Shown here one piece after another: positions 1 through 64,000 of a stretch of DNA of 64,000 bases. Within the stretch, counting starts at the first letter, position 1, and the number at the start of each line of letters is the position of its first letter. Below the pieces are notes generated by a model. The model searched no databases. It saw only the letters and a list, made by a program, of their open reading frames with translations, and was not told the DNA's origin. Where the stretch lies: assembly GCA_028714495.1 (NCBI GenBank), contig JAQTMH010000001.1, positions 245,036-309,035 on the forward strand, written 5' to 3'. This DNA is from Patescibacteria group bacterium (GTDB lineage Bacteria; Patescibacteriota; Patescibacteriia; JAHIZJ01). The translations under genes were made by a program, and so were the position numbers.

Positions 1-38
1 AACGCCTCATCTAAATAGCTCCTAGCTATTGGGGCGTT

Positions 39-848
39 TTATTGGCTCAGAAGTCTATCAATAATTTGCCGAAATGTGTCTTCCGGAATCACGCCGGGGA
101 TGACGTAGCCGTTGATAACAAAGGTGGGCGTCCCAGTTACGCCAATGGCTAAACCAGCCTCGACGTCTTCTTCAATGTCAGCGGCGTATTTGTCCGATTC
201 AAGGCATTTTTTGAATCGGTCCGTGTCCAGTCCGGACTGCAGGGCGTAGTATTCCAAATCAACCGCTGCTAGTTTAGCTTGATTTTGGAACAGCCGGTCG
301 TGAAATTCCCAAAATTTGTCCTGCTCATTGGCGCAAGCCGCCGCTTCAGCCGCCCTCTCGGCGTCAGGATGAATATCCGTACCTGGATAATCCCGATAGA
401 CAAAATAAATCCGGTCGCCATATTCACTCATCATTTTCCTCACTGTGGGAAAGGCTTCGCCGGAGAACGGGCATTGAAAATCAACAAACTCGACAATCTC
501 CACTTTTGCTTTGGTCGAACCAAAACCCGGATCATCGGCCGTTAGCAGTTTGTTCATATCAACAATCGTGACCTGTTCAGTCGTATCCTGGGCGCGCTGG
601 CCGAGAACGCTTAGGGCATACCAGGAAACACTGACGATAAATAAAACAATTAAAACGCCAAAAATTATCAGGGAGATGCCCCACCAGGTGCGCCACCAAC
701 GGCGTTGAGGTAAGGGTTGAGGCGCCGGTATTTTTGTCTTATTTGTAATTGGCAAGTTAGCCATATCTTTATCATAACCCGAATTCAAAAATAGTAAAAG
801 TTTTCCGAACCAAAAAACCGTCTCTCTTAAACTCGAGACGGTTTTCAA
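39..848 (-). CDS. DsbA-like thiol:disulfide oxidoreductase (thioredoxin fold), membrane-anchored; true start probably the internal Met (MANLPIT..., ~764)
   Basis: Translation contains CPFS (CxxC-type) motif in 'FVDFQCPFSGEAF' and a C-terminal 'GTPTFVINGY' DsbA-like cis-Pro region. An N-terminal hydrophobic helix precedes the domain. A hairpin terminator-like palindrome lies downstream at 1-40. Confidence 0.7.
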   Translation of the reverse strand: MKTVSSLRETVFWFGKLLLFLNSGYDKDMANLPITNKTKIPAPQPLPQRRWWRTWWGISLIIFGVLIVLFIVSVSWYALSVLGQRAQDTTEQVTIVDMNKLLTADDPGFGSTKAKVEIVEFVDFQCPFSGEAFPTVRKMMSEYGDRIYFVYRDYPGTDIHPDAERAAEAAACANEQDKFWEFHDRLFQNQAKLAAVDLEYYALQSGLDTDRFKKCLESDKYAADIEEDVEAGLAIGVTGTPTFVINGYVIPGVIPEDTFRQIIDRLLSQ

Positions 849-1115
849 ATATCCCCTCTCTGGGCCGGCAAAGGCACACGGGGTTATACCAACTGCGGGA
901 CCCGAAACGCCTGAGGAGAGAGCAACAAGCGCTCAAATCGCTGCAATCGGATCCGTAGACACTTTGCCGGCTTAGAGAAAGGACCTTTTCTGAATCAACC
1001 AGTATAATACTAATAAATTCGGAAAAGGTCCCCTGTACCGGAAGCGCAAAGCGCGACTGGTACAGGGGGTTATGGCTTCTCCTCAAAAGCCATCAGACTT
1101 GACGAACCAGCCTCA

Positions 1116-1745
1116 TCAGCACGCGACCCAGGCAACACCTGAATCGCCTTGTTCACGTTTCGTTCTGACCAGAAAGTTCTTGATCGCTTGGGCCTGCTTC
1201 AGCGAAGCTTGGTTAACGGCTACCACCTTCAGGCAATAGCCAAACGACTCGTGGGGTATAATCTGGCTGGTTACTTCGATGTACCAGCCACAGCCCCAGA
1301 TGCGGAAATTCCGCGGATCAGCCAGCGACAGCCTAATGCTGACACAGCTATCACTCAAACTCACGGTTTCGGACGCATCAGCCGTCAGCTCATCCAATGT
1401 CTGAAACGCAACCTGATCAGCTAGAGGATCTTTCGTCGGTACACGGCCCTGGGTCAGAAACTCAGCGGTGGCCTGAAGCGAGTAGCGCTCTCCAAAGAGC
1501 ATCGTTACATCGCCGCCACGTGTGGGCGCGATGTAGGCCCGCCTGCTGTAGCTGGTCGCCGGCAAACCAAGTTGTCTCGCCTGCACATCAAAGAGCTGGT
1601 TTAGCAACTCGGTCGCCTCGCTGGTGTCCATTTCGGTCTGATACACGACCTGGATCTGGGTCGTCTCTGGCTCGCCAGAGCAACCGAAGATCAGCGAAAA
1701 GGCTAGAGCCAACACGACGCCGCCAAACAACCTCATTATCTTCAT
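1116..1745 (-). CDS. hypothetical lipoprotein
   Basis: N-terminus MKIMRLFGGVVLALAFSLIFGC has a signal peptide plus lipobox (IFGC). No recognisable domain. Confidence 0.5.
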   Translation of the reverse strand: MKIMRLFGGVVLALAFSLIFGCSGEPETTQIQVVYQTEMDTSEATELLNQLFDVQARQLGLPATSYSRRAYIAPTRGGDVTMLFGERYSLQATAEFLTQGRVPTKDPLADQVAFQTLDELTADASETVSLSDSCVSIRLSLADPRNFRIWGCGWYIEVTSQIIPHESFGYCLKVVAVNQASLKQAQAIKNFLVRTKREQGDSGVAWVAC

Positions 1746-1919
1746 CCAGAACCTCCTTGTCCACTGAGAAACGTTCCCGAGCTCTCCACATCTTGGAAAG
1801 CCCTAACCTTCATATTCAAAATCGGGTTATGAATGAGCTTTTTTCCCTTCTGAATCTACGAAGCTTTTCTTCCTAGACTCGGAAAGGTGAAGGTGTTTTA
1901 GCTAAAGCTAGGTACACCC

Positions 1920-2951
1920 TCAAGACCTGTTCAATGGAAAGTCAAGAGCTGAGAAGACCTCTCGCCACCGGGCAAGAAACGCCTCCCATTTGTCCAACGG
2001 CACCTGGACCCTTGTTCTCAACCGACCGCTCACACCATCCGGAAGATGGACGCGGAGATCAATCTTGCCCCACCAGTCCCTCGGCAATTCGACATAGACT
2101 TGCTCGCCCATGTGACCGATGCCAATGACGCAGAGCAAGACGTTTCCGTGACGGCGCAGAACCTCATATCTCCAGGTGGGGAGAGAAACCTTGATGCCCG
2201 AATGGGCGGCCGGCCGAAGGTCAGAGAGCACCACCCGACCTGGCAGTTCTATGGCTTCATCAGCCAGCTGATAAGCCGCCAGTTTGGCCACGTAACATGC
2301 GGCTGAGACCTCGTATTTCAACTGATGGATCGTATCGCTGGCCTGGCAACCGCTGGCTACCCAGTCAGCAATGGTCTGGTAGACCCTCTGTTTCTCCCGC
2401 AGATGTCCTTCGGGGTCCATACTGAAATACGGTATTGTGTTGAGGCTTTCAACCAGAAGTCTGCCTACCCGACTCAGCCTAGATATTCCGTTGCTGGATC
2501 TCTCGCTGATGTCGGCATCATCCTCCAGACCCAGATACCAGGCACCGCAAGCCTTGAGAAAACCCAGGAAGCCGTCGTTGTCGGCGTGAAAAAGCACCAC
2601 GCTGACACCAGACTTCCTCCATTCATCACGGGTAATCAGATGGGCACACGAAGGCGCCGCGATTCGGTCAACCAGGCGGATTGCTTCGCCGAATCTCTGA
2701 CGCAATCCTTCGGCATTCTCCTTTTCAACTTGAACCTGGTTCAAATGATGGTCAGCGAAACACGCTAGCCGATGACCAGCCGCGATCAGTTGATCAATCA
2801 ACGCGCACATTTCAGTTGACGGTGCCAAGTCAATGCAGGCGAACCGGCTGCTGGGAGGCAGAGAGGCGACTAACTCTAGGCGATCCTTTTCCGTGATATA
2901 CGGCTGGATCGCGATGCCACGCACGCCGTTCAAATTCACCACCAGAACCAT
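1920..2951 (-). CDS. hypothetical protein (343 aa)
   Basis: Long ORF in the same orientation as its neighbours. Contains 'FADHH' and 'HADNDG' strings but in an order unlike DHH phosphoesterases. Function unknown. Confidence 0.45.
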   Translation of the reverse strand: MVLVVNLNGVRGIAIQPYITEKDRLELVASLPPSSRFACIDLAPSTEMCALIDQLIAAGHRLACFADHHLNQVQVEKENAEGLRQRFGEAIRLVDRIAAPSCAHLITRDEWRKSGVSVVLFHADNDGFLGFLKACGAWYLGLEDDADISERSSNGISRLSRVGRLLVESLNTIPYFSMDPEGHLREKQRVYQTIADWVASGCQASDTIHQLKYEVSAACYVAKLAAYQLADEAIELPGRVVLSDLRPAAHSGIKVSLPTWRYEVLRRHGNVLLCVIGIGHMGEQVYVELPRDWWGKIDLRVHLPDGVSGRLRTRVQVPLDKWEAFLARWREVFSALDFPLNRS

Positions 2952-3108
2952 GCGATCCCTCCGTTTCTTCGGCTGATGCCTCTATGGTTTTTGACAATGA
3001 GCTATCTTCTTCTGAACCCGCGAATCGTTATGATTCCCAGATTCAGGGAAAGGGGCGAACACCAGACGATATTCGCCCAATGAACAGACCTTCGTATGGC
3101 CAGTGTTG

Positions 3109-3576
3109 CTAGTAGTTCGACAGCGTCAAGACGACGCCGTCACCAGCCGGGCCTGATGTGGCCGTCTCGCCATACGCCTCAATCGTGTAGACGCCGGCTA
3201 CAAGCTGGTAGCCGATGTTGCCCTGGCTGTAGCCGAGCGGCCCAATCGTCATCGGCGCCTTGGTGAATGGGTTGTTCGGCAACACACCGCCGGTCCATTG
3301 CGACACGTCATTGAGCTGTTCCAATGTCGGATAGACGTCATCGTTCCGGACCGCAAAGTCCTCGACCACGAGCTGCGTCGAGTGGCAGTTCGCCTTGACA
3401 CTGCCTTCCTTGGCGCGGTTCACCATCGCGATGTAGTCCGGGATGGCGATCGCCGCCAGAATCCCGATGATGAGGACCACAATCATCAGCCCGATCAGAC
3501 TGAAACCATGGGAATGAGAACTCTTCATGTCCAGCTCCTCCTCTTTGAAACCGACTCTTTCTTCCGCCACTCTCAT
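3109..3576 (-). CDS. type IV pilin / pseudopilin (prepilin-type N-terminal methylation domain); likely start at internal Met MKSSHSHG (~3528)
   Basis: Translation has 'GFSLIGLMIVVLIIGILAAIAIP', the class III prepilin leader/cleavage motif G|F(T/S)LIxLMIV. Position +5 is Gly instead of the usual Glu. Confidence 0.7.
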   Translation of the reverse strand: MRVAEERVGFKEEELDMKSSHSHGFSLIGLMIVVLIIGILAAIAIPDYIAMVNRAKEGSVKANCHSTQLVVEDFAVRNDDVYPTLEQLNDVSQWTGGVLPNNPFTKAPMTIGPLGYSQGNIGYQLVAGVYTIEAYGETATSGPAGDGVVLTLSNY

Positions 3577-3771
3577 CTATCAGCCAACAGCCAACTCCGC
3601 AGGCCAATGCCTGACAGATAAATCTGGCTTGTCAATCTTAACGCGTGACCCGATGTTTGATGCAAAGAGCAATTCTTCCTCTGAGCGCTCAATCGTTTAT
3701 TGCGCAATCAAGAACTCGGAGAAAGGGGGTATTGCCAGTCAAACCAGCAAAATACCCCACGACCAGGCGAA

Positions 3772-4050
3772 TCACTGCCCTTGGTTAGGCAATTGAAGGC
3801 GGGAGATCAGGTGGTTCCTGTTGATCAACCAGTAGAAGATCATGGGTATTGTCAGGCAGAGCGACACCCCCGCATAAAATAGGAATGGTGGTTTACCTGA
3901 CAGTAAGTATGACAGCATGCCGAGTGTTGCCACAATGCCAGCGCCGACAACCTCATTCCAGATGGGCTTGGGCCAGCGCCACGACGCGTAGAGCCAGCCA
4001 GCCACCGGAGCTGCCAGCAACGCAATGAGATGGTACAGAGTCATAGACAC
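3772..4050 (-). CDS. small integral membrane protein (92 aa), hypothetical
   Basis: Three hydrophobic segments. Same strand as the neighbouring genes. Confidence 0.35.
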   Translation of the reverse strand: MSMTLYHLIALLAAPVAGWLYASWRWPKPIWNEVVGAGIVATLGMLSYLLSGKPPFLFYAGVSLCLTIPMIFYWLINRNHLISRLQLPNQGQ

Positions 4051-4266
4051 CTCCTGGATCGAGCCTGTTGCGAAAAGAAACTGTCAAAAGAGCTATCCTT
4101 CTCTGAAGTTATTATGGTACCTCTCCATAAAGTCGAGGAATAATAAATTCAGAGAAAGAGGGCAGAACCAGTTAAGCTTGCGCTTTTCCAGTTCTGCCCA
4201 AGGGGCAGTACCGGAACCCTAGAACCATTACGGTTCAGGGGACTGGTACTGCCCTGTGTTGTGAAG

Positions 4267-4899
4267 CTAGGACTCGGCGATGAAGTGGGCGTGGCTGCAG
4301 CGCTGGCATTGGGCCTTGGCGAGTGCCGCGTCTACTGCCGGACGATACCGAATGAGCGACTCGGGGAAAGCCTCGAGTGAGCCCTGGTAGAGCGTCTTGG
4401 CCACGATTCTGGCCAGGCGCTCCGCCTCGTCCTTCACCACCTCGCGCGACTGCACCCGAACCCGCGACCCCGTAGAACTGAGCCTGAGCTCGATCACGAC
4501 GATTCCGCCGGGCACCGAGAAGAGCGCGTGCGGATCATCCTGCTCCCGGCCCACGAAGAATGGCCGAAGCGCCTTGCCGGAGAAACCGCAGATGATCGTA
4601 GCCTGGCCGATCTCGCCGAGACCGCCGCCCTCCTCCGCAATCTGGATGAGCGGCGGCTGTCCGTTGACGCAGGACGGCATCTGGAAGACGCCATCCTGCC
4701 CCTCGACCTGCGGCAGGTCCACGACGACACCGGTGCGAGTCTCGTGAACCTCCACATCCTCCGCCCCCTGGTCCCAGAGCTGCGCGAGAATGGCTTCCCG
4801 ATTGCCCTGGGCGAGTTTCACGATGAGCTTCATCATGGCGATACCCCTTTCTGCTCGAACACCTAAACCCTTGGCAACAATTCCTTGTTGCCAGTTCAC
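4267..4899 (-). CDS. hypothetical protein (probable start at MKLIVKLAQGN...)
   Basis: GC-rich ORF of 210 aa. No recognisable motif. Confidence 0.4.
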   Translation of the reverse strand: MNWQQGIVAKGLGVRAERGIAMMKLIVKLAQGNREAILAQLWDQGAEDVEVHETRTGVVVDLPQVEGQDGVFQMPSCVNGQPPLIQIAEEGGGLGEIGQATIICGFSGKALRPFFVGREQDDPHALFSVPGGIVVIELRLSSTGSRVRVQSREVVKDEAERLARIVAKTLYQGSLEAFPESLIRYRPAVDAALAKAQCQRCSHAHFIAES

Positions 4900-5109
4900 A
4901 CCTGTCTGGGGCTGCTAGCTTCACTAATTGTAAAGAACCAACCCCCACACCAAATTCTTCAGAATAATTATTGAAAAATTTGGTGTGGGGGAACAAACTA
5001 TTCTACCTCAACTCTCGAAAAAAATCAAGGGCTGGAGTAGAACGGGGAAGAAGTGATTGGCTGCTTCCCCGTCAATGTGTCTCACTGTACGAGTAGGTCA
5101 TTTCACCTC

Positions 5110-5406
5110 CTAGGCCACCAGCAACAAAGGGTCGCCGGAAAAGGCCTGGTTGATGAGTGCGCGGATAGCGTGCTCATGGTGAATTCGACAAACATCCAGG
5201 TGAAGTATTTCTGCCACCTGGGGCACAAGATTCTCGATCGGGTATCCCCGATACCAGACCCACCCGTCAAGGTAGGCCTTGAGGACCGTTGCCGCTTCAA
5301 GCTGCGACCTGATGCGCATATCAAGCCCCCCTTCTGTGGAAGAGCCTTCCTCTGAACCTTGGACCATGATTGGTTCAAAGCTCGGAAGAAGTGGGGGCTC
5401 ACACAC
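5110..5406 (-). CDS. small hypothetical protein (~98 aa)
   Basis: ORF fills a 530-bp gap between flanking genes on the same strand. No motif recognised. Confidence 0.3.
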   Translation of the reverse strand: MCEPPLLPSFEPIMVQGSEEGSSTEGGLDMRIRSQLEAATVLKAYLDGWVWYRGYPIENLVPQVAEILHLDVCRIHHEHAIRALINQAFSGDPLLLVA

Positions 5407-5427
5407 AGTGTAAGCCCCCTCAAAAGA

Positions 5428-5913
5428 TCACTGTCGGTACCAGAGCTTGACAGTCAACCCTGGACAGATCATGTTCAGCTTCCGCACAGAGTCCCGGAAG
5501 TTCATGGCCGCCTCCCTTGACGGCCGCGGCTTGAAGCCAATGACCGCGTAGACTTCCTGATCAGTCATCTTTGGACCGGCTATCTTGTTGATATCCGAGC
5601 CCCAGGCGTCGTGAACCCAGACTACCAGACCCATGAACTTGATCTGGAAGGTAGGGTCAACCTCGAGCTTCTTCATGTCCACGCTCGGGTCAGTGCCGAG
5701 CCGAACAATGTGTACGACTTCAAAGAAGTAATCGTACAGCTCATACTTGCATCCTTCGAAGACAAAGGACGCACAAGCCTGTGTCCAGTCATCGACTGGC
5801 ACATTGATGCTGTCCAGCTGTGACGCTGTCAGCTCGATAGTGACGGTTTCCGCTCCTGCGTACGCCTGGCAAAATGCCAAGGTCGCGACCACCAAGATCA
5901 CCAAACTCTTCAT
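5428..5913 (-). CDS. secreted hypothetical protein (161 aa)
   Basis: N-terminal signal peptide MKSLVILVVATLAFCQAYAGA. Confidence 0.5.
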   Translation of the reverse strand: MKSLVILVVATLAFCQAYAGAETVTIELTASQLDSINVPVDDWTQACASFVFEGCKYELYDYFFEVVHIVRLGTDPSVDMKKLEVDPTFQIKFMGLVVWVHDAWGSDINKIAGPKMTDQEVYAVIGFKPRPSREAAMNFRDSVRKLNMICPGLTVKLWYRQ

Positions 5914-6169
5914 TTTAGCCTTCCTCCGTTTGGTACGGGCTGGTCATCGTTGGCCACCAGCAAGCCAGTGTCAAAGAGCATTCCTTCCTCTGAACCCTCA
6001 ATCCGCTATTCCCGATTAATATCAGGAGTCTTGGGATTAAGAGTTCGGAAGAAGTTCCCAGCACCGGAAATCCCGAAGGATAACTAGTGCTGGGAGCCCC
6101 GAACCGGAACCCTGTAACGAAGCGCTTCGCGCCTGGTTCAGGGGACTGGTTCGTGGAAGAAAGAGCAGA

Positions 6170-6556
6170 TCACAGATGATAGGCAACCGCACCCTGCTGT
6201 GGAATGGCCCACCAGCAGTCAACCTCGAATCGGTGACCATCATAGTTCCAGGCAGGCACCCAGACCTTGTATCGCGAGTAAACCTTCCCTGAATCAGTCG
6301 TCAGGTGATGGCACGCCCGGATGATGATCCCCCGGGCTTCAGCATCTCGGCTGAAGGCGCTAGGAAGGATGTAATCATTCTTGTCCTTTGGGGTCGCCGC
6401 GTCGGCATTGAACACCCAGACCGTGTCGCCGACGGCGAATTCAGTCTTGGCGAAGTTGATGTAGCCGGGCTCACTCGGTTGAGCCAGTTGAAGAACATCA
6501 GCCGCCGAGGAAGAAACCACGGCCATCGCGACCAGAAGAACCACTAGCCACTTCAT
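6170..6556 (-). CDS. small secreted protein, paralog family (EPG...VGDxVWV motif)
   Basis: Start MKWLVVLLVAMAVVSSSAA has an RBS GGAGGG 6 nt upstream (reverse complement of 6557-6566). Shares 'EPGY...FAVGDTVWVFN' with the 7414..7827 product. Confidence 0.55.
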   Translation of the reverse strand: MKWLVVLLVAMAVVSSSAADVLQLAQPSEPGYINFAKTEFAVGDTVWVFNADAATPKDKNDYILPSAFSRDAEARGIIIRACHHLTTDSGKVYSRYKVWVPAWNYDGHRFEVDCWWAIPQQGAVAYHL

Positions 6557-6671
6557 GATACCCTCCTGACGCATAGCGTCTGTCTTGAACCAGGCTGATT
6601 GGATTGACTTCAATCCATACCAACCCAGTTACTAACTTGTAAAGAGCTCCGCTTGAACCTGTCTTTAGTGG

Positions 6672-6830
6672 GGAACCCCGAACCAATTGCGCTAAAGCGC
6701 TTCCGGTTCAGGGCAAGCCCCGAACCGGAGTCCCGTCGAATGACAGAACGACTGGTTTGGGGTAAAGACAGGCTCGAGTGAAGCCCTGACCCCATACCGA
6801 AGCTTTAGCGCCTGGTACGGGGTCAGGGGG
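6672..6830 (+). repeat. compound nested-hairpin element (three tandem units), family 1
   Basis: Units of outer stem CCCCGAACC/GGTT(C/T)GGGG or CCCTGACCCCATACCG/CTGGTACGGGGTCAGGG around central palindromes GCGCTAAAGCGC and AAGCTTTAGCGC. Related copies at 976-1070, 4095-4258, 6054-6160 and 22300-22440. Confidence 0.6.
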
Positions 6831-7010
6831 TGATTTCTTGGCAGCTACGAGAGTCGAACTCGTCATCCTTCCTTGGAAGGAGCCCGAACACCCGGACGGG
6901 CTGACCACCGGGCCACTTTACGTCGGGAAGCCGCCTGATTTATTTCGGCAAGGAGATATATCCTCTCCCGTAACCCGAAATCTTGTTTCGGGTGGTGTTA
7001 AAAGGACGTT

Positions 7011-7085
7011 TCTCTTCCGAACCCGCGAACCTAGATGATTTCCAGACTCGGAAAAGTGGAGGAAGGGCAGGACTTCCTCCGAAGA
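7011..7085 (+). repeat. repeat family 2 (TTC(T/C)GAACCCGCGAACC...GGAGGAAGGGCAGGACTTCCTCC)
   Basis: Second copy at 9100..9172. Partial copy at 3007..3050. 3' part forms hairpin GGAGGAA-gggcaggac-TTCCTCC. Confidence 0.7.
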
Positions 7086-7153
7086 TGTTCAAAATGTGCG
7101 TTGGAGCTCTCGCGCCTGCCTTGTTCCGAAGAACAACGCGAGAGGATGCGGGT

Positions 7154-7456
7154 TTAGAACCAGAAGGTGATGCACCACACGAAGCTGGCAAGCATAGCCA
7201 CCAATCCCGTGCTGGTCTGGAGCCTCTGATCAGGGGCTTCGTTCAAAGACCATGTCCAGAGCCGAGTCGCCAGCGCGACACCCCCGGCAGACCCGAGCGT
7301 GCAGAACCCGAGCAGAGCATTCCTGAACCACATCATGATTCCCTCCTCGCAGCACATTGCTGCATCAGTTTCCATAAACCCCTTGGCGGACTCGCTATGA
7401 GCCGCCGCGACAACTACCAATACAACGCAAGGAAGTAGCGAGAGTAGGCTGCCCAC
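7154..7456 (-). CDS. possible small membrane protein (100 aa)
   Basis: Hydrophobic N- and C-terminal segments. Weak call. Confidence 0.25.
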   Translation of the reverse strand: MGSLLSLLPCVVLVVVAAAHSESAKGFMETDAAMCCEEGIMMWFRNALLGFCTLGSAGGVALATRLWTWSLNEAPDQRLQTSTGLVAMLASFVWCITFWF

Positions 7457-7827
7457 CTTTGAGGCAGGTTATACGCCTCATAGAGGTTGCCAAACTCTGC
7501 TTCCTCCTCGAAGTCCTCTCCCGACAGGGAGACAGCAACCCTGTAGAACCAGTAATCACCATACTGGAAGATCGCCACAACCCTTGCCAACGCGTACTCC
7601 TGCATGCAGGAATCGTCCGCGCCAGGGTACAACCCGCCGTAGGCGCATTCAGTTTCACCTACGTTCACCCACACCGAGTCACCGACCTCCAGCGGCTTCG
7701 AGTTGAAGACGCCGTAGGGGTAAAAGCCGGGCTCTACGTTCTGACCAAACGCCAACGGCGCCAGGACAGCAAAGAGTGAGGCAACGGCCAGACAGATCAG
7801 CACCCAACAGTACGTTCGATGCTGCAT
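7414..7827 (-). CDS. small secreted protein, paralog of 6170..6556
   Basis: Start MQHRTYCWVLICLAVASLFAVLA is preceded by AAGGAGGT RBS (reverse complement of 7833-7840). Motif 'EPGFYPYGVF...EVGDSVWVNV' is shared with the 6170 gene. Confidence 0.55.
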   Translation of the reverse strand: MQHRTYCWVLICLAVASLFAVLAPLAFGQNVEPGFYPYGVFNSKPLEVGDSVWVNVGETECAYGGLYPGADDSCMQEYALARVVAIFQYGDYWFYRVAVSLSGEDFEEEAEFGNLYEAYNLPQRWAAYSRYFLALYW

Positions 7828-7979
7828 TTTGGTACCTCCTTGATGGTTCGAGACCTCTAGGAGAATGATATTATCAATGTAATGAGCCTTTCTCCTACCT
7901 GAGCGCTGCAGTACAGAAGTACTGAAACGCTCGGGTAGGACCCGATGCGCACCAGAGGTGGCACGCATCGGGATGAACG

Positions 7980-8819
7980 TTAGAATGAGTAGGAGAATGA
8001 AACTGAACACTCGGCATGCTTTTCACGCGTGTCATAGTACGCGCGAAGAAAGCACTTCGGCGCGTACTCCGCAGTTGCGCCGACAAGCCATCGCGAGCCG
8101 CGCGCATCGCCGCAGTCGTACTGGGCATAGAGACGCGCCCAAGGGCTAACCCTCACGTAGTTCTGCAGGAAGTACGGAGCGCGTCCCTCCTGCTCCGGAT
8201 CAAACCAGCTTGCGCCGATTGCCGGGTTGAAGAACCGCATGGGTTCCCAAGTCGCGATTGCCGCGTACCCGATGTTCCTCTCCCAGCATGCCTTGACGGA
8301 CGCTGGGGCTCCGGCGAGCGAATCGGTCACCGCCACGTACGCCGCCCAGTGCCGGTCGTCTTTGAAACTGACGACCGTAGTCGTGAACGAGCTAACGATG
8401 TGCGTCGCGGACACGCCGAACTGATTTGACGAGAACTTGCAGTTCGCGTCAGGGTTCCGTGTCAGACGAAGCTCCTGAGGACCAGGGAAGACGGACTGGA
8501 TTGGCAGAGCTTGCTGGCCAATGGCAACAGCAGTCCTGCCGAATTCAGTCACGAACGTCTTCATCGCATACGCCTTTGTCAGTCGCACGCTGGTGACGCC
8601 CGTGCCGTCGATTTCCGCACGGAAGAACAGGGCGTGTGCCTTGTCTTCCTGACAGAGACCCGCCCGCAGAATGCCGAGCGTGTAGGCATGATCGTTGCTC
8701 CGGTCCGGCATGGACACGGAGCCGTACACGTAGTTGCTCGCACCGGCGTTCGCAGCCAGTACCAACGCGAAGATGATCGCGAACAGCATGGCGACTTTGA
8801 ACCGACAACCGGAAATCAT
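7980..8819 (-). CDS. secreted beta-rich protein, outer-membrane-protein-like (C-terminal ...FSYSF)
   Basis: Signal peptide MISGCRFKVAMLFAIIFALVLAANAGAS. Alternating hydrophobic pattern. Terminal Phe is typical of beta-barrel OMPs. Confidence 0.5.
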   Translation of the reverse strand: MISGCRFKVAMLFAIIFALVLAANAGASNYVYGSVSMPDRSNDHAYTLGILRAGLCQEDKAHALFFRAEIDGTGVTSVRLTKAYAMKTFVTEFGRTAVAIGQQALPIQSVFPGPQELRLTRNPDANCKFSSNQFGVSATHIVSSFTTTVVSFKDDRHWAAYVAVTDSLAGAPASVKACWERNIGYAAIATWEPMRFFNPAIGASWFDPEQEGRAPYFLQNYVRVSPWARLYAQYDCGDARGSRWLVGATAEYAPKCFLRAYYDTREKHAECSVSFSYSF

Positions 8820-8885
8820 TGATCCCCCCTTGTTTCTGCCGTTTTGGTAGACCGTTAGCGCACTTCAAGGAAGCCGCCTAAATCT

Positions 8886-9031
8886 CTCCACACCGAACTG
8901 GAGGTGAGTTTGTCCATCTTTGAGCCGAAGCTCGATGGACCGGCTGAACTTAGTGAAGGCGTTGAGTTGTTCACCCGACGCGATCACCTCGTCTAGCCAC
9001 TCTCTTCTCCCCTCCATGTCGGTGCGGAGAA
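8886..9031 (+). repeat. 143-bp direct repeat, copy 1
   Basis: Near-identical (one internal mismatch) to 10311..10455. A diverged third copy lies at ~10625..10770, sharing the core TTTGAGCCGAAGCTCG. Confidence 0.85.
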
Positions 9032-9238
9032 ACGGTAGTCGTTCCCCGACTTGATCGGGGAACCTAGAAATTCTACTTAGTGTGTGTAATAAATAACTTC
9101 TCCTCTTCTGAACCCGCGAACCGAATTGATTCCCAGGTTCGGAAGATAGGAGGAAGGGCAGGACTTCCTCCAAGAACGAATGAGCATAGTAATTCTCACA
9201 CCTGCCTGCGAGCTAAGCTCGATTTGTGAGAGGCGAGA

Positions 9239-10069
9239 TCACCGAACGTAGCAGTGGTACTCCTTCCAGAGGAAATCCCTCTCCTTCTGGGTGAGCCCGA
9301 GCTCACGCCCGGCGATATTGTACTCGTTGATGGCCCAAGACAATCGCAGTATGGCCCAGCCATACTGTTCCATATCCTGAAGGGAACGGGCATAGACGAG
9401 CACGTCCCGGCAGTCCTGGACCAGCTTGGCCCTGAACTGTTCCGGACTCAGGCCATAGTCCTGGATGGTCGTCCCACTGGCGTTCACCAGGTGGACGATT
9501 TCGCGACCGACGTCCCAGGGGTCATCGAGCATGATGGTGCCCTCGCCCTGTCCGATGTCATGGCCGCGGCGGGCGGAAATCGGCTGGTCCAAGCACTGGA
9601 TCAATTCGGTCGCGATGGTACGTCCGAGCCGGTTGTGTGCGGAGTGCACTTCGCTTGCGTTGACCCCGACGTCTTCCCAGGTGACATTCCAGTCACCGAG
9701 ATTGCGCATCGCCGATCCGACTTTGCGATACTGATCGAAGCGCTGGTCGAGGACTCCGTAGGAATCCTGCGCCATCTTCACTTCCTGCTCCCAGCTCGGA
9801 GACAGGAAGCCAGTGAAGACCTGCCGCATCTGCTCGGCGTACTGCGTGCGCTGTTCGAAAGCCTGGCGAGCTTCGTTGAGGGACACCTGTGCGGCCTTCA
9901 GGTTCTCGGCCTGCTTGTTCAGCGTGGCCTCCTTGACCGCCAGCTCCTCGCTCCATGAGTTCAGGTTGGCCTTCTGGTCGCCGAGGTGATGGAACCCGAC
10001 CAGCGTGATGACCAGAAGCACCGCCCAGACGATCCCGACTGCTCCAACGATTCCGATCCGCTTCTTCAT
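9239..10069 (-). CDS. membrane-anchored coiled-coil protein, hypothetical
   Basis: Start MKKRIGIVGAVGIVWAVLLVITLVG with AGGAGG RBS. Long Q/E/A/K-rich coiled-coil segment follows. Flanked by 143-bp direct repeats. Confidence 0.5.
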   Translation of the reverse strand: MKKRIGIVGAVGIVWAVLLVITLVGFHHLGDQKANLNSWSEELAVKEATLNKQAENLKAAQVSLNEARQAFEQRTQYAEQMRQVFTGFLSPSWEQEVKMAQDSYGVLDQRFDQYRKVGSAMRNLGDWNVTWEDVGVNASEVHSAHNRLGRTIATELIQCLDQPISARRGHDIGQGEGTIMLDDPWDVGREIVHLVNASGTTIQDYGLSPEQFRAKLVQDCRDVLVYARSLQDMEQYGWAILRLSWAINEYNIAGRELGLTQKERDFLWKEYHCYVR

Positions 10070-10310
10070 GACCTTCGGTCCTCCTTTGACAGCTTGACCT
10101 GCCGTCTGACATACCCCCATGCTTCATATCCGAGACCGATCATCCCGACCTTTCGACTTCTCTCAAGATCAGGACGCTCCCGCAACCCAGCACCACGTAG
10201 GGCGCCGGGCTCTGGGAGTATTTAATTGTCAAAGTTCTGGTAGCGCTCTCATTTGCAGGAATAACCATCCTTCATCCTTCATTCTTCCTTCTGAATTCTT
10301 AATTCTAAAT

Positions 10311-10455
10311 TGGCTTCTCTCCACCGAACTGGAGGTGAGTTTGTCCATCTTTGAGCCGAAGCTCGATGGACCGGCTGAACTTAGTGAAGGCGTTGAGTTG
10401 TTCACCCGACGCGATCACCTCATCTAGCCACTCTCTTCTCCCCTCCATGTCGGTG
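10311..10455 (+). repeat. 143-bp direct repeat, copy 2
   Basis: See copy 1. The two copies flank the 9239..10069 gene. Confidence 0.85.
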
Positions 10456-11252
10456 CGGAGAACAATCCTATTGCGTATCCCGAAATCTTGTTTCGGGTTT
10501 GTTGTAAAGAACGTGGTCTCTCAATAAGCAGAATGCATTATTTCCCTGCCAGCTCGAGGCCGGTGGACTCGGCCCTTTTGCATGGTTTGTGACCGCCTCC
10601 GGTCCTCGAATTGGCAGGGAAACAATTTGTCTAAAAAGCACTGATCTGGAGGCGAGTCCAAACGCCCTTTGAGCCGAAGCTCGGGCGCTCAAACTGAATT
10701 GTGTTGAAGCCATCGAGGCATGGCCCGATGAGATCAACTCCTTCAGCCTCCTCCCTCCTCCATATCAGTGCTATTTAACGTCGTTCATGGTCCGCCTTGG
10801 GCGGACGGCAATTTAAAATGGGTGACAGTTTGCTGCTGTCAAACCCGAGAAGAGAGTTTTCGACAGAAACAAACCACCACCCATTGATTATGAATGCCGG
10901 TTTTCCAACCGCAATTTGAAGCGATTGGCTCTCTCCTCATTTATTTTATGTAATGTGCTCGCGAACTCTCCCCACAAGATTCTTGAGCATAACTGGAGAG
11001 TATAGCGTACCAAAAAAGACCTGTCAAGACCCCATGAGATGATATTGGCTAATGTAAGCCAAAATATTTTATCAATTAATTTATTTATTGGGTTTTTTAA
11101 CATATTACTACGTAGGCGAGGTTGATCAACCTCGCCTGCTTTGGAAGAGCTTATTTACTATGGAATAGTTGCGCCGGGGTGGTTCTACGCGTTTACTTAC
11201 AAAAAAAACTGTGATAAAGTGACCGCGAAAGTGTTGTTTCGCGACTTTCTTT

Positions 11253-11687
11253 ATGCCAAAAGCAAACAAAAATTTCCACGTCGGCCTGAAGGCTTTTCTT
11301 CAAAAAGACTCTTCATTCCTGGCGCTCAAAGATGCTTATAGCGATTACTGGGATGTTCCCGGCGGCCGGATTGAAGCCTCGGAAATCGATCAGCCGGTTA
11401 CCGAATGCCTGCGCCGCGAACTTTTAGAAGAGTTAGGTTTAAGTTTTCGCTATAAAATCAATAATCTTTTCGAGGTTTGCCAATTCCGCGTCGATGCCAA
11501 AAACAAACGTTCGCCCGGCGTTAATCTCTTCTTGGTTTTTTATGTCTGCCAATACTTAGGCGGCGATATTGTTATCAATAATGAATCGACGAAATACGAG
11601 TGGCTGACAAAAGAAAACTATCAACTTTACAATTTCGGTTCACAGCAAAAAGTGATTGAGCAATTTGTCCGGCAACGTCTTTCTTAA
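11253..11687 (+). CDS. NUDIX hydrolase
   Basis: Nudix box 'GGRIEASEIDQPVTECLRRELLEELGL' (GX5EX7REUXEEXGU). Confidence 0.7.
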   Translation: MPKANKNFHVGLKAFLQKDSSFLALKDAYSDYWDVPGGRIEASEIDQPVTECLRRELLEELGLSFRYKINNLFEVCQFRVDAKNKRSPGVNLFLVFYVCQYLGGDIVINNESTKYEWLTKENYQLYNFGSQQKVIEQFVRQRLS

Positions 11688-11693
11688 AGCGCG

Positions 11694-12155
11694 ATGAATA
11701 AAAAAGAGATTGTTCTAGTCCTGCACAATGTCCGGAGCCGTTTCAATGTCGGCGCGATTTTTCGAACCGCCGATGGCGCGGGTGTAGCCAAGATTTTTTT
11801 ATGCGGAATTACTCCGCGACCGCCCCACGATAAAATCGCCAAGGTCTCGCTCGGCGCCGAAAAATATATCCCATGGGAATATTACCTCCAAACCGTCCGG
11901 CTTCTAAAAAATCTCAAAAAGCTCGGCTATCAAGTAGTCGCCCTTGAACAATCCAGAAAAAGCCTTCATTATAATAAGTGTGGGTCCGTAAAGCCAGTGG
12001 CCCTGGTGGTTGGCAATGAAATTAGCGGTTTGCCTGCGACTATCCTGAACCTAGCCAACCAAGTAATAGAAATACCTATGCACGGTCAGAAGGAATCGCT
12101 CAACGTGGCTGTGGCAACTGGAATCGTTCTCTTTAATATGATAAATACAAGGTAA
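11694..12155 (+). CDS. SpoU/TrmH-family RNA 2'-O-methyltransferase, minimal TrmL-like
   Basis: 153 aa with a SPOUT core only. Motifs 'FNVGAIFRTADGAG' and 'LVVGNEISGLP...ESLNVAVATGIVLF'. Lies immediately upstream of tRNA-Leu(UAA). Confidence 0.65.
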   Translation: MNKKEIVLVLHNVRSRFNVGAIFRTADGAGVAKIFLCGITPRPPHDKIAKVSLGAEKYIPWEYYLQTVRLLKNLKKLGYQVVALEQSRKSLHYNKCGSVKPVALVVGNEISGLPATILNLANQVIEIPMHGQKESLNVAVATGIVLFNMINTR

Positions 12156-12206
12156 GCGAGCCTAACTAGTCCGCCTCTGGCGGAAGGCTCGCCTCCGAGA
12201 ATACAT

Positions 12207-12279
12207 GCCGCGGTGGTGGAACCCTGCACCATGTAAGGTGCAGGGCTCCGAACCTGGCATGGTTCGAGGCTGGGTAAAA
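12207..12279 (+). repeat. tRNA-Leu 5'-end-derived hairpin element A
   Basis: Begins GCCGCGGTGGtGGAAC, which is the first 16-17 nt of the downstream tRNA-Leu. Continues into the hairpin CCCTGCACCatgtaaGGTGCAGGG and a second stem. Ends GGGTAAAA. Confidence 0.6.
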
Positions 12280-12311
12280 TTTAATAACAAATATTCTTTA
12301 GAATAGTTGGT

Positions 12312-12413
12312 GCCGCGGTGGCGGAACTGTCCCGTACCACAATGGGTACGGGACACCCAGAACTCCACGCAGTTCTGGGTGGTATCCGGCACCCAACGTG
12401 GTGCCGGGTAAAA
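12312..12413 (+). repeat. tRNA-Leu 5'-end-derived hairpin element B
   Basis: Begins GCCGCGGTGGCGGAAC, identical to the tRNA-Leu 5' end. Followed by three perfect hairpins (GTCCCGTACC/GGTACGGGAC, ACCCAGAACT/AGTTCTGGGT, CCGGCACC/GGTGCCGG). Ends GGGTAAAA. Confidence 0.6.
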
Positions 12414-12445
12414 TCACAAACTGCAAATTATTCAGCCCAACTGGA

Positions 12446-12532
12446 GCCGCGGTGGCGGAACTGGTATACGCGACGGACTTAAAATCCGTTGGAGGAAACT
12501 CCATGAGAGTTCGATTCTCTCCCGCGGCACCA
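12446..12532 (+). tRNA. tRNA-Leu (anticodon UAA), type II with long variable arm, CCA encoded
   Basis: Cloverleaf checked by hand. Acceptor GCCGCGG pairs CCGCGGC. Anticodon stem ACGGA/TCCGT with loop CTTAAAA. Variable arm GGAGgaaaCTCC. T-loop TTCGATT. 3' end ACCA. Confidence 0.85.
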
Positions 12533-12573
12533 GCTGGGCTGAAAAAAGACAGCGGGGAGAACGTGGAGTTTAT

Positions 12574-12906
12574 ATGCATTATGTGTACTTTCTTCTTTCT
12601 CCATTTTCTAGTAAAACATACGTTGGCCGAACAAATTCTCTCGTCAGGAGAATTGCCGAACACCGAAATGGTAAATGCTGGACTACGGTTCGAATGGGAA
12701 AATTCATAGTAATTGGCTACGAGGCCTTTATGTCAAAAAGTGATTCTTTTAGACGCGAGAGGTACTTCAAAACATCAAAGGGCAGATCAACCCTACGATT
12801 AATGTTCCGAGATAGCATCGCCACGACACTTTTCCCTAACCACGCTGGGTTCGGGGTACCTAGTACCGGAACGAAGCGACTGGTGATGGGTAAAATCCCA
12901 AAATAA
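12574..12906 (+). CDS. GIY-YIG nuclease-domain protein (small, stand-alone)
   Basis: N-terminus 'HYVYFLLS...KTYVGRTNSLVRRIAEHRNG' matches the GIY...YIG...R...E...N signature. Confidence 0.55.
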   Translation: MHYVYFLLSPFSSKTYVGRTNSLVRRIAEHRNGKCWTTVRMGKFIVIGYEAFMSKSDSFRRERYFKTSKGRSTLRLMFRDSIATTLFPNHAGFGVPSTGTKRLVMGKIPK

Positions 12907-12946
12907 TAAACAGCTCAAGTTTAACCGAGCCATTTTTAAAATATCT

Positions 12947-13984
12947 TTAAGACTTTTTCTCTTCGGATGACTGGCCAGCTGAATCGGCGGCCGTGGTTGT
13001 CTCAGCCATGGCGATCGGCAAGACAATCTGCCGGGCAATGATGCCTAAAAGTATCTGGTTATTGTAGCTGAATTCTCGTCCCCTCTCTTTGTCGCCCAGG
13101 AGAATCGCACCGACTACCCGATTGCCAACCTGCATCGGCACTCCCAGCATGTTCTGGCTGGAATATCCGGTTGCTAGATTTTTCTGCTTGCGGTATTGCT
13201 CTTTGACTATTGAAATCTCGCGTCGCGTGCGGTAGATCTGCCCGAGAATCGGGTCTTTAAATAAATCGATCTTTAAATTTTTGACGCGCTGGTTATTGCC
13301 ATAACCCCGGGCGTCCTGGATTACCACTCGGCCCTCCGCCGGGTAATAAAGGGCAAAGATGGCTTTTTGAGCCTTGATGATTTTCAGAATCGTGGTAATT
13401 AATAGGTCGGTCAAATTATCCAAATCCGAGTAAGAGGAGGCGATTTTGCCAGTCGAATAAATAGTTACTAGCTTGTTATTAGCGTGGTGGAGCCGTTCAG
13501 TCAAATTTTCTATGATGTTTGAATAAATCTTATTGACTATTTGAGAATAGTCTTCAGCCAGCTTCAAAAAATCCTTGCCTAGTATTTCAATCATGTCGCC
13601 TGACTCAGTCACCTCGCAACTATGCGAGTGTTTTAATTTTGGGTTAGTCAGAGCGCTCTCCACCGCGAAACTGTGCTTACCTAGAATCGCCAAAGTCTGG
13701 ACTTCTTCATTGAAAATCCGGTAGATGTGCGCTTGGCCGCTTAAGACGATAAAAAAAGATTTGCGGGCTTCTCCGGCTTCAAAAAGTATTTCGCCTTTAT
13801 TATATTTCTTGACTGTGATAATTTTGGCGAGTACCTGAAGCTCGGGGTCGCTTAAGCCCTCAAGAACCGGAATGTTTTGGATAATTTTCGTGTCAATCAT
13901 TCTAGTTAAGATTATATCAAATCCGAACCAATTAAGCCACTTCCTTGTCTTAGCCACCGGTAGCGAGTGAATCAATCTTGGCAA
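12947..13984 (-). CDS. cyclic-nucleotide-binding (CAP-like) + GAF domain protein
   Basis: N-terminal half has a cNMP-binding pattern (GEILFEAGE...FFIVLSGQA). C-terminal half is GAF-like. Start possibly the internal Met MIDTK (~13900). Confidence 0.6.
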   Translation of the reverse strand: MPRLIHSLPVAKTRKWLNWFGFDIILTRMIDTKIIQNIPVLEGLSDPELQVLAKIITVKKYNKGEILFEAGEARKSFFIVLSGQAHIYRIFNEEVQTLAILGKHSFAVESALTNPKLKHSHSCEVTESGDMIEILGKDFLKLAEDYSQIVNKIYSNIIENLTERLHHANNKLVTIYSTGKIASSYSDLDNLTDLLITTILKIIKAQKAIFALYYPAEGRVVIQDARGYGNNQRVKNLKIDLFKDPILGQIYRTRREISIVKEQYRKQKNLATGYSSQNMLGVPMQVGNRVVGAILLGDKERGREFSYNNQILLGIIARQIVLPIAMAETTTAADSAGQSSEEKKS

Positions 13985-14525
13985 GCATCTTGGGAAGTTT
14001 TTTGAAATCTTGGATTAGCGTCTGGCGCAGTCCGCCGTGATAGAGGGCCGCGGCTGGATGGTAGAGCGGCGTTATAAACTTGCCCTGACGCCGGAAGATT
14101 TTGCCGTGTTCTTTTGAAATCCGAAAATCCGAAGGCAAGAATCGGTACATCGCGTGACGGCCAAGCAGGACAATCAGCTTTGGTTTAATCGCCTCGAGCT
14201 GGGCGTCGAGATACGGCCAGCAGGCGTCAATTTCTTCGGGCAGCGGATCGCGGTTTCCGGGCGGCCGGTGTTTCACGATATTTCCGATGAAAACATCCTC
14301 TCGTTTCCAGCCGATCAGTCCCAGCATTTCTTCAAGGAATTTACCAGCCTGTCCGACAAACGGCCGGCCTTGCTTGTCCTCTTCCTGGCCTGGCCCCTCG
14401 CCAATGAAAAAAACCCGGGCTTCTGGATTTCCCTCGCCGGGAACGCCCTGGATAGCGTTTTTGTATAACGCACAACGCTGGCAGGTTTTTACCTCACTGG
14501 CGATTTGATCGATTTTATTATTCAC
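13950..14525 (-). CDS. uracil-DNA glycosylase, family 4
   Basis: 'FFIGEGPGQEEDKQGRPFVGQAGKFL' is the GE(A/G)PG motif. 'LYHPAAAL' is an HPSPL-like motif. Four Cys (CQRCALY...) are near the N-terminus. Confidence 0.75.
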   Translation of the reverse strand: MNNKIDQIASEVKTCQRCALYKNAIQGVPGEGNPEARVFFIGEGPGQEEDKQGRPFVGQAGKFLEEMLGLIGWKREDVFIGNIVKHRPPGNRDPLPEEIDACWPYLDAQLEAIKPKLIVLLGRHAMYRFLPSDFRISKEHGKIFRRQGKFITPLYHPAAALYHGGLRQTLIQDFKKLPKMLAKIDSLATGG

Positions 14526-14567
14526 GTCAGAAACGATATCAATAAGTCTATTATAATTTCAGCCGAT

Positions 14568-15035
14568 CTAAGATTTTATTTTAGCTTTAAGTCTCGCCAT
14601 TTCCACAGCCGCCCAGCCGGCTTCGTAGCCTTTATTTGTTTCTCCGGTGGAACGGGCCATGGCCTGGGCTAAATTATCACATGTCAGAACGCCAAAAATC
14701 ACCGGTATGTTTGTTTGCCGGCCCACCTCGCTGATGCCGCGAGCGGTTTCAGTGGCAACATAATGATAATGGTCTGTTTCGCCTTTGATAATCGCCCCTA
14801 AACATATTACCGCGTCATACTTCCGGTTAATGGCCGCCGCTTTAGCCGCCCAGGGCAGTTCGAACGCTCCCGGTACTTCAATCTGGGCAATGCGCGATTT
14901 CTTAACGCCTGCTTCTTTCAACGCCTTGAGGCAGCCGTTTAAAAGACTACCGGTAATCTTTGGGTTGAAGCGCGCGGTAATGACCACGAAACGATAGGCC
15001 GCGCCTGAGATTTTTTTCAGAGTAGCTTGTTTCAC
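14568..15035 (-). CDS. ribH: 6,7-dimethyl-8-ribityllumazine synthase
   Basis: 155 aa. Lumazine synthase pattern 'RFVVITARFNPKITGSLL...GAFELPWAA'. Confidence 0.85.
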   Translation of the reverse strand: MKQATLKKISGAAYRFVVITARFNPKITGSLLNGCLKALKEAGVKKSRIAQIEVPGAFELPWAAKAAAINRKYDAVICLGAIIKGETDHYHYVATETARGISEVGRQTNIPVIFGVLTCDNLAQAMARSTGETNKGYEAGWAAVEMARLKAKIKS

Positions 15036-15622
15036 TTTTTTGGCAATAATCGTTCGAGATATTTGGCCATCATGTCTACCTCAACATTAACCGGATCGCC
15101 TTTCTTCTTATACTTAAATATGGTGTGTTGCCTGGTGTAAGGAATTATCGCTACTTGAAAATTCACGGTATCTGGATTTAAACCGGTTAGACTGATTCCA
15201 TCCAGGGCGATAAACCCCTTGTTAGCCACGTACTTCATCAGCTTGATTGGAAGCTCAACCGTGAAGATGACATCATGCTTGGTGTCAAAAATATCCTTGA
15301 TTATGCCGACTCCATCGATGTGTCCCTGAACCAGGTGGCCACCCAGTTCATCAAACGCCCGAATCGCTGGCTCGAGATTTACTTGTGAACCAACCTTAAG
15401 TTTGCCAAAATAGGTCCGGCGCATAGTTTCAGCCACGACATCCACCCAAAAGCCGCCCGGTACCTTTTTGGTAACTGTTAAACAGGCGCCATTGATCGCC
15501 ACGCTGCTCCCAGGCTTCAAACGGCCTAAAATTCTACCGGCTTTTATCTGAAACGACCAGGCTTTTTTTCGTTTTTTTATTTCTTTGATTGTCCCAATTT
15601 CGTAAACAATGCCGCTAAACAT
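15032..15622 (-). CDS. ribE: riboflavin synthase alpha subunit
   Basis: 'MFSGIVYEIGTIKEI' N-terminus. Duplicated lumazine-binding halves. 'GHIDGVG' motif. Confidence 0.8.
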   Translation of the reverse strand: MFSGIVYEIGTIKEIKKRKKAWSFQIKAGRILGRLKPGSSVAINGACLTVTKKVPGGFWVDVVAETMRRTYFGKLKVGSQVNLEPAIRAFDELGGHLVQGHIDGVGIIKDIFDTKHDVIFTVELPIKLMKYVANKGFIALDGISLTGLNPDTVNFQVAIIPYTRQHTIFKYKKKGDPVNVEVDMMAKYLERLLPKK

Positions 15623-15632
15623 AGGTTTATAT

Positions 15633-16004
15633 TTAGTCTTTTAATACATTTTTAGCCTGATAAATATCTTCCTGGATCTGGGCCACTAAGCGAGTCTCAT
15701 CGGGATAAGTCTGAAGCGAGCGTAACCGTTTAACTAATCGGGCTTCAAGTACCAGGCCTCTAAAATCCTCTCTCACGCCCAACACATGGATTTCAATTTT
15801 AAAATCTTTCTTTTTCTTTCGCGATGGCGCGCCGATAATCACCAAGCTGGGGTATTTTTTAGCACCCACTGCTGTCCAGGCCGCGTAAACTCCTTTGGGT
15901 ACGGGATGGAGTTTATAATAACGCCGATCGAGATTAGCGGTGGGATAACCCAGGCCCTCTCCCCGGCCCTCTCCCCGAATTACCTTGCCTTTGACAATAG
16001 ACAT
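15633..16004 (-). CDS. riboflavin kinase domain protein (RibF C-terminal-like)
   Basis: 'KGKVIRGEGRGEGLGYPTANL' and 'EIHVLGVREDFRG' are typical of a flavokinase domain. No FAD-synthetase N-domain is present. Confidence 0.6.
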   Translation of the reverse strand: MSIVKGKVIRGEGRGEGLGYPTANLDRRYYKLHPVPKGVYAAWTAVGAKKYPSLVIIGAPSRKKKKDFKIEIHVLGVREDFRGLVLEARLVKRLRSLQTYPDETRLVAQIQEDIYQAKNVLKD

Positions 16005-16064
16005 TTTTATCTGCTATTTAACTTCTGTGAATCGGGGGGTCGCCGTCCAGGGCAACTATTTTCT

Positions 16065-16712
16065 TCACACGGTAATGCTTTCCCGCTCTTCAAGAATTCG
16101 ATAAGGGATCTTGGCTTCTTCGAAAGCTTTGGCAAAAACCGCGGTATCAGTGATATAATTCTCATTGTGGTAATGCATCGGAATCGCCAATTGCGGCTTA
16201 ATCTTTTTAAGGTACTTAACCGCGTCTTTGGGCGAGAAGCAAACCTGGCCGCACATCGGAATCAGCACAATTTCCGCCGGCACCTTGTCGCTTTTGACCG
16301 TATCGCCTAAATGCAAAAGTTGTCGATCGATCAAGAAGCCGATTACCTCAGGTGGCTGGCCTCCACCAGGAAGCGGTCCGTGTTTGGATTTAACGCCCAT
16401 AAATTCGACGTTGTCCACGTTTGTCATTTCGCCCGGCTCGATGTCCAAACTTTCAATCCCGGCGTCTTTTAATTTTCCCTGGACCGCCTGGTTAGTAATG
16501 ATTTTCGGTTGATTGTTCCGCAGAATTATCTTCAGACTCTCCAAATCAAAATGGTCCGAGTGCTCATGGGTAAACAGAATTACGTCTATTTTCTGCCAAT
16601 TTTCAGGTTTTAACGGCAGGGCGCTGTAAACATAACTGCCCGGGTCAATCAGAATCCTTTTATCCTTTAGTTCGACCAGAAAACACGACTGGGGATACTT
16701 TGTAATTTTCAT
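16065..16712 (-). CDS. MBL-fold metal-dependent hydrolase
   Basis: 'ILFTHEHSDHFD' (HxHxDH) metallo-beta-lactamase motif. Confidence 0.7.
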   Translation of the reverse strand: MKITKYPQSCFLVELKDKRILIDPGSYVYSALPLKPENWQKIDVILFTHEHSDHFDLESLKIILRNNQPKIITNQAVQGKLKDAGIESLDIEPGEMTNVDNVEFMGVKSKHGPLPGGGQPPEVIGFLIDRQLLHLGDTVKSDKVPAEIVLIPMCGQVCFSPKDAVKYLKKIKPQLAIPMHYHNENYITDTAVFAKAFEEAKIPYRILEERESITV

Positions 16713-17376
16713 ATGGAATTTTTTTATTGATTGTTTGGTAGTTATTTTGAGTTTGCCGGCGCCAGGCTAAGAGATAGCAGAAGGGCGTGCCGATAAGCGA
16801 GAAAAAGGTTTTGACCATGAAATGAGAGCCGATGATTGTCCAGGCCGTAGCCGCTGGAATTACTCCAAACCACATAAGAAGAACTATCAAAATCACCGTG
16901 TCCAGCAGCTGGCCGATAATGGTTGCCGCGTTATTTCTTAACCAGAGATATTTGCCCTTGGTCCGCTCTTTCAAAAAACTGAAAATCCAAACGCCGTTGG
17001 ACTGGGCCACGAGGTAGGCAATGATGCTGGCCAGAATGACTTTCGGGGCGAAGTCCATTATCAAATTGAAGGCGGCGGTATTTTTCCAGAAATCAGCCGG
17101 GGTCAGCCAGATGGAAAACTTGATGAGCAGCAGAACAATCAGATTGGCGTAGAAACCGAGCCAGATAATCCGCTGGACAGCCTTTTTCCCGTAGAGCTCG
17201 CACAGAACGCCGGTAAAAAGAAAAGTCAGCGGGTAGAGCAATGTTCCGGCTGGCAAATTTAGCCACATAAACTTCACAAACTTGACTGACACGATATTCG
17301 CTATGACATAAGCGACGATAAAGCCCACAGTCAGCAGTTCACGGCGCGAGGGTAATTGATTGCGATTAAAAATCAT
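16660..17376 (-). CDS. polytopic membrane protein (possibly YhhQ/VUT-type precursor transporter)
   Basis: Six or more TM helices. The family assignment is tentative. Confidence 0.4.
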   Translation of the reverse strand: MIFNRNQLPSRRELLTVGFIVAYVIANIVSVKFVKFMWLNLPAGTLLYPLTFLFTGVLCELYGKKAVQRIIWLGFYANLIVLLLIKFSIWLTPADFWKNTAAFNLIMDFAPKVILASIIAYLVAQSNGVWIFSFLKERTKGKYLWLRNNAATIIGQLLDTVILIVLLMWFGVIPAATAWTIIGSHFMVKTFFSLIGTPFCYLLAWRRQTQNNYQTINKKIPYENYKVSPVVFSGRTKG

Positions 17377-17655
17377 ATGTGAATTCCTTTCTAATAATAA
17401 ATTAATGGTAAAGTCGGAGGTTAAAAAAATAATTATCTTAGGACTTACGCGTTTGAGCCAAGTTCGAGGAAAAATCGAGGATTATGGCCGAGACGTAGCA
17501 AAGCTACGGCGAGGTCAAACCGGAGATTTTGACAAAGAAATTGGCCAAACCGGGTTCCCAATCCGCCTCTTTGGCGGATTGGGTGGTAAAGCCGCTTGCT
17601 GACCCAGCTTCGCCGGGTCAAAAGCGGCAAGCGCGTAAGTCCTATATTTAATGTG

Positions 17656-19020
17656 TCATGTCTTTTGTTCCAGTTGATTATCATCCATCCGGTCCACTCG
17701 CTTCGAGGTTTTTGGCCGCAATAGCCTCAAGACCTCGCCAGCAAGATAGAAAGAGCCGGTTATTAAAATCATATCATTTTTTCCGCCTATTGTCTTGGCA
17801 AAAGCCAGAGCCTTGGGCAGAGAACTCTTTACCCGGCCGGCTGGATAAATTCTCTTTAGTTCTTGGGCGGAAACCATGTTCGGGATTGCTAGCTTCGGGA
17901 AAATGATTCTTTTTGAACGCCGGCCCAATAAACTAACCATTGGCCAATAGTTTTTCCGCTCTTTGACTCCAAAAACCGTGATTAAACGCTCTTTTGAATA
18001 ACCGAGCTCTTTGAGAGTTTTTAAAAGATGGCTGATTGCCGGCAGATTGTGCGCTCCGTCCAAAATGGTCAGCGGCTTTTTTCTGATAACCTCAAATCGG
18101 CCTTCCAGCCTGGTTCGCTTCAAGCCGGCTAAAACCGTCTTGACCGGCAAACGCAGAACCCGGCGCAGAATTTCAAAAACCGCCGCGGCATTTATTGCCT
18201 GGCGCGCTCCGACCAACGCAATTTCAGCCGGCAGTTCTTTCTTAGTTGATTTGATTGTAAAAAGAGTTTTACCAATTTCTAATTGTTCCAAGCTAATCTT
18301 CGGCATTTCAAGAAGACGCGCTCGCGTCTTTTGGCTACGTGATTGAATTACTTTAAGCGCTTTGCCGGAATTGGTGGTGATGACGATATCGCCCGGTTTG
18401 ATAATTCCGGCTTTTTCTTTGGCAATTCTTTTTATTGACCGTCCCAGGATATGGGCATGGTCCATTCCAATTTCAGTAATTACTTTATATTTCAAGCCCA
18501 AAGCCGTGGTCGCGTCCAGCCGGCCTCCCAAACCAACTTCAAAAACCACCCAGTCAACTTTCTCCCGGGCAAAATAGACCGCCGCGGCAGCGGTTAAAAC
18601 TTCAAACCAGGTCGGCTGGTCATGGAGCTGTTCAGTCACGTGGTCAATCGCCGGTTTAATCGCGGAAATTAATTGAGCCAACCGCGCCTGGCTGATCGGC
18701 TGGCCGTTCAATCGGAATCTTTCAGTGTAGGAAACCAAATGCGGCGAATAAAAAGCGCCGACCCGAAAGCCGGCTTGCCGCAGAACTGAATCGAGAAATG
18801 CCACGGTTGAGCCTTTGCCGTTTGTTCCGGCTATTTGGAAACCCTTAAGTTGGCGCTCGGGATGTCCTAATTCAGCCAGCAGGGCTTTGATCCGGTGCAA
18901 ACGCAAATATTCCTCGCTGCCAAATCGCGGAAATTTCCGCAAATATTCTACGTACTGGTCTAGGTCTTGGTATTTCATAGTCAACATTGTCAATATAACA
19001 AAAAAGAAAGAACCCCGCAC
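17656..19020 (-). CDS. folC: folylpolyglutamate synthase / dihydrofolate synthase
   Basis: Mur-ligase P-loop 'IAGTNGKGST'. ~450 aa FolC architecture. Confidence 0.85.
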   Translation of the reverse strand: MRGSFFFVILTMLTMKYQDLDQYVEYLRKFPRFGSEEYLRLHRIKALLAELGHPERQLKGFQIAGTNGKGSTVAFLDSVLRQAGFRVGAFYSPHLVSYTERFRLNGQPISQARLAQLISAIKPAIDHVTEQLHDQPTWFEVLTAAAAVYFAREKVDWVVFEVGLGGRLDATTALGLKYKVITEIGMDHAHILGRSIKRIAKEKAGIIKPGDIVITTNSGKALKVIQSRSQKTRARLLEMPKISLEQLEIGKTLFTIKSTKKELPAEIALVGARQAINAAAVFEILRRVLRLPVKTVLAGLKRTRLEGRFEVIRKKPLTILDGAHNLPAISHLLKTLKELGYSKERLITVFGVKERKNYWPMVSLLGRRSKRIIFPKLAIPNMVSAQELKRIYPAGRVKSSLPKALAFAKTIGGKNDMILITGSFYLAGEVLRLLRPKTSKRVDRMDDNQLEQKT

Positions 19021-19130
19021 CCATCATTCGCTTTGGTAAGCAATTGACAGATGCGGGGCCTGAAGATTCAGTCCAGAGGGCCGGAGATCAGAATCCATAG
19101 GAGGATCCAGGGGCTCACGGGTCCTAAGGA

Positions 19131-19718
19131 CTACGCTGACGCTTCGCTGGCTAGCGTAACGGACTCGCGAACGGCCAGAATGTAGACTCCACTCCCCCAC
19201 TCACAATCGAACGTTCGCCAGCTCATGTTGGTGGCGCCGTAGAAGTAGACGGTTGCGGTCTCGAACCTTGTGCCGTTGACTCGGGCGCGGCCGCAGAAAG
19301 CAGCCAGTTTGTTCTTGAAGTTTCCCCCGTTACACTCGATGAACGTTTCGGACTCGGCACGATCGGGTAACCTGAGCCCCTGGCCGCTGAACTTATCGAT
19401 GACGGCCTTCGGAGCGGTCGACCGAGGCAGTTCGATGATTTCGAAGACAACTTCGGCCGCCCCCTGTCTCTCGACAGGAAAGTCGGAAGCGACGATGTCT
19501 TCAGCAACGCATCCATCACGCCGCATCTTGCCCACGGTTTTCCAGCGCAGATCGCCGTAGTTCACCGTCAGCCTAAGCTTGATCTCGAAGGGATTTTCGC
19601 CCCTCAAGAAACAAGCGAGCTGCTCGGGAGTCCGAACCCCATGTTGCATTTTGAGAGCAAGGTCCGCAAACATGCCAAGGACATTCCCCGGCACTTCACC
19701 GATCATTTCGAGCTTCAT
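19131..19718 (-). CDS. hypothetical protein (in high-GC islet)
   Basis: 195-aa ORF. Local GC is clearly above that of the flanks. Confidence 0.4.
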   Translation of the reverse strand: MKLEMIGEVPGNVLGMFADLALKMQHGVRTPEQLACFLRGENPFEIKLRLTVNYGDLRWKTVGKMRRDGCVAEDIVASDFPVERQGAAEVVFEIIELPRSTAPKAVIDKFSGQGLRLPDRAESETFIECNGGNFKNKLAAFCGRARVNGTRFETATVYFYGATNMSWRTFDCEWGSGVYILAVRESVTLASEASA

Positions 19719-20057
19719 GATCAGTTTCTCCTCTCGGTCTCCTTCTCCCGATACCGTCGGGACGGTGCTGCTGTCTTAGCCGCAGCTTCAAAAATGCAAA
19801 ATTTTACACTCTTAAAGCTACGGCTTACATTCGCAAATCAATTGTCAAAGATATGCAATAATACACCTAAATAGCTAACTTGTCAAGCCAGTCATTCGCG
19901 AATGGCAAGATTAACAAGCCGTTAGCGAACGCCACCTCTTCTTCAAACCGACTTTCCCGCCACTCTACCTTCTAACTGACTTTAGTCAGGTAGAGAAAAA
20001 GGCGGGATAGTCGGATACGCCACTAAAGTGGCTAGGAAGGGGAGGGGGAAACTCTCT

Positions 20058-20888
20058 TTATGCCCTCAACCCTTTCAAGACCTCGACATCATTAACCCGC
20101 TGGCCGTCAGCCGGGGTTTCGAGAATCAAATTCAGATGCTTCAGCCGCGGCTCGTGGAGAATGGCTTTAAATCCTTCTTGGCCAATCTTGCCCAAGCCAA
20201 TATGGTCATGCCGATCCAGATGAGAATCAAATTCGGCCTTTGAATCGTTGGCGTGGATCAGCTTGAGCCGCTTTAAGCCAAGCGTTTTATCGAACTCGTC
20301 AAATGTTTTTTTTACCGCCATCTTGGTCCTCAAATCATAGCCCGAGGCAAAAGCATGGGCTGTATCAAAACAAACTCCGATTTCATTATGTCCGGAGAGT
20401 TTTATCAGCTTGGCAATTTCCTCAAAAGTATCGCCGATAATCAAACCCGAGCCGGCTGACATTTCAATCAAAAATTCCGTCGAGCCTTGGTAACCATCCA
20501 GTATCCTCTTTAATCCGTCAGCCACTTGCTCCTGGGCTTTTGCCTCGCCCAAATCCTTGGCTGAACCGAGATGCGTCATTACCGCGTCAATCCCGAGCAA
20601 GCTCCCACGTTCCAGCTCCTCCCTGATAACCTTGATCGAGCCGAAGCGAATCCGGTTGTTCGAAGACGCCAGATTAATATAGTAAGGCGTGTGAATATAG
20701 CTTCCGTTTTGGTGATAGCGTTCGATGTTGCTTCTGAATTCCTTGATCACCGGAGCGGTCAGGGCCGGAGCCGGACCACCGCGGGGCGAACGGCTGAATA
20801 TCTGAAAACATTCGCAGCCGGCTTTAGCCGCGCGCTTCGGTGCTTCGCTTATTTTTCCGGCGATGGAAATGTGTGCGCCGATTTTCAC
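20058..20888 (-). CDS. nfo: endonuclease IV (AP endonuclease family 2)
   Basis: 'MKIGAHISIAG' start. 'CFDTAHAFASGYD' and 'GLKRLKLIHANDSK' motifs. Confidence 0.85.
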   Translation of the reverse strand: MKIGAHISIAGKISEAPKRAAKAGCECFQIFSRSPRGGPAPALTAPVIKEFRSNIERYHQNGSYIHTPYYINLASSNNRIRFGSIKVIREELERGSLLGIDAVMTHLGSAKDLGEAKAQEQVADGLKRILDGYQGSTEFLIEMSAGSGLIIGDTFEEIAKLIKLSGHNEIGVCFDTAHAFASGYDLRTKMAVKKTFDEFDKTLGLKRLKLIHANDSKAEFDSHLDRHDHIGLGKIGQEGFKAILHEPRLKHLNLILETPADGQRVNDVEVLKGLRA

Positions 20889-22178
20889 TTATTTTGGCGG
20901 ATTAATGAGAGAGTCCAAATAATCGAAGACCTTTCGATTCAGCAGCATCTCTTCATACTGGTCGCGGTATTCCGGGGAGTCAATTTTATTATAGGTATCT
21001 AAGTCGTTTTTGTATACCTCCTTCTGTTTTTTGATTTCCGCTTCGAGTTGACTCGTGTCAACCGTGATGTTTTCCTTCAGACGTATGGCGCGCAATACCA
21101 GAGCGCTTTTAATCCGATTCACGGCTTGCGGCTGAAAATCTTTGGCAATCTCCGCTTCGCTTTTCTTGAGATGCTCGAGGTAGTCATCATATTTTATTCC
21201 CCGCTCTTCTATGCCTGATTTGAATTCCGCCATCATGCGCTGGCCCTCGGCTTCCAGCAAAATTTCGGGAATTTCCCCGAACTCGGTCCGGTCAATAATT
21301 TCTTTCAAAAGTTCCCGTTCAAACCGGTGCTCTTCTTCATGATCCGCTTCAGCCTTGAGATTGACCTCAATTTTTTCTTCAACCTCTTGGATATTCTTGA
21401 AGCTGCCTAATAACTTGGCGAAAGCGTCATCCCAGGCTGGTAGCTCTATCTGGTAGACAGTGTTAACCTTGGCCGAGCAATCTACTTTTCGGCCGGCCAG
21501 ATTTTTCTGAAAATACTCCTTCGGGTATTCGAGTTGAAAATCTTTTTTGGCTCCGGCCTTTAATCCGATAAGATTTTTTTCAAACCCCGGCACTAATCTA
21601 TTTTCACCGAGAACAACCGGAAACTTCTTATTTGAACCTCCGTCAACCGGCACGCCGTCAATCGACAATTCAAAATCTATCTCAACCTTATCTCCGGTCT
21701 GGGCCGGTCGGTTGGCTAATGTCTCTTTGGCCCGCATCTTTCTCAATTCCGCCATGGTTTTCTTCAGTTCTTCCGGTTTTACTTCAGCCTTCTTTTTTCG
21801 GGTTTTTAGTTTTTGATAGTCGCCCAATTTTACCTCGGGCATGAGCGCGACCGTGGCTGTATAAACCAGGAGGTTGCCTGGCGCCATTTTTTGGATTTGG
21901 ATTTGAGGCCGGCCGATCACTTCAAGTTTTTGTTCAAGCACTGCTTCGATATAAGTTTTTTTCACGACTTCCTCAGCCACTTCTTCATAAATCGCGGCTT
22001 CGCCAAAACGCTGTTTGACCAGATCATAAGGCGCTTTGCCCGGTCGGAAACCCGGGATCTCGGTTCTCTCGGATAAACGGCTTGCCGCGGAAAGCAAATA
22101 GGGTTTTATCTCGTCAGGATTCAGCTCAATCGTAAGTTTGATTAAATTCTTTGGTTGTTTTTCATTTACTACTTTCAT
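20889..22178 (-). CDS. tig: trigger factor
   Basis: Three-domain architecture: N-terminal ribosome-binding region, central PPIase-like 'FPVVLGENRLVPGFE', C-terminal arm. Confidence 0.85.
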   Translation of the reverse strand: MKVVNEKQPKNLIKLTIELNPDEIKPYLLSAASRLSERTEIPGFRPGKAPYDLVKQRFGEAAIYEEVAEEVVKKTYIEAVLEQKLEVIGRPQIQIQKMAPGNLLVYTATVALMPEVKLGDYQKLKTRKKKAEVKPEELKKTMAELRKMRAKETLANRPAQTGDKVEIDFELSIDGVPVDGGSNKKFPVVLGENRLVPGFEKNLIGLKAGAKKDFQLEYPKEYFQKNLAGRKVDCSAKVNTVYQIELPAWDDAFAKLLGSFKNIQEVEEKIEVNLKAEADHEEEHRFERELLKEIIDRTEFGEIPEILLEAEGQRMMAEFKSGIEERGIKYDDYLEHLKKSEAEIAKDFQPQAVNRIKSALVLRAIRLKENITVDTSQLEAEIKKQKEVYKNDLDTYNKIDSPEYRDQYEEMLLNRKVFDYLDSLINPPK

Positions 22179-22491
22179 TCTTATCTCCTTTTAAAAAATC
22201 ACGACTTTGCGTTTTTATATCGTATCTCATTGAATCGTTTTTGTAAACCCCCGGCTAATTGACAAAAAATTTCCATTATCCTAATATAAGACCGTCGTTT
22301 GAGGAGTTGTACCGAGTGGCGTGAGGGAACTGGACCGTTATTAGCGCCACAGCAACCTATCCGCCCAGGGCGGACAAGGTGCTCTCCAGCCCCCTGCACA
22401 GGAGTCCTGCGTAAGCTTACGACTGGTACAGGGGAACGACAACTTTCTCTCTGCCTTATGACCACAATGGTCTTTGGGAGGAGGGAGTTCG

Positions 22492-22686
22492 ATGAACATG
22501 GTGGATTATAACTTCCAAGGCGCTACCAAGCCCTGCGAGCAATCAACGCATCAGCCGACGGGACGACCCGAAGGTCCGCACTGCGCTGGGCGGGAAAACT
22601 GTTGCTGGTTCCCGATGTGCGATCTGTCGCACAAAAACCCGCCTGCTCCACCGACCCGGCCTAAGACCGGCCGCATACCTTGCTGA
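22492..22686 (+). CDS. small Cys-rich protein (64 aa), hypothetical
   Basis: ATG at 22492 is preceded by GGGAGGAGGGAG RBS. Sequence ...CEQSTH...HCAGRENCCWFPMCDLSH...PPAPPTRP. An intrinsic terminator follows at 22709-22737. Confidence 0.4.
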   Translation: MNMVDYNFQGATKPCEQSTHQPTGRPEGPHCAGRENCCWFPMCDLSHKNPPAPPTRPKTGRIPC

Positions 22687-22708
22687 GACAGCTCTTCGCA
22701 CGACACAA

Positions 22709-22737
22709 TCGGGGAAGTCAAATGGCTTCCCTTTTTT
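22709..22737 (+). terminator. intrinsic terminator
   Basis: GGGAAG-tcaaatgg-CTTCCC followed by TTTTTTT. Confidence 0.6.
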
Positions 22738-23009
22738 TATTATAACAACAGCTTGTATTTTCTTAATTTATGTGTTATAATTACTTTACCTTTAAATAGC
22801 CTCTTCTAATGGAGGATACTATAATTATGTTTGATAATAAGTATCTAGTCCAAATCTTGTCGGGTTGGTCTGGTATAATTCCTTCCGGAATTAAATTTAG
22901 ATTACATATTTTTGCGGCCAAATTCTCTGGCCGTTCTTTTGTTTCTATCATAACCCTAGGCTTATTCGAGTTCAGGACTCCATAATACGCGTGATAAAAT
23001 ATACTAATA

Positions 23010-26000
23010 ATGCTAAGAGTTCTTCACCGACAATATCGTAAAAATGTCACATGTGACCAAGGCGGCTCACGCATACGCTCTTCGCTTTATTTTGCTTTTG
23101 GTATCGGGGTGGCTATATCAGCGCTTGTGGCTATCGGATTAACGGTCTTTGTGCCTCACCCAGTAGTCGCTGACACGACTGCCACGCTCGAACAGAACGC
23201 GTTTCGTTTTTATGTCGATAATGATCTTGTCCAGCCAGCTGATCCCTGGCCAGCCGGCGCGACCGATCTGGCAGAAAATGCGGCGATCACCACAGCGGAC
23301 GTTCCGCCAGATGACGCTAATCTCATCCGTATGCGCATGTCTCTTGGTATCACTGGCGACACCCTGGCTGCTGGATCGCAAGATTTTAAATTACAATATG
23401 GCGAGGGAACGGACTGCGCGGCGATCGTGAGCTGGAATGATGTTGGCGCGGCCAGTTCGGCGACCATCTGGCGAGGTGAATCAGACACGAACCCAGCTGA
23501 TGGTACCACGATATCTTCAGCCTTACTCTCGACCGCTGGAACGCTACAGACATATGAAGAGCAGAATAATTCCGCTCTCAACCCAAATCAAGCGACTGCC
23601 GGGCAATCAGCCGAGTGGGATTGGCTCGTGGAAAACAACGGCGCTCTCCACGATACGACCTACTGCTTCCGCATGGTCAAAAGCGACGGTACCGCGCTCA
23701 ATACCTATACCCAGTATCCAAAAATCCAGACGGAAGCAACAGTTTTTGACAGCACCCTTGAGGGCGGCAATGGCGCGAGCTTCACCAAACCATACACTGG
23801 CGATGCCTCAAAAATCAGCTTTGCCAGTGAACTTGATGGTGGTGGACCCTTGGGGCCGTGCACTGACGCCCGTAGGCAGAACTGGTTTTATTTCTCAATG
23901 AGCAACGCCCTAAATCAGACACTCACAATAAAATTAATCAACGCCATGGCCGGCAGCAATGAAAATACTGATTGGGTTGATCATAAACCTGTCTATTCTT
24001 ACGATCAGGTAAATTGGTATCGGATCAGCAGTACCGGCACTGTGAGCGGCAGTGATATGATCTATACCTTTCCCGGCGCTGGAATTGAATTTACCTCCGA
24101 TACTGTCTATATCGCTCACGGCATTCCCTACACCTACACTGATTCCGAAAACGACCTTACGACCTGGTCAGCCTCTCCCTATGTAACCGTCACTGATATC
24201 GGCAATTCGGTTCAAAGTAGAATGATGCACCTGGTAACGATCCAGGACACGGCCTCGCCCATTACTGCGGCCAATAAAAAAGTGTATTGGTTTATTGCCA
24301 GGCAGCATGGCATGGAACCTATGGGAAGCTATGCCATCCAGGGAGTCATTAATTTCTTGATTGGCTCAAGTGACGAAGCCAAGCTTATGAGGCGAACTTC
24401 GATCTTTAAAATTATTCCGATGATGAATCCTGACGGTGCCTATCAGGGTTGGACCACTGCCAACGCTGAATATTGCAATGAGAATCGGGACTGGACTGAT
24501 TTAGTGCCGAACCCCGCCACCGAAACTGATGAAGTTTATAATGCCCACTATGCCATTCATGATTGGATGACGAATGGCACCCCAGCTGATGCTGAAGTAA
24601 TAACAGATGTTCATACCCGCTGCGCCAATCCGGGTGTTTACACGGGAGACGCAGTCTACGATGGCAACAGAGAAAATCCTTATGAAGTACTGTGGAAAAT
24701 TCTAGACGGCAATGATCATGATGATGAATTTACGTACTCAGGCACGGCCGGCCTCTTTAACGTGGAGATGTATGACCAATATTACCCCACCTGGGGAACC
24801 GAGGTCTTCAATACCGAGGGAACAACTTACGATTTTGTCGATCATACATACCCGACCGCGGCTACTGCGGCTGCCTATGAGGTTTCTTATTTAAAAACAA
24901 TTTGGGCTATGAGGGAGACCAGCTCAAGTGTTTTTCTGTTAACTCAAGTTGATCCGACCGGCGCCACTACTCCGCCCCAATATACCGTTGTCGGCTCACC
25001 CAGTCAGTATTTTGCCGTGTTCAATAATGACAAAGGCGGCGGAATATCGGATTGGTATGACCGGGAAAATGATCAGTATTTACTCAATAATCTTGTTGAC
25101 GCTGATTCAGTTCTTGACCCGATTGACTGGAACGACGGTTCGGCGGTGCGATCATTGATCAGTACTACCAACGCAACTTTTTCTGTAGCAAATAATTCTG
25201 GAAACCGAACTGAATTTAGCTATTCGGGCGAGTTGGCTGGAATCTCGGGCGAAGACTACATTCTCAATCGAGTAATCTGGGGTGATGGCCGGATTTGGAC
25301 AAAGTTTAGTCTAACTAATACAACCGGTTCAACTATCGACTGGGGTGAGATGAAAAACTCCGTGAATATTGATTTTGCCGAAGCGGCGAATTTCACCGCC
25401 AGTCGCGACAATTCCGATGATACCCCCACTCCTGGGACAGACAATTGGTGGGGGATGCTTGGCACTGGTGCCATGAAATCTTCGGCGATTGCCCATTATG
25501 TCGGACAGTCCGGCGGCTGGACCTACGATACCTACAATACTGCCTCTGACGCTACCTATGGAAAATCCAACTGGTATTCGGATGCTGACGGACCGACTTT
25601 AACTGATGGCAGCACAATCAGCACAACCGTGAGCTATCAGGTCAGGCCAGACACTGATGTCATGAGCAATGAAGCGGCTATTGACGTGTATCGAAACGAT
25701 ATTGCCAGTCCGGATACGCCGACCATGACCACTGGCACCTTTTCGAGCTTTGATAAACAAGAGGGTGGCCTCTCTTTTGCCGCCGACAATAACCGAGTCA
25801 TATTTACTTACACCAACGCGGACACGGTCACGAAAAAAAAGCCGACTTACACCATAACCGACTACGCTGCCTCAACCGCTCCGGTCTTAAGCGTCAATAA
25901 TGCCTTCCTCGATGGCGAGGATGGTTCGGCTCATACCGGAACTACCCATACGAGCACAACCTACACCTCGTCGGTTGATACGACAAACGATATCGCCTAT

Positions 26001-29000
26001 GTTCAATATCTCAGTGATATCTCAGCCAATCAAAAAATCCGAATTGGTGATCTCCTCTATCTCGACAATGTGACAGTTTCCGGAAATATCTACAGCGACG
26101 AGGGAACAACGCCGATTGATTGCTCACTTGGGAATAAAACTGTGGCTTTGCGAGTGGCCGGCGCTGGAACCTACACGGCTGAATGCACGCTGGACACGGG
26201 TGCGTTCAGCATTGGTTCGATCACCATTGATAACCCCAGCGATATCGTGACGGTCTTTCTCGACGGCGAGACGGAGAAAGCGGTGACTGTGACAAGAGCG
26301 GCTGACCTAATAACTACTATCGACGATATTGATCTGTACCAAAATAGAGTTGTTGTCCGCCATGAAGACGCTGGTCCAACCACCAACGCCAATCTTGATG
26401 CGTATGATAGCGGCAATGACGACGATATTCCATTCACTGTCACTGGCGGCGCTTTAACTGTGCCGACTGGAACCGAACTTCATGTATGGTCTGGTTCCAC
26501 TTATACGCCTGGCGGCTCTATAACAACGAATGCCACGGGTGGGGATCTCCACATCGATGATACTGCCACAGCGACACTCGGTTCTGGCACAGCCAGTATC
26601 GGCCGTGACATTTTAGTTGATACCGGAGCAACGCTCAATCTTAATGTTGATACATCAATAGGCGGAGGTGATATCACTACTGCTGGAACAGCCACTGTCA
26701 CCACCTCAAGCGGCACTCCAACAATAACGGTTTCTGGTAGCGGTTCGCTCGGTGGTGGCGCAAATGTTCTTACCTTCTATAACCTCACCCTCTCGGGCAC
26801 GCCGACCTTGGCCTCAAACATTACAGTAAACAATAACCTCACTCTGCCCAGCTCAGTCACGGCTGGCACTAAAGCCGTAACAATGGCCGGCACAGCCGGC
26901 GTTCTTACTGGCGGTGGAGCAACCCTCTATGACCTGACCATCAATCCAACCAGCGCTGGAACAATCACCCTCTCCACCTCTGACCTGACTGTTTCGCATA
27001 CTCTGGCCGTGGCCTCGGGTGATACTCTTTCGCTTGGCGCTTCACGAACGCTGACTTCAGGCACCGGCGGTTCCGTCTCTATCTCTGGTACGATCAGTGG
27101 CTCTGGCACGCTCGTTATTCAAAACTCTAGTCTGGGTACTGGGGGAACGCTTTCCGCTCCAGTAAGTTTTGATGCCACCAGTGGTGCTCTCACTCTACCG
27201 GTCCGAACCTACGGTGGAGCCGTGACAGTCACGAATACCGGGGCAACAGATCGGACTGTGACAGCTGGCAGCGGAACGCTCGCGCTGGCTTCAGACCTTA
27301 CCCTATCAATGAGCGGCGCTGGAACAACTACTTTAAATCTCGATACCAACGATCCAACTGCCACCGTGACTGGTGATACAACCATCGGAAGCGATACCAC
27401 TCTCATAGCAAGTTCAGACAGTACTCTTTCGCTCAAGGGCGATTATGCGAACAGTGGAACCTTCACCCATAGCAGCGGAACTGTGGCCGTGGCTGGAACG
27501 ACGCTTCAGACTTTCAGTGGGACAATGATTAGTACTTCGGCGTTTAATAATCTAACCTTGACCAATGCGTCTGGGAGCTCCACTGGCTGTTCTGACGCCT
27601 TCACTCCCGGGATCCGTTTCTCAGATCCGGCAACCGTGGCCAACACTTACACGATAACGACTGGCGATGTAAAGGTGGAATATGATTCAGGTTCAACCTA
27701 CACTTTGAATGATATCAATTGGAACGGACAAGCGGCTGGAACTCCGATAATCTTCCGCAATTCAACGCTGACTTCTGGAACCTGGCTACTGGCCATAAGT
27801 GGCAGTCAAAACGCCATTTCCTATGTTGATGTGGCGCGCTCTGATGCCAGTTCCGGCGATCTGATTCTGGCTGATGATGGAACAAATACTGACTGTAGTT
27901 CAAATACCAACTGGCAATTTGACACGCCGGCTGTATATTCGAACATTGAATCAGCGGCCGAACCCACCTCGCTGATCATCACCTGGACCAGCAACGAAGG
28001 AACAACCTCTCAAGTCCAGTATGGTTTAACTGACAGCTATGGCCTCGAAACAACCGAGGTTGTCGACTTGGAAACAAGCCACACGGTTGAGGTTTCTGGC
28101 TTAGATTCTGATACTCAATATCATTACCGGGTAACCGGAACCGACTCGTATGGGAACCGAACCACCTCAAGCGACCAGGTGGCCACTACGCTGTCGGCAA
28201 CTACCATCAGTGAAACAAGCGCGGATGAAATCACCGCCACTTCGGCTGTTATAAATTGGACAACCAGCCGAACTACCACCTCAATAGTCGATTATGGTCT
28301 AACCACTTCTTATGGAGATGAGGCAACCGACAGCGCTTCAACAATCGATCACAGCCTCGCCCTTACTGGTTTAACACCTGGCACGACTTATCACTACCAA
28401 ATTTCCGGCCTTGACAGCTATGGCCTCACGGCAAATTCCGGTGATCTTACTTTTACCACCTTACCCGCTACCACCCTATCAAATATCGAAGTAACCAACC
28501 TCACACTCACCTCGGCGACTATAACTTGGCAGACTAATCATGCGGCCACCGCCCATGTGGATTATGGTCTGACCGAAGAATACGACAAAAGCAGCGCGAC
28601 TGAGACGGGAACAACTGAACCAAGTTTTACCTTGACTGATTTGACCCCCGGTACTACCTATCATTACCGAGTAATTTCTGTCGGCAACACTGAAGCGATC
28701 AGTGCTGACGCGACCTTCACCACCCTGCCGACAACCGCGATCAGTGATATTCAAGTCGTTGGGATAACTACCAGCACCGCGACTCTAACCTGGAAGACGA
28801 ATCACGCGGCAAATTCGAAAGTTAAGTACGGCGAATCAACAACTTACGGCAGTGAAGTTTCGGATAGCGCCCTGACCGTGGACCACTCATTCACCCTCAC
28901 TGGTCTGAAATCAGGCGCGGTCTACCATTATTTTGTCACCAGCGTTGGAAATACCGAGACAAGTTCAGCTGACGCGACCTTCACCACCTACATCCCCACC

Positions 29001-29771
29001 CCCACCATTGTCTATCCGACAAACAACACGATTGTCGAAACGCCAAAACCGACTATCACCGGACTCTCCGTTTCAAACACCGACGTTTTCCTGATTCTCG
29101 ACGGTGAAATCCTGGAGGTGGTCAAAGCGTCAACCGGCCGCGGGGGCACTGGCAATTATCACTACTCCGTGAAACAGCCACTGGCCTATGGCTGGCATAC
29201 TCTGGCTGTCCGGGCCCGCAACGCTGATGCCAAGGTAAGCGCCGAGTCAACCGCCATCCGTTTCAAAATTGACCCGCCCTTTATCACCCCGACTATCTTT
29301 CCACCGATTATCGTGGATGCTAAAAACGCCAGTATCCGGTTAGTCGGCCTCTCAGCGGCTAATTCAACAATTCTCGTTTATCTGGACGGCATTGTCATTG
29401 ACACGTTTTCCGTTGGTAGCGGCCAAAAGGGCACGGCTTCATTTTGGCGGGATGTCAAAAATCTCAAACCCGGAAAACACACCATTCAGCTTCAAGCTCA
29501 AAATATCATTGGGAAACTCAGCCACAAAACTCCTGAATACACTTTTAGCATCATCCAGCCTGCCAATGATAAGTTTTTCCGGCCACAACTCTTCTTCCGC
29601 TACGTCGTGCGGCTAGGCGATTCACTCTGGAGGATCTCCAAGTTGATTTACGGCAAGGGCAGCTTTTGGGAATTGATTCTCGACGTAAATAAAGTAAAGT
29701 TTCCTTCAATTCTCAATCCCGATAGGATGCTCCAGCCCGGCTGGCTGCTGAACATTCCACGAATCGATTAA
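23010..29771 (+). CDS. giant (2253 aa) cell-surface protein: N-terminal TM, M14 carboxypeptidase-like domain, Gly/Thr-rich beta-helix-like repeats, 5x fibronectin-III repeats, Ig-like domains, C-terminal LysM
   Basis: M14-like motifs 'ARQHGMEPMGS', 'IIPMMNPDGAY' and 'TDVHTR'. Long TG(S/A)GT...L(T/S)L repeat tract. Five ~88-aa FN3-like repeats ('...TWxTN...YGLT..YG...HS..LTGL.PGT.YHY'). LysM at end ('YVVRLGDSLWRISKLIYG...LQPGWLLNIP'). Confidence 0.85.
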   Translation: MLRVLHRQYRKNVTCDQGGSRIRSSLYFAFGIGVAISALVAIGLTVFVPHPVVADTTATLEQNAFRFYVDNDLVQPADPWPAGATDLAENAAITTADVPPDDANLIRMRMSLGITGDTLAAGSQDFKLQYGEGTDCAAIVSWNDVGAASSATIWRGESDTNPADGTTISSALLSTAGTLQTYEEQNNSALNPNQATAGQSAEWDWLVENNGALHDTTYCFRMVKSDGTALNTYTQYPKIQTEATVFDSTLEGGNGASFTKPYTGDASKISFASELDGGGPLGPCTDARRQNWFYFSMSNALNQTLTIKLINAMAGSNENTDWVDHKPVYSYDQVNWYRISSTGTVSGSDMIYTFPGAGIEFTSDTVYIAHGIPYTYTDSENDLTTWSASPYVTVTDIGNSVQSRMMHLVTIQDTASPITAANKKVYWFIARQHGMEPMGSYAIQGVINFLIGSSDEAKLMRRTSIFKIIPMMNPDGAYQGWTTANAEYCNENRDWTDLVPNPATETDEVYNAHYAIHDWMTNGTPADAEVITDVHTRCANPGVYTGDAVYDGNRENPYEVLWKILDGNDHDDEFTYSGTAGLFNVEMYDQYYPTWGTEVFNTEGTTYDFVDHTYPTAATAAAYEVSYLKTIWAMRETSSSVFLLTQVDPTGATTPPQYTVVGSPSQYFAVFNNDKGGGISDWYDRENDQYLLNNLVDADSVLDPIDWNDGSAVRSLISTTNATFSVANNSGNRTEFSYSGELAGISGEDYILNRVIWGDGRIWTKFSLTNTTGSTIDWGEMKNSVNIDFAEAANFTASRDNSDDTPTPGTDNWWGMLGTGAMKSSAIAHYVGQSGGWTYDTYNTASDATYGKSNWYSDADGPTLTDGSTISTTVSYQVRPDTDVMSNEAAIDVYRNDIASPDTPTMTTGTFSSFDKQEGGLSFAADNNRVIFTYTNADTVTKKKPTYTITDYAASTAPVLSVNNAFLDGEDGSAHTGTTHTSTTYTSSVDTTNDIAYVQYLSDISANQKIRIGDLLYLDNVTVSGNIYSDEGTTPIDCSLGNKTVALRVAGAGTYTAECTLDTGAFSIGSITIDNPSDIVTVFLDGETEKAVTVTRAADLITTIDDIDLYQNRVVVRHEDAGPTTNANLDAYDSGNDDDIPFTVTGGALTVPTGTELHVWSGSTYTPGGSITTNATGGDLHIDDTATATLGSGTASIGRDILVDTGATLNLNVDTSIGGGDITTAGTATVTTSSGTPTITVSGSGSLGGGANVLTFYNLTLSGTPTLASNITVNNNLTLPSSVTAGTKAVTMAGTAGVLTGGGATLYDLTINPTSAGTITLSTSDLTVSHTLAVASGDTLSLGASRTLTSGTGGSVSISGTISGSGTLVIQNSSLGTGGTLSAPVSFDATSGALTLPVRTYGGAVTVTNTGATDRTVTAGSGTLALASDLTLSMSGAGTTTLNLDTNDPTATVTGDTTIGSDTTLIASSDSTLSLKGDYANSGTFTHSSGTVAVAGTTLQTFSGTMISTSAFNNLTLTNASGSSTGCSDAFTPGIRFSDPATVANTYTITTGDVKVEYDSGSTYTLNDINWNGQAAGTPIIFRNSTLTSGTWLLAISGSQNAISYVDVARSDASSGDLILADDGTNTDCSSNTNWQFDTPAVYSNIESAAEPTSLIITWTSNEGTTSQVQYGLTDSYGLETTEVVDLETSHTVEVSGLDSDTQYHYRVTGTDSYGNRTTSSDQVATTLSATTISETSADEITATSAVINWTTSRTTTSIVDYGLTTSYGDEATDSASTIDHSLALTGLTPGTTYHYQISGLDSYGLTANSGDLTFTTLPATTLSNIEVTNLTLTSATITWQTNHAATAHVDYGLTEEYDKSSATETGTTEPSFTLTDLTPGTTYHYRVISVGNTEAISADATFTTLPTTAISDIQVVGITTSTATLTWKTNHAANSKVKYGESTTYGSEVSDSALTVDHSFTLTGLKSGAVYHYFVTSVGNTETSSADATFTTYIPTPTIVYPTNNTIVETPKPTITGLSVSNTDVFLILDGEILEVVKASTGRGGTGNYHYSVKQPLAYGWHTLAVRARNADAKVSAESTAIRFKIDPPFITPTIFPPIIVDAKNASIRLVGLSAANSTILVYLDGIVIDTFSVGSGQKGTASFWRDVKNLKPGKHTIQLQAQNIIGKLSHKTPEYTFSIIQPANDKFFRPQLFFRYVVRLGDSLWRISKLIYGKGSFWELILDVNKVKFPSILNPDRMLQPGWLLNIPRID

Positions 29772-29902
29772 AGCTATATATAAAATCGTCCCTAGTGAAA
29801 AACGGGGGATGGTTTTTATTGTAAAAGCCTTAAACCTGCCCTCAATTCCTCATTCAACTAATTAACTAATCAACCAATAAACTAATTAACTAATTTTTGT
29901 AA

Positions 29903-31357
29903 TTACTTCGGCCTCGCGTCGACAATCCTCTTATCTTTCAATTCCGTCTCCATCCCGACCTTCTGAAGCAGCGCGGCTAAATCGCATGGCTGGACGGTTA
30001 CGCTAACTCCCACATCGCTGTAAATCATTTTTTCCAGGCGATGCTGAAATTGATCGAAATCAAGGCCGTCTTTGGTTGCTACCTCAACGATCAGTTCGTC
30101 AACTTCGAAAGGATCATTATTTTTCTTCTGAATTGTCACCTGCCACTCTTCGATTTCTTTAATACCCGAGAGCAATGGAAAGAAGTTATTTAAGTTGACC
30201 AGTTCGCCCTTGACCTTAGTTAAGTTAAATTCTTTGACCTCGGAATTTCTCTGAATATCCGGACGGATCCGGGGAACAGTCCGGCCGCAATTAGGACAGG
30301 GTTCATAATCAATGCCTTGGCACGTATCGCCAGTCTTATAGCGCAGAACCGCTGAACCGCGCCAGTCCAGGGCCGAGTAAATCAGCTCGCCTGGTTCGCC
30401 CTCCTTTACCGGCCGGCCCTCCTTATCAACTACTTCAAAATATTCGATATCCGGATATAGGTGATAGCCCGACTCTTCGCTACACTGAATCCAGGCGGTT
30501 TTACCTTCAGTCAGCGCGTAAGTAGCATAAATCCTTGGATTCTTCGCGCCCCGCTGCTGAAGCAGCTCGCGCACCTTTTCCCGCAAACCCGGACTGACCC
30601 GCTCGCCGCCGAAAACTACGTGCTGGACGCTCGATAAATCTCTTTTTTGATTGACTGCTTCGCGGATCACGTGATAGCAATAGCCGGGGATAAAAATTAA
30701 GATGCCGGCCTTTAATCTTTCAATCGCGTCTAAAATCTTCTGCGTACCCATTACCTTGCCACCGCCGGTCTGCAAACTGGTGATACCCAGCTTGACCAGA
30801 GCGTAATGAGCCAGCCAAAAAGCTAAGTGTGGCGAATAGGGAAACCCGTTTAGGGCAAAAAGGCTCCGATCAACATTTATTACATTGAACATCCGCTCGC
30901 CGCTTTCCTTCAATATTTCCAAATCGTAAGCCGAATAAACAAAGGGCGTGGGCAGAGCGGTCCGGCCGGTCGTAAAATGCATGTGGACGGGTTTGAATTC
31001 CCATTCCAATTTCCGCTGCACGTTTTGACCGGTGATCTTGCCCCAGATTATTTTTGCCAGCTGGCTTTTTGGAGCGTATTTTTTTATTAATTTTTCATCG
31101 GGCTGGAGAATAAATTGGCGCGGCTTGGCTCGATCATCTTCGGTCGGCGCCAAATCAGCCTTTGAAGTAAAAGGTAATTTTATTAAATCGCTGGTCGATC
31201 TGATATCCGAATAGCATAAATTGTTTTTCTTAAACAGCTCGCGGTAGTACGGGCTGTAGGGAATATAATGTCTGATAAAAGTCCGGAGTTTCTTGTTTTG
31301 AAGTGCCTGAATCTTTTCTTTCGGCAAATGCGATAATTTTGACCAAGATTCAACCAT
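29903..31357 (-). CDS. phenylacetate-CoA ligase / coenzyme F390 synthetase-family adenylate-forming enzyme (CapK-like)
   Basis: PaaK-family size and pattern ('YSPYYRELF', 'ATYALTEGKTAW', 'YKTGDT'). The ORF extends to 31444 but the start is more likely the internal Met MVESW, which avoids overlap with the upstream gene. Confidence 0.7.
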   Translation of the reverse strand: MVESWSKLSHLPKEKIQALQNKKLRTFIRHYIPYSPYYRELFKKNNLCYSDIRSTSDLIKLPFTSKADLAPTEDDRAKPRQFILQPDEKLIKKYAPKSQLAKIIWGKITGQNVQRKLEWEFKPVHMHFTTGRTALPTPFVYSAYDLEILKESGERMFNVINVDRSLFALNGFPYSPHLAFWLAHYALVKLGITSLQTGGGKVMGTQKILDAIERLKAGILIFIPGYCYHVIREAVNQKRDLSSVQHVVFGGERVSPGLREKVRELLQQRGAKNPRIYATYALTEGKTAWIQCSEESGYHLYPDIEYFEVVDKEGRPVKEGEPGELIYSALDWRGSAVLRYKTGDTCQGIDYEPCPNCGRTVPRIRPDIQRNSEVKEFNLTKVKGELVNLNNFFPLLSGIKEIEEWQVTIQKKNNDPFEVDELIVEVATKDGLDFDQFQHRLEKMIYSDVGVSVTVQPCDLAALLQKVGMETELKDKRIVDARPK

Positions 31358-31364
31358 ATTTTTA

Positions 31365-31976
31365 TTAAAATTTGTAAGTCTTTTGAGACAATCTGGCGAC
31401 CTCCTGCATGACTGCCCGCATAACTCGTTCCAAATTTTGGTCATTTATTTCTTCCGGGGGAAATCGCATTATCTGACCGACCCTCATTTCCACCTGGCCG
31501 CGCTTAAACAATAACAATTTTACTGAATGGAGGAAAGAGCGTCCGCTTGGTCCCCTTAAACCAATCGGCAAAACCGGCACCTGGCAGGTCAGGGCCAGCC
31601 GGGCCAGGCCCGATTTGCCACGCAAAAGTTCAGGTGAAGAATTTCTTATTCCCTCCGGAAAGATGGCGATTACCCAGCCGCTTTTTATTTTCTCGACAGC
31701 CTCGGCTAGAACACCGGCTTTGTTCTCGGGATTGATGGCAATTGTCGAGCCGGGAAACCAGCGTGCGTAATTATTGGTTTTTGAAATAAAACAGACTTCT
31801 CGACCGGTAATATCAGAAATTGCCAAAGCCAGCCGGATGCCGTCCAGGTAATCGATATGGTTCGCGGCGATTAAAAATGGCCCCTGCTTTGGAACGTTCT
31901 CGAGCCCGGCCACTAAACGAAAATTTCGTTTAAACAGACTCCCAGCAATGAACCGTGTTCTAAAATATGGCTTCAT
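31365..31976 (-). CDS. lysophospholipid (1-acyl-sn-glycerol-3-phosphate) acyltransferase family, paralog 1
   Basis: 'ANHIDYLD' (NHxxxxD) and 'IFPEGIRN' (FPEG) motifs. Confidence 0.7.
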   Translation of the reverse strand: MKPYFRTRFIAGSLFKRNFRLVAGLENVPKQGPFLIAANHIDYLDGIRLALAISDITGREVCFISKTNNYARWFPGSTIAINPENKAGVLAEAVEKIKSGWVIAIFPEGIRNSSPELLRGKSGLARLALTCQVPVLPIGLRGPSGRSFLHSVKLLLFKRGQVEMRVGQIMRFPPEEINDQNLERVMRAVMQEVARLSQKTYKF

Positions 31977-31977
31977 G

Positions 31978-32613
31978 TCAGTATGGATAAATTTTATGGC
32001 AGAGTTCGCCGATCGCGCCCATGATATCCCGGGTAATGGACTCCAATCTTTCCTTGGTAATTTCCTGGCCAGGCTCGCTTGAAAACTCTAAGGGCTTTCC
32101 CAAGACTATGCCTAGCGGCTGGCGGGTAAAGAAAAAGGTCTTGATGGCTCCTCCGATTGTCCGCAGAGGTGGAGCGATAACCCCGATTGGTACGACGGGC
32201 AAATCCGTAGCCAGAACTAAACGCGCCGCGCCGGTTTTGCCTTTTTTCAGCTGCTGGGTATCATAATTGCGACCGCCTTCCGGAAAAATCCCGATATTTT
32301 TACCTGCTTTAACCGCGGTCTTGGCAATCTCAATGACCTGAGCTTTATTATCTGGCGGGATCGAAATCATTCCCAAAAAGCGCTCGCCGATCAGCCGGCC
32401 AAACCACTTGGCTACACCTTTGTGTGTCAGATAATAGGCCCGAGCATTTCTCTCAACTGCCAAGACAATACCGATCATTGGGGCGTCAAGGTAGCTGACG
32501 TGATTAGCCACTAAAATATATGGCGTTTGGATGGGTAAATTCTCCAGCCCAGTGACATAAATCCTGCGCCGGAAAAGCCGCATCAAAGTTTGGCGTAAAA
32601 TTGGATAGGCCAT
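31978..32613 (-). CDS. lysophospholipid acyltransferase family, paralog 2
   Basis: 'ANHVSYLD' and 'IFPEGGRN' motifs. Confidence 0.7.
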   Translation of the reverse strand: MAYPILRQTLMRLFRRRIYVTGLENLPIQTPYILVANHVSYLDAPMIGIVLAVERNARAYYLTHKGVAKWFGRLIGERFLGMISIPPDNKAQVIEIAKTAVKAGKNIGIFPEGGRNYDTQQLKKGKTGAARLVLATDLPVVPIGVIAPPLRTIGGAIKTFFFTRQPLGIVLGKPLEFSSEPGQEITKERLESITRDIMGAIGELCHKIYPY

Positions 32614-32688
32614 AGACTTTTAGTATCAAATTTCGAAGCACGAAATCCTAAACTTTAAACTGTTTACTTCGATATCCGGATTTCGAAA

Positions 32689-33297
32689 TTAATGCTTATA
32701 GAGTTTGCCGCACAATCCGGCTATTTTCTCCATTACCACCGTAGTCCTGTTACAAAGCTCTTTATAGGTGGTAACTGTTTTGTCCTGACGCGGGAAGGTG
32801 ATGGGTTGACCAAAAATAATTTGAATATTGCGTTTCGGCGAAAAAAATTTCCAAATCGCCCTCAGTGGGTTGACTCCGCTGGTACCGATAATCCCGGCTG
32901 GAACAACCGGATAACCAGACCAAAGCGCTAATCGAGTCACGCCAGTTTTGCCCCGATTCAAAGTCCGTATGCCATTGGCTCGGCCCTCTGGAAAAATTCC
33001 GATAATCTGATTGCTCGCTAAAAGCTTTAAACCCGAATTAACCACTTTGGCTGGATTTTTTTTATCAACTGGCAAGGCGCCGAGACTTTTATATTTCTTT
33101 GTGGCCGCCACGAAAAAAACCTGCTTTTTCAAAAGACTGAAAATAACGCTGATCAGAATGGCCGAGTCGAGCCAGCTCGAGTGATTCGCCGCGACAATAA
33201 ACCCGCTTTGCTTCGGAAGATTTTCCGCCCCTTCGATCCGAGCCACGCCTTTCCGCAAAAGTGGAATAATGGTGTATCTCAGCGGGCCATAGGGCAT
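32689..33297 (-). CDS. lysophospholipid acyltransferase family, paralog 3
   Basis: 'ANHSSWLD' and 'IFPEGRAN' motifs. Confidence 0.7.
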   Translation of the reverse strand: MPYGPLRYTIIPLLRKGVARIEGAENLPKQSGFIVAANHSSWLDSAILISVIFSLLKKQVFFVAATKKYKSLGALPVDKKNPAKVVNSGLKLLASNQIIGIFPEGRANGIRTLNRGKTGVTRLALWSGYPVVPAGIIGTSGVNPLRAIWKFFSPKRNIQIIFGQPITFPRQDKTVTTYKELCNRTTVVMEKIAGLCGKLYKH

Positions 33298-33303
33298 TGG
33301 CTT

Positions 33304-35298
33304 TTAAACTATCAATGAAATTATTAGCAGCGCGACAATATTCAGAATTTTTATCATCGGGTTGATGGCTGGACCGGCCGTGTCTTTGTAAGGATCGCCG
33401 ACCGTGTCTCCGGTTACCGCCGCTTGATGGGCTAGCGAGCCCTTGCCGCCGTGGTGGCCTTCTTCAATATATTTCTTGGCATTGTCCCAGGCCGCTCCGC
33501 CAGTAGTCATTGAGATTGCCACAAATATCCCGGTAACGATACTGCCGACCAAAACTCCGCCTAAAACCACCGGCCCGAGCAGAAAACCCACGGCAATCGG
33601 TATAACCACCGGGATTAAGGCGGGCACAACCATTTGCTTGATAGCAGATCTGGTGACGATATCAACCGCCTGGCTGTAGTCGGCTTCGGCCTGGCCTTCC
33701 ATTAAGCCTTTGATTTCTTTGAATTGGCGTCTGACTTCAGTCACCACCGCGCCAGCTGCCCGGCCCACAGCTTCCATGGACAAAGCCGCGAAGAAATAAG
33801 GCAAGAGTCCGCCGATGAATAGTCCGACTAAGACTTTCGGGTCAGACAAAATAAAATTAAATACTTTATCGGACGCACCCAGCTCCTGAACGTATGAAGC
33901 GAAGAGGACTAAAGCCGCCAGACCGGCTGAACCAATCGCATAACCTTTGGTCACGGCCTTGGTAGTATTGCCGACAGCGTCCAATTGATCAGTCACGGTT
34001 CTGACCGAATCAGGAAGTTCGGACATCTCGGCAATTCCGCCAGCGTTGTCCGTAATCGGCCCGTAGGCGTCAATTGCCACGATTATGCCGGTCAGCGACA
34101 ACATAGCCACGACTGCCAGAGCCACTCCGTAGATTCCGGCCAAACCATGCGCCACTAAAATTCCAGCTACAATTACTAACACCGGCCAAGCCGTGGATTT
34201 CATCGAGATGGCCAAGCCGCTAATTATATTTGTGGCGTGGCCGGTTTCCGATGATTTGGCAATGTGCCGAACCGGCGGGTATTTTTTCGAGGTATAATAT
34301 TCCGTGATCATCACGATCGCCGCGGTCACCACCAAGCCAACCAGAAGCGACAAATAAATCCGCCAGACCGAATAATCAGCTAAATCGCTCATTAACCACC
34401 GCGTAATCGGGTAAAAAGCGGCCGCCGCCAATAATCCGCTTAAACCCAGGCCGCGATAAAGCGCGCCCATGACATTATTATTCTTCCCCAGCCTGACCAC
34501 GAGCGTTCCAATAATCGAGGCGACGATTGAAACCGCGCCGATAGCCAGCGGAAAAACCAAGCCATTGCTAAATCCTTTGAAAAGCAAAGAACTTAAGAGC
34601 ATCGCGGCTACTACTGTCACGGCGTAGGTTTCAAAAAGATCGGCAGCCATGCCCGCGCAATCGCCCACGTTATCTCCGACATTGTCGGCAATCACCGCCG
34701 GATTACGCGGATCGTCTTCAGGTATGCCGGCCTCAACCTTGCCCACCAGGTCAGCGCCGACATCGGCGGCTTTCGTATAAATGCCTCCGCCCAGACGGGC
34801 AAACACTGAAATCAAGCTGCCGCCGAAGCCCAGGCCGATCAGGGCTTTTAAATCATTGGTCAAAGCGAAAAATCCGGCCACTCCCAAAAGCGCCAGACCG
34901 ACTACCAAAAGTCCAGTTATTGATCCGCCGCGGAAAGCCACGGCCAAAGCCTGCTTTAAACCCTTCTGGGCTTGGTCAGCTGTTCGGACATTGGCCCGAA
35001 CCGAGATATTCATCCCGATATAACCGGCGGCTGCCGAAAAAACCGCTCCGACTAGAAAGCCCAGGGCAGTTTTATAACCGAGAAAACCCCAGAGCAGAGC
35101 AAATAAAATAACGGCGATAATGCCGACAGTCCGATACTGCCGGTTGAGGTAGGCTTGCGCGCCTTTCTGAATCGCCTGGGCAATTTTTTGCATTCGTTCA
35201 TTGCCCTTGGGCAGACGTAAAACTAAACGGATGAGGATGGCTCCGTAGGCAAGCGCTGCCAGGCTCGCCAGCAAGGCAAAAAGGGTTGCACTCGACAT
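33304..35298 (-). CDS. hppA: membrane-bound proton-translocating pyrophosphatase
   Basis: '[19 protein letters not shown]', 'DNVGDNVGD' and '[14 protein letters not shown]' motifs. ~16 TM helices. Confidence 0.9.
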
Positions 35299-35321
35299 AG
35301 TGTGTTTCGAAAATTAAAAAT

Positions 35322-36731
35322 TTATTCTTTATCTGGAGAAGGCTCTTCCTTCTCTGTTTTTTTCTTGCGTTTGGGCTTGACTGTCGGCTTCTCTTCCTTG
35401 ACTTTTTCCGCGGCTGGTTTTTCCTCGATCTTCTCCTCGACAACTGTTTCGTTCTTTGGTTCTTCCGCGACTGGCTCGGTCTTTGTTTCGTCAACATCCT
35501 TTTCAGCCTTTTCTTCAGTTTTGGGCGGGACCGTATCACCCTCTCTGATAATATCAATCTTCCAGCCAGTTAATCTGGCGGCGAGTCGGACGTTTTGTCC
35601 TCCCCGGCCGATGGCCAGTGATAATTGGTCTTCCTTGACCTCAGCCAGGGCGGTTTTTTCCGCCTCCTTGGTCTGGACGCTTAAAACCTTAGCCGGTGCC
35701 AGGGCATTGATGATAAATTTAACCGGGTCTTCTTCATATTCCACAATATCGATTTTTTCTCCGCCCAACTCCGAAATGACCGTTTGAACCCGGGTTCCGC
35801 GCTGACCCACGCACGAGCCGACCGGGTCAATGTTCGGCTCCAGGGAGGCGACGGCAATTTTCGTCCGCGAACCGGCCTCACGGGCGATTGATTTAATCTC
35901 CACCGCGCCCGAAGCGATTTCCGGCACCTCAAACTCGAAAAGTCTTTTCACCATTTCTGGGTGGGACCGCGACACAATAATCTCCGGTCCTTTTGGCGCC
36001 TGGCTGATGTTGACCAGGTAGAACTTCAGGCGCAGGCCTGGCTGGTAACTCTCACTCTCAACTCGTTCAGAGGGCGGCATGATTGCCGCGGTATCGCCTA
36101 AATCGACGAAAGTTAATTTACCCTCAACCCGCTGGATTGTCCCATTGATTATCTGGCCTTCTTTGTCCTTATAATGCTTAAAGACCGTTTCACGTTCAGC
36201 TTCGCGCAACCTCTGGATAATAACTTGCTTGGCTGTTTGGGCGGCCATCCGGCCATAGGCTTGGGGCGGGAATAATTCTGTTTTTATCACGTCGTCAACT
36301 TTTGCCTTAGGATTGTTTTTCTTGACTTCCTCAAGGGGTATCATGGTTTTCGGATCGTACGCCTTTTTTGCCTCAGCTTCGTCTTCAGCCGGTTCAGCGG
36401 TTTCTTTTTTATCCCCAACCTCTTTCTCTACCTCTTTCTTCTCGGTAATCGGAGCCAACTTGTTCTCTTGGAAAGCCTTTCTCCGCTCTTCCCGTTTTCG
36501 CTCTTCCTCTTCAATTTCTTCCTGCGTAATATCCACGACTGTTTTCACGTCGAAAACACGGCTTTGGGCCGTCTCAGTATTGAATTCAACCTTGATGTTC
36601 TGATTTTTTTCACCAAAATCCTTGCGGTAGGCCACCGCTAACGCCGCTTCGATCGTTTCAATAACCGACTCTACCGGAATATTCTTTTCCTCGCAGATTT
36701 GTTTGATTGCCTGGGTGATTGGGGAACTCAT
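35322..36731 (-). CDS. nusA: transcription termination/antitermination factor NusA with Lys/Glu-rich C-terminal tail
   Basis: NusA N-terminal domain, S1 and KH regions ('IVSRSHPEMVKRLFEFEVPEI', 'IGRGGQNVRLAARLTGWKIDI'). Confidence 0.85.
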   Translation of the reverse strand: MSSPITQAIKQICEEKNIPVESVIETIEAALAVAYRKDFGEKNQNIKVEFNTETAQSRVFDVKTVVDITQEEIEEEERKREERRKAFQENKLAPITEKKEVEKEVGDKKETAEPAEDEAEAKKAYDPKTMIPLEEVKKNNPKAKVDDVIKTELFPPQAYGRMAAQTAKQVIIQRLREAERETVFKHYKDKEGQIINGTIQRVEGKLTFVDLGDTAAIMPPSERVESESYQPGLRLKFYLVNISQAPKGPEIIVSRSHPEMVKRLFEFEVPEIASGAVEIKSIAREAGSRTKIAVASLEPNIDPVGSCVGQRGTRVQTVISELGGEKIDIVEYEEDPVKFIINALAPAKVLSVQTKEAEKTALAEVKEDQLSLAIGRGGQNVRLAARLTGWKIDIIREGDTVPPKTEEKAEKDVDETKTEPVAEEPKNETVVEEKIEEKPAAEKVKEEKPTVKPKRKKKTEKEEPSPDKE

Positions 36732-36954
36732 AGATCTATAGTCAATTTATAATTAATAATTCAGAAGGAAGAATGTTGGTTGTCCCGTTGCGGGATTTCC
36801 TAAATTGATAATTTTTAATTCTTAATTTTGAATTTCTTACTAAAATGGACCAGTTAATAAAGAACTAGTCCTAGCTTGAGTATAGCGGAACGGTAAAATC
36901 TTGGCAAGACTAAGTAGACGAGGATGGTCATCCTCGTCTACTTTATCTATTGTT

Positions 36955-38055
36955 CTATTTCATATCAGGCGGTGGCGGCGGGAAAAGCTGGTCGGTATGA
37001 TCCTCTTTTACTTCAGTCTTTTTTAATTCGGGGGGCGGTTCTTTATTCTCGGCAGGAGGCTTAAAGGGGTCAGGCGCCGGATTCTGGCGCGGTCGCCTCA
37101 CTAAGTTATCGATGAGTAGAATTAAGCCAACGGCCAAGATCATTAGGCCGACAACTAATAGCCAATTTGAATCCTCATCTTCATCAGTCTTTGCTGCCGT
37201 GGAATTTTCGGAGTTAGTATCGTCGGTTTTTTCTTCAGAGTTGGTCACCGGTGTTTTTTGGGTTTCCTGTCCGTCCGTTTTATCTGTTTCCTCGCCCTTC
37301 ACCTCGGTAGTTTTTTCACTTACTGCCTCTGGCGCCGGGTTCTGGGGAATAACAAATTCGATGATGGCCGAGGGTTGGCTGGCTTTGCCGTTTGGATCCT
37401 CGGCTAGCGCAAAAACCGTGTGCCGGCCTGGCGTCATTTCATAGTAAGTTTGATAGGAAAAGCTGGCCGCGCCAGATGGATGGTTTTTTACCATGAACTG
37501 GCCGTTTAATATCCCGTCGATATAAATCTTCACCAGCGAATCGTTAATCGCCAATCCGACAAACCATGGCTGGGTGGCTTTTGTCTGTTCATTTACCACC
37601 GGCTGAAACAGGGTCGGCGCCGACATTGGGTATTCCACGAAAAAGTTGAGCGTATTTGAGGATATACTCACTTGGCCCTTGGCGTCTGTAGCAGTTGTAA
37701 GCACCTTATGCCAGCCCGGCCGTAAATTTAAAAACGGCTCATAGCCAAAATTCGCCGTGCCAGAAGGGTCGTTTTTTACCATGAACTGGCCATTAAGCTC
37801 ATCATCAATAAACACCTTTATCAGCGAATCGTTCAAAGCCAACCCGGTGACAATGGGCTTGGTTTGGCTCGTGAAACTTCCGTCAGCCGGCGCGATTAGA
37901 GTTGGCGCGGGAAAAGCCGAGCCTTCGGCCACCGCGGCGGTAACTGAAGCTATCGGCCCGAATAAAACCGCGAAAATAATCAAAAAAACGAAAGCTATCT
38001 TCGTTTCTCGGTTTACCTTTTTCCCTCCTTTGGGCAAAAAGTTTATCTGTACCAT
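36955..38055 (-). CDS. surface protein with two Ig-like repeats, Thr/Glu-rich linker, C-terminal TM anchor and Pro-rich tail
   Basis: Two ~90-aa repeats ('...P.ITGLA.NDSL.K..ID..LNGQFMVKN.PSG...') resemble the Ig-like repeats at the C-terminal end of the giant protein. Confidence 0.55.
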   Translation of the reverse strand: MVQINFLPKGGKKVNRETKIAFVFLIIFAVLFGPIASVTAAVAEGSAFPAPTLIAPADGSFTSQTKPIVTGLALNDSLIKVFIDDELNGQFMVKNDPSGTANFGYEPFLNLRPGWHKVLTTATDAKGQVSISSNTLNFFVEYPMSAPTLFQPVVNEQTKATQPWFVGLAINDSLVKIYIDGILNGQFMVKNHPSGAASFSYQTYYEMTPGRHTVFALAEDPNGKASQPSAIIEFVIPQNPAPEAVSEKTTEVKGEETDKTDGQETQKTPVTNSEEKTDDTNSENSTAAKTDEDEDSNWLLVVGLMILAVGLILLIDNLVRRPRQNPAPDPFKPPAENKEPPPELKKTEVKEDHTDQLFPPPPPDMK

Positions 38056-38115
38056 CGCTCTGTTTATAAATTAGTTAATGTTTTTTCGGTCACTCCATCT
38101 TACAGTTTTATTACC

Positions 38116-38508
38116 TTAATCGTCAAGCGATTGATCGTCGAGATCGGAAATGGCGTTTTCTACATGTCTAATCTTGACCTTGTTTGATTGATTATCAAGT
38201 TCGACAACTATCAAATCGATCCGAAACCTTCTGTTTTCCAGCAAGTTTTTCATTAAATAATCTTGGGTTATTTTAGCTAAGGTTAGAGCCTTTTTATGTG
38301 TTATCGCTTCCTCTGCCAGTCCATATGTTTTACTTCTCCGGGTCTTTACTTCAACAAAAACAACCAGCTGGTTTTTCTGGCAGATTAAATCAAGTTCGCC
38401 TTTTTTAGTTCGGATGTTTTTCGCCAATACAATATAGCCCTGGTTTTCAAGATAACGCCGAGCCAGGGATTCGCCCAGCTGTCCAATTTTTATTTTTTCT
38501 TGGCCCAA
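38116..38508 (-). CDS. YraN-family (UPF0102) endonuclease
   Basis: 'LGESLARRYLENQGYIVLAKNIRTKKGELDLI...VVFVEVKTRRS' is the typical YraN pattern. Confidence 0.7.
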   Translation of the reverse strand: MGQEKIKIGQLGESLARRYLENQGYIVLAKNIRTKKGELDLICQKNQLVVFVEVKTRRSKTYGLAEEAITHKKALTLAKITQDYLMKNLLENRRFRIDLIVVELDNQSNKVKIRHVENAISDLDDQSLDD

Positions 38509-38563
38509 AATAGAAAAAGGCTTTCTCCCAAAAGCCGTCTTTTTGTCTAATTCTAGCTAAAAT

Positions 38564-39127
38564 CTATGGGTTAGGATTAACGAATAATAATCCGTAGTGG
38601 TAAGGACCAGCCTCAAAAGTCTCTAATAATTGAAGACCGAGGTCGCTGGCTATGGCCTTGATTTTCTCAGCTGGGACGCGGTCTTTTTCCAGCGGGCCAA
38701 ACGGCGCGCCCTGAGGCTTCCATTCAACCACCAACAGCATGCCTTCTCGCTTTAACATGCGCTTGGCTTCCTGCATCATTTCTTTATGCTTTTTCGTCTG
38801 GAACAAGGTATTAATCAGCAGAGCCCGATCTAAACCACCAGTCGGTATTTTAGTGGCGCCGTAGATCTCAAGATTTGACCAGACTGTTCTGACATTATTT
38901 ATTCCCTGCATCCGGGCCTTACTAATCACGCTGGCTAAAACGGACTTGAGAATATCAACCGCGTAAACTACGCCTTTTTCACCAACCGCTTTGGCTGACT
39001 GAAGGACAAAAACCCCGCTGCTCCCACAACCTAAATCAGCTACTGACATTCTGAAAGAAATGCCGGCTTTTTGGATCAGCTTCATTGGGTCGAGCAGCTC
39101 ATTGCCGCCCGGTATTCGTTCAACCAT
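38564..39127 (-). CDS. class I SAM-dependent methyltransferase
   Basis: 'VADLGCGSSGVFVL' motif I. 'VYAVDIL' motif II. Confidence 0.65.
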   Translation of the reverse strand: MVERIPGGNELLDPMKLIQKAGISFRMSVADLGCGSSGVFVLQSAKAVGEKGVVYAVDILKSVLASVISKARMQGINNVRTVWSNLEIYGATKIPTGGLDRALLINTLFQTKKHKEMMQEAKRMLKREGMLLVVEWKPQGAPFGPLEKDRVPAEKIKAIASDLGLQLLETFEAGPYHYGLLFVNPNP

Positions 39128-39168
39128 AGACTGTTTTAAGTAAATTCATTATACCAAAATATCAATGC

Positions 39169-39777
39169 CTAGACAATAAGATGCTTCATCGGTCGGTAGC
39201 TTTTGCGGTGGAACTGACTGACACCATGTTTTTTGATCAGGGCTAAATGGTGTTTCGTGCCATAGCCTTTGTGGAGATGGAAATCGTACTGGGGAAGTTT
39301 CTCGTGCTGGCCGATGAGAATTCGATCGCGCGTCACCTTGGCCAGAATCGAAGCGGCCGCGATGGAAAAAACTTTTTGGTCGCCGCGCACGATGGCTTGA
39401 CTCGGCAGTAAGTGATCAAACTTCAGCGCGTCGATTAAAAGATAGTCTGGTGCGACTGAAAGTTTTTTGATGGCCAGCACCATAGCCAAAATATTCGCCG
39501 GGCCGATTCCCTTTCGGTCAATTAACCGGTGGCTGACAATTCCGACGCTCCAGCTAATCGCCACCTTGGCAATCGCCGAAAACAATTTCTCCCGTTGGCC
39601 AGGCGAAAGCTGTTTTGAATCGCGCAAACCCTCTAAACGGATTCGCGGCGGCAAAATTACCGCGGCTGCCACAATCGGACCAGCCCAGGCTCCCCGGCCA
39701 GCCTCATCCAGGCCGGCGATATTCCGATACCCAAGCTTCCATAATTTTTTCTCCTCAAGCCGGCTTGGTTTTGTCAT
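39169..39777 (-). CDS. rnhB: ribonuclease HII
   Basis: 'AGLDEAGRGAWAGPIVAAAVIL' and 'DSKQLSPGQRE' motifs. Confidence 0.85.
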   Translation of the reverse strand: MTKPSRLEEKKLWKLGYRNIAGLDEAGRGAWAGPIVAAAVILPPRIRLEGLRDSKQLSPGQREKLFSAIAKVAISWSVGIVSHRLIDRKGIGPANILAMVLAIKKLSVAPDYLLIDALKFDHLLPSQAIVRGDQKVFSIAAASILAKVTRDRILIGQHEKLPQYDFHLHKGYGTKHHLALIKKHGVSQFHRKSYRPMKHLIV

Positions 39778-39946
39778 GGCTTAAGTATACTCTTCTTCAA
39801 GAAATACCGTAGGCGAGGTTGACCAACCTCGCCTATGTAGTATTTACATTACTATGTCCTAATAAACGACCTTTATCCAAAAAAATGCCCGACCGCATGG
39901 TGGGTCGGGCTCTAGTAAGAACTCTCAACAGTCTTGGATCAAGGTA

Positions 39947-41197
39947 CTACTGCCAGATCGTCGCGCTCGCATAAATTCCCTGGGCTGTTTCGTCGAATCG
40001 AAACGATGTCTCCAGCCGCAGATAGTCGACTTTCTTCCGCTGCATCGGGTCAGGCGTATTTGTCACGTGGATTTTGCATCCGAGAGTGATGGCTTTCCAG
40101 TCCTGGCCAGGGTCGTCGAGCGTGCGCGGACGAGAACCTGGGACCAAATCAGTGGCTGTCTGATAGACTAGACCGAGATAGGGGTTGTGAACCGGGCCGA
40201 AGACCCGGGGCCAAGTACCATATAGTGCGTACTGGGATTCCCGAAGCTCCGCTTCCATGCCCGCTTCGATATCGACGGTGGTAAAGGTAGCAGTCACCAG
40301 TCCAAAATCCACTGCGTCGTATCCCCGGCCCACGCCGAGCGTGCCAAAGTCTCGGTTTCGCACTACGCGTGATCGGCTGAGCGCGCCGTGAGCAAAGGAA
40401 TTAGCGATGGCGGAACTAACCGGCTGGTTCAAGGCACGCCCCCAGAGAGTGGCAATGCCTAGATAACAGGTTGCCTCGGGCTTCTTTCTCATGACAAAGA
40501 GCGCTGCTGGATTAGCGCCACGATTCTCAACATCGGCATAACGCGCGATCCCGCCGATCCACGTCGGCGAATCCTCCTGGTTCACCGCTGATCCAGCCAG
40601 AGCGAGTATTCGTGGGGCGCTTGCTTGCCAATCCAGGACAGAAATATACCGTTTTTCTTCGATCGGGCCGGCGTGTGATACTGCTTTCTCATTGGAGGCT
40701 CCCAAGTATAGTCCGAGGTTGCCATGCTGCACCCGCGCCGTACCGTCGAGATGCACAGTTTCATCAGCATCGCGTTCAGCCGAGAAACCGAGAGCGAAGT
40801 TCTTCCGCTCGTATGAAGGATACAGGCCAAACGCCCAGTAATCTTCGCCGAGCAAATACCGGGCGATCGAACCGGCCAGCTTGAGCTGAACCGGCGCGAG
40901 CGGCGCGCAGACCCCGAAATCAAGCGACTCTTCGTCAAGCTCGAGTCCGTATACTGGCGACACGCGGTTGTCGGCGTTCGAATACTCCAAAGCGAGTAGC
41001 CGCGTCCGATCCGGCGAATCCACATAGAATCGGAATCCGCCGTTCTTAATCGTCCCAACCTGTTCACTCCCGAGGTACCGATCCAGTTGACTGGCCTCGA
41101 CCGTGAATCGGTAGGGCACGATTGACTGGGCTGAAATCGGTTGGACAGCCAACACGCAGAAAAACGCGCACACCGCAAAAGCTAAACCGTATCGCAT
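39947..41197 (-). CDS. secreted beta-rich protein, possible outer-membrane barrel (in high-GC islet with fbaB)
   Basis: Signal peptide MRYGLAFAVCAFFCVLAVQPISAQS. Alternating hydrophobic strands. Aromatic residue near the C-terminus. Confidence 0.45.
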   Translation of the reverse strand: MRYGLAFAVCAFFCVLAVQPISAQSIVPYRFTVEASQLDRYLGSEQVGTIKNGGFRFYVDSPDRTRLLALEYSNADNRVSPVYGLELDEESLDFGVCAPLAPVQLKLAGSIARYLLGEDYWAFGLYPSYERKNFALGFSAERDADETVHLDGTARVQHGNLGLYLGASNEKAVSHAGPIEEKRYISVLDWQASAPRILALAGSAVNQEDSPTWIGGIARYADVENRGANPAALFVMRKKPEATCYLGIATLWGRALNQPVSSAIANSFAHGALSRSRVVRNRDFGTLGVGRGYDAVDFGLVTATFTTVDIEAGMEAELRESQYALYGTWPRVFGPVHNPYLGLVYQTATDLVPGSRPRTLDDPGQDWKAITLGCKIHVTNTPDPMQRKKVDYLRLETSFRFDETAQGIYASATIWQ

Positions 41198-41381
41198 TCG
41201 AGACCTCCTTGTGAACGTACTACTGCCGCAACTACCTCTAGCCAGGTTAACACAGCTTGTTTGCAGCCCTGCATATTATCACTTGTCAAATCAGATGGTC
41301 AAGTTACCAATGCCGCATTCAATAAATAAAAAGGGGCGTTTCTCGAAGGAGAAACCGCCCCAGGTCATTCAAAGGTTCAAA

Positions 41382-42458
41382 CTAGGCCACTGTGACCTCC
41401 GGACAGAGGTAGACGTCTTGAACCGCGTTCAGCAGCTCGACGCCTTCAGCCATCGGCCGCTGAAAAGCCTTCCGTCCAGTGATCAAGCCCATACCGCCAG
41501 CCCGCTTGTTGATGACTGCAGTACGGACTACCTGGGCAATGTCGTCCTTGCCAGAAGAAGCACCGCCTGAGTTGATAAGCCCGACACGGCCAAGGTAATT
41601 GTGAACTACTTGAACCCGACAGAGATCAATCGGATGAGGTGAAGACAATTTCGTGTACATCTCTTCCTTGAACTTGCCGAATCTCGCACCCCCCGCATTC
41701 ATCGCTTTGAACCCGCCATCGCAGGTCGGCAGCTTCTGCTTGATGATGTCAGCCTGAATCGTAGCGCCCAGATGATCGGCCTGGCCAGTCAGATCAGCGC
41801 TTTCTTCGTGGTTGACTCCTGCCACCTTGAAAGCCGGGTTGCGCAGATAGCACCAGAGGATGGTCGCCATGCCCAGCTGATGCGCCAGCTCAAACGCCTG
41901 GCTGACCTCAACGATCTGATGCCGCGACTCGGCTGAACCGAAATAGATCGTCGCGCCCACTGCCGCCGCACCCAGATCAAACGCCTGCTGAACGCTGGCA
42001 AACATGGTCATGTCCCAGATGTTGGGATGGCTTAGGAGCTCGTTGTGATTGAGCTTCACGATGAAAGGAATCTGATGCGCGTACTGACGTGCCATTGAAC
42101 CAAGCACGCCCAGCGTTGAGGCCACGCCGTTGCAGCCGCCTTCGATTGCGAGCTTCACAATGTTTTCGGGATCGAAGTATTCGGGGTTCGGCGCAAAGCT
42201 GGCTCCGGCCGAGTGCTCGATCCCCTGGTCAACCGGCAGAAACGAAAGATAGCCGGTCCCAGCCAAACGTCCATGATTGAACAGTCCGGCTAAGCTGGTC
42301 AAGACTCGACAGGAACGATCGCTCGCCGAACATACCCGATCAATGAAATCCGGTCCGGGCAGATGGAGCCGGCTGCTGGGCACTGTCTGACACTGATGCG
42401 TCAGCAGCTCCTCCGCCTCTTCACCAAGTAATTCGGCAATTCTGTCTCTGGTCAACAT
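41382..42458 (-). CDS. fbaB: class I fructose-bisphosphate aldolase, FbaB/DhnA type
   Basis: Near-colinear with E. coli FbaB as recalled ('[53 protein letters not shown]', '[18 protein letters not shown]'). Start [12 protein letters not shown] has AAAAGGAGG RBS. ORF track start at 42506 is an upstream extension. Confidence 0.85.
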
Positions 42459-42666
42459 CTGTTCCTCCTTTTGTTGACCGCCCTTGTTTGCGAAAGGACC
42501 TGCCAAAATCGGCTTTACTAGCTTAGCTCGTTTATTTCTTTTGTCAATTTTGATATTAACATTATATTAAAAACGCAGGCGCGCCTATATAACTTTTTTT
42601 AATAATCATAGGGTAAATTTCAGAGTATTATTATCGCCTCAACTCACGACACTGGGATAAACTAAA

Positions 42667-42686
42667 AGGCGGCTTCAGCCGCCTTC
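42667..42686 (-). terminator. intrinsic terminator downstream of gdhA
   Basis: Minus strand reads AAGGCGGC-tgaa-GCCGCCTT followed by TTTTAGTTT. Confidence 0.55.
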
Positions 42687-42725
42687 CTTCATTCTTACTT
42701 CTAAATTCTGAATTCTAAATTGCCC

Positions 42726-43970
42726 CTAGTACCCCCTTAACTTAATCGCCTCAGCCACCCGCGACACTGCCAAGATATACGCTCCCATGCGCAGGTCAAC
42801 CTGGTGGAGCTTGGCAGTTTCAAAAGTCTGCTTAAATGCTCGAGTCATTACCTTTCTTAATTGCGCCATGACCTCCTCTTCATCCCAATAATATTGCTGC
42901 ATGTTTTGGACCCACTCGAAATACGAGACTGTTACCCCGCCGGCATTTGAGAGAATGTCGGGAATGACCAGAATATTCTTTTTATTCAGTTTGTCGTCAG
43001 CCTCCGGGGTAATCGCGCCATTAGCCAATTCGAGAATGATCTTGGCTTTAATGCGGTTGGCGTTTTGACCCGTGATTTGATTGTCCAGGGCGGCTGGGAT
43101 GAGAATTTCGCACGGCTGTTCAAGCAATTTTGCATTAGTCAGTTTCTTGGTTCCGGGATAGCCCACCACTGATCCGGTTTTATCTTTGTATGTTTCAACT
43201 TTATTCGGATCCAAGCCCTTCAAATCCATAATCGCGCCTTTTGAATCTGACAAGCCGATAATTTTGAATTTCATCGAGTGGAGTATTTTGGCGGTATAGC
43301 TGCCGGCATTGCCAAATCCCTGGATTATCACCCGGCTGAAACGGTCGCACTTCACGCCCTTCATCCCGCAGACTTCCTGGAGCACGAAAATTCCACCCTG
43401 GGCTGTGGCGTACTGCCGGCCATGACTTCCGCCAATCTCCACTGGCTTACCAGTCACAATCCCCGGCACATTATAGCCAGTCAGACGGCTGGCCTCATCC
43501 ATGATCCAAGCCATAATCTGCGGGTTAGTATAAACGTCCGGCGCGGGAATGTCGCGATTCGGGCCGATGAAGCCGTTTAAGCCGCGCACATAGCCCCGGG
43601 TCAGCCGTTCTAATTCTCCGTGGCTCAGTTTTTTCGGGTCAACTACCACGCCGCCCTTAGCGCCGCCATAAGGAATGTCCATCAGGGCGCACTTCCAGGT
43701 CATCAGCATGGCTAGGGCTTTAACCTCGCTCAGATCGGCCTTTGGATGATAACGAACCCCGCCCTTGGTCGGACCGCGCGATTCATTATGCTGGACGCGA
43801 TAGCCGTGAAATACCTTCACCTTACCATCGTCCATCCGAACCGGAATATAAACTTGTAGGATCCGAATCGGATTGCGCAGGATGTTTAGAATGTCTTCAT
43901 TTAAATTTATTTTCTTCGCCGCCCGGTCAAGCTGGCGTAGGGCGTTTTGAAAGGGATTGGCTGCTGGCAT
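42726..43970 (-). CDS. gdhA: NAD(P)-dependent glutamate dehydrogenase
   Basis: '[11 protein letters not shown]' and '[15 protein letters not shown]' motifs. Confidence 0.85.
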
Positions 43971-43977
43971 GCTTGAT

Positions 43978-45195
43978 TTAATTTAATTGTTTAAGATACT
44001 GGGTTATTCCTTCTCGCAAAATGGTCAGGGCTTGATTTAGTTTATCATTTTCCAGGACAAAAGCCAGGCGGAATTCGAGCCGGCCATCTTCAGGCTTGAG
44101 ATAAAATCCGGTGCCCGGCGCCACCACCACGGTTTGGTTTCGATGAGCGAAGTCGCTGACCAGCCAGCGGCAGAACTTTTCGCTGTTGTCCAATTTCGGA
44201 ATCTTGATAAAGGCGTAAAAGGCTCCAGTCGGCTGAATATACTCAGCCCCGGGTAAATCGCCAAAGGCTCGAGTAACCATTTCGCGTCTGGCCCGGAACG
44301 TTTCTACGTAGGATTTGATATAATCTTGTCCATAAGCCAGAGCTGAAATAGCTGCGCGCTGGCTCGGCACCGGAGCTGAAAGCCGGCTTTGGCACATATG
44401 CCTGACCGCTGTCATAATCTCCTGGTCTCGGCTTACCAGGCAGCCGATCCGGCAACCGCATAGGCTGTAGCGTTTCGACACGCTGTCAAGCATTATTACC
44501 CGGCCCTTAAACTCTGGAAATTGGAGAATGCTTGTCGGCCTACCCTCATACACCAATTCGCGATATACTTCGTCAACAATCAATGCCAAGTTGTTTTCCG
44601 CTGCCAAGCGTCCGAGCGAGGCCAATTCCTCGCGCGAGTAAACATAGCCGCTGGGATTGGATGGATTGTCAAAAATAATCGCGCGGGTTTTGTCTGTCAC
44701 TTGCTGGCGCAGATTTTCAAATGGCGGCAAGCGAAAAGATTCCCTGCTTCTGACCAGGGACACGCTTCTCAATTTCAGACCCAGCAGCGTGGCAATGCTT
44801 AAATAGTTCGGATAGAAAGGCTCAAAAACCAAAACTTCGTCGCCGGGATCTGCCACCGCGGCCAGCGAAAAAAGTATCGCCTCGCTCGCCCCGGTGGTTA
44901 CGATAATTTCATCGGTGCTGATATTAACGCCGAAGTCATTATAATATTTTTGCCAGGCGGAAATCAGCTCGGGTTCACCAGACGATTGGCCGTATTTAAT
45001 TTTTCGCGAAGCAAAATCAGCCAAAGCCAAGCTGACTGACTGAGGCGGAAATTCATCCGGCTCGCCCAGATTCAGGTAATAAACTTGGCGGCCGGTTTTT
45101 TCGACCAATTGGGCGGTCGAAATCAGCAGGCGCAAGGGGGATTCTGGAATCTCCCGGCCGCGTTTTGAAATCCCGTTAGTCCTCATAAATCGCAA
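43978..45195 (-). CDS. class I/II pyridoxal-phosphate aminotransferase (aspartate aminotransferase-like)
   Basis: ~400 aa. '[14 protein letters not shown]' is a Lys-containing PLP region. 'GEPDEFPP' is near the N-terminus. Confidence 0.75.
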
Positions 45196-45253
45196 AGAGG
45201 TCTCGCGTCGCCTTCTTGATCGGCGGACGAACGAGACCTCGCTGGATAAATTA

Positions 45254-45580
45254 TTATTTTAAAATCTGATTAAGTTCGTCCGCGATCTTTTGCTTTGGCT
45301 GCGACCCGACCAATTGCTTGACCAGCTGGCCTTTTTGAAATATGACCAGGGTCGGGATGCTCATGACGTTGAATTTCCCGGCCGTGACTGGATTTTGGTC
45401 AACCTCGATCTTGCCAACCTTCACCTTGCCCTCAAATTCCTTGGCTAGCTCTTCGATTACCGGCGCGAGGGCCCGGCAGGGACCGCACCATGAAGCCCAG
45501 AAATCAACTAATACTGGTAATGATTCTTCTTTGACCACTTCTTGTTCGAAATTTTGATCAGTCAATGTTACTTCCGCCAT
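45254..45580 (-). CDS. trxA: thioredoxin
   Basis: 'WASWCGPCR' active site. ORF-track start at 45631 is probably an N-terminal extension. [11 protein letters not shown] is the likely start. Confidence 0.8.
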
Positions 45581-45704
45581 AATATTCTTTTTATTAATTA
45601 TTGGTTTATTAATTGTAAGCCAGTCAGTCAAAAAAGTCCAGAAAAGAAAAACGCCCTCCTCTATTCCTATTAGGAAGGCGCGAACCTCTATCAGTGGTAA
45701 TGGG

Positions 45705-45977
45705 CTAGACAGCCTGACCCGCAGGCTCTCTTTTGCCCAATTCCCGCTTCACACGATCAATGACTTGCTGAACCGTCCGGAAACACTCCACTTCGCCTTC
45801 TGGAATCTCGACCTTGAATTCCTCATTGAGAGCTGCGGCCAGATCGGGCACGTCATCGGGTCCGGCCCTCAGATCTTCAATGAGCCTCATCCCAGGCCCT
45901 ACCCTCTCCGACGATGTGTCCAATTGTCCTGCGATGACCTGTCTTGCCCGTTCCTCAACCGTACCTTGCCTTGGCAT
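45705..45977 (-). CDS. acyl-carrier-protein-like small protein lacking the phosphopantetheine Ser
   Basis: Alignable by eye to ACP ('IEDL.A..D.V.DL......EF..EI'). The DSL serine position reads 'GPDDV'. Confidence 0.4.
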
Positions 45978-46112
45978 ATTTTCCCTCCCATTTTCCGTAA
46001 AAGGTGAATGTGCTGACCGAATCTTAACAAAATCTTTAGAAAAGTCAAGTGCTTGTCTAGAAAAAAGTGCGCAAAAAAAGACCTCGAATCAAAGGTCATT
46101 TTTTCAATAATA

Positions 46113-47381
46113 TTATCGTCTGGCAGCTGGTCGGCGACGGCGCCTAGGAAAGTTCATGTGAAATGGCCGGCTGTTGCCATAAGGTGAGGTGGTCTGTATC
46201 CGAGTCGACGGTTGCGGCTGCTGAAAACGGGGTGGTTGGGGCCGGGCTGGCGGTAAATCAGGCAAGGCGGATATGCGTAGTGTCGTACGGATAAGCCGTT
46301 CAATCGCCCTTAAATCGCCGCGCTGGTCAGGCATGGCAAAGGAGATCGCCCGGCCTGGCTGTCCAGCTCGACCAGTGCGGCCGATCCGATGCACGTAGTC
46401 TTCTGCCTGTGACGGCAGGTCATAATTCACGACTAGTTCAATGCCGCGCACATCAATGCCTCGGGCAGCAATATCAGTGGCAACTAACACTCGGTATTTG
46501 CCGGACTTAAAACCGTCGAGCGCGTCCCGGCGCTGGTTCAGTGTTCGGTTCGAATGGATCTCAGCCGCTGGAATTCCCATTGACTTAACAGTACGAGTCA
46601 GTTTTTTTGCCGTATGCTTCGTGCGCATGAAAACGAGCACAGCGCCCCGAGTGTCTTGGAGCAATTTTTCAAGTAAACGAGTTTTTTCCGCTTTCGCCAC
46701 GACAAACACCTCTTGTTCGACAGTAGCCGGGGCAGTGCCTGATCGGGCTACCTCAATACGTACAGGCAGGCGCATTTGGCGCCGGGCTATCTGCATGATT
46801 GCGTCTGGAATTGTGGCTGAAAACAGCATGGTCTGTCGTTTAGCCGCCGGCGGTACAGACGCCAAAATCCGATTGATCTGGGGCGCGAAACCCATGTCGA
46901 GCATCCGGTCGGCCTCATCGAGGACGAGGATATGGACATCGTCGAGGCGAATATTTTTCTGCTCAAGGTGGTCGATCAGCCGACCAGGCGTGGCAATAAT
47001 AATATGGGGTTTTTTCCGAAGAGCCTCGAGTTGTTTGACTTGGGAAGCGCCGCCAATCAACACAGCGGTCCGCAAACCGACGCCGCGACCGATGTCGTGG
47101 AGCGCTTCATCCACTTGCATAGCCAGTTCGCGTGTCGGGAGAATAACCAAGCCACGGCCTTTTACCTGGGCCAGACGTTGAATCATCGGTATGCCAAAAG
47201 CAATCGTCTTGCCCGTGCCGGTTTGGGCCACTCCGACCACGTCTTTTCCCTCAATGGCCGGAGGAATTGATTGGTGCTGAATCGGCGTCGGCGTGGTAAA
47301 ACCCAGCCGCTCGAGCGTATCGAGAAGCTGCGGCGCGATGCCAAGACCGAGAAAGTTTTGTTGCTCTGTGTTAGTGTTCAT
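46113..47381 (-). CDS. DEAD-box ATP-dependent RNA helicase with Arg/Pro-rich C-terminal tail
   Basis: Q-motif, 'AQTGTGKT', 'PTRELA', 'DEAD', 'SAT', 'HRIGRTGR'. Confidence 0.85.
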   Translation of the reverse strand: MNTNTEQQNFLGLGIAPQLLDTLERLGFTTPTPIQHQSIPPAIEGKDVVGVAQTGTGKTIAFGIPMIQRLAQVKGRGLVILPTRELAMQVDEALHDIGRGVGLRTAVLIGGASQVKQLEALRKKPHIIIATPGRLIDHLEQKNIRLDDVHILVLDEADRMLDMGFAPQINRILASVPPAAKRQTMLFSATIPDAIMQIARRQMRLPVRIEVARSGTAPATVEQEVFVVAKAEKTRLLEKLLQDTRGAVLVFMRTKHTAKKLTRTVKSMGIPAAEIHSNRTLNQRRDALDGFKSGKYRVLVATDIAARGIDVRGIELVVNYDLPSQAEDYVHRIGRTGRAGQPGRAISFAMPDQRGDLRAIERLIRTTLRISALPDLPPARPQPPRFQQPQPSTRIQTTSPYGNSRPFHMNFPRRRRRPAARR

Positions 47382-47609
47382 AGAACGCGGAGAGTATAAC
47401 GTATTTTCACCGTTGCGTAAAGCACCCGAGACCGACGTGACGATTTAATCGGCGGCTGCTTCGATACGACGTTCAGTAGACAATGTCATTCTTGACTTTC
47501 TTAGATAATGGGCTAAGCTAGGCTCGACAGTTGATCTCTGACATCTCGCAATAGGCCGTATTTACACGGCGGTTGTGCACAACTACCTTTTATACCATGG
47601 AGGGAGGTC

Positions 47610-49436
47610 ATGAGGCCTAAGGAAATTACTTGGCAGTCTCTGGTCGGAGCATTCGTTGTCTCCACACTCATCGCAATGTCGTACCCCTACATCGTATTGA
47701 AGCTTGGCATGGGGCCAAATGTCTCCGTATTGGCCGCATTTCTCGGCGCGCTTTTCCTCATGGCTACGGCCAGGCGAACACGTGGTCAGAATGCAGTCCG
47801 CAACAACATCATCCAGACAGCCGCCACCAGCGCTACCTCGACCGCTTTCATGTGCGTGGTAGCCGCGGCCTTCGGCTACCTGAACATGAATGAGTCGGTC
47901 AGCCTCAAGGTACACATCACGCCCTGGCAGATGTTTTCGTGGCTATCTCTCTCGGGTACCATCGGCGTGCTGATTGCTGCGCTTTTCCGGCGCTACTTCA
48001 TCGACGACCCTGAGATGATCTTTGCCGACGGCGTGGCCGCAGCTGAGACCATCAATGTGCTTGACACAACGGGGTCGGAAGGCGGCCGGAAAATGCGTAC
48101 CCTGGGTTTTGGCGCCGTCGTCGGTGTCGCGGTTGCCTTTATCCGCGACGGGCTGCATAAGCTCGCGACCGTTCCGCTCATGATGCGATTCTCTATCGGC
48201 CTCGACTGGAGTCCGTTGTCCTTCGGCACGGGCCTACTCATCTCGCTCAACGTCGGACTCTCAATGTTGGCGGGAACGATTCTGGTCGCTTTGCTCGGCC
48301 CCCAGATCATGCACCTGGCGGGCCTGCAGATCGTACAGCAGGGCATCGCCCCGCAATATCTCAACCAGGTCATGGACTTTATTCGCTCTGGCGCGGTCCC
48401 GCTACCCGACTCACCGGAATGGCTTTTCCTGACGCAGCACGGCGGCATGGCCTTGAACTACCTGCGTGGCAACCACTACCCGATCATCATGCTCTGGTTC
48501 ATGTGGCCGGCGACCGCCATGATGATCACCGCTTCGCTCACGGCCGTGCTCCTGAAGTGGCGATCGATCACACGCATGTTCCAGTCTCTCTCCCTGAAGA
48601 AGAGTTCAACTACTGGCCGGCGCGAGGACGTCTCGCTCAAGACCATTGTCTGGCTGACCCTCGCCCTGACCGCATTCCTCGCTTATGTCCAGCACGAACA
48701 TTTCGGGATGCCGATCTGGCAAACTGTCATGTCCATTGTATTCAGCCTCCCGCTCATCCTCGTAGGCGTGCGGGTACTCGGCGAGACAAATCAGGGCCCA
48801 GTCAGTCTGATGGCCAACGCGCTCCAAGCCGTGTTCCGGCTGTTCTCGCCCCATGTCGGCCACAACCTTGTGGCCGCGGGCATGGCCGGAGACATCAACT
48901 CCCAGGGCGAGGGTACTATGCAGGTCTATCGCACCGGCCAACTTGTCGGCTCGACGCCACGCGTTCTGACCTGGATTCAGTTTAGCTTTATTCCGGTCGG
49001 AGCTGCCTCGGTGGCCATCATGTACCCGCTCTTAGTCCAGCGTTACGGTTTGGGTGAAGGTCTGGCCGCTCCGACCGGACTAAAACTCGCAAACATGGCC
49101 GTCCTGATGAGCAAAGGCCTTTCGGCTTTCCCGCCGGGCGCCCTCGCTTGGACGGTTGTGGCCGCGATTGCCGGCGTCTTCCTGACGCTTGGCAAAAGCA
49201 TCGGCAAACAGGCCTGGCTTCCGAGTGCGGCAGCGTTCGGCTTCGCCCTCATCCTCCCCGGTTTGCTCAATGTACCGATCGCTCTCGGCGCTGTTTGCGG
49301 CTGGTGGTGGAAGAAAGTGGCGCCCGAACACTATGATCGCCATCGCATCACGCTGGCTTCCGGTTTCATCGGCGGCGAAGCGCTGATCGCCGGCTTGCTC
49401 CTTCCGATTCTTTTCTACTTCGGCATCATTCGCTGA
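47610..49436 (+). CDS. OPT-family oligopeptide transporter (polytopic membrane protein)
   Basis: 608 aa with ~15-16 TM segments. Family call is based on size and topology only. Confidence 0.55.
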   Translation: MRPKEITWQSLVGAFVVSTLIAMSYPYIVLKLGMGPNVSVLAAFLGALFLMATARRTRGQNAVRNNIIQTAATSATSTAFMCVVAAAFGYLNMNESVSLKVHITPWQMFSWLSLSGTIGVLIAALFRRYFIDDPEMIFADGVAAAETINVLDTTGSEGGRKMRTLGFGAVVGVAVAFIRDGLHKLATVPLMMRFSIGLDWSPLSFGTGLLISLNVGLSMLAGTILVALLGPQIMHLAGLQIVQQGIAPQYLNQVMDFIRSGAVPLPDSPEWLFLTQHGGMALNYLRGNHYPIIMLWFMWPATAMMITASLTAVLLKWRSITRMFQSLSLKKSSTTGRREDVSLKTIVWLTLALTAFLAYVQHEHFGMPIWQTVMSIVFSLPLILVGVRVLGETNQGPVSLMANALQAVFRLFSPHVGHNLVAAGMAGDINSQGEGTMQVYRTGQLVGSTPRVLTWIQFSFIPVGAASVAIMYPLLVQRYGLGEGLAAPTGLKLANMAVLMSKGLSAFPPGALAWTVVAAIAGVFLTLGKSIGKQAWLPSAAAFGFALILPGLLNVPIALGAVCGWWWKKVAPEHYDRHRITLASGFIGGEALIAGLLLPILFYFGIIR

Positions 49437-49456
49437 TTTCCTCTTCGGAAATCGCA

Positions 49457-49486
49457 ACAGAGCCCGTCTCTAGGCTCTGTTTTTAT
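49457..49486 (+). terminator. intrinsic terminator after the transporter gene
   Basis: ACAGAGCC-cgtctcta-GGCTCTGT followed by TTTTAT. Confidence 0.65.
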
Positions 49487-49731
49487 ATTGTAATGAATGT
49501 TGATATGGTCCCATATTGCAAGACAATCATGCCCTTCATCAATGGGTGAATTCCACAATTATAGTCATATGTGCCCGAAGCCGAGAAAATGGATTTACTG
49601 ACTTAATTTTACATAGATGCTTGGCCAGTCAAATATATTCTAGCCGAACAAATACCGAACAGACAATTATTCCCTATTTTAAACCAAAAGGGTTGATTTT
49701 TATTTAATTTTTATTATAATCAAATGTACGT

Positions 49732-49807
49732 GGGCCTGTAGCTCATCTGGTAGAGCGCTTCCATGGCATGGAAGAGGTAAGGGGTTCGAGTCCCCTCAGG
49801 TCCACCA
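49732..49807 (+). tRNA. tRNA-Ala (anticodon GGC), CCA encoded
   Basis: GGGCCTG/CAGGTCC acceptor with G3:U70. Anticodon loop ATGGCAT. T-loop TTCGAGT. Confidence 0.9.
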
Positions 49808-49859
49808 AATTTAATTCCGATAACTACTTGCAATCAAAAATATATATCATGCCAATTAT

Positions 49860-50909
49860 ATGTTCAATGAAAATAAATTTTATTTGAATAAAGAGAGGAC
49901 TTCCCCAGACGCGGAAGAACAAGAAAGGATAAGAACGTCAAAAGAGGCTGTCAACGAAGTCATCGAGGAACGCGCACAATCTGTCCGCGAACGGTCAGTT
50001 GAATTTTCCCCAGAAATGGAAAGGTTTATTGCCGAAGCAAGGACCTGGCACGAAGAACGATTTCGTAAATTAGGCATAGATTGTATCACTTGGGGAAAGA
50101 ATTTTTTTAAAGTTCGTGAAGTCGAGGGTGGAACTTCCGGAAGTTCCGGATTAGGAATAAATCAGATTAAAGATTTAAGCACTGAAAGGCTTATGCCTAT
50201 TTCAATAGAGGAAGCAACGCGGCAAAACCAATTTCTTCCCATCGAAGTGCCGGATGAAATCCTTTCTGGAATTCCAAAAGGAGAGGCGGCAAGACAACTA
50301 CGCAATTACGTTGAGGCGTTGTTCATCGCTCACGAACTTTATCACGACGCGGCTCCAACATCAGTTTTATTCAAAACAGAAACCGATGAGACCACTGGGG
50401 AAAAATATCACGTAGCCGATTCGTTACCCTATGATCGGCATGGCGTACGTTATATTCGGCGCACTGAACACAGCGCTCCTCCGGCCGTTGAAGAGGGTTT
50501 AGCCATGACTATACAAAAACAAAGTGAGGGTTTTGCCGCTCAGCATTTTCCTGAAGGCGCCCGTATTTACCAGAAGCTATTGGATTATGTAGTAAGCAAT
50601 GATCCGAGGTTGAAAGATTATGACAGATCTCTTTTAAGTATCAGAAATTTTGATGGACATAATGTCAGGTATGGTCCGATGCAATACCTGGATGGATATA
50701 TTCTTACGACATTTTTATCTCGGCAAATTCCAAAATTTTTCGAAATAATTGAGCAAGCACGGATTAATGGAAAAGTCTTACCGCTTGCTCGCGCTGTTGA
50801 AAATAAATTTGGAAGAGGAAGTTATAAAAGGATTTTTACTGCTGGAGAAGATGAAGCACTCAATGTTTTAGAAGAGATAAGAGAGAAAGTAGACTCAAAG
50901 CAAAAATAA
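49860..50909 (+). CDS. hypothetical protein (349 aa, AT-rich)
   Basis: Long ORF followed by a hairpin/T-run at 50914-50946. Confidence 0.5.
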   Translation: MFNENKFYLNKERTSPDAEEQERIRTSKEAVNEVIEERAQSVRERSVEFSPEMERFIAEARTWHEERFRKLGIDCITWGKNFFKVREVEGGTSGSSGLGINQIKDLSTERLMPISIEEATRQNQFLPIEVPDEILSGIPKGEAARQLRNYVEALFIAHELYHDAAPTSVLFKTETDETTGEKYHVADSLPYDRHGVRYIRRTEHSAPPAVEEGLAMTIQKQSEGFAAQHFPEGARIYQKLLDYVVSNDPRLKDYDRSLLSIRNFDGHNVRYGPMQYLDGYILTTFLSRQIPKFFEIIEQARINGKVLPLARAVENKFGRGSYKRIFTAGEDEALNVLEEIREKVDSKQK

Positions 50910-50953
50910 CAAAAAACAGCCCTCTAAAAAGAAAGCTGTTTTTTTATTATTAG

Positions 50954-51664
50954 CTACATCTGCTGATTGTCTTTTCTATCAGTCACATCCCGGTGTATTT
51001 TTTCCAACACGTCTTTTGCCTTTTCCCGGCCGCCTAGACCAAAGGCCAATCCGCCAGCTAATGCCAGCATGGCGACTAAGCCGGTGAATAGGGTCTCCAG
51101 CAAGTTTGCCGCGACTTTTAATTGAACCAACGCTGCTAAAATGCTGAAAATCAGTATTGCCCATTTAGCCACACTAGCTAGGAAATTAGCTGATAATAGG
51201 CCAGCTGCTTCGACCGACTTTCTTACAATGCTTTGCGCAAAATTTGCGAAAACAACGCCTAAAAGCAGTATAATCACAGCCACAATAACATTTGGCAGAT
51301 AGGACACAACGCCATCTAGAAACTCAGTCACTTGCTGGAGATTTAATACTTCAGAAGCAGAAACAATAAAAACGATAAACAAGAACCATTTCACCAGAAA
51401 ACCGCCGCCTTTGGCTATGTTTAGCTTAATTCCTGCTTTTTCAAACCCATCTTTAATGCCTAGTTTTTTCAAGGCATTATCAATCCAAACAATCTTTAAA
51501 ATCCTGACAACCAGCTTCTCAACCAGAATCGCGATGTACCAGCCAATGATCAGAATTAATATTGCGCCGATTAAATTTGGGAGAAAATTAATGACCCCTC
51601 TCCAAATATCCTGAAGTGAAGACATTAATACATCCCCCCAATCATTTACTGTCATTTTTCTCAC
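50954..51664 (-). CDS. membrane protein with repeated TM-helix modules (mechanosensitive-channel-like), hypothetical
   Basis: Four or five TM helices. Ends in a charged tail. Function uncertain. Confidence 0.45.
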   Translation of the reverse strand: MRKMTVNDWGDVLMSSLQDIWRGVINFLPNLIGAILILIIGWYIAILVEKLVVRILKIVWIDNALKKLGIKDGFEKAGIKLNIAKGGGFLVKWFLFIVFIVSASEVLNLQQVTEFLDGVVSYLPNVIVAVIILLLGVVFANFAQSIVRKSVEAAGLLSANFLASVAKWAILIFSILAALVQLKVAANLLETLFTGLVAMLALAGGLAFGLGGREKAKDVLEKIHRDVTDRKDNQQM

Positions 51665-51769
51665 CTCCTTTCTTTTGGCTAATGTTAGCCATTTAAATTG
51701 TTTTTATAAACACAATATTCACATTATTTAAAGATCTAATTCTTGACAATAAACTACATTTTGCTAGTT

Positions 51770-52090
51770 TATATAGGCGAGATATTCCTTGTCCGGTGGT
51801 TCGTTCTTCCTTGTCAGGTGCCAACGAGTTACCTGACTAAGGTCCTTGGAATTGCGCGGCTACCCGGAAGATATGGGAGGGTGCACCTGGTCTTTCTGGG
51901 GAAACTAGTGCCAAGCACTCGAATGAGCTTGACGTTAATGGTCACTCCAACCTCTCTCGCTCAAGGTAAGTGCTCCAGGCGAAAAAAATCGGACGCAAGA
52001 ACCAACCAAATCGCAGGAAACTGCCACCACTGCCGCTCCTTAGACAAGGAGTCATTCTCGCACACGGGATAGAGCTCTGCTCGATTCCCG
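51770..52090 (+). ncRNA. candidate ~320-nt non-coding RNA of unknown family
   Basis: Exact -35 TTGACA at 51733-51738 with an AT-rich -10 region (TTTATA/TATATA) about 19-21 bp downstream. Strong intrinsic terminator at 52055-52090. Internal stems such as GTGCcaaGCAC. The overlapping 109-aa ORF has no RBS. Confidence 0.3.
52055..52090 (+). terminator. intrinsic terminator
   Basis: CGGGA-tagagctctgctcgat-TCCCG followed by TCTTTTTTTT. Confidence 0.6.
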
Positions 52091-52113
52091 TCTTTTTTTT
52101 GCTTATTTTAGCA

Positions 52114-52127
52114 ATTTTTCAATGTTC
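52114..52127. promoter_or_regulatory. perfect 14-bp palindrome GTTCCACGTGGAAC (copy 1 of 3)
   Basis: Exact dyad. Copies at 52825-52838 (one mismatch) and 53125-53138. Each lies 50-90 bp 5' (on the minus strand) of an RNA-gene cluster. Confidence 0.5.
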
Positions 52128-52181
52128 CACGTGGAACAACCGACCAATCAACCAATTTACCAATTAACTAGCTTTGGTGCC

Positions 52182-52770
52182 TTTCCGCAACCCGCCTGAC
52201 AAAGCGTGGTGGAGACACGGGGAGTCACCGCCATAGGCGCCTGCCCGACGGCTGGCGGGGGTCCGCCTTATCTATAATTTTTTATTTAGTTGTGGCGGAG
52301 AACTCTCCTAATCTCTTCCATTTCCCCGTATTCGAAGTGTAAGCATCAAGGCGTGCCAAGTAAAAATTATGGTTTTTTGGTCTGTACTTGGTGGGCCTAG
52401 GCGGCCCCGGACTCGGATCCGGGGGAACCGCTGTTTCCACAATGCGAATGCGGGGTCTCGCCTGCTTACCTATGCTTGGTGGAGATGGGGGGACTCGGAC
52501 CCCCTACCTCAGTCCCGCAACCGGGTGGAACCGTGCCCCGCCGCATGGCGGGGCGACCTCCGCAACCCGCCTGCCAAAGCGTGGTGGAGACAGGGGGAGT
52601 CGAACCCCCGACCTTCGCAATGCGAATGCGACGCTCTACCAACTGAGCTATGTCCCCACCACGCGGCGGGCAGGTGCGAATGCGGCGCTCTACCAACTGA
52701 GCTAACGGCCCACCCTGGTGCGGGACGAATGCTGCGCTCTACCAGATGAGCTACATCCCCATCAAGCATA
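52182..52770 (-). repeat. array of tRNA-Ala-derived fragments (5' halves and CCA-ended 3' pieces) surrounding the intact tRNA-Ala(CGC)
   Basis: On the minus strand: GGGGATGTAGCTCATCTGGTAGAGCGCAGCATTCG...CACCA; GGGCCGTTAGCTCAGTTGGTAGAGCGCCGCATTCGCA...; the intact tRNA; then GGTAGGGGGTCCGAGTCCCCCCATCTCCACCA, ...CCGAGTCCGGGGCCGCCTAGGCCCACCA and GACTCCCCGTGTCTCCACCA. The overlapping six-frame ORFs here are artefacts. Confidence 0.6.
52582..52657 (-). tRNA. tRNA-Ala (anticodon CGC), CCA encoded
   Basis: Minus strand GGGGACAtaGCTCagttggtaGAGCgTCGCAttcgcatTGCGAaggtcGGGGGttcgactCCCCCTGTCTCCacca. G3:U70 present. Confidence 0.85.
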
Positions 52771-52824
52771 GGCGGGCAGGTCTTACCGCTGGACCATAGG
52801 CCCTAATATTAGCTAATTTTCGAT

Positions 52825-52838
52825 GTTCCACATGGAAC
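52825..52838. promoter_or_regulatory. palindrome GTTCCACATGGAAC (copy 2)
   Basis: Lies 56 bp on the 5' side (minus strand) of the tRNA-Ala fragment array. Confidence 0.45.
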
Positions 52839-52980
52839 AAATATTCCGTCCAACAATTAACCAATCAACTTATAGGCCAATTTCTATAAACAATCTGCTG
52901 ACCTTTGAGGACCCGGACTCTGAACCGGGGGAACCACCATCTCAACCATAGAATAGGTTAGTCTTGCCTGCCCTTGCCCG

Positions 52981-53052
52981 TGCCCCCACCATGAATCGAA
53001 CATGGATCCAGGGCTTAGGAGTCCCTTGTTCTATCCGTTGAACTATGGGGGC
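52981..53052 (-). tRNA. tRNA-Arg (anticodon CCU), CCA not encoded
   Basis: Minus strand GCCCCCAtaGTTCaacggataGAACaAGGGActcctaaGCCCTggatCCATGttcgattCATGGTGGGGGCa. A31-G39 mismatch at the base of the anticodon stem. Confidence 0.75.
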
Positions 53053-53124
53053 ATAGGCTAGGGTAGGCATAATTAACCATTGCTAATCTGTTCTTTTATC
53101 TAATATTAGCAATATAACATATAT

Positions 53125-53138
53125 GTTCCACGTGGAAC
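53125..53138. promoter_or_regulatory. palindrome GTTCCACGTGGAAC (copy 3)
   Basis: Lies ~73 bp 5' (minus strand) of tRNA-Arg(CCU). TTGTTC-N17-TTATAT promoter-like spacing overlaps it on the minus strand. Confidence 0.45.
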
Positions 53139-53195
53139 AATATTTTCACTATTTATTATTTTTGCTTGTACTAGCATTAATTATGCGTCGTAAAA

Positions 53196-53414
53196 CTATA
53201 TAATAGCATTAAAAACATTTTCTGATAAATTAGTAATAAAGTCCTGTTTCACCTCAAAATAGTATAAAATACCCAAGCCAGCGAATATTATAATACAAAT
53301 AATTAATATTGTCAATAAATCCCTTTTCAAAATGTTTACCGGCTTTTTTTCTTTGGTTGGTTCATTGACTAATTCTGGCTGTTGAATAGGTTGGCTCTGA
53401 TCCTGGTTGCTCAT
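53196..53414 (-). CDS. small membrane protein (72 aa), hypothetical
   Basis: GGGAG RBS upstream. Single TM helix 'LLTILIICIIIFAGLGILYYF'. Confidence 0.35.
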   Translation of the reverse strand: MSNQDQSQPIQQPELVNEPTKEKKPVNILKRDLLTILIICIIIFAGLGILYYFEVKQDFITNLSENVFNAII

Positions 53415-53510
53415 AAATCTCCCATTAGTTAATTGTTACGAGTTCAGTGTATCTTATTTTTACCTTTTCTCAAAAGATTTCTTTGACAAAGTGAGCAAAA
53501 AAAACCTACT

Positions 53511-53954
53511 ATGGGAGTAGACTACCTATTAACTTATACAAACATGTTTACCAAAGACAACAAAACCGACTCCGAAACCGAAACCATCATCGGCCAATCA
53601 GTCCGGGTTGAGGGAAATTTCACCAGCCAAGGCAATATTGTAGTCGAGGGGGGCGTTGCCGGCACTCTTAAAACCAGCGGCAATTTGAGAATCGGGCCAA
53701 ACGCCAAACTCAAAGCCGACGTTCAGGCTAAGAGCATTTTTACCTCTGGTGAAATTCGCGGTAATAACATCATCGCCTCGGAAAAAATCGAAATGACAAA
53801 AACCGCGAAAATTTTCGGCAACGTGCAGGCCCCTACCATTTCCATGGAGGCGGGCGCCATTTTAAACGGTAAAGTCAATATGTCGGCGGCACCTGAAGTC
53901 GTCGACGCCAGTTTGCCCTTGCCGGAGAAAAAGGAGCGGAAGAACAATAAATAA
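53511..53954 (+). CDS. bactofilin-family cytoskeletal protein
   Basis: Repetitive beta-helix pattern 'VEGNFTSQGNIVVEGGVAGTLKTSGNLRIGPNAKLKADVQAKSIFTSGEIRGN', typical of DUF583/bactofilin. Confidence 0.7.
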   Translation: MGVDYLLTYTNMFTKDNKTDSETETIIGQSVRVEGNFTSQGNIVVEGGVAGTLKTSGNLRIGPNAKLKADVQAKSIFTSGEIRGNNIIASEKIEMTKTAKIFGNVQAPTISMEAGAILNGKVNMSAAPEVVDASLPLPEKKERKNNK

Positions 53955-53961
53955 TTTTTTC

Positions 53962-54735
53962 ATGTACGTTTATCTGTACGATACGTTTGTTGCTGAACCA
54001 AAATGGCAAAGCCAAATAGCCCGGATAGAAAATCGGCTGACTGATTTGGGTATTGCCGGAAGAATCTGCCGTCTCTCGATTTTGACCAGTCTCGAGGAAA
54101 TAATTACCGAAGCGATAAAAAAAGGCGCTGATACGATTGTGGCGGTCGGGAACGACAACACGGTCAGAAAAGTTATTCCGCTGGTGGCCAGCCAAACAGT
54201 CAGTTTCGGTATCATCCCGGTCGGGGGACCGAGCCGGCTGGCTGAACTTCTCGGAATACCCGAAGGTGAAAAAGCCTGCGACGTTCTTTCGGCCCGAGTA
54301 GTCGAGCGCCTCGATCTAGGCAAAGTAAACGAACAATATTTCTTAACTCAGCTGGAAATCCCCTTTGGCGATCTTGAGCTTTCACTCGACAACCAATACA
54401 CGGTGAGACCGTTAAACCCAGAACAGAGCATCACCATTTATAACCTGGGCATTTTTTCACCTAAAAATTCACCTGAAAATTATAAAAGCAACCCGCGCGA
54501 TGGTCTTCTGGAGCTGGTTGTTTCAGGCGGCGCTTCAGGCGGACTGGGACATTGGTTCAAAAAGGGCGAAGAGCACAACAGCGTTTTTTCCCTGCGGACC
54601 GCCCGAATCAACTGCCCGCAAACCAGCCAACAGTCGGTCATTGCCGACGGCTATACCGTAGTCAATACGCCAGTCAAGATCGCGGTGGCACCTAAAAGAT
54701 TGAAGGTGGTGGTAGGAAAAAACCGAGCTTTTTAA
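53962..54735 (+). CDS. YegS/DAGK-catalytic-domain lipid kinase-like protein
   Basis: 'DTIVAVGNDNTVRKV' is a GGDGT-like motif. ~260 aa size matches the family. Confidence 0.55.
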   Translation: MYVYLYDTFVAEPKWQSQIARIENRLTDLGIAGRICRLSILTSLEEIITEAIKKGADTIVAVGNDNTVRKVIPLVASQTVSFGIIPVGGPSRLAELLGIPEGEKACDVLSARVVERLDLGKVNEQYFLTQLEIPFGDLELSLDNQYTVRPLNPEQSITIYNLGIFSPKNSPENYKSNPRDGLLELVVSGGASGGLGHWFKKGEEHNSVFSLRTARINCPQTSQQSVIADGYTVVNTPVKIAVAPKRLKVVVGKNRAF

Positions 54736-54879
54736 ATGTGGGCGTCAATCAAGAACCTTTGAAAAGGTCTTTTTTATTGACAACTTTTACCAAAGTAGCT
54801 AAGGTTCAGTTGTTGAAATTACGCGTCAGTGGCCACTTCAGGAGGCAGTTAAAACGTTCGTTCACAAAGGGAGGGGGAA

Positions 54880-56001
54880 ATGGATTCACGCTACGAAAAG
54901 CTAGCCCAGGTGCTCGTTCGCCATTCCACGAAGGTGCGGAAGGGTGATCGGGTGTTACTCATGACAGATGTATCAACACCACATGACATGAATCTCGCGG
55001 TCATCCAGGCGGTGCGTGATGCGGGAGGCGTGTGTCTTGAGCCGTATATCATGGATCAGCGACTGCAAGCGGCCGCGCGAATCGGCTGCACTGCTAGGCA
55101 GCTTCGCGTGGACGCGGCCGCGCAGCTCGTCCGGTATCTCGGTGCCGCCGTGCGGATCGCTATTCGGGGGTACATGAATCCGCTTGAGATCGGAGATGTA
55201 CCACCTGAAGATTCCCAACGGTATAGTCGGGAATACCTCAACATCGTCATGGACGAAGGCGTCGAGGGGACACGGTGGGTTCTGACGGAATGGCCAACAC
55301 CAGGCTTTGCCGTTCTCGCGAACATGTCCACGACTGGAGCAGAGCAGTTCTTCTTCGAGGCTGTATTCGCGGACTATCCCGCGATGACTCGCGCTGCCCA
55401 ACCCCTTCGGCATCTCATGGAGCGGACCAAGCAGGTCCGCATTGTGGGGCCGAAGAGAACCGACCTCACCTTTAGCATCGAAGGTGTCCCGGTTGTTCCG
55501 TGCATTGGGAAGAAGAACATCCCGGACGGAGAGATGTACACGGCACCGGTTCTCAATTCCGTGAACGGTGTGATCGAGTTCAATACCGTTTCCATCACGC
55601 GCGAAGGAGAGCGTTTCAGCGGCATTGGGTTTGAGGTGAAAGATGGGGTGATCGTCCGCGAGTGGTGCGAAACCGGCGATTCCGACCGTCTTAGCAAGAG
55701 ACTCGATACTGATGAGGGTGCTCGTCGGTTTGGAGAGTTCTCTCTCGGGCTCAACTGGGATGTGACGCGGACGATTGGCGACACGCTTTTCGACGAAAAG
55801 GTCGGCGGGTCGTTCCATCTCACTCCGGGGAGATCATACGATGATGCCCCAAACGGGAACTCGAGCGCGACTCACTGGGATCTCGTCTGCGATCAGCGCG
55901 AGGGATTCGGCGGAGGTGATATCTACTTCGACGGCAGGCTCGTTCGCAAGAATGGCCTTTTCGTTCCCAAGGTCTTGGCAAACCTGAATCCCAGAGCATA
56001 G
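54880..56001 (+). CDS. aminopeptidase, M29 (AmpS/PepS) family (high-GC islet)
   Basis: Size and N-terminal pattern 'YEKLAQVLVRHSTKVRKGDRVLLMTD'. Call is by general resemblance. Confidence 0.55.
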   Translation: MDSRYEKLAQVLVRHSTKVRKGDRVLLMTDVSTPHDMNLAVIQAVRDAGGVCLEPYIMDQRLQAAARIGCTARQLRVDAAAQLVRYLGAAVRIAIRGYMNPLEIGDVPPEDSQRYSREYLNIVMDEGVEGTRWVLTEWPTPGFAVLANMSTTGAEQFFFEAVFADYPAMTRAAQPLRHLMERTKQVRIVGPKRTDLTFSIEGVPVVPCIGKKNIPDGEMYTAPVLNSVNGVIEFNTVSITREGERFSGIGFEVKDGVIVREWCETGDSDRLSKRLDTDEGARRFGEFSLGLNWDVTRTIGDTLFDEKVGGSFHLTPGRSYDDAPNGNSSATHWDLVCDQREGFGGGDIYFDGRLVRKNGLFVPKVLANLNPRA

Positions 56002-56052
56002 GGGGATCAATCGTTCACTTGACCCGGCGTTACTACGCGCCGGGCTTTTTTA

Positions 56053-57891
56053 TTGACAGAAAAGGTGATACTCTGTAGAATATATGGAAGCTCAATTGCT
56101 ATGACTGAACCTAAACTCAAAAAAATCGAAATACCGTCCAGGATAGTGGTGCGCGAGCTGGCTGAAAAACTTGGCCGGCCGGTGACTGACATTATCTCCC
56201 AGCTCATGCACAGCGGAGTAATGTCTTCGCTCAATGAACTGATTGATTTTGATACTGCCGCGATCGTGGCGGGTGATTTAGGTTTTGAGCTGGTGCTTAA
56301 AGAGGGTGAGGACGATGAAAAGACTAGCGTTGAAAGTCTGGTTAGTACTGAAGCTAAAGAGAATTTAAAGCCTCGGCCGCCGGTTGTAGTAGTGATGGGC
56401 CATGTCGATCATGGCAAAACCAAACTACTTGACGCCATCCGTCAGACAAACGTGGTTGACCAGGAAGCTGGCGGCATAACCCAGCACATCAGTTCATACC
56501 AGGTGACAGAACGAGACCGGATTATCACTTTCATCGACACCCCCGGCCACGAAGCCTTCACAGCGATGCGCTCGCGCGGCGCCCGAGTAGCTGATTTGGC
56601 GATTCTGGTTGTAGCGGCTGATGACGGGGTCAAGCCGCAAACCGTGGAAGCTATAAAAATTATCGAGGAGGCGCGGATTCCGATGATCGTGGCTATAAAT
56701 AAGGTTGACTTGCCAAGCGCGAATCCTGACCGGATCAAACAACAACTGGCTGAAAAAAACGTGCTGGTCGAGGATTGGAGTGGAAAGGTTCCGGTGATCA
56801 ATGTGTCAGCCAAGAATAAGACTGGCATAACCGAGCTTCTTGATCTGATTCTGCTGGTAACCGACATGCATCAAGGCGAAATCATGGCTAATCCAAACCG
56901 CGAGGCAATCGGTACCGTAATTGAATCCCACATTGATAAAGGCATTGGTCCGGTGGCCGTGGTGGTTATTCAAACCGGCACCTTGCGAATCGGCGACCTG
57001 ATAACCGTAGGCGGAACAGGCGGTGGCAAGGTCCGGGTGATGCACGACTTCCTCGGCCGGAATGTCCTCGAGGCAATTCCCTCCCAGCCGGTCGAAATAT
57101 GTGGTTTAAAAACCGCCTCAAAAGTTGGCGATATTCTCACGGTCATCGATAAAAAAGAGCTGGCTAAGATAAGAAAACAAAAAATCTACAAGCCCTCCAC
57201 GCCCACGGTTCATCTGATAAAAAAAGAGGTGGAAGAACAGAAAGCCGCCGGCGGTGAAAAGAAAGAAATAAAAAAATTCAACCTCGTGCTCAAAGCCGAT
57301 ACTCTGGGCTCGCTCGAGGCGATTATCAATTCCTTGCAAAAGATAAAATGCGAAGAGATTTCAGTGAACGTTGTGGCTAAAGGATTGGGTAATATTACCG
57401 AAGCTGACGTCTTGAGAGCCACGACTTCTCAAGCCGAGCTTTATGGATTTCACGTGGCCGTGACACCGTCAGCTGAAGAAGTGGCCAAGGGCCAAAAATT
57501 TACCATTCAGACTTTTACGATAATCTATGATCTAATAAATGCCGTGCTGGCCGAGCTGGAAAAGCTTCTGGAGCCGGAGATTATTCATACGACCCTGGGT
57601 GAATTGAAGGTTCTGGCTGTCTTCCGAGTCAAGCTTCCGACTATTATCTCTGGCGGCCGGATCACTTCCGGGAAATTTACGACTGGCGCCCGGGTAAAAA
57701 TAATCCGCCAGGGCCAGGAAGTGGGTTCGGGCAAAATCGAACAGCTTCAAATCAACAAGCAGGGGGTGGCTGAAGCGCCGGCCGGCCGCGAAATCGGGAT
57801 GAAAATAAACAGCCGGCAGCCTATTGAAGTCGGCGATACCATTCAGGCCTTTAGCGAAGAGGTGAAGCAAAAAAAACTTATTCTCGAATAA
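56053..57891 (+). CDS. infB: translation initiation factor IF-2 (short form)
   Basis: 'VVVMGHVDHGKTKLLD', 'DTPGHEAF' and 'NKVD' GTPase motifs. Likely start MTEPKLKK at ~56100. Confidence 0.9.
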   Translation: MTEKVILCRIYGSSIAMTEPKLKKIEIPSRIVVRELAEKLGRPVTDIISQLMHSGVMSSLNELIDFDTAAIVAGDLGFELVLKEGEDDEKTSVESLVSTEAKENLKPRPPVVVVMGHVDHGKTKLLDAIRQTNVVDQEAGGITQHISSYQVTERDRIITFIDTPGHEAFTAMRSRGARVADLAILVVAADDGVKPQTVEAIKIIEEARIPMIVAINKVDLPSANPDRIKQQLAEKNVLVEDWSGKVPVINVSAKNKTGITELLDLILLVTDMHQGEIMANPNREAIGTVIESHIDKGIGPVAVVVIQTGTLRIGDLITVGGTGGGKVRVMHDFLGRNVLEAIPSQPVEICGLKTASKVGDILTVIDKKELAKIRKQKIYKPSTPTVHLIKKEVEEQKAAGGEKKEIKKFNLVLKADTLGSLEAIINSLQKIKCEEISVNVVAKGLGNITEADVLRATTSQAELYGFHVAVTPSAEEVAKGQKFTIQTFTIIYDLINAVLAELEKLLEPEIIHTTLGELKVLAVFRVKLPTIISGGRITSGKFTTGARVKIIRQGQEVGSGKIEQLQINKQGVAEAPAGREIGMKINSRQPIEVGDTIQAFSEEVKQKKLILE

Positions 57892-57892
57892 C

Positions 57893-58240
57893 GTGTCCGC
57901 CAAACGCTTGGCTCAAGTTAATGAACTTATCCGGCAGGAGCTTTCACTAATCCTGAACCGCGAGCTTGATTTTCCAGCTGGCTGTCTGGTCACGGTTAGC
58001 GGGGTCAAAGTTTCGGTTGATCTCGAACACGCCAGCGTCTATGTAAAAATATATCCGACTGCCCATACCCAGGCAGCTTGGCATATCCTGATTCACCGGC
58101 TTAAGGAAATTCAAACTTTGCTTAATCGAAAGCTGGTCATGAGATTCGTGCCAAAAATTTTTTTTCGGCTTGACGCTTCGGAAGAAAAAGCGGACCACAT
58201 CGAAAGACTAATTGACCAACTCCACAAAAACAATGGTTGA
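57893..58240 (+). CDS. rbfA: ribosome-binding factor A
   Basis: 115 aa. Directly downstream of infB as in many bacteria. KH-like RbfA pattern. Confidence 0.75.
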   Translation: MSAKRLAQVNELIRQELSLILNRELDFPAGCLVTVSGVKVSVDLEHASVYVKIYPTAHTQAAWHILIHRLKEIQTLLNRKLVMRFVPKIFFRLDASEEKADHIERLIDQLHKNNG

Positions 58241-59198
58241 GAGAATGATTTGGGAAACAATTAACCAAAAAATTCAGGCGGCTGGCAATATATTGATTCT
58301 TAATCCCAAGGATTCGGACGGCGACAGCCTTGGTTCAAGCTTGGCTTTGGCTCACTACCTCAAATCTTTGGAAAAACCGCATTTGGTTTTTGCCGCCAAG
58401 CCGCCCTCCTCGCAATTGGATTACCTGCCCGGCTTTGAAGAAATCTCTTCTGACCTTGGATCACTCGATCTTAACAGCTTTGATCTAGTTATCGCCGTGG
58501 ATTTTGCCGATTTAAAAATGCTGGGTTTCGCCCCTGAATTAATCGGAAAACTGCTAAAAAAGACGATTATCAACATTGATCATCATCCGACTAATTTCCG
58601 TTACGGCCAGATTAATGTCGTTGAGCCGACGGCTGCGGCTACTTCTGAATTGCTTTTTTACTTTTTTGAAGATTTGAATTTGCCTTACGACAAATTAATC
58701 GCCACCTGTCTTTTATCTGGAATAATCCACGACACCGGCAGTTTCGCCCATTTGAATACCACACCGTCGGTGATAGAGATTTCAGCCCGCTTGCTGGTCA
58801 AGGGCGCGCGCCTGAAAACTATCACCGCTTATGCTCAAAACAAGTCATTGCCCACATTAAAACTATGGGGCGTCGCTCTCTCCCGGCTGACACATAACCA
58901 GCGCTATGGCCTATCAACAACAGTCATCACCCAAAAAGACCTGGCTGGCCTGAACACCAACGGCGAGGCAACCGAAGGAATCGCCAACTTTTTAAATAAC
59001 CTGACCGAGGCTAAAGCAATCATGGTTTTAAAGGAGGATTCTGACGGCCGGATCAGAGGCAGCCTGAGGACTACCACCTCGGGCGTGGACGTCTCGCGCC
59101 TGGCAGCGCTCTTGGGCGGCGGCGGCCACAAAAAAGCCTCAGGTTTCAACCTCAGGGGCAAACTCATCCACACCGGCAGGTATTGGCAAATTGTCTAA
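58212..59198 (+). CDS. DHH/DHHA1 phosphoesterase, NrnA-like oligoribonuclease/pAp phosphatase
   Basis: 'NPKDSDGDSLGS' (motif I), 'INIDHHPTN' (DHH), C-terminal 'GGGGHKKASGF' (DHHA1). Confidence 0.75.
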   Translation: MTNSTKTMVERMIWETINQKIQAAGNILILNPKDSDGDSLGSSLALAHYLKSLEKPHLVFAAKPPSSQLDYLPGFEEISSDLGSLDLNSFDLVIAVDFADLKMLGFAPELIGKLLKKTIINIDHHPTNFRYGQINVVEPTAAATSELLFYFFEDLNLPYDKLIATCLLSGIIHDTGSFAHLNTTPSVIEISARLLVKGARLKTITAYAQNKSLPTLKLWGVALSRLTHNQRYGLSTTVITQKDLAGLNTNGEATEGIANFLNNLTEAKAIMVLKEDSDGRIRGSLRTTTSGVDVSRLAALLGGGGHKKASGFNLRGKLIHTGRYWQIV

Positions 59199-59242
59199 TC
59201 TCTTCTATAATATCTATTACCAAACATTAACTTAAAAACCAT

Positions 59243-59821
59243 ATGTACTTAATACCCACTGTTATCGAAAAATCGTCTTTCGGCGAACGCGCCTATGACA
59301 TTTATTCCCGCTTGCTGAAAGAAAGGATTATTTTTCTCGGTTCACCCATTGACGATGGCGTGGCGAATACCGTCATTGCTCAATTTCTCTTTCTCGAAAG
59401 CGAAGACAAAAACAAAGAGATCAAACTGTATGTCAATACTCCGGGCGGCTCGGTTACGGCCGGCATGGCTATCTATGACACCATGCAATATGTGAAGCCG
59501 CCGGTTTCAACTATCTGCGTCGGCTTGGCTGGCAGCATGGGCGCGGTCTTGCTGTCTGCCGGCCAGAAAGGGAAGCGCTTTGCCTTGCCGAATTCCGAGA
59601 TTCTAATCCACCAAGTGATGGGCGGAGCCGAGGGGCAAGCCATTGACGTCGACATTCGGGCCCGGCACATCATTAAGATCAAGGACCGGCTGAATAAGAT
59701 TCTGGCTTTTCACACTGACCAGCCACTTAAGAAAATTGAGAAGGACACTGATCGCGATTATTTCATGTCCGCCGAGGAAGCCAGGCTCTATGGCATCATT
59801 GACCGGATTATCAAGAAATAG
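59243..59821 (+). CDS. clpP: ATP-dependent Clp protease proteolytic subunit
   Basis: '[14 protein letters not shown]' (catalytic Ser region) and 'ILIHQVMGG' (His). Confidence 0.9.
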
Positions 59822-59934
59822 GTCTAATCAACAATAATAATCCGTTTTTATTCTTGTCTAAATTTAGCCAATATGGTACGATGGCTAATGAATTTATAGT
59901 TCACTATCTAAACCGACCAATAACGTGATTCACT

Positions 59935-61461
59935 ATGTCAGTAACAACTTTGATCGTCTTGGTGGCAGCCGGTTTTGCGGTAGGCGGCTTACTTGGATTT
60001 CTGATTTACAAAATATTGATTTCCAAGCGGGCGGATTCGGCCGAAGCCAAGGCGCAGGAACTTATCAGGCAAGCTCAGAACAAACAAAAGGAAATACTCC
60101 TCTCGGCCAAGGACAAGGCGCTTAGAACCATTGAAGACGCCAAAAGAGAGGAAGGCCGCCGGCACGAGGAAGTCACTCACCTCCAGGAACGCCTGGAAAA
60201 ACGCGAGGGCATGTTCGATCAAAAGCTGATGGAACTTGAAAATCGTCAGCAGAAGCTCTATGAACGGGCTCAGCGCATCGAACACGTAAAAAAGGAAGTT
60301 GAAGGCATACGGGCTGAACAAGTCGCGCTTCTGGAAAAGGTTTCATCAATGAGCCGGGACGATGCCAAAAAATACCTCCTCGACCAAACCGAGAAACAGA
60401 TCAAGGACGATTTGGTCCAACGCATGAGAAAAATCAAGCAAGAGGGCCAGGAGGAAATTGAAAAAGAGGCGAAAAATCTTTTGAGTTTGGTTATCCAGCG
60501 CTGCGCTTCCTCCCACGCGGCTGAAACCACCACGACCACGGTGGCCCTGCCGTCAGATGAAATGAAAGGCCGGATTATCGGCCGCGAGGGTCGCAATATT
60601 CGAGTTATCGAGCAGCTGACCGGCGTTGAAATCGTGGTCGATGATACGCCGGAAGTCATCATTATTTCAGGCTTCAGCCCGATCCGCCGGCATCTGGCAA
60701 AACGGGCGCTCGAAAAGCTTATCCAGGACGGCCGGATTCATCCTTCACGCATTGAGGAGACGGTTGAAATAGCCAAAAAAGAATTAGCCAAGGATATCAA
60801 GGAAGCCGGCGAAGAAGCCGCCTATGAAGCTGGCGTAGCCGGTCTTGACCCGAAACTCGTCCAACTGCTCGGCCGGCTGAAATACCGGACCAGTTACGGC
60901 CAAAACGTTCTTAAACATTCGATTGAAGTCGGCCTCTTAGCCGGCATGCTGGCTGAAGAATTGAAAGCTAATGTCCCGGTTTGCAAAAAAGGCGGGCTAC
61001 TTCATGACATCGGCAAGGCTGTCGATCATGAAGTTCAGGGCGGCCACCCGCAAATCGGCTATGATATCATGAAAAAATTTCATCTGCCCGAAGAGGTTGC
61101 TTATTTGGCCGCCGCCCACCATGAAGACGCGCCCAAAACCCTAGAAGGCATTATTGTTAAAGTCGCCGATGCCATTTCCGGGGCCCGTTTCGGCGCCCGA
61201 AAAGACTCTTACGAGAATTATCTCCAGAGATTAAACGAGCTTGAAACTGTAGCCAATGGTTTCCCCGGCGTTGAAAAATCCTATGCCATCCAGGCCGGCC
61301 GCGAAGTCAGAATTTTCGTCAAGCCGGAGGAAATTGACGACCTCCAGGCCGAACGCCTGGCCCGAGATATCGCCAACCGGATTGAAGAAGAGCTCCGTTA
61401 TCCCGGTGAAATAAAAGTAAATCTCATCCGCGAAAAACGGGTGATCGAATATGCCCGTTAA
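59935..61461 (+). CDS. rny: ribonuclease Y
   Basis: N-terminal TM, coiled coil, KH ('GRIIGREGRNIRVIEQLTGVEIVVDD') and HD ('LLHDIGKAVDHE') domains. Confidence 0.9.
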   Translation: MSVTTLIVLVAAGFAVGGLLGFLIYKILISKRADSAEAKAQELIRQAQNKQKEILLSAKDKALRTIEDAKREEGRRHEEVTHLQERLEKREGMFDQKLMELENRQQKLYERAQRIEHVKKEVEGIRAEQVALLEKVSSMSRDDAKKYLLDQTEKQIKDDLVQRMRKIKQEGQEEIEKEAKNLLSLVIQRCASSHAAETTTTTVALPSDEMKGRIIGREGRNIRVIEQLTGVEIVVDDTPEVIIISGFSPIRRHLAKRALEKLIQDGRIHPSRIEETVEIAKKELAKDIKEAGEEAAYEAGVAGLDPKLVQLLGRLKYRTSYGQNVLKHSIEVGLLAGMLAEELKANVPVCKKGGLLHDIGKAVDHEVQGGHPQIGYDIMKKFHLPEEVAYLAAAHHEDAPKTLEGIIVKVADAISGARFGARKDSYENYLQRLNELETVANGFPGVEKSYAIQAGREVRIFVKPEEIDDLQAERLARDIANRIEEELRYPGEIKVNLIREKRVIEYAR

Positions 61462-62266
61462 ATCCCCGCTCACCTTTCTAATCTTCGGGGATGTGGTGGG
61501 CCGTCCCGGACGAACCGCCCTCTCAAAAATCGTACCCCGGCTCCGCGAGGAATTAAATCCTACGCTGGTTATCGCCAATGCTGAGAATCTGGCGCACGGC
61601 ACGGGAGTCACCAGAAAATCACTGGCCGAATGTCAGCAAGCGGGGATTGATTTCTTCACCTCGGGAAACCATATCTTCAGAAGAAAGGAGACAACCGAGC
61701 TGCTCACTGAAAGAGACTCCGTGCTCATCCGGCCGGCCAACTACCCGCCGAGTACTCCTGGTCAGGGAGCTAAACTTCTCACCCTTGGAACAAAAAAAGT
61801 TCTTATCATAAATCTGAACGGCCGGGTTTTTCTCAATGAAGACTTCGACTGCCCCTTCCGCAAACTGGATGAGATACTGAAAACCTACGAATCAGAAGAG
61901 CCCAACGCCATCCTCGTGGATTTCCACACTGAAGCCACTTCTGAAACCGTCGCTTTTGGCTGGTACGCCGACAGCCGCGTTTCCTTGGTTTTCGGCACGC
62001 ACACTCATGTTCCGACCGCTGATCAGAGAATCCTGCCTGGCGGCACCGGCTACATCACTGATGTCGGGATGGTCGGCGTAAGAGATTCAGTGCTGGGTGT
62101 TGATAAAGACGTGATTATCAGAAGATTTCTGACCCAGCAGCCTTTTAGCCACGACATCCCAGAGTCTGGCATTGTCCAAGTAAACGCCATCCTGGTAACC
62201 GTGAATCCTAAAACCATGAAAACAGAATCAATCGAACGTTTAGATCGCGAAGTATCCGTCGAATAA
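61451..62266 (+). CDS. ymdB: YmdB-family metallophosphoesterase (2',3'-cyclic-nucleotide phosphodiesterase-like)
   Basis: 'FLIFGDVVGRPGR', 'IANAENLAHGTG' and 'GNHIF' calcineurin-like motifs. Conserved position directly after rny. Confidence 0.75.
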   Translation: MPVKSPLTFLIFGDVVGRPGRTALSKIVPRLREELNPTLVIANAENLAHGTGVTRKSLAECQQAGIDFFTSGNHIFRRKETTELLTERDSVLIRPANYPPSTPGQGAKLLTLGTKKVLIINLNGRVFLNEDFDCPFRKLDEILKTYESEEPNAILVDFHTEATSETVAFGWYADSRVSLVFGTHTHVPTADQRILPGGTGYITDVGMVGVRDSVLGVDKDVIIRRFLTQQPFSHDIPESGIVQVNAILVTVNPKTMKTESIERLDREVSVE

Positions 62267-62303
62267 TTTTTTGAAAAATAATATACTAAAAAAGGAGGGT
62301 AAT

Positions 62304-62681
62304 ATGGAAAAATCAATGAGTAAAGCCGAATTAATGGAAAAAATCGGCGAACGCGCTCACGTTTCAAAAAAACAGGCCGAAGACGTGATGCAATCTTTTG
62401 AAGACATTGTCTATGAAACGCTTCGGTCTGGCGGTGAAGTCACGCTTACCGGCTTCGGTACGTTTCTGGCCAAAGAACGGCATTCGCGCATGGGCGTCAA
62501 TCCGCAAAAACCGACTGAGCGGATAAAAATCCCGGCCGTAACCGTGCCGAAATTCAAGGCCGGCAAAGCCCTGAAAGACGCCTTGAAGCAGGGTGGCGCG
62601 ACAGCCCCAGCTGAACCTGTCAGCCCGCCGCCAGCTGAACCAACGCCTCCAGTCGAACCAACACCCCCGCCCGCTTCTTAA
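62304..62681 (+). CDS. hup: HU-family DNA-binding protein with Pro/Ala-rich C-terminal extension
   Basis: AAAGGAGGG RBS then MEKSMSKAEL. 'GFGTF...R.GVNPQ' HU arm. Tail 'APAEPVSPPPAEPTPPVEPTPPPAS'. Confidence 0.85.
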   Translation: MEKSMSKAELMEKIGERAHVSKKQAEDVMQSFEDIVYETLRSGGEVTLTGFGTFLAKERHSRMGVNPQKPTERIKIPAVTVPKFKAGKALKDALKQGGATAPAEPVSPPPAEPTPPVEPTPPPAS

Positions 62682-62800
62682 AAGAAGGCCTTTTATCACT
62701 TGGGAAAAGAAGTGTCCATCCTGCCCATTTTCCTGACTGAAATTGATCGGGTGTTTCTTGCCTTTTTCATGATTGTTTATTATTCTAACGAATACTTCAT

Positions 62801-62875
62801 GCGCCCGTAGTTCAATGGATAGAATGCTTGGCTTCGGACCAAGAGGTTGGGGGTTCGAGTCCCTCCGGGCGCACT
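62801..62875 (+). tRNA. tRNA-Arg (anticodon UCG), CCA not encoded
   Basis: Acceptor GCGCCCG/CGGGCGC. Anticodon stem CTTGG/CCAAG with loop CTTCGGA. T-loop TTCGAGT. Confidence 0.85.
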
Positions 62876-62924
62876 TTAGAAACCACAATGCATCTTGAAT
62901 AAGTAAGCTTGTGTTTGATATAGA

Positions 62925-63052
62925 GTGGACTCGAAGGGCACCCTGCACCATGACGGTGCAGGGTAGAGCTAGAATCCGCGCCCCACACTCGATTCTGAAC
63001 CTGAGTGTAGCGACTGGTTCAGAGAGTGGTGCGGTGGCCTCCGGGCGCACCA
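62925..63052 (+). repeat. tRNA-Arg 3'-end-derived hairpin element
   Basis: Contains CCCTGCACCatgacgGGTGCAGGG, the same hairpin as element A near tRNA-Leu. A tRNA-like shell GCGCCCC...[TCTGAACC/GGTTCAGA stem]...CCTCCGGGCGCACCA reuses the acceptor ends of tRNA-Arg(UCG) and adds CCA. Confidence 0.55.
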
Positions 63053-63134
63053 TTGATACTAGTTCGAATCAATTCACAAAGTGGTAAAGTAGTTTTACCT
63101 GCTTTTTTATATAAAAGGGACTCCGAGCAGATGC

Positions 63135-63926
63135 TTACGGAGTCCTTAACTTTCCACTTTGGTCGGATTCGTGCCTTTCAATTAGACACTGCAGCGCGAA
63201 TTGAGCAGTCGAGATTTCGAGGTCACCTGGCTGGCGGGTAGTCAGATATCTCTGAAGCAAGTGATTGGTTTGTCTGGTTATAGGCAGTTTGCCCCAATCG
63301 ACTAGCTTGTCAATCCAGAGAACACACTCCATGCCGATCAGGGAGACTATCACCTGATCGATTTTCAACTGACTGGCGATTGACATTGCGGCGAAATCAG
63401 CCATGATCAACGGCAGAATCAAGCGCCCGCCGCAACGATCATTAATTCGGCTCTCTCGACTAATATTCTCGACTTCAGTGGTACCAGTGCGCTCGTAGGC
63501 GGCGATGGCCATGTGCTCGGCTGCGTGATATGAAGCAATGTAGCGACGCAGTATGTAGATGAAATAAACCAGGGCACCAACCGTCAATATCCAAAACTCG
63601 GCGATTTGCCAGTCGCTCATTAGTCGAGGCTGGGGCGTGGGGTGCATGATACGACTAATGTAGCCACAAGCCAGACCAATCACTATACCGGCCGCACAAA
63701 CCAGCATGCCTTTGGGAGGCATGCCATCCAGCAACAAAAGGCATAGACGAACCAACCTGGGAATCGGCCACCGGTCCAAACGTGCCAGCAGGCTCGATAT
63801 TCTCCGTGGCTTAACATCACAAGTTATCTTCCCATTTCTGTCTACCACGGCCGTGGCTGCGTATTTCACAGACATTATACTGATACGGTAAGGCCCTGAC
63901 ATGCCTCCGACGATTTTCACCTTCAT
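63135..63926 (-). CDS. polytopic membrane protein (DUF1385-like, 'YHAAEHM' motif), hypothetical
   Basis: 263-aa ORF with several TM helices and an AAEH motif reminiscent of the YqhQ/DUF1385 family. Tentative. Confidence 0.45.
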   Translation of the reverse strand: MKVKIVGGMSGPYRISIMSVKYAATAVVDRNGKITCDVKPRRISSLLARLDRWPIPRLVRLCLLLLDGMPPKGMLVCAAGIVIGLACGYISRIMHPTPQPRLMSDWQIAEFWILTVGALVYFIYILRRYIASYHAAEHMAIAAYERTGTTEVENISRESRINDRCGGRLILPLIMADFAAMSIASQLKIDQVIVSLIGMECVLWIDKLVDWGKLPITRQTNHLLQRYLTTRQPGDLEISTAQFALQCLIERHESDQSGKLRTP

Positions 63927-64000
63927 GATATTCCTCCAAAGAGAGAACCTCTAAATCTTGGTCTGCCAACTCGTTTGGCTGACAGACTCGAATCCGATCT

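Follow-up and report, generated by a model that had tools for sequence, protein, structure and literature searches.

A tRNA-like shell behind a Patescibacteria tRNA-Arg(UCG) gene as the probable remnant of a small non-coding element

The tRNA-Arg(UCG) gene and the repeat of its 3' end

tRNA genes are classic landing pads of mobile DNA, and to our knowledge the invaders of such genes are either large integrase-bearing islands and phages or self-splicing introns. A 64,000-nucleotide stretch of a Patescibacteria contig (hereafter, the window) raises the question of what else may land there: near its right end a tRNA-Arg(UCG) gene is followed by a tRNA-sized shell that carries the ends of the tRNA around an unrelated interior. 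We consider it fairly probable that 62875–63052 is what remains, after decay, of a small non-coding element targeting the 3' part of CPR tRNA genes. Unless stated otherwise, the features described below are on the + strand.

The tRNA-Arg(UCG) gene is functional and occupies 62801–62873 according to Rfam (tRNA model, 70.7 bits) and 62801–62874 according to ARAGORN. It lies directly 3' of the HU gene in all syntenic relatives (L083, L085, L087–L090, L114, and L115), and the tRNA-Arg genes of all relatives encode CCA. In the window this triplet is replaced by CTT (62874–62876), which may be read as a mutated CCA and the left junction of an insert. A second tRNA 3' end was found at 63038–63052, comprising the T-stem 3' strand, the acceptor 3' strand, the discriminator, and an intact CCA; because the relatives all encode CCA, it is this distal copy that keeps the ancestral state. 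The first 13 nucleotides of the copy, CCTCCGGGCGCAC (63038–63050), match 62862–62874 at 13/13 positions and are followed by CA, completing CCA, while by our own arithmetic an exact 13-mer common to the 74-nt tRNA is expected by chance within ~ 300 nt only ~ 3e-4 times. The tRNA 3' end is duplicated in the window, and the direct repeats enclose 163 nt. We read 63038–63052 as the border of the insert, formed by a tRNA tail that was either displaced or carried by the element.

The region of the tRNA-Arg gene and the shell is reproduced base for base in Logan contig L082, built by a different assembler from possibly the same reads, so it is not an artefact of MAG assembly. Logan unitigs end exactly at ...CCGGGCGCAC and overlap by 30 nt, which shows that some branch exists there. 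An insert-free allele would read tRNA...GCGCACCA|TTGATAC, and no empty-site allele of the window's species was seen. Beyond the shell, a terminator-like hairpin (GGTAAA-GTAGT-TTTACC, followed by TGCTTTTTT) was read from the sequence at 63083–63108, and it suggests that the tRNA, the sequence trailing it, and the shell may form one transcription unit. A consensus terminator scan passed over this hairpin, whose stem is too poor in G-C pairs, and neither promoter nor terminator consensus searches at the three tRNA loci of the window were informative.

No transposase, integrase, or GIY-YIG gene was found at the tRNA-Arg locus. This bears on a first alternative, namely that a tyrosine-integrase island or prophage once sat at the tRNA-Arg 3' end and has been deleted almost entirely, leaving attL and attR 176 nt apart. 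Twenty-one IMG/VR viral contigs contain the 21-nt tRNA 3' end, in several instances at the end of the contig, and the gene content between tRNA-Arg and tRNA-Lys differs among relatives, as such an island would lead one to expect. However, the 163 nt between the repeats contain neither an integrase gene or fragment nor any credible ORF; the sole ORF over the repeats is a 229-aa antisense frame (62364–63053) that also crosses the HU gene and the tRNA. We regard the island as highly improbable, also in view of the recurrence of the insert elsewhere (below). A phage origin was rejected, as the 21-mer is not lineage-specific though present in the 21 viral contigs.

The shell at 62978–63052

The shell is 75 nt long and resembles tRNA-Arg at its two ends only. 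Its 5' end, GCGCCCC (62978–62984), has 6/7 bases in common with the tRNA 5' acceptor strand, the leading GCGCCC being identical to tRNA-Arg positions 1–6, and without its CCA the shell is, at 72 nt, one nucleotide shorter than the tRNA (73 nt). Both ends stand in the tRNA register at an offset of 176–177 nt. The first-pass annotation had described a segment sharing the acceptor ends of tRNA-Arg(UCG) plus CCA, and this was borne out by GCGCCC on the 5' side and by 13/13 positions plus CA on the 3' side.

The interior (62985–63037) is unrelated to the tRNA and holds interleaved stems, where the first description had an 8-bp stem and other hairpins. A perfect 8-bp stem, TCTGAACC/GGTTCAGA (62994–63001 with 63016–63023), resembles the second hairpin (hp2) of the module treated below; it interleaves with an ACACTC/GAGTGT stem (62985–62990 with 63003–63008). 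The interior segment AGCGACTGGT (63009–63018) is also present in module C behind a GIY-YIG gene, and TGGTGCG (63028–63034) is able to pair with CGCACCA (63046–63052).

The further suggestion that the shell might adopt an aminoacylation-competent, tRNA-like fold found no support. Across the window ARAGORN made no call at the shell, its only call at the tRNA-Arg locus being the tRNA itself, and a permissive Rfam scan of 62870–63120 returned no tRNA, tmRNA, tRNA-like, or other family at E ≤ 10. The minimum free energy structure (−36.3 kcal/mol) pairs the 5' end elsewhere; enforcing the acceptor gave −32.2 kcal/mol, a cost of 4.1, and the six-pair acceptor helix has a predicted ensemble probability of ~ 0.006. 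A diverged tRNA interior was rejected, the global alignment to the tRNA being no better than that of shuffled sequences (1274/2000 as good), and among the syntenic relatives the shell interior is conserved in none. The shell is therefore most likely a composite scar, neither a tRNA mimic nor a working RNA, and the 62.8-kb locus is better annotated as a tRNA gene plus an element remnant than as a second tRNA-like gene.

Known RNA classes were also considered for the locus. A tmRNA or two-piece tmRNA was dismissed: the GGAUUCGA-like box is reminiscent of the tmRNA 5' region, yet no acceptor strand precedes it, and neither ARAGORN nor Rfam called a tmRNA in the window. Rfam, run with gathering and permissive E-values on the window, the trailer, and L090, gave only the five tRNAs. 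A group I intron was set aside, with no Intron_gpI match in the window at E ≤ 5, as was an archaeal-type intron, for which no model matched; intact tRNA copies are always present.

The exact register, the near-tRNA length, and the retention of both ends could also come from a single tandem duplication of tRNA-Arg and its spacer (period ~ 177 nt), the second copy having decayed and its interior having been overwritten by palindromes. A weak 19-nt similarity (79%) between 62914–62932 and 63105–63123 would fit such an event, but its offset is 191 nt and not 177, and spacer and post-shell sequence are otherwise unrelated. In addition, the interior has no residual tRNA similarity although both ends are perfect, and the duplication leaves unexplained three things described below: a left-end motif shared with the tRNA-Lys locus of L087, an antisense box, and the elements at other tRNAs and in other genomes. 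We judge it very unlikely. The original proposal was to fall if the similarities recurred nowhere else and a single local duplication explained them; the tRNA-end duplications do recur, at other tRNA loci and in other genomes.

It should be noted that GCGCCC in exact tRNA register is left unexplained by the insertion scar that we prefer. By our own arithmetic, a 6-mer no more than 3 nt from register is expected in roughly 0.2–0.5% of cases, and this segment may be a relic of a 5' end or chance. In L085, a tRNA-Arg 5' fragment is broken after position 7 by inserted hairpins.

Trailer elements at the tRNA genes of relatives

The comparison set consisted of syntenic Patescibacteria contigs reached via protein clusters. 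A scan of a genome collection with YmdB had as best matches CPR and Firmicutes contigs at 52% identity that lacked synteny around the tRNA, and a metagenome scan with the 33-mer of the tRNA-Arg anticodon arm recovered the L083 contig only. Flanking gene order is kept throughout the relatives compared, and in several genomes a non-coding trailer lies 3' of tRNA-Arg, tRNA-Lys, or tRNA-Glu. This T-loop-anchored element was defined from L013, L083, L087, and L090. In its intact form the left end, next to the tRNA, is AT-rich; a box antisense to that tRNA's T loop comes next, then two to three covarying hairpins, and last a copy of the tRNA tail that spans the T loop to CCA. The insert is about 95–180 nt and has neither an integrase gene nor any other ORF. 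Folding predictions pair the box with the T-loop portion of the second tRNA copy (helix P1), which closes a multi-hairpin core.

The tRNA-Arg gene of L090 exemplifies this layout, being followed by GAATCGAAC (antisense to its T loop, GTTCGATTC), by hairpins, and by a 24-nt perfect copy of CGATTCCCTCCGAGGGCACCAGTA. The Saccharibacteria contig L013 has trailers after tRNA-Arg(UCG), tRNA-Lys, and tRNA-Glu; those at Arg and Glu are predicted to fold as a three-way junction with a 13–14-nt tail, and between them there are 7 compensatory pairs; pairing reaches 98%, whereas sliding the 3' partners leaves it at 49% or less. Second copies of the tRNA tail measure 24 nt in L090, 18–26 nt in L013, and 45 nt in L123, and one is also present at tRNA-Lys of L087. 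Local alignment scores were 119 for the L087-Lys and L090-Arg trailers, 109 for L083-Arg and L083-Lys, and 81 for L013-Arg and L013-Glu, none of which was reached by any of 500 shuffles. The box matches the T-loop variant of each tRNA (GAGTC, GAATC, or GATTC).

An antisense T-arm match of at least 9 nt within 200 nt 3' was present at 8/154 tRNA loci examined, and these comprise six trailer-bearing CPR tRNAs, one self-complementary T loop of a duplicate, and one match that is probably chance. Copies of part of a tRNA, 12 nt or longer and no more than 1.5 kb away, accompany 10/42 tRNAs in these CPR loci versus 8/143 elsewhere. Occupancy is patchy: in L090 a trailer is present at Arg and missing from Lys, in L087 the Lys trailer is intact and the Arg trailer decayed, the one at tRNA-Arg of L083 is decayed, and none is present at tRNA-Arg of L085, L114, or L115. 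Together with the module described in the next section, the trailer makes two element families of defined structure that are patchily distributed among syntenic genomes. We infer that these elements move as DNA, and a putative enzyme and mechanism of movement are proposed below. The trailer core motif had no viral match. In L090 the 24-nt distal copy is perfect though the spacer has diverged from that of L087, a combination that needs recent insertion, gene conversion, or selection.

The sequence between the window's tRNA and the shell can be set against this layout part by part. Its AT-rich left part (62877–62926) opens with ten nucleotides, TAGAAACCAC (62877–62886), that also start the trailer of tRNA-Lys in L087, at the same offset from the tRNA end: L087 reads CCA|TAGAAACCAC and the window CTT|TAGAAACCAC (10/10 in local alignment; 43/1000 shuffles as good). 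The 5' box GGACTCGAAGGG (62927–62938) is antisense to the tRNA T loop and T stem, TTCGAGTCC (62854–62862). Within it, GGACTCGAA stands at +53 after the tRNA, complementary to TTCGAGTCC, where the boxes of other trailers lie at +22 to +54, and it matches the window's own T-loop variant, GAGTC. Among relatives this box is the most conserved trailer block, with invariant columns in alignment A1. Past a hairpin at 62940–62964 the trailer core continues as AGAGCTAGAATCC (62965–62977), whose GAGCT block aligns in A1 with (A/C)AGTGAGCT(A/C)G of L083 and L090.

The window has the position downstream of a tRNA, the second 3' copy with CCA, and the antisense box at 20–55 nt that mark a trailer. Helix P1, however, cannot form there, as the distal copy begins no earlier than the T-stem 3' strand and is preceded by GGTGCGGTGG, which cannot pair with the box; for want of this partner the copy is called degenerate. 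The window insert aligns only weakly with the trailers of relatives: without constraint, the best local alignments span 10–16 nt with 33–43/1000 shuffles as good, and others are not significant; the box region accounts for the value of 33/1000 and the core does not stand out. Homology of the window's copy to the trailer family is thus proposed with moderate confidence, largely from position and architecture.

In the reading that we favour, insertion or recombination inside the segment from T loop to CCA would leave the tRNA intact and set a second copy of its tail at the distal border of the insert, and this copy would be the 3' side of the shell. The window's copy would then have degenerated, its proximal CCA changing to CTT and the T-loop part of its distal copy being lost, and its core would have been interrupted by hairpins of the two-hairpin module, the family that accompanies Slx1-like GIY-YIG genes.

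The same comparisons could be taken to mean that trailer and shell work as a structured non-coding RNA transcribed together with the tRNA, the window's copy being divergent but functional. Here, the helix between box and T-loop copy would present a single-stranded acceptor strand plus CCA as a decoy or substrate for enzymes recognising CCA or tRNA ends, or would serve as a processing or termination device. The covarying helices of the L013 copies, with their 7 compensatory pairs, speak for an RNA, as does a 5' box that follows the T-loop variant of each tRNA. Elements are found inside a tRNA array with a terminator at its end only, a terminator-like hairpin lies 3' of the window's shell, and a trailer follows tRNA-Arg(UCG) both in Saccharibacteria (L013) and in the window's lineage. 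Against this, the missing partner of the box makes the defining helix impossible in the window, and the minimum free energy structure of the shell has no exposed tail like that of L013. L085, L114, and L115 lack the element at the orthologous tRNA, L083 and L087 have it in decayed form, near-identical copies at several tRNAs whose presence varies among close relatives are typical of mobile DNA, and no Rfam family matches. We therefore consider a functional RNA unlikely.

The recurrence also weighs against the integrase island considered above, since the same short insert with a conserved non-coding core and covarying hairpins, at several tRNAs and in several genomes, is not what independent near-total deletions would yield. 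We know of no antisense T-loop box as a feature of att sites. The mobile trailer that we favour does resemble the attL/attR arrangement of tyrosine-integrase islands and prophages (Islander, PMC4383910), in which DNA inserts in the 3' part of a tRNA gene, the tRNA stays intact, a 3' fragment is left at the far end, and the repeat begins in or near the T loop. It differs from them (PMC4383910) in being ~ 95–180 nt and ORF-less, with a covarying hairpin core, a T-loop box, and several copies per genome, each at another tRNA.

The two-hairpin module and GIY-YIG genes

The hairpin in the window's trailer core, ACCCTGCACC-ATGAC-GGTGCAGGGT (62940–62964), has a perfect 10-bp stem of the hp1 type. The claim that it also occurs in element A at the tRNA-Leu(UAA) locus was confirmed at 12222–12245, on the same strand, where it forms the first hairpin of two-hairpin module A. 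The two share a 9-bp stem and the first three loop bases. Exact CCCTGCACC sites number only two per strand in the 64 kb, and by our own arithmetic ~ 0.008 shared 12-mers are expected there by chance. The hairpin at 62940–62964 is specific to the window, being absent at the same position in L083, L087, and L090, and it is probably an insertion into an older trailer core.

For the module, a covariance model (R1) was trained on tRNA-Leu loci from other genomes together with the window's element A. Its layout is hp1, CCCnnnACC-loop-GGTnnnGGG, followed by hp2, with 6 compensatory pairs and hairpin loops of the forms ACRNNG and YNGCGY. Element A, itself in the model, scored 59 bits, element B 54, and element C 36, while 62936–62976 scored 19.1 bits (E = 0.005), which speaks for the CCCTGCACC hairpin as a member of a real family, as had been supposed. 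At 62936–62976 only hp1 is clear; the hp2-like stem of the shell (62994–63023) is set 29 nt apart and has a 14-nt loop. The hp2 pattern gave a single viral match, within a coding sequence of a GC-rich phage, which was put down to chance.

The module is found mainly in tRNA loops, most often the anticodon loop of tRNA-Leu, and it accompanies a GIY-YIG gene. In the window, the sole tblastn match with both GIY-YIG types was 12574–12903, by tRNA-Leu, and the 62.8-kb region gave none; no IS200/IS605-type Y1 transposase (RAYT) was found among ten window ORFs scanned against Pfam. Homologues adjoin tRNA-Leu (L116, L118, and L119–121), tRNA-Arg (L085/L086), and tRNA-Gln (L123–125), and displaced tRNA fragments and junction hairpins border these genes. 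The window's tRNA-Leu gene has a GIY-YIG ORF within or next to it, and L085/L086 have one at their orthologous tRNA-Arg. GGGTAAAAT had been considered as a promoter −10 box or coding remnant and proved to combine the end of hairpin 2 with the 3' half of the anticodon loop of tRNA-Leu(UAA). The GIY-YIG product, ~ 85 aa, is a minimal member of the bacterial Slx1/UPF0213 group and a putative nuclease; the proteins of window 12574–12822, L119, and L123 measure 83–91 aa. The nearest solved relatives are 1zg2 and 1ywl (PMC1564403), and the NCBIfam group-I-intron endonuclease model gave 18 bits against a cut-off of 56.

The GIY-YIG cassettes appear to destroy a tRNA gene and substitute their own copy. 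GIY-YIG homing genes (T4 seg/mob, fungal mitochondrial HEGs) are comparable in that a nuclease gene interrupts or adjoins an essential RNA gene, part of which is duplicated while a functional copy is kept, and in that occurrence is patchy among close relatives; a probable decay of window elements A and B and of the nests at tRNA-Ala to ORF-less remnants would fit a homing cycle. Unlike I-TevI-type enzymes, however, the protein here has no DNA-binding domain, and unlike intron-borne homing genes the cassette carries a whole replacement tRNA and no self-splicing intron. The hairpins themselves recall REP/BIME sequences, MITEs, and mitochondrial GC clusters or double-hairpin elements (PMC2800124, PMC4478555), which are likewise short, GC-rich single or double hairpins with covarying stems and conserved loop-proximal bases, dispersed between genes and in structural-RNA genes or pseudogenes and often at rearrangement junctions. 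The module is set apart from these (PMC2800124, PMC4478555) by its two distinct hairpins, its placement in tRNA loops, and its GIY-YIG partner.

Taken further, the data would allow that CPR bacteria hold an undescribed guild of tRNA-gene parasites, made up of guide-box trailers and GIY-YIG cassettes, with the shell a fossil of the first overprinted by the second. The T-loop box would then be a base-pairing guide for insertion, and a changed box would retarget the trailer; the cassettes would break a tRNA loop and bring a replacement tRNA, repeated rounds giving Russian-doll tRNA genes. This is a speculative proposal, and as a whole we doubt it. If the elements are real mobile elements, they would represent a compact insertion system, possibly guided by base pairing, give a function to the enigmatic bacterial Slx1/UPF0213 nucleases, and explain the tRNA-fragment clutter that confuses CPR genome annotation. 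Tail-copying trailers with a T-loop box, ~ 85-aa GIY-YIG cassettes, and three-deep tRNA nests are apparently new, no description having been found in the literature searched.

The first-pass annotation had taken the tRNA-Arg locus as the third tRNA locus at which tRNA-end duplications bound hairpins, and such duplications were indeed seen at three window loci and on many CPR contigs. Its extension to one element family or mechanism held as to recurrence and not as to singleness, there being at least two families, with a third pattern at tRNA-Ala. There, whole tRNA genes are nested in anticodon loops, up to three deep. Disrupted tRNAs of archaea (with introns at 37/38, split, or permuted; PMC4390854, PMC4090602) are similar in having breaks at 37/38 and in other loops, and tRNA halves with complementary flanks. 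The present case differs from them (PMC4390854, PMC4090602) in that no bulge-helix-bulge motif or splicing endonuclease is evident here, the organism is a bacterium, and decaying pseudogenes stand beside an intact copy. Each insert at the tRNA-Ala locus is a complete tRNA gene, and the inserts lie exactly between positions 37 and 38.

The repeat downstream of tRNA-Arg(UCG)

The tRNA-Arg(UCG) gene was called by both ARAGORN and Rfam at 62801–62873/4, and the gene end was found to be followed by CTT in place of CCA. The last 13 nt of the tRNA, CCTCCGGGCGCAC, are present as an exact second copy 176 nt downstream (63038–63050), followed by CA to give CCA, while tRNA positions 1–6 (GCGCCC) are repeated at 62978. 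The segment between these ends (62978–63052, 75 nt with CCA; hereafter the shell) measures 72 nt vs 73 nt for the tRNA, and its length and register are nearly those of a tRNA. It contains a perfect internal stem, TCTGAACC/GGTTCAGA, and upstream of it is the perfect hairpin ACCCTGCACC-ATGAC-GGTGCAGGGT, of which the 9-bp stem and first three loop bases are identical at 12222–12245 beside tRNA-Leu. All of the features described in the first-pass annotation, namely the tRNA-end repeats, the internal stem, and the hairpin in common with the tRNA-Leu locus, are present and are not attributable to chance, and the whole region was reproduced in a Logan assembly of run SRR22315509. Two unitig-derived Logan contigs from this run (L081 and L082) have an overlap of exactly 30 nt at 62845–62874 and break at ...CCGGGCGCAC, the tRNA end. 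The assembly graph therefore branches there, reflecting either a variant allele or the tRNA-Arg of another organism.

The shell had also been described as tRNA-like, and this was not borne out. A permissive Rfam scan of 62870–63120 returned zero matches to tRNA, tmRNA, or tRNA-like families, and the interior aligned to the tRNA-Arg no better than 64% of shuffles. Nor did folding in silico give an aminoacylation-competent structure: the acceptor helix was not formed in the minimum-energy fold (−36.3 kcal/mol), and enforcing it cost 4.1 kcal/mol, with an ensemble probability of ~0.006. A further tRNA-like shell, uncalled by ARAGORN and Rfam, was observed on the minus strand at 6843–6935, within noncoding 6610–7010. 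Its acceptor-like helix is 7 bp long (GGCGGCT/AGCTGCC), its T arm is canonical (ACGAG-TTCGACT-CTCGT), and hairpins make up the interior (minimum energy −44.3 kcal/mol, z −2.6); long hairpins with loop-proximal ends ACC/GGT lie 3′ of it, and the window holds no partner tRNA.

A trailer family at tRNA-Arg, tRNA-Lys, and tRNA-Glu genes

The genes neighboring the locus encode RNase Y, YmdB, HU, and DUF1385, and the window YmdB is identical to a protein annotated from a Patescibacteria MAG. Comparison contigs with YmdB 61–73% identical were taken as relatives, and gene order was kept, allowing locus-by-locus comparison: MS channel, tRNA-Arg(CCU)/tRNA-Ala(CGC), bactofilin ... RNase Y, YmdB, HU, tRNA-Arg(UCG), variable genes, and tRNA-Lys(CUU). 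CCA is encoded by the tRNA-Arg(UCG) gene of every relative. Between tRNA-Arg(UCG) and tRNA-Lys(CUU), the gene content differs in each relative (L083–L090), with one to four hypothetical genes, and this segment behaves like a variable island. The T arms of the two tRNAs are identical in L083 and closely similar in L087 and L090, and either tRNA is able to carry a noncoding element, here termed the trailer.

In L090, an AT-rich stretch separates tRNA-Arg from a box, GAATCGAAC, that is the reverse complement of the tRNA's own T loop, GTTCGATTC; after the box come hairpins and a perfect 24-nt copy of the tRNA, which starts in the T loop and ends with CCA plus GTA. The same trailer block is present in L083 and L087 with the distal tRNA copy decayed. 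The trailers after tRNA-Arg and tRNA-Lys are near-identical in L083, and the L087 tRNA-Lys trailer is nearly that of L090 tRNA-Arg; L090 tRNA-Lys and the tRNA-Arg genes of L085, L114, and L115 are without a trailer. In L013, a contig labeled Saccharibacteria, the architecture follows tRNA-Arg(UCG), tRNA-Lys, and tRNA-Glu within a tRNA array. The Arg and Glu trailers there have an identical 38-nt core, and both are predicted to fold as a three-way junction: the box is base-paired to the T-loop portion of the distal copy, and a 13–14-nt tail of the acceptor 3′ strand plus NCCA stays free. Seven compensatory pair changes separate the two, one of them at a box position that follows the T-loop difference of tRNA-Arg and tRNA-Glu, and pairing was 98% vs at most 49% with the partners slid.

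When the 200 nt downstream of 154 distinct tRNA loci were scanned for sequence antisense to the T arm over at least 9 nt, eight loci were positive. Six of these were trailer-bearing tRNAs of ultra-small Patescibacteria (CPR), matched at +22 to +54; one of the others was the self-complementary T loop of a duplicate and one was probably due to chance. The trailer is a repeated, structured, ORF-less element whose presence varies among close relatives and whose two ends are both tailored to the partner tRNA. The main rival to a tRNA-targeting element is that trailers are selected RNAs, with which the covariation is compatible as well. For the element reading, we infer mobility at the DNA level, an enzyme, and a role for the antisense box as guide or structural helix.

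Like members of the trailer family, the window insert comes after the orthologous tRNA. Its initial ten bases, TAGAAACCAC, directly at the tRNA end, are the same as at L087 tRNA-Lys (following CTT in the window vs CCA in L087), a box at +53, GGACTCGAAGGG, fits the window's own T-loop variant (TTCGAGTCC), and a distal tRNA-tail copy with CCA is present. Similarity outside the family-shared blocks was weak. For the left end and box region, 33–43 of 1000 shuffles were as good, and the core had no significant similarity to the family in a shuffle test. The distal copy is without its T-loop part, so the defining box/T-loop helix is unable to form. We infer homology, with moderate confidence, and regard the window copy as a degenerate trailer member. 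The GCGCCC in tRNA register at the shell 5′ end is not accounted for by the trailer model; a possible parallel is a displaced tRNA-Arg 5′ fragment in L085, broken after position 7 by inserted hairpins.

Two-hairpin modules and GIY-YIG genes

The tRNA-Leu(UAA) locus (12207–12906) contains displaced tRNA-Leu 5′ fragments at 12207–12221 and 12312–12329, with a hairpin module after each one (elements A and B). Downstream are the intact tRNA (12446–12532), a small GIY-YIG gene (12574 to ~12822, in an ORF extending to 12906), and module C (12828–12899). Homologues of the ORF (12574–12906) are 82–91 amino acids long, so its last ~27 codons are hairpin module. They lie a few bases from tRNA-Leu genes in three unrelated contig sets. 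In L119, a nest reads, from the outside inward, outer tRNA-Leu 5′ fragment, another tRNA-Leu 5′ half that stops in its anticodon loop, two-hairpin module, and GIY-YIG gene, continuing with an entire tRNA-Leu, another module, the corresponding 3′ half, and the outer 3′ end; this was confirmed in two more independent assemblies (L120 and L121). Set against L119, element B resembles a cassette whose GIY-YIG ORF has been lost. Within the anticodon loop, the module is placed between ACT(C/T)A and AAAAT, and the GGGTAAAAT recurring in all three window elements (A, B, and C) consists of the hairpin 2 end and the remaining tRNA-Leu(UAA) loop.

An alignment of five modules, with six compensatory pairs, was the basis of covariance model R1, which matched element B (54 bits), element C (36 bits), and 62936–62976 (19 bits, E = 0.005). 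The hairpin at the shell locus does recur, as had been proposed, in the copy beside tRNA-Leu and probably through this family match. Weaker matches away from any tRNA were found at 6050–6147 (E = 0.006) and 10182–10225 (E = 0.015), the latter with the hairpin 1 loop of the L119 module (ACGTAG), and the module family is therefore dispersed beyond tRNA loci. Perfect hairpins with stem ends ACC/GGT number nine in the window vs a mean of 1.0 and a maximum of 3 in shuffles.

The hairpin upstream of the shell probably belongs to this second family, distinct from the trailer; only hairpin 1 of the module is clear at that site. Trailers of the relatives are without the hairpin seen at 62940–62964, which is therefore read as a later insertion into an older trailer in the window. 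The duplicated tRNA tail, the two patchily distributed element families, and their structures are direct observations, and the best reading of the Arg shell is a composite scar: the tRNA tail would have been duplicated by a tRNA-targeting trailer, which would then have decayed and been overlaid with hairpins from the GIY-YIG-associated family.

GIY-YIG genes of a more distant type precede tRNA-Arg(UCG) in L085/L086 and tRNA-Gln in L123–L125. In both settings, a displaced 5′ fragment and a common hairpin (GACCGGGRTCCCGG) are upstream of the gene, and in L123 the tRNA 3′ part is repeated downstream, perfectly over 45 nt. Directly upstream of the window tRNA-Leu locus, 11694–12155 encodes a 153-amino acid SpoU-family methyltransferase of TrmL-like size, TrmL being the enzyme that methylates the tRNA-Leu wobble base in E. 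coli. The GIY-YIG proteins are of the minimal bacterial Slx1/UPF0213 group, and a fusion of an Slx1-type GIY-YIG domain to a TrmH-like SPOUT methylase has been published (PMC1564403). Neighborhoods such as this one, with a SpoU methyltransferase beside GIY-YIG/tRNA-Leu, might account for that fusion.

The nearest known systems, each with some features in common with these elements, are integrase-borne islands at tRNA genes (PMC4383910), GIY-YIG homing endonuclease genes, repetitive hairpin elements (PMC2800124), and disrupted archaeal tRNA genes (PMC4390854). None of the four combines a tiny ORF-less insert, a T-loop antisense box, a minimal nuclease with replacement tRNA, and nesting, and no description of the trailer, GIY-YIG-cassette, or nested-tRNA arrangements was found in the literature searched.

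Nested tRNA-Ala genes and other repeats

On the minus strand, nested tRNA-Ala genes occupy 52389–52803. Three tRNA 5′ parts (starts ~52803, 52760, and 52711) precede an intact tRNA-Ala(CGC) at 52582–52657, and the corresponding 3′ parts come after it in the opposite order (ends ~52524, 52477, and 52389). Positions 37 and 38 bracket the innermost insert exactly, and the flanks of this insert are complementary (GCGTGGT/ACCACGC, CCA included). One layer is present in L083 and L085 and none in L087 and L090. The inner tRNA-Ala genes of the window and L083 share 98% identity with each other vs only 76% with the L087/L090 gene. The innermost shell of the window is of the L087/L090 type, agreeing by manual count at 35 of its first 37 nt. 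The inner tRNA and its shells are of different lineages; thus, a foreign tRNA-Ala copy landed in and replaced the resident gene.

The tRNA-Ala 3′ end with its trailer (GACTCCCCGTGTCTCCACCACGCTTTGTCAGGCGGGTTGCGG) occurs once more ~340 nt beyond the nest (52200–52245, minus strand). The 16-bp perfect palindrome TGTTCCACGTGGAACA and a one-mismatch variant (53124–53139 and 52824–52839) flank the tRNA-Arg(CCU)/tRNA-Ala cluster, are conserved at matching positions in all syntenic relatives (L083, L085, L087, and L090), and are possibly an operator. In another CPR contig (L116, 3142–3500), tRNA-Gly(UCC) is followed by two 3′ halves starting in the anticodon loop, the second with ~50 nt of hairpins in place of the T loop.

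Long, hairpin-rich noncoding stretches of the window (10430–11250 and 22290–22720) gave no Rfam match at gathering score, the sole weak one being a SAM riboswitch at 22304–22425 (22.6 bits vs a gathering score of 44.4). Two other hairpins each occur as a pair of copies in the window: GGAGGAAGGGCAGGACTTCCTCC, in identical copies at 7058–7080 and 9149–9171, and AGGCGAGGTTGA(T/C)CAACCTCGCCT, at 11114–11137 and 39810–39835.
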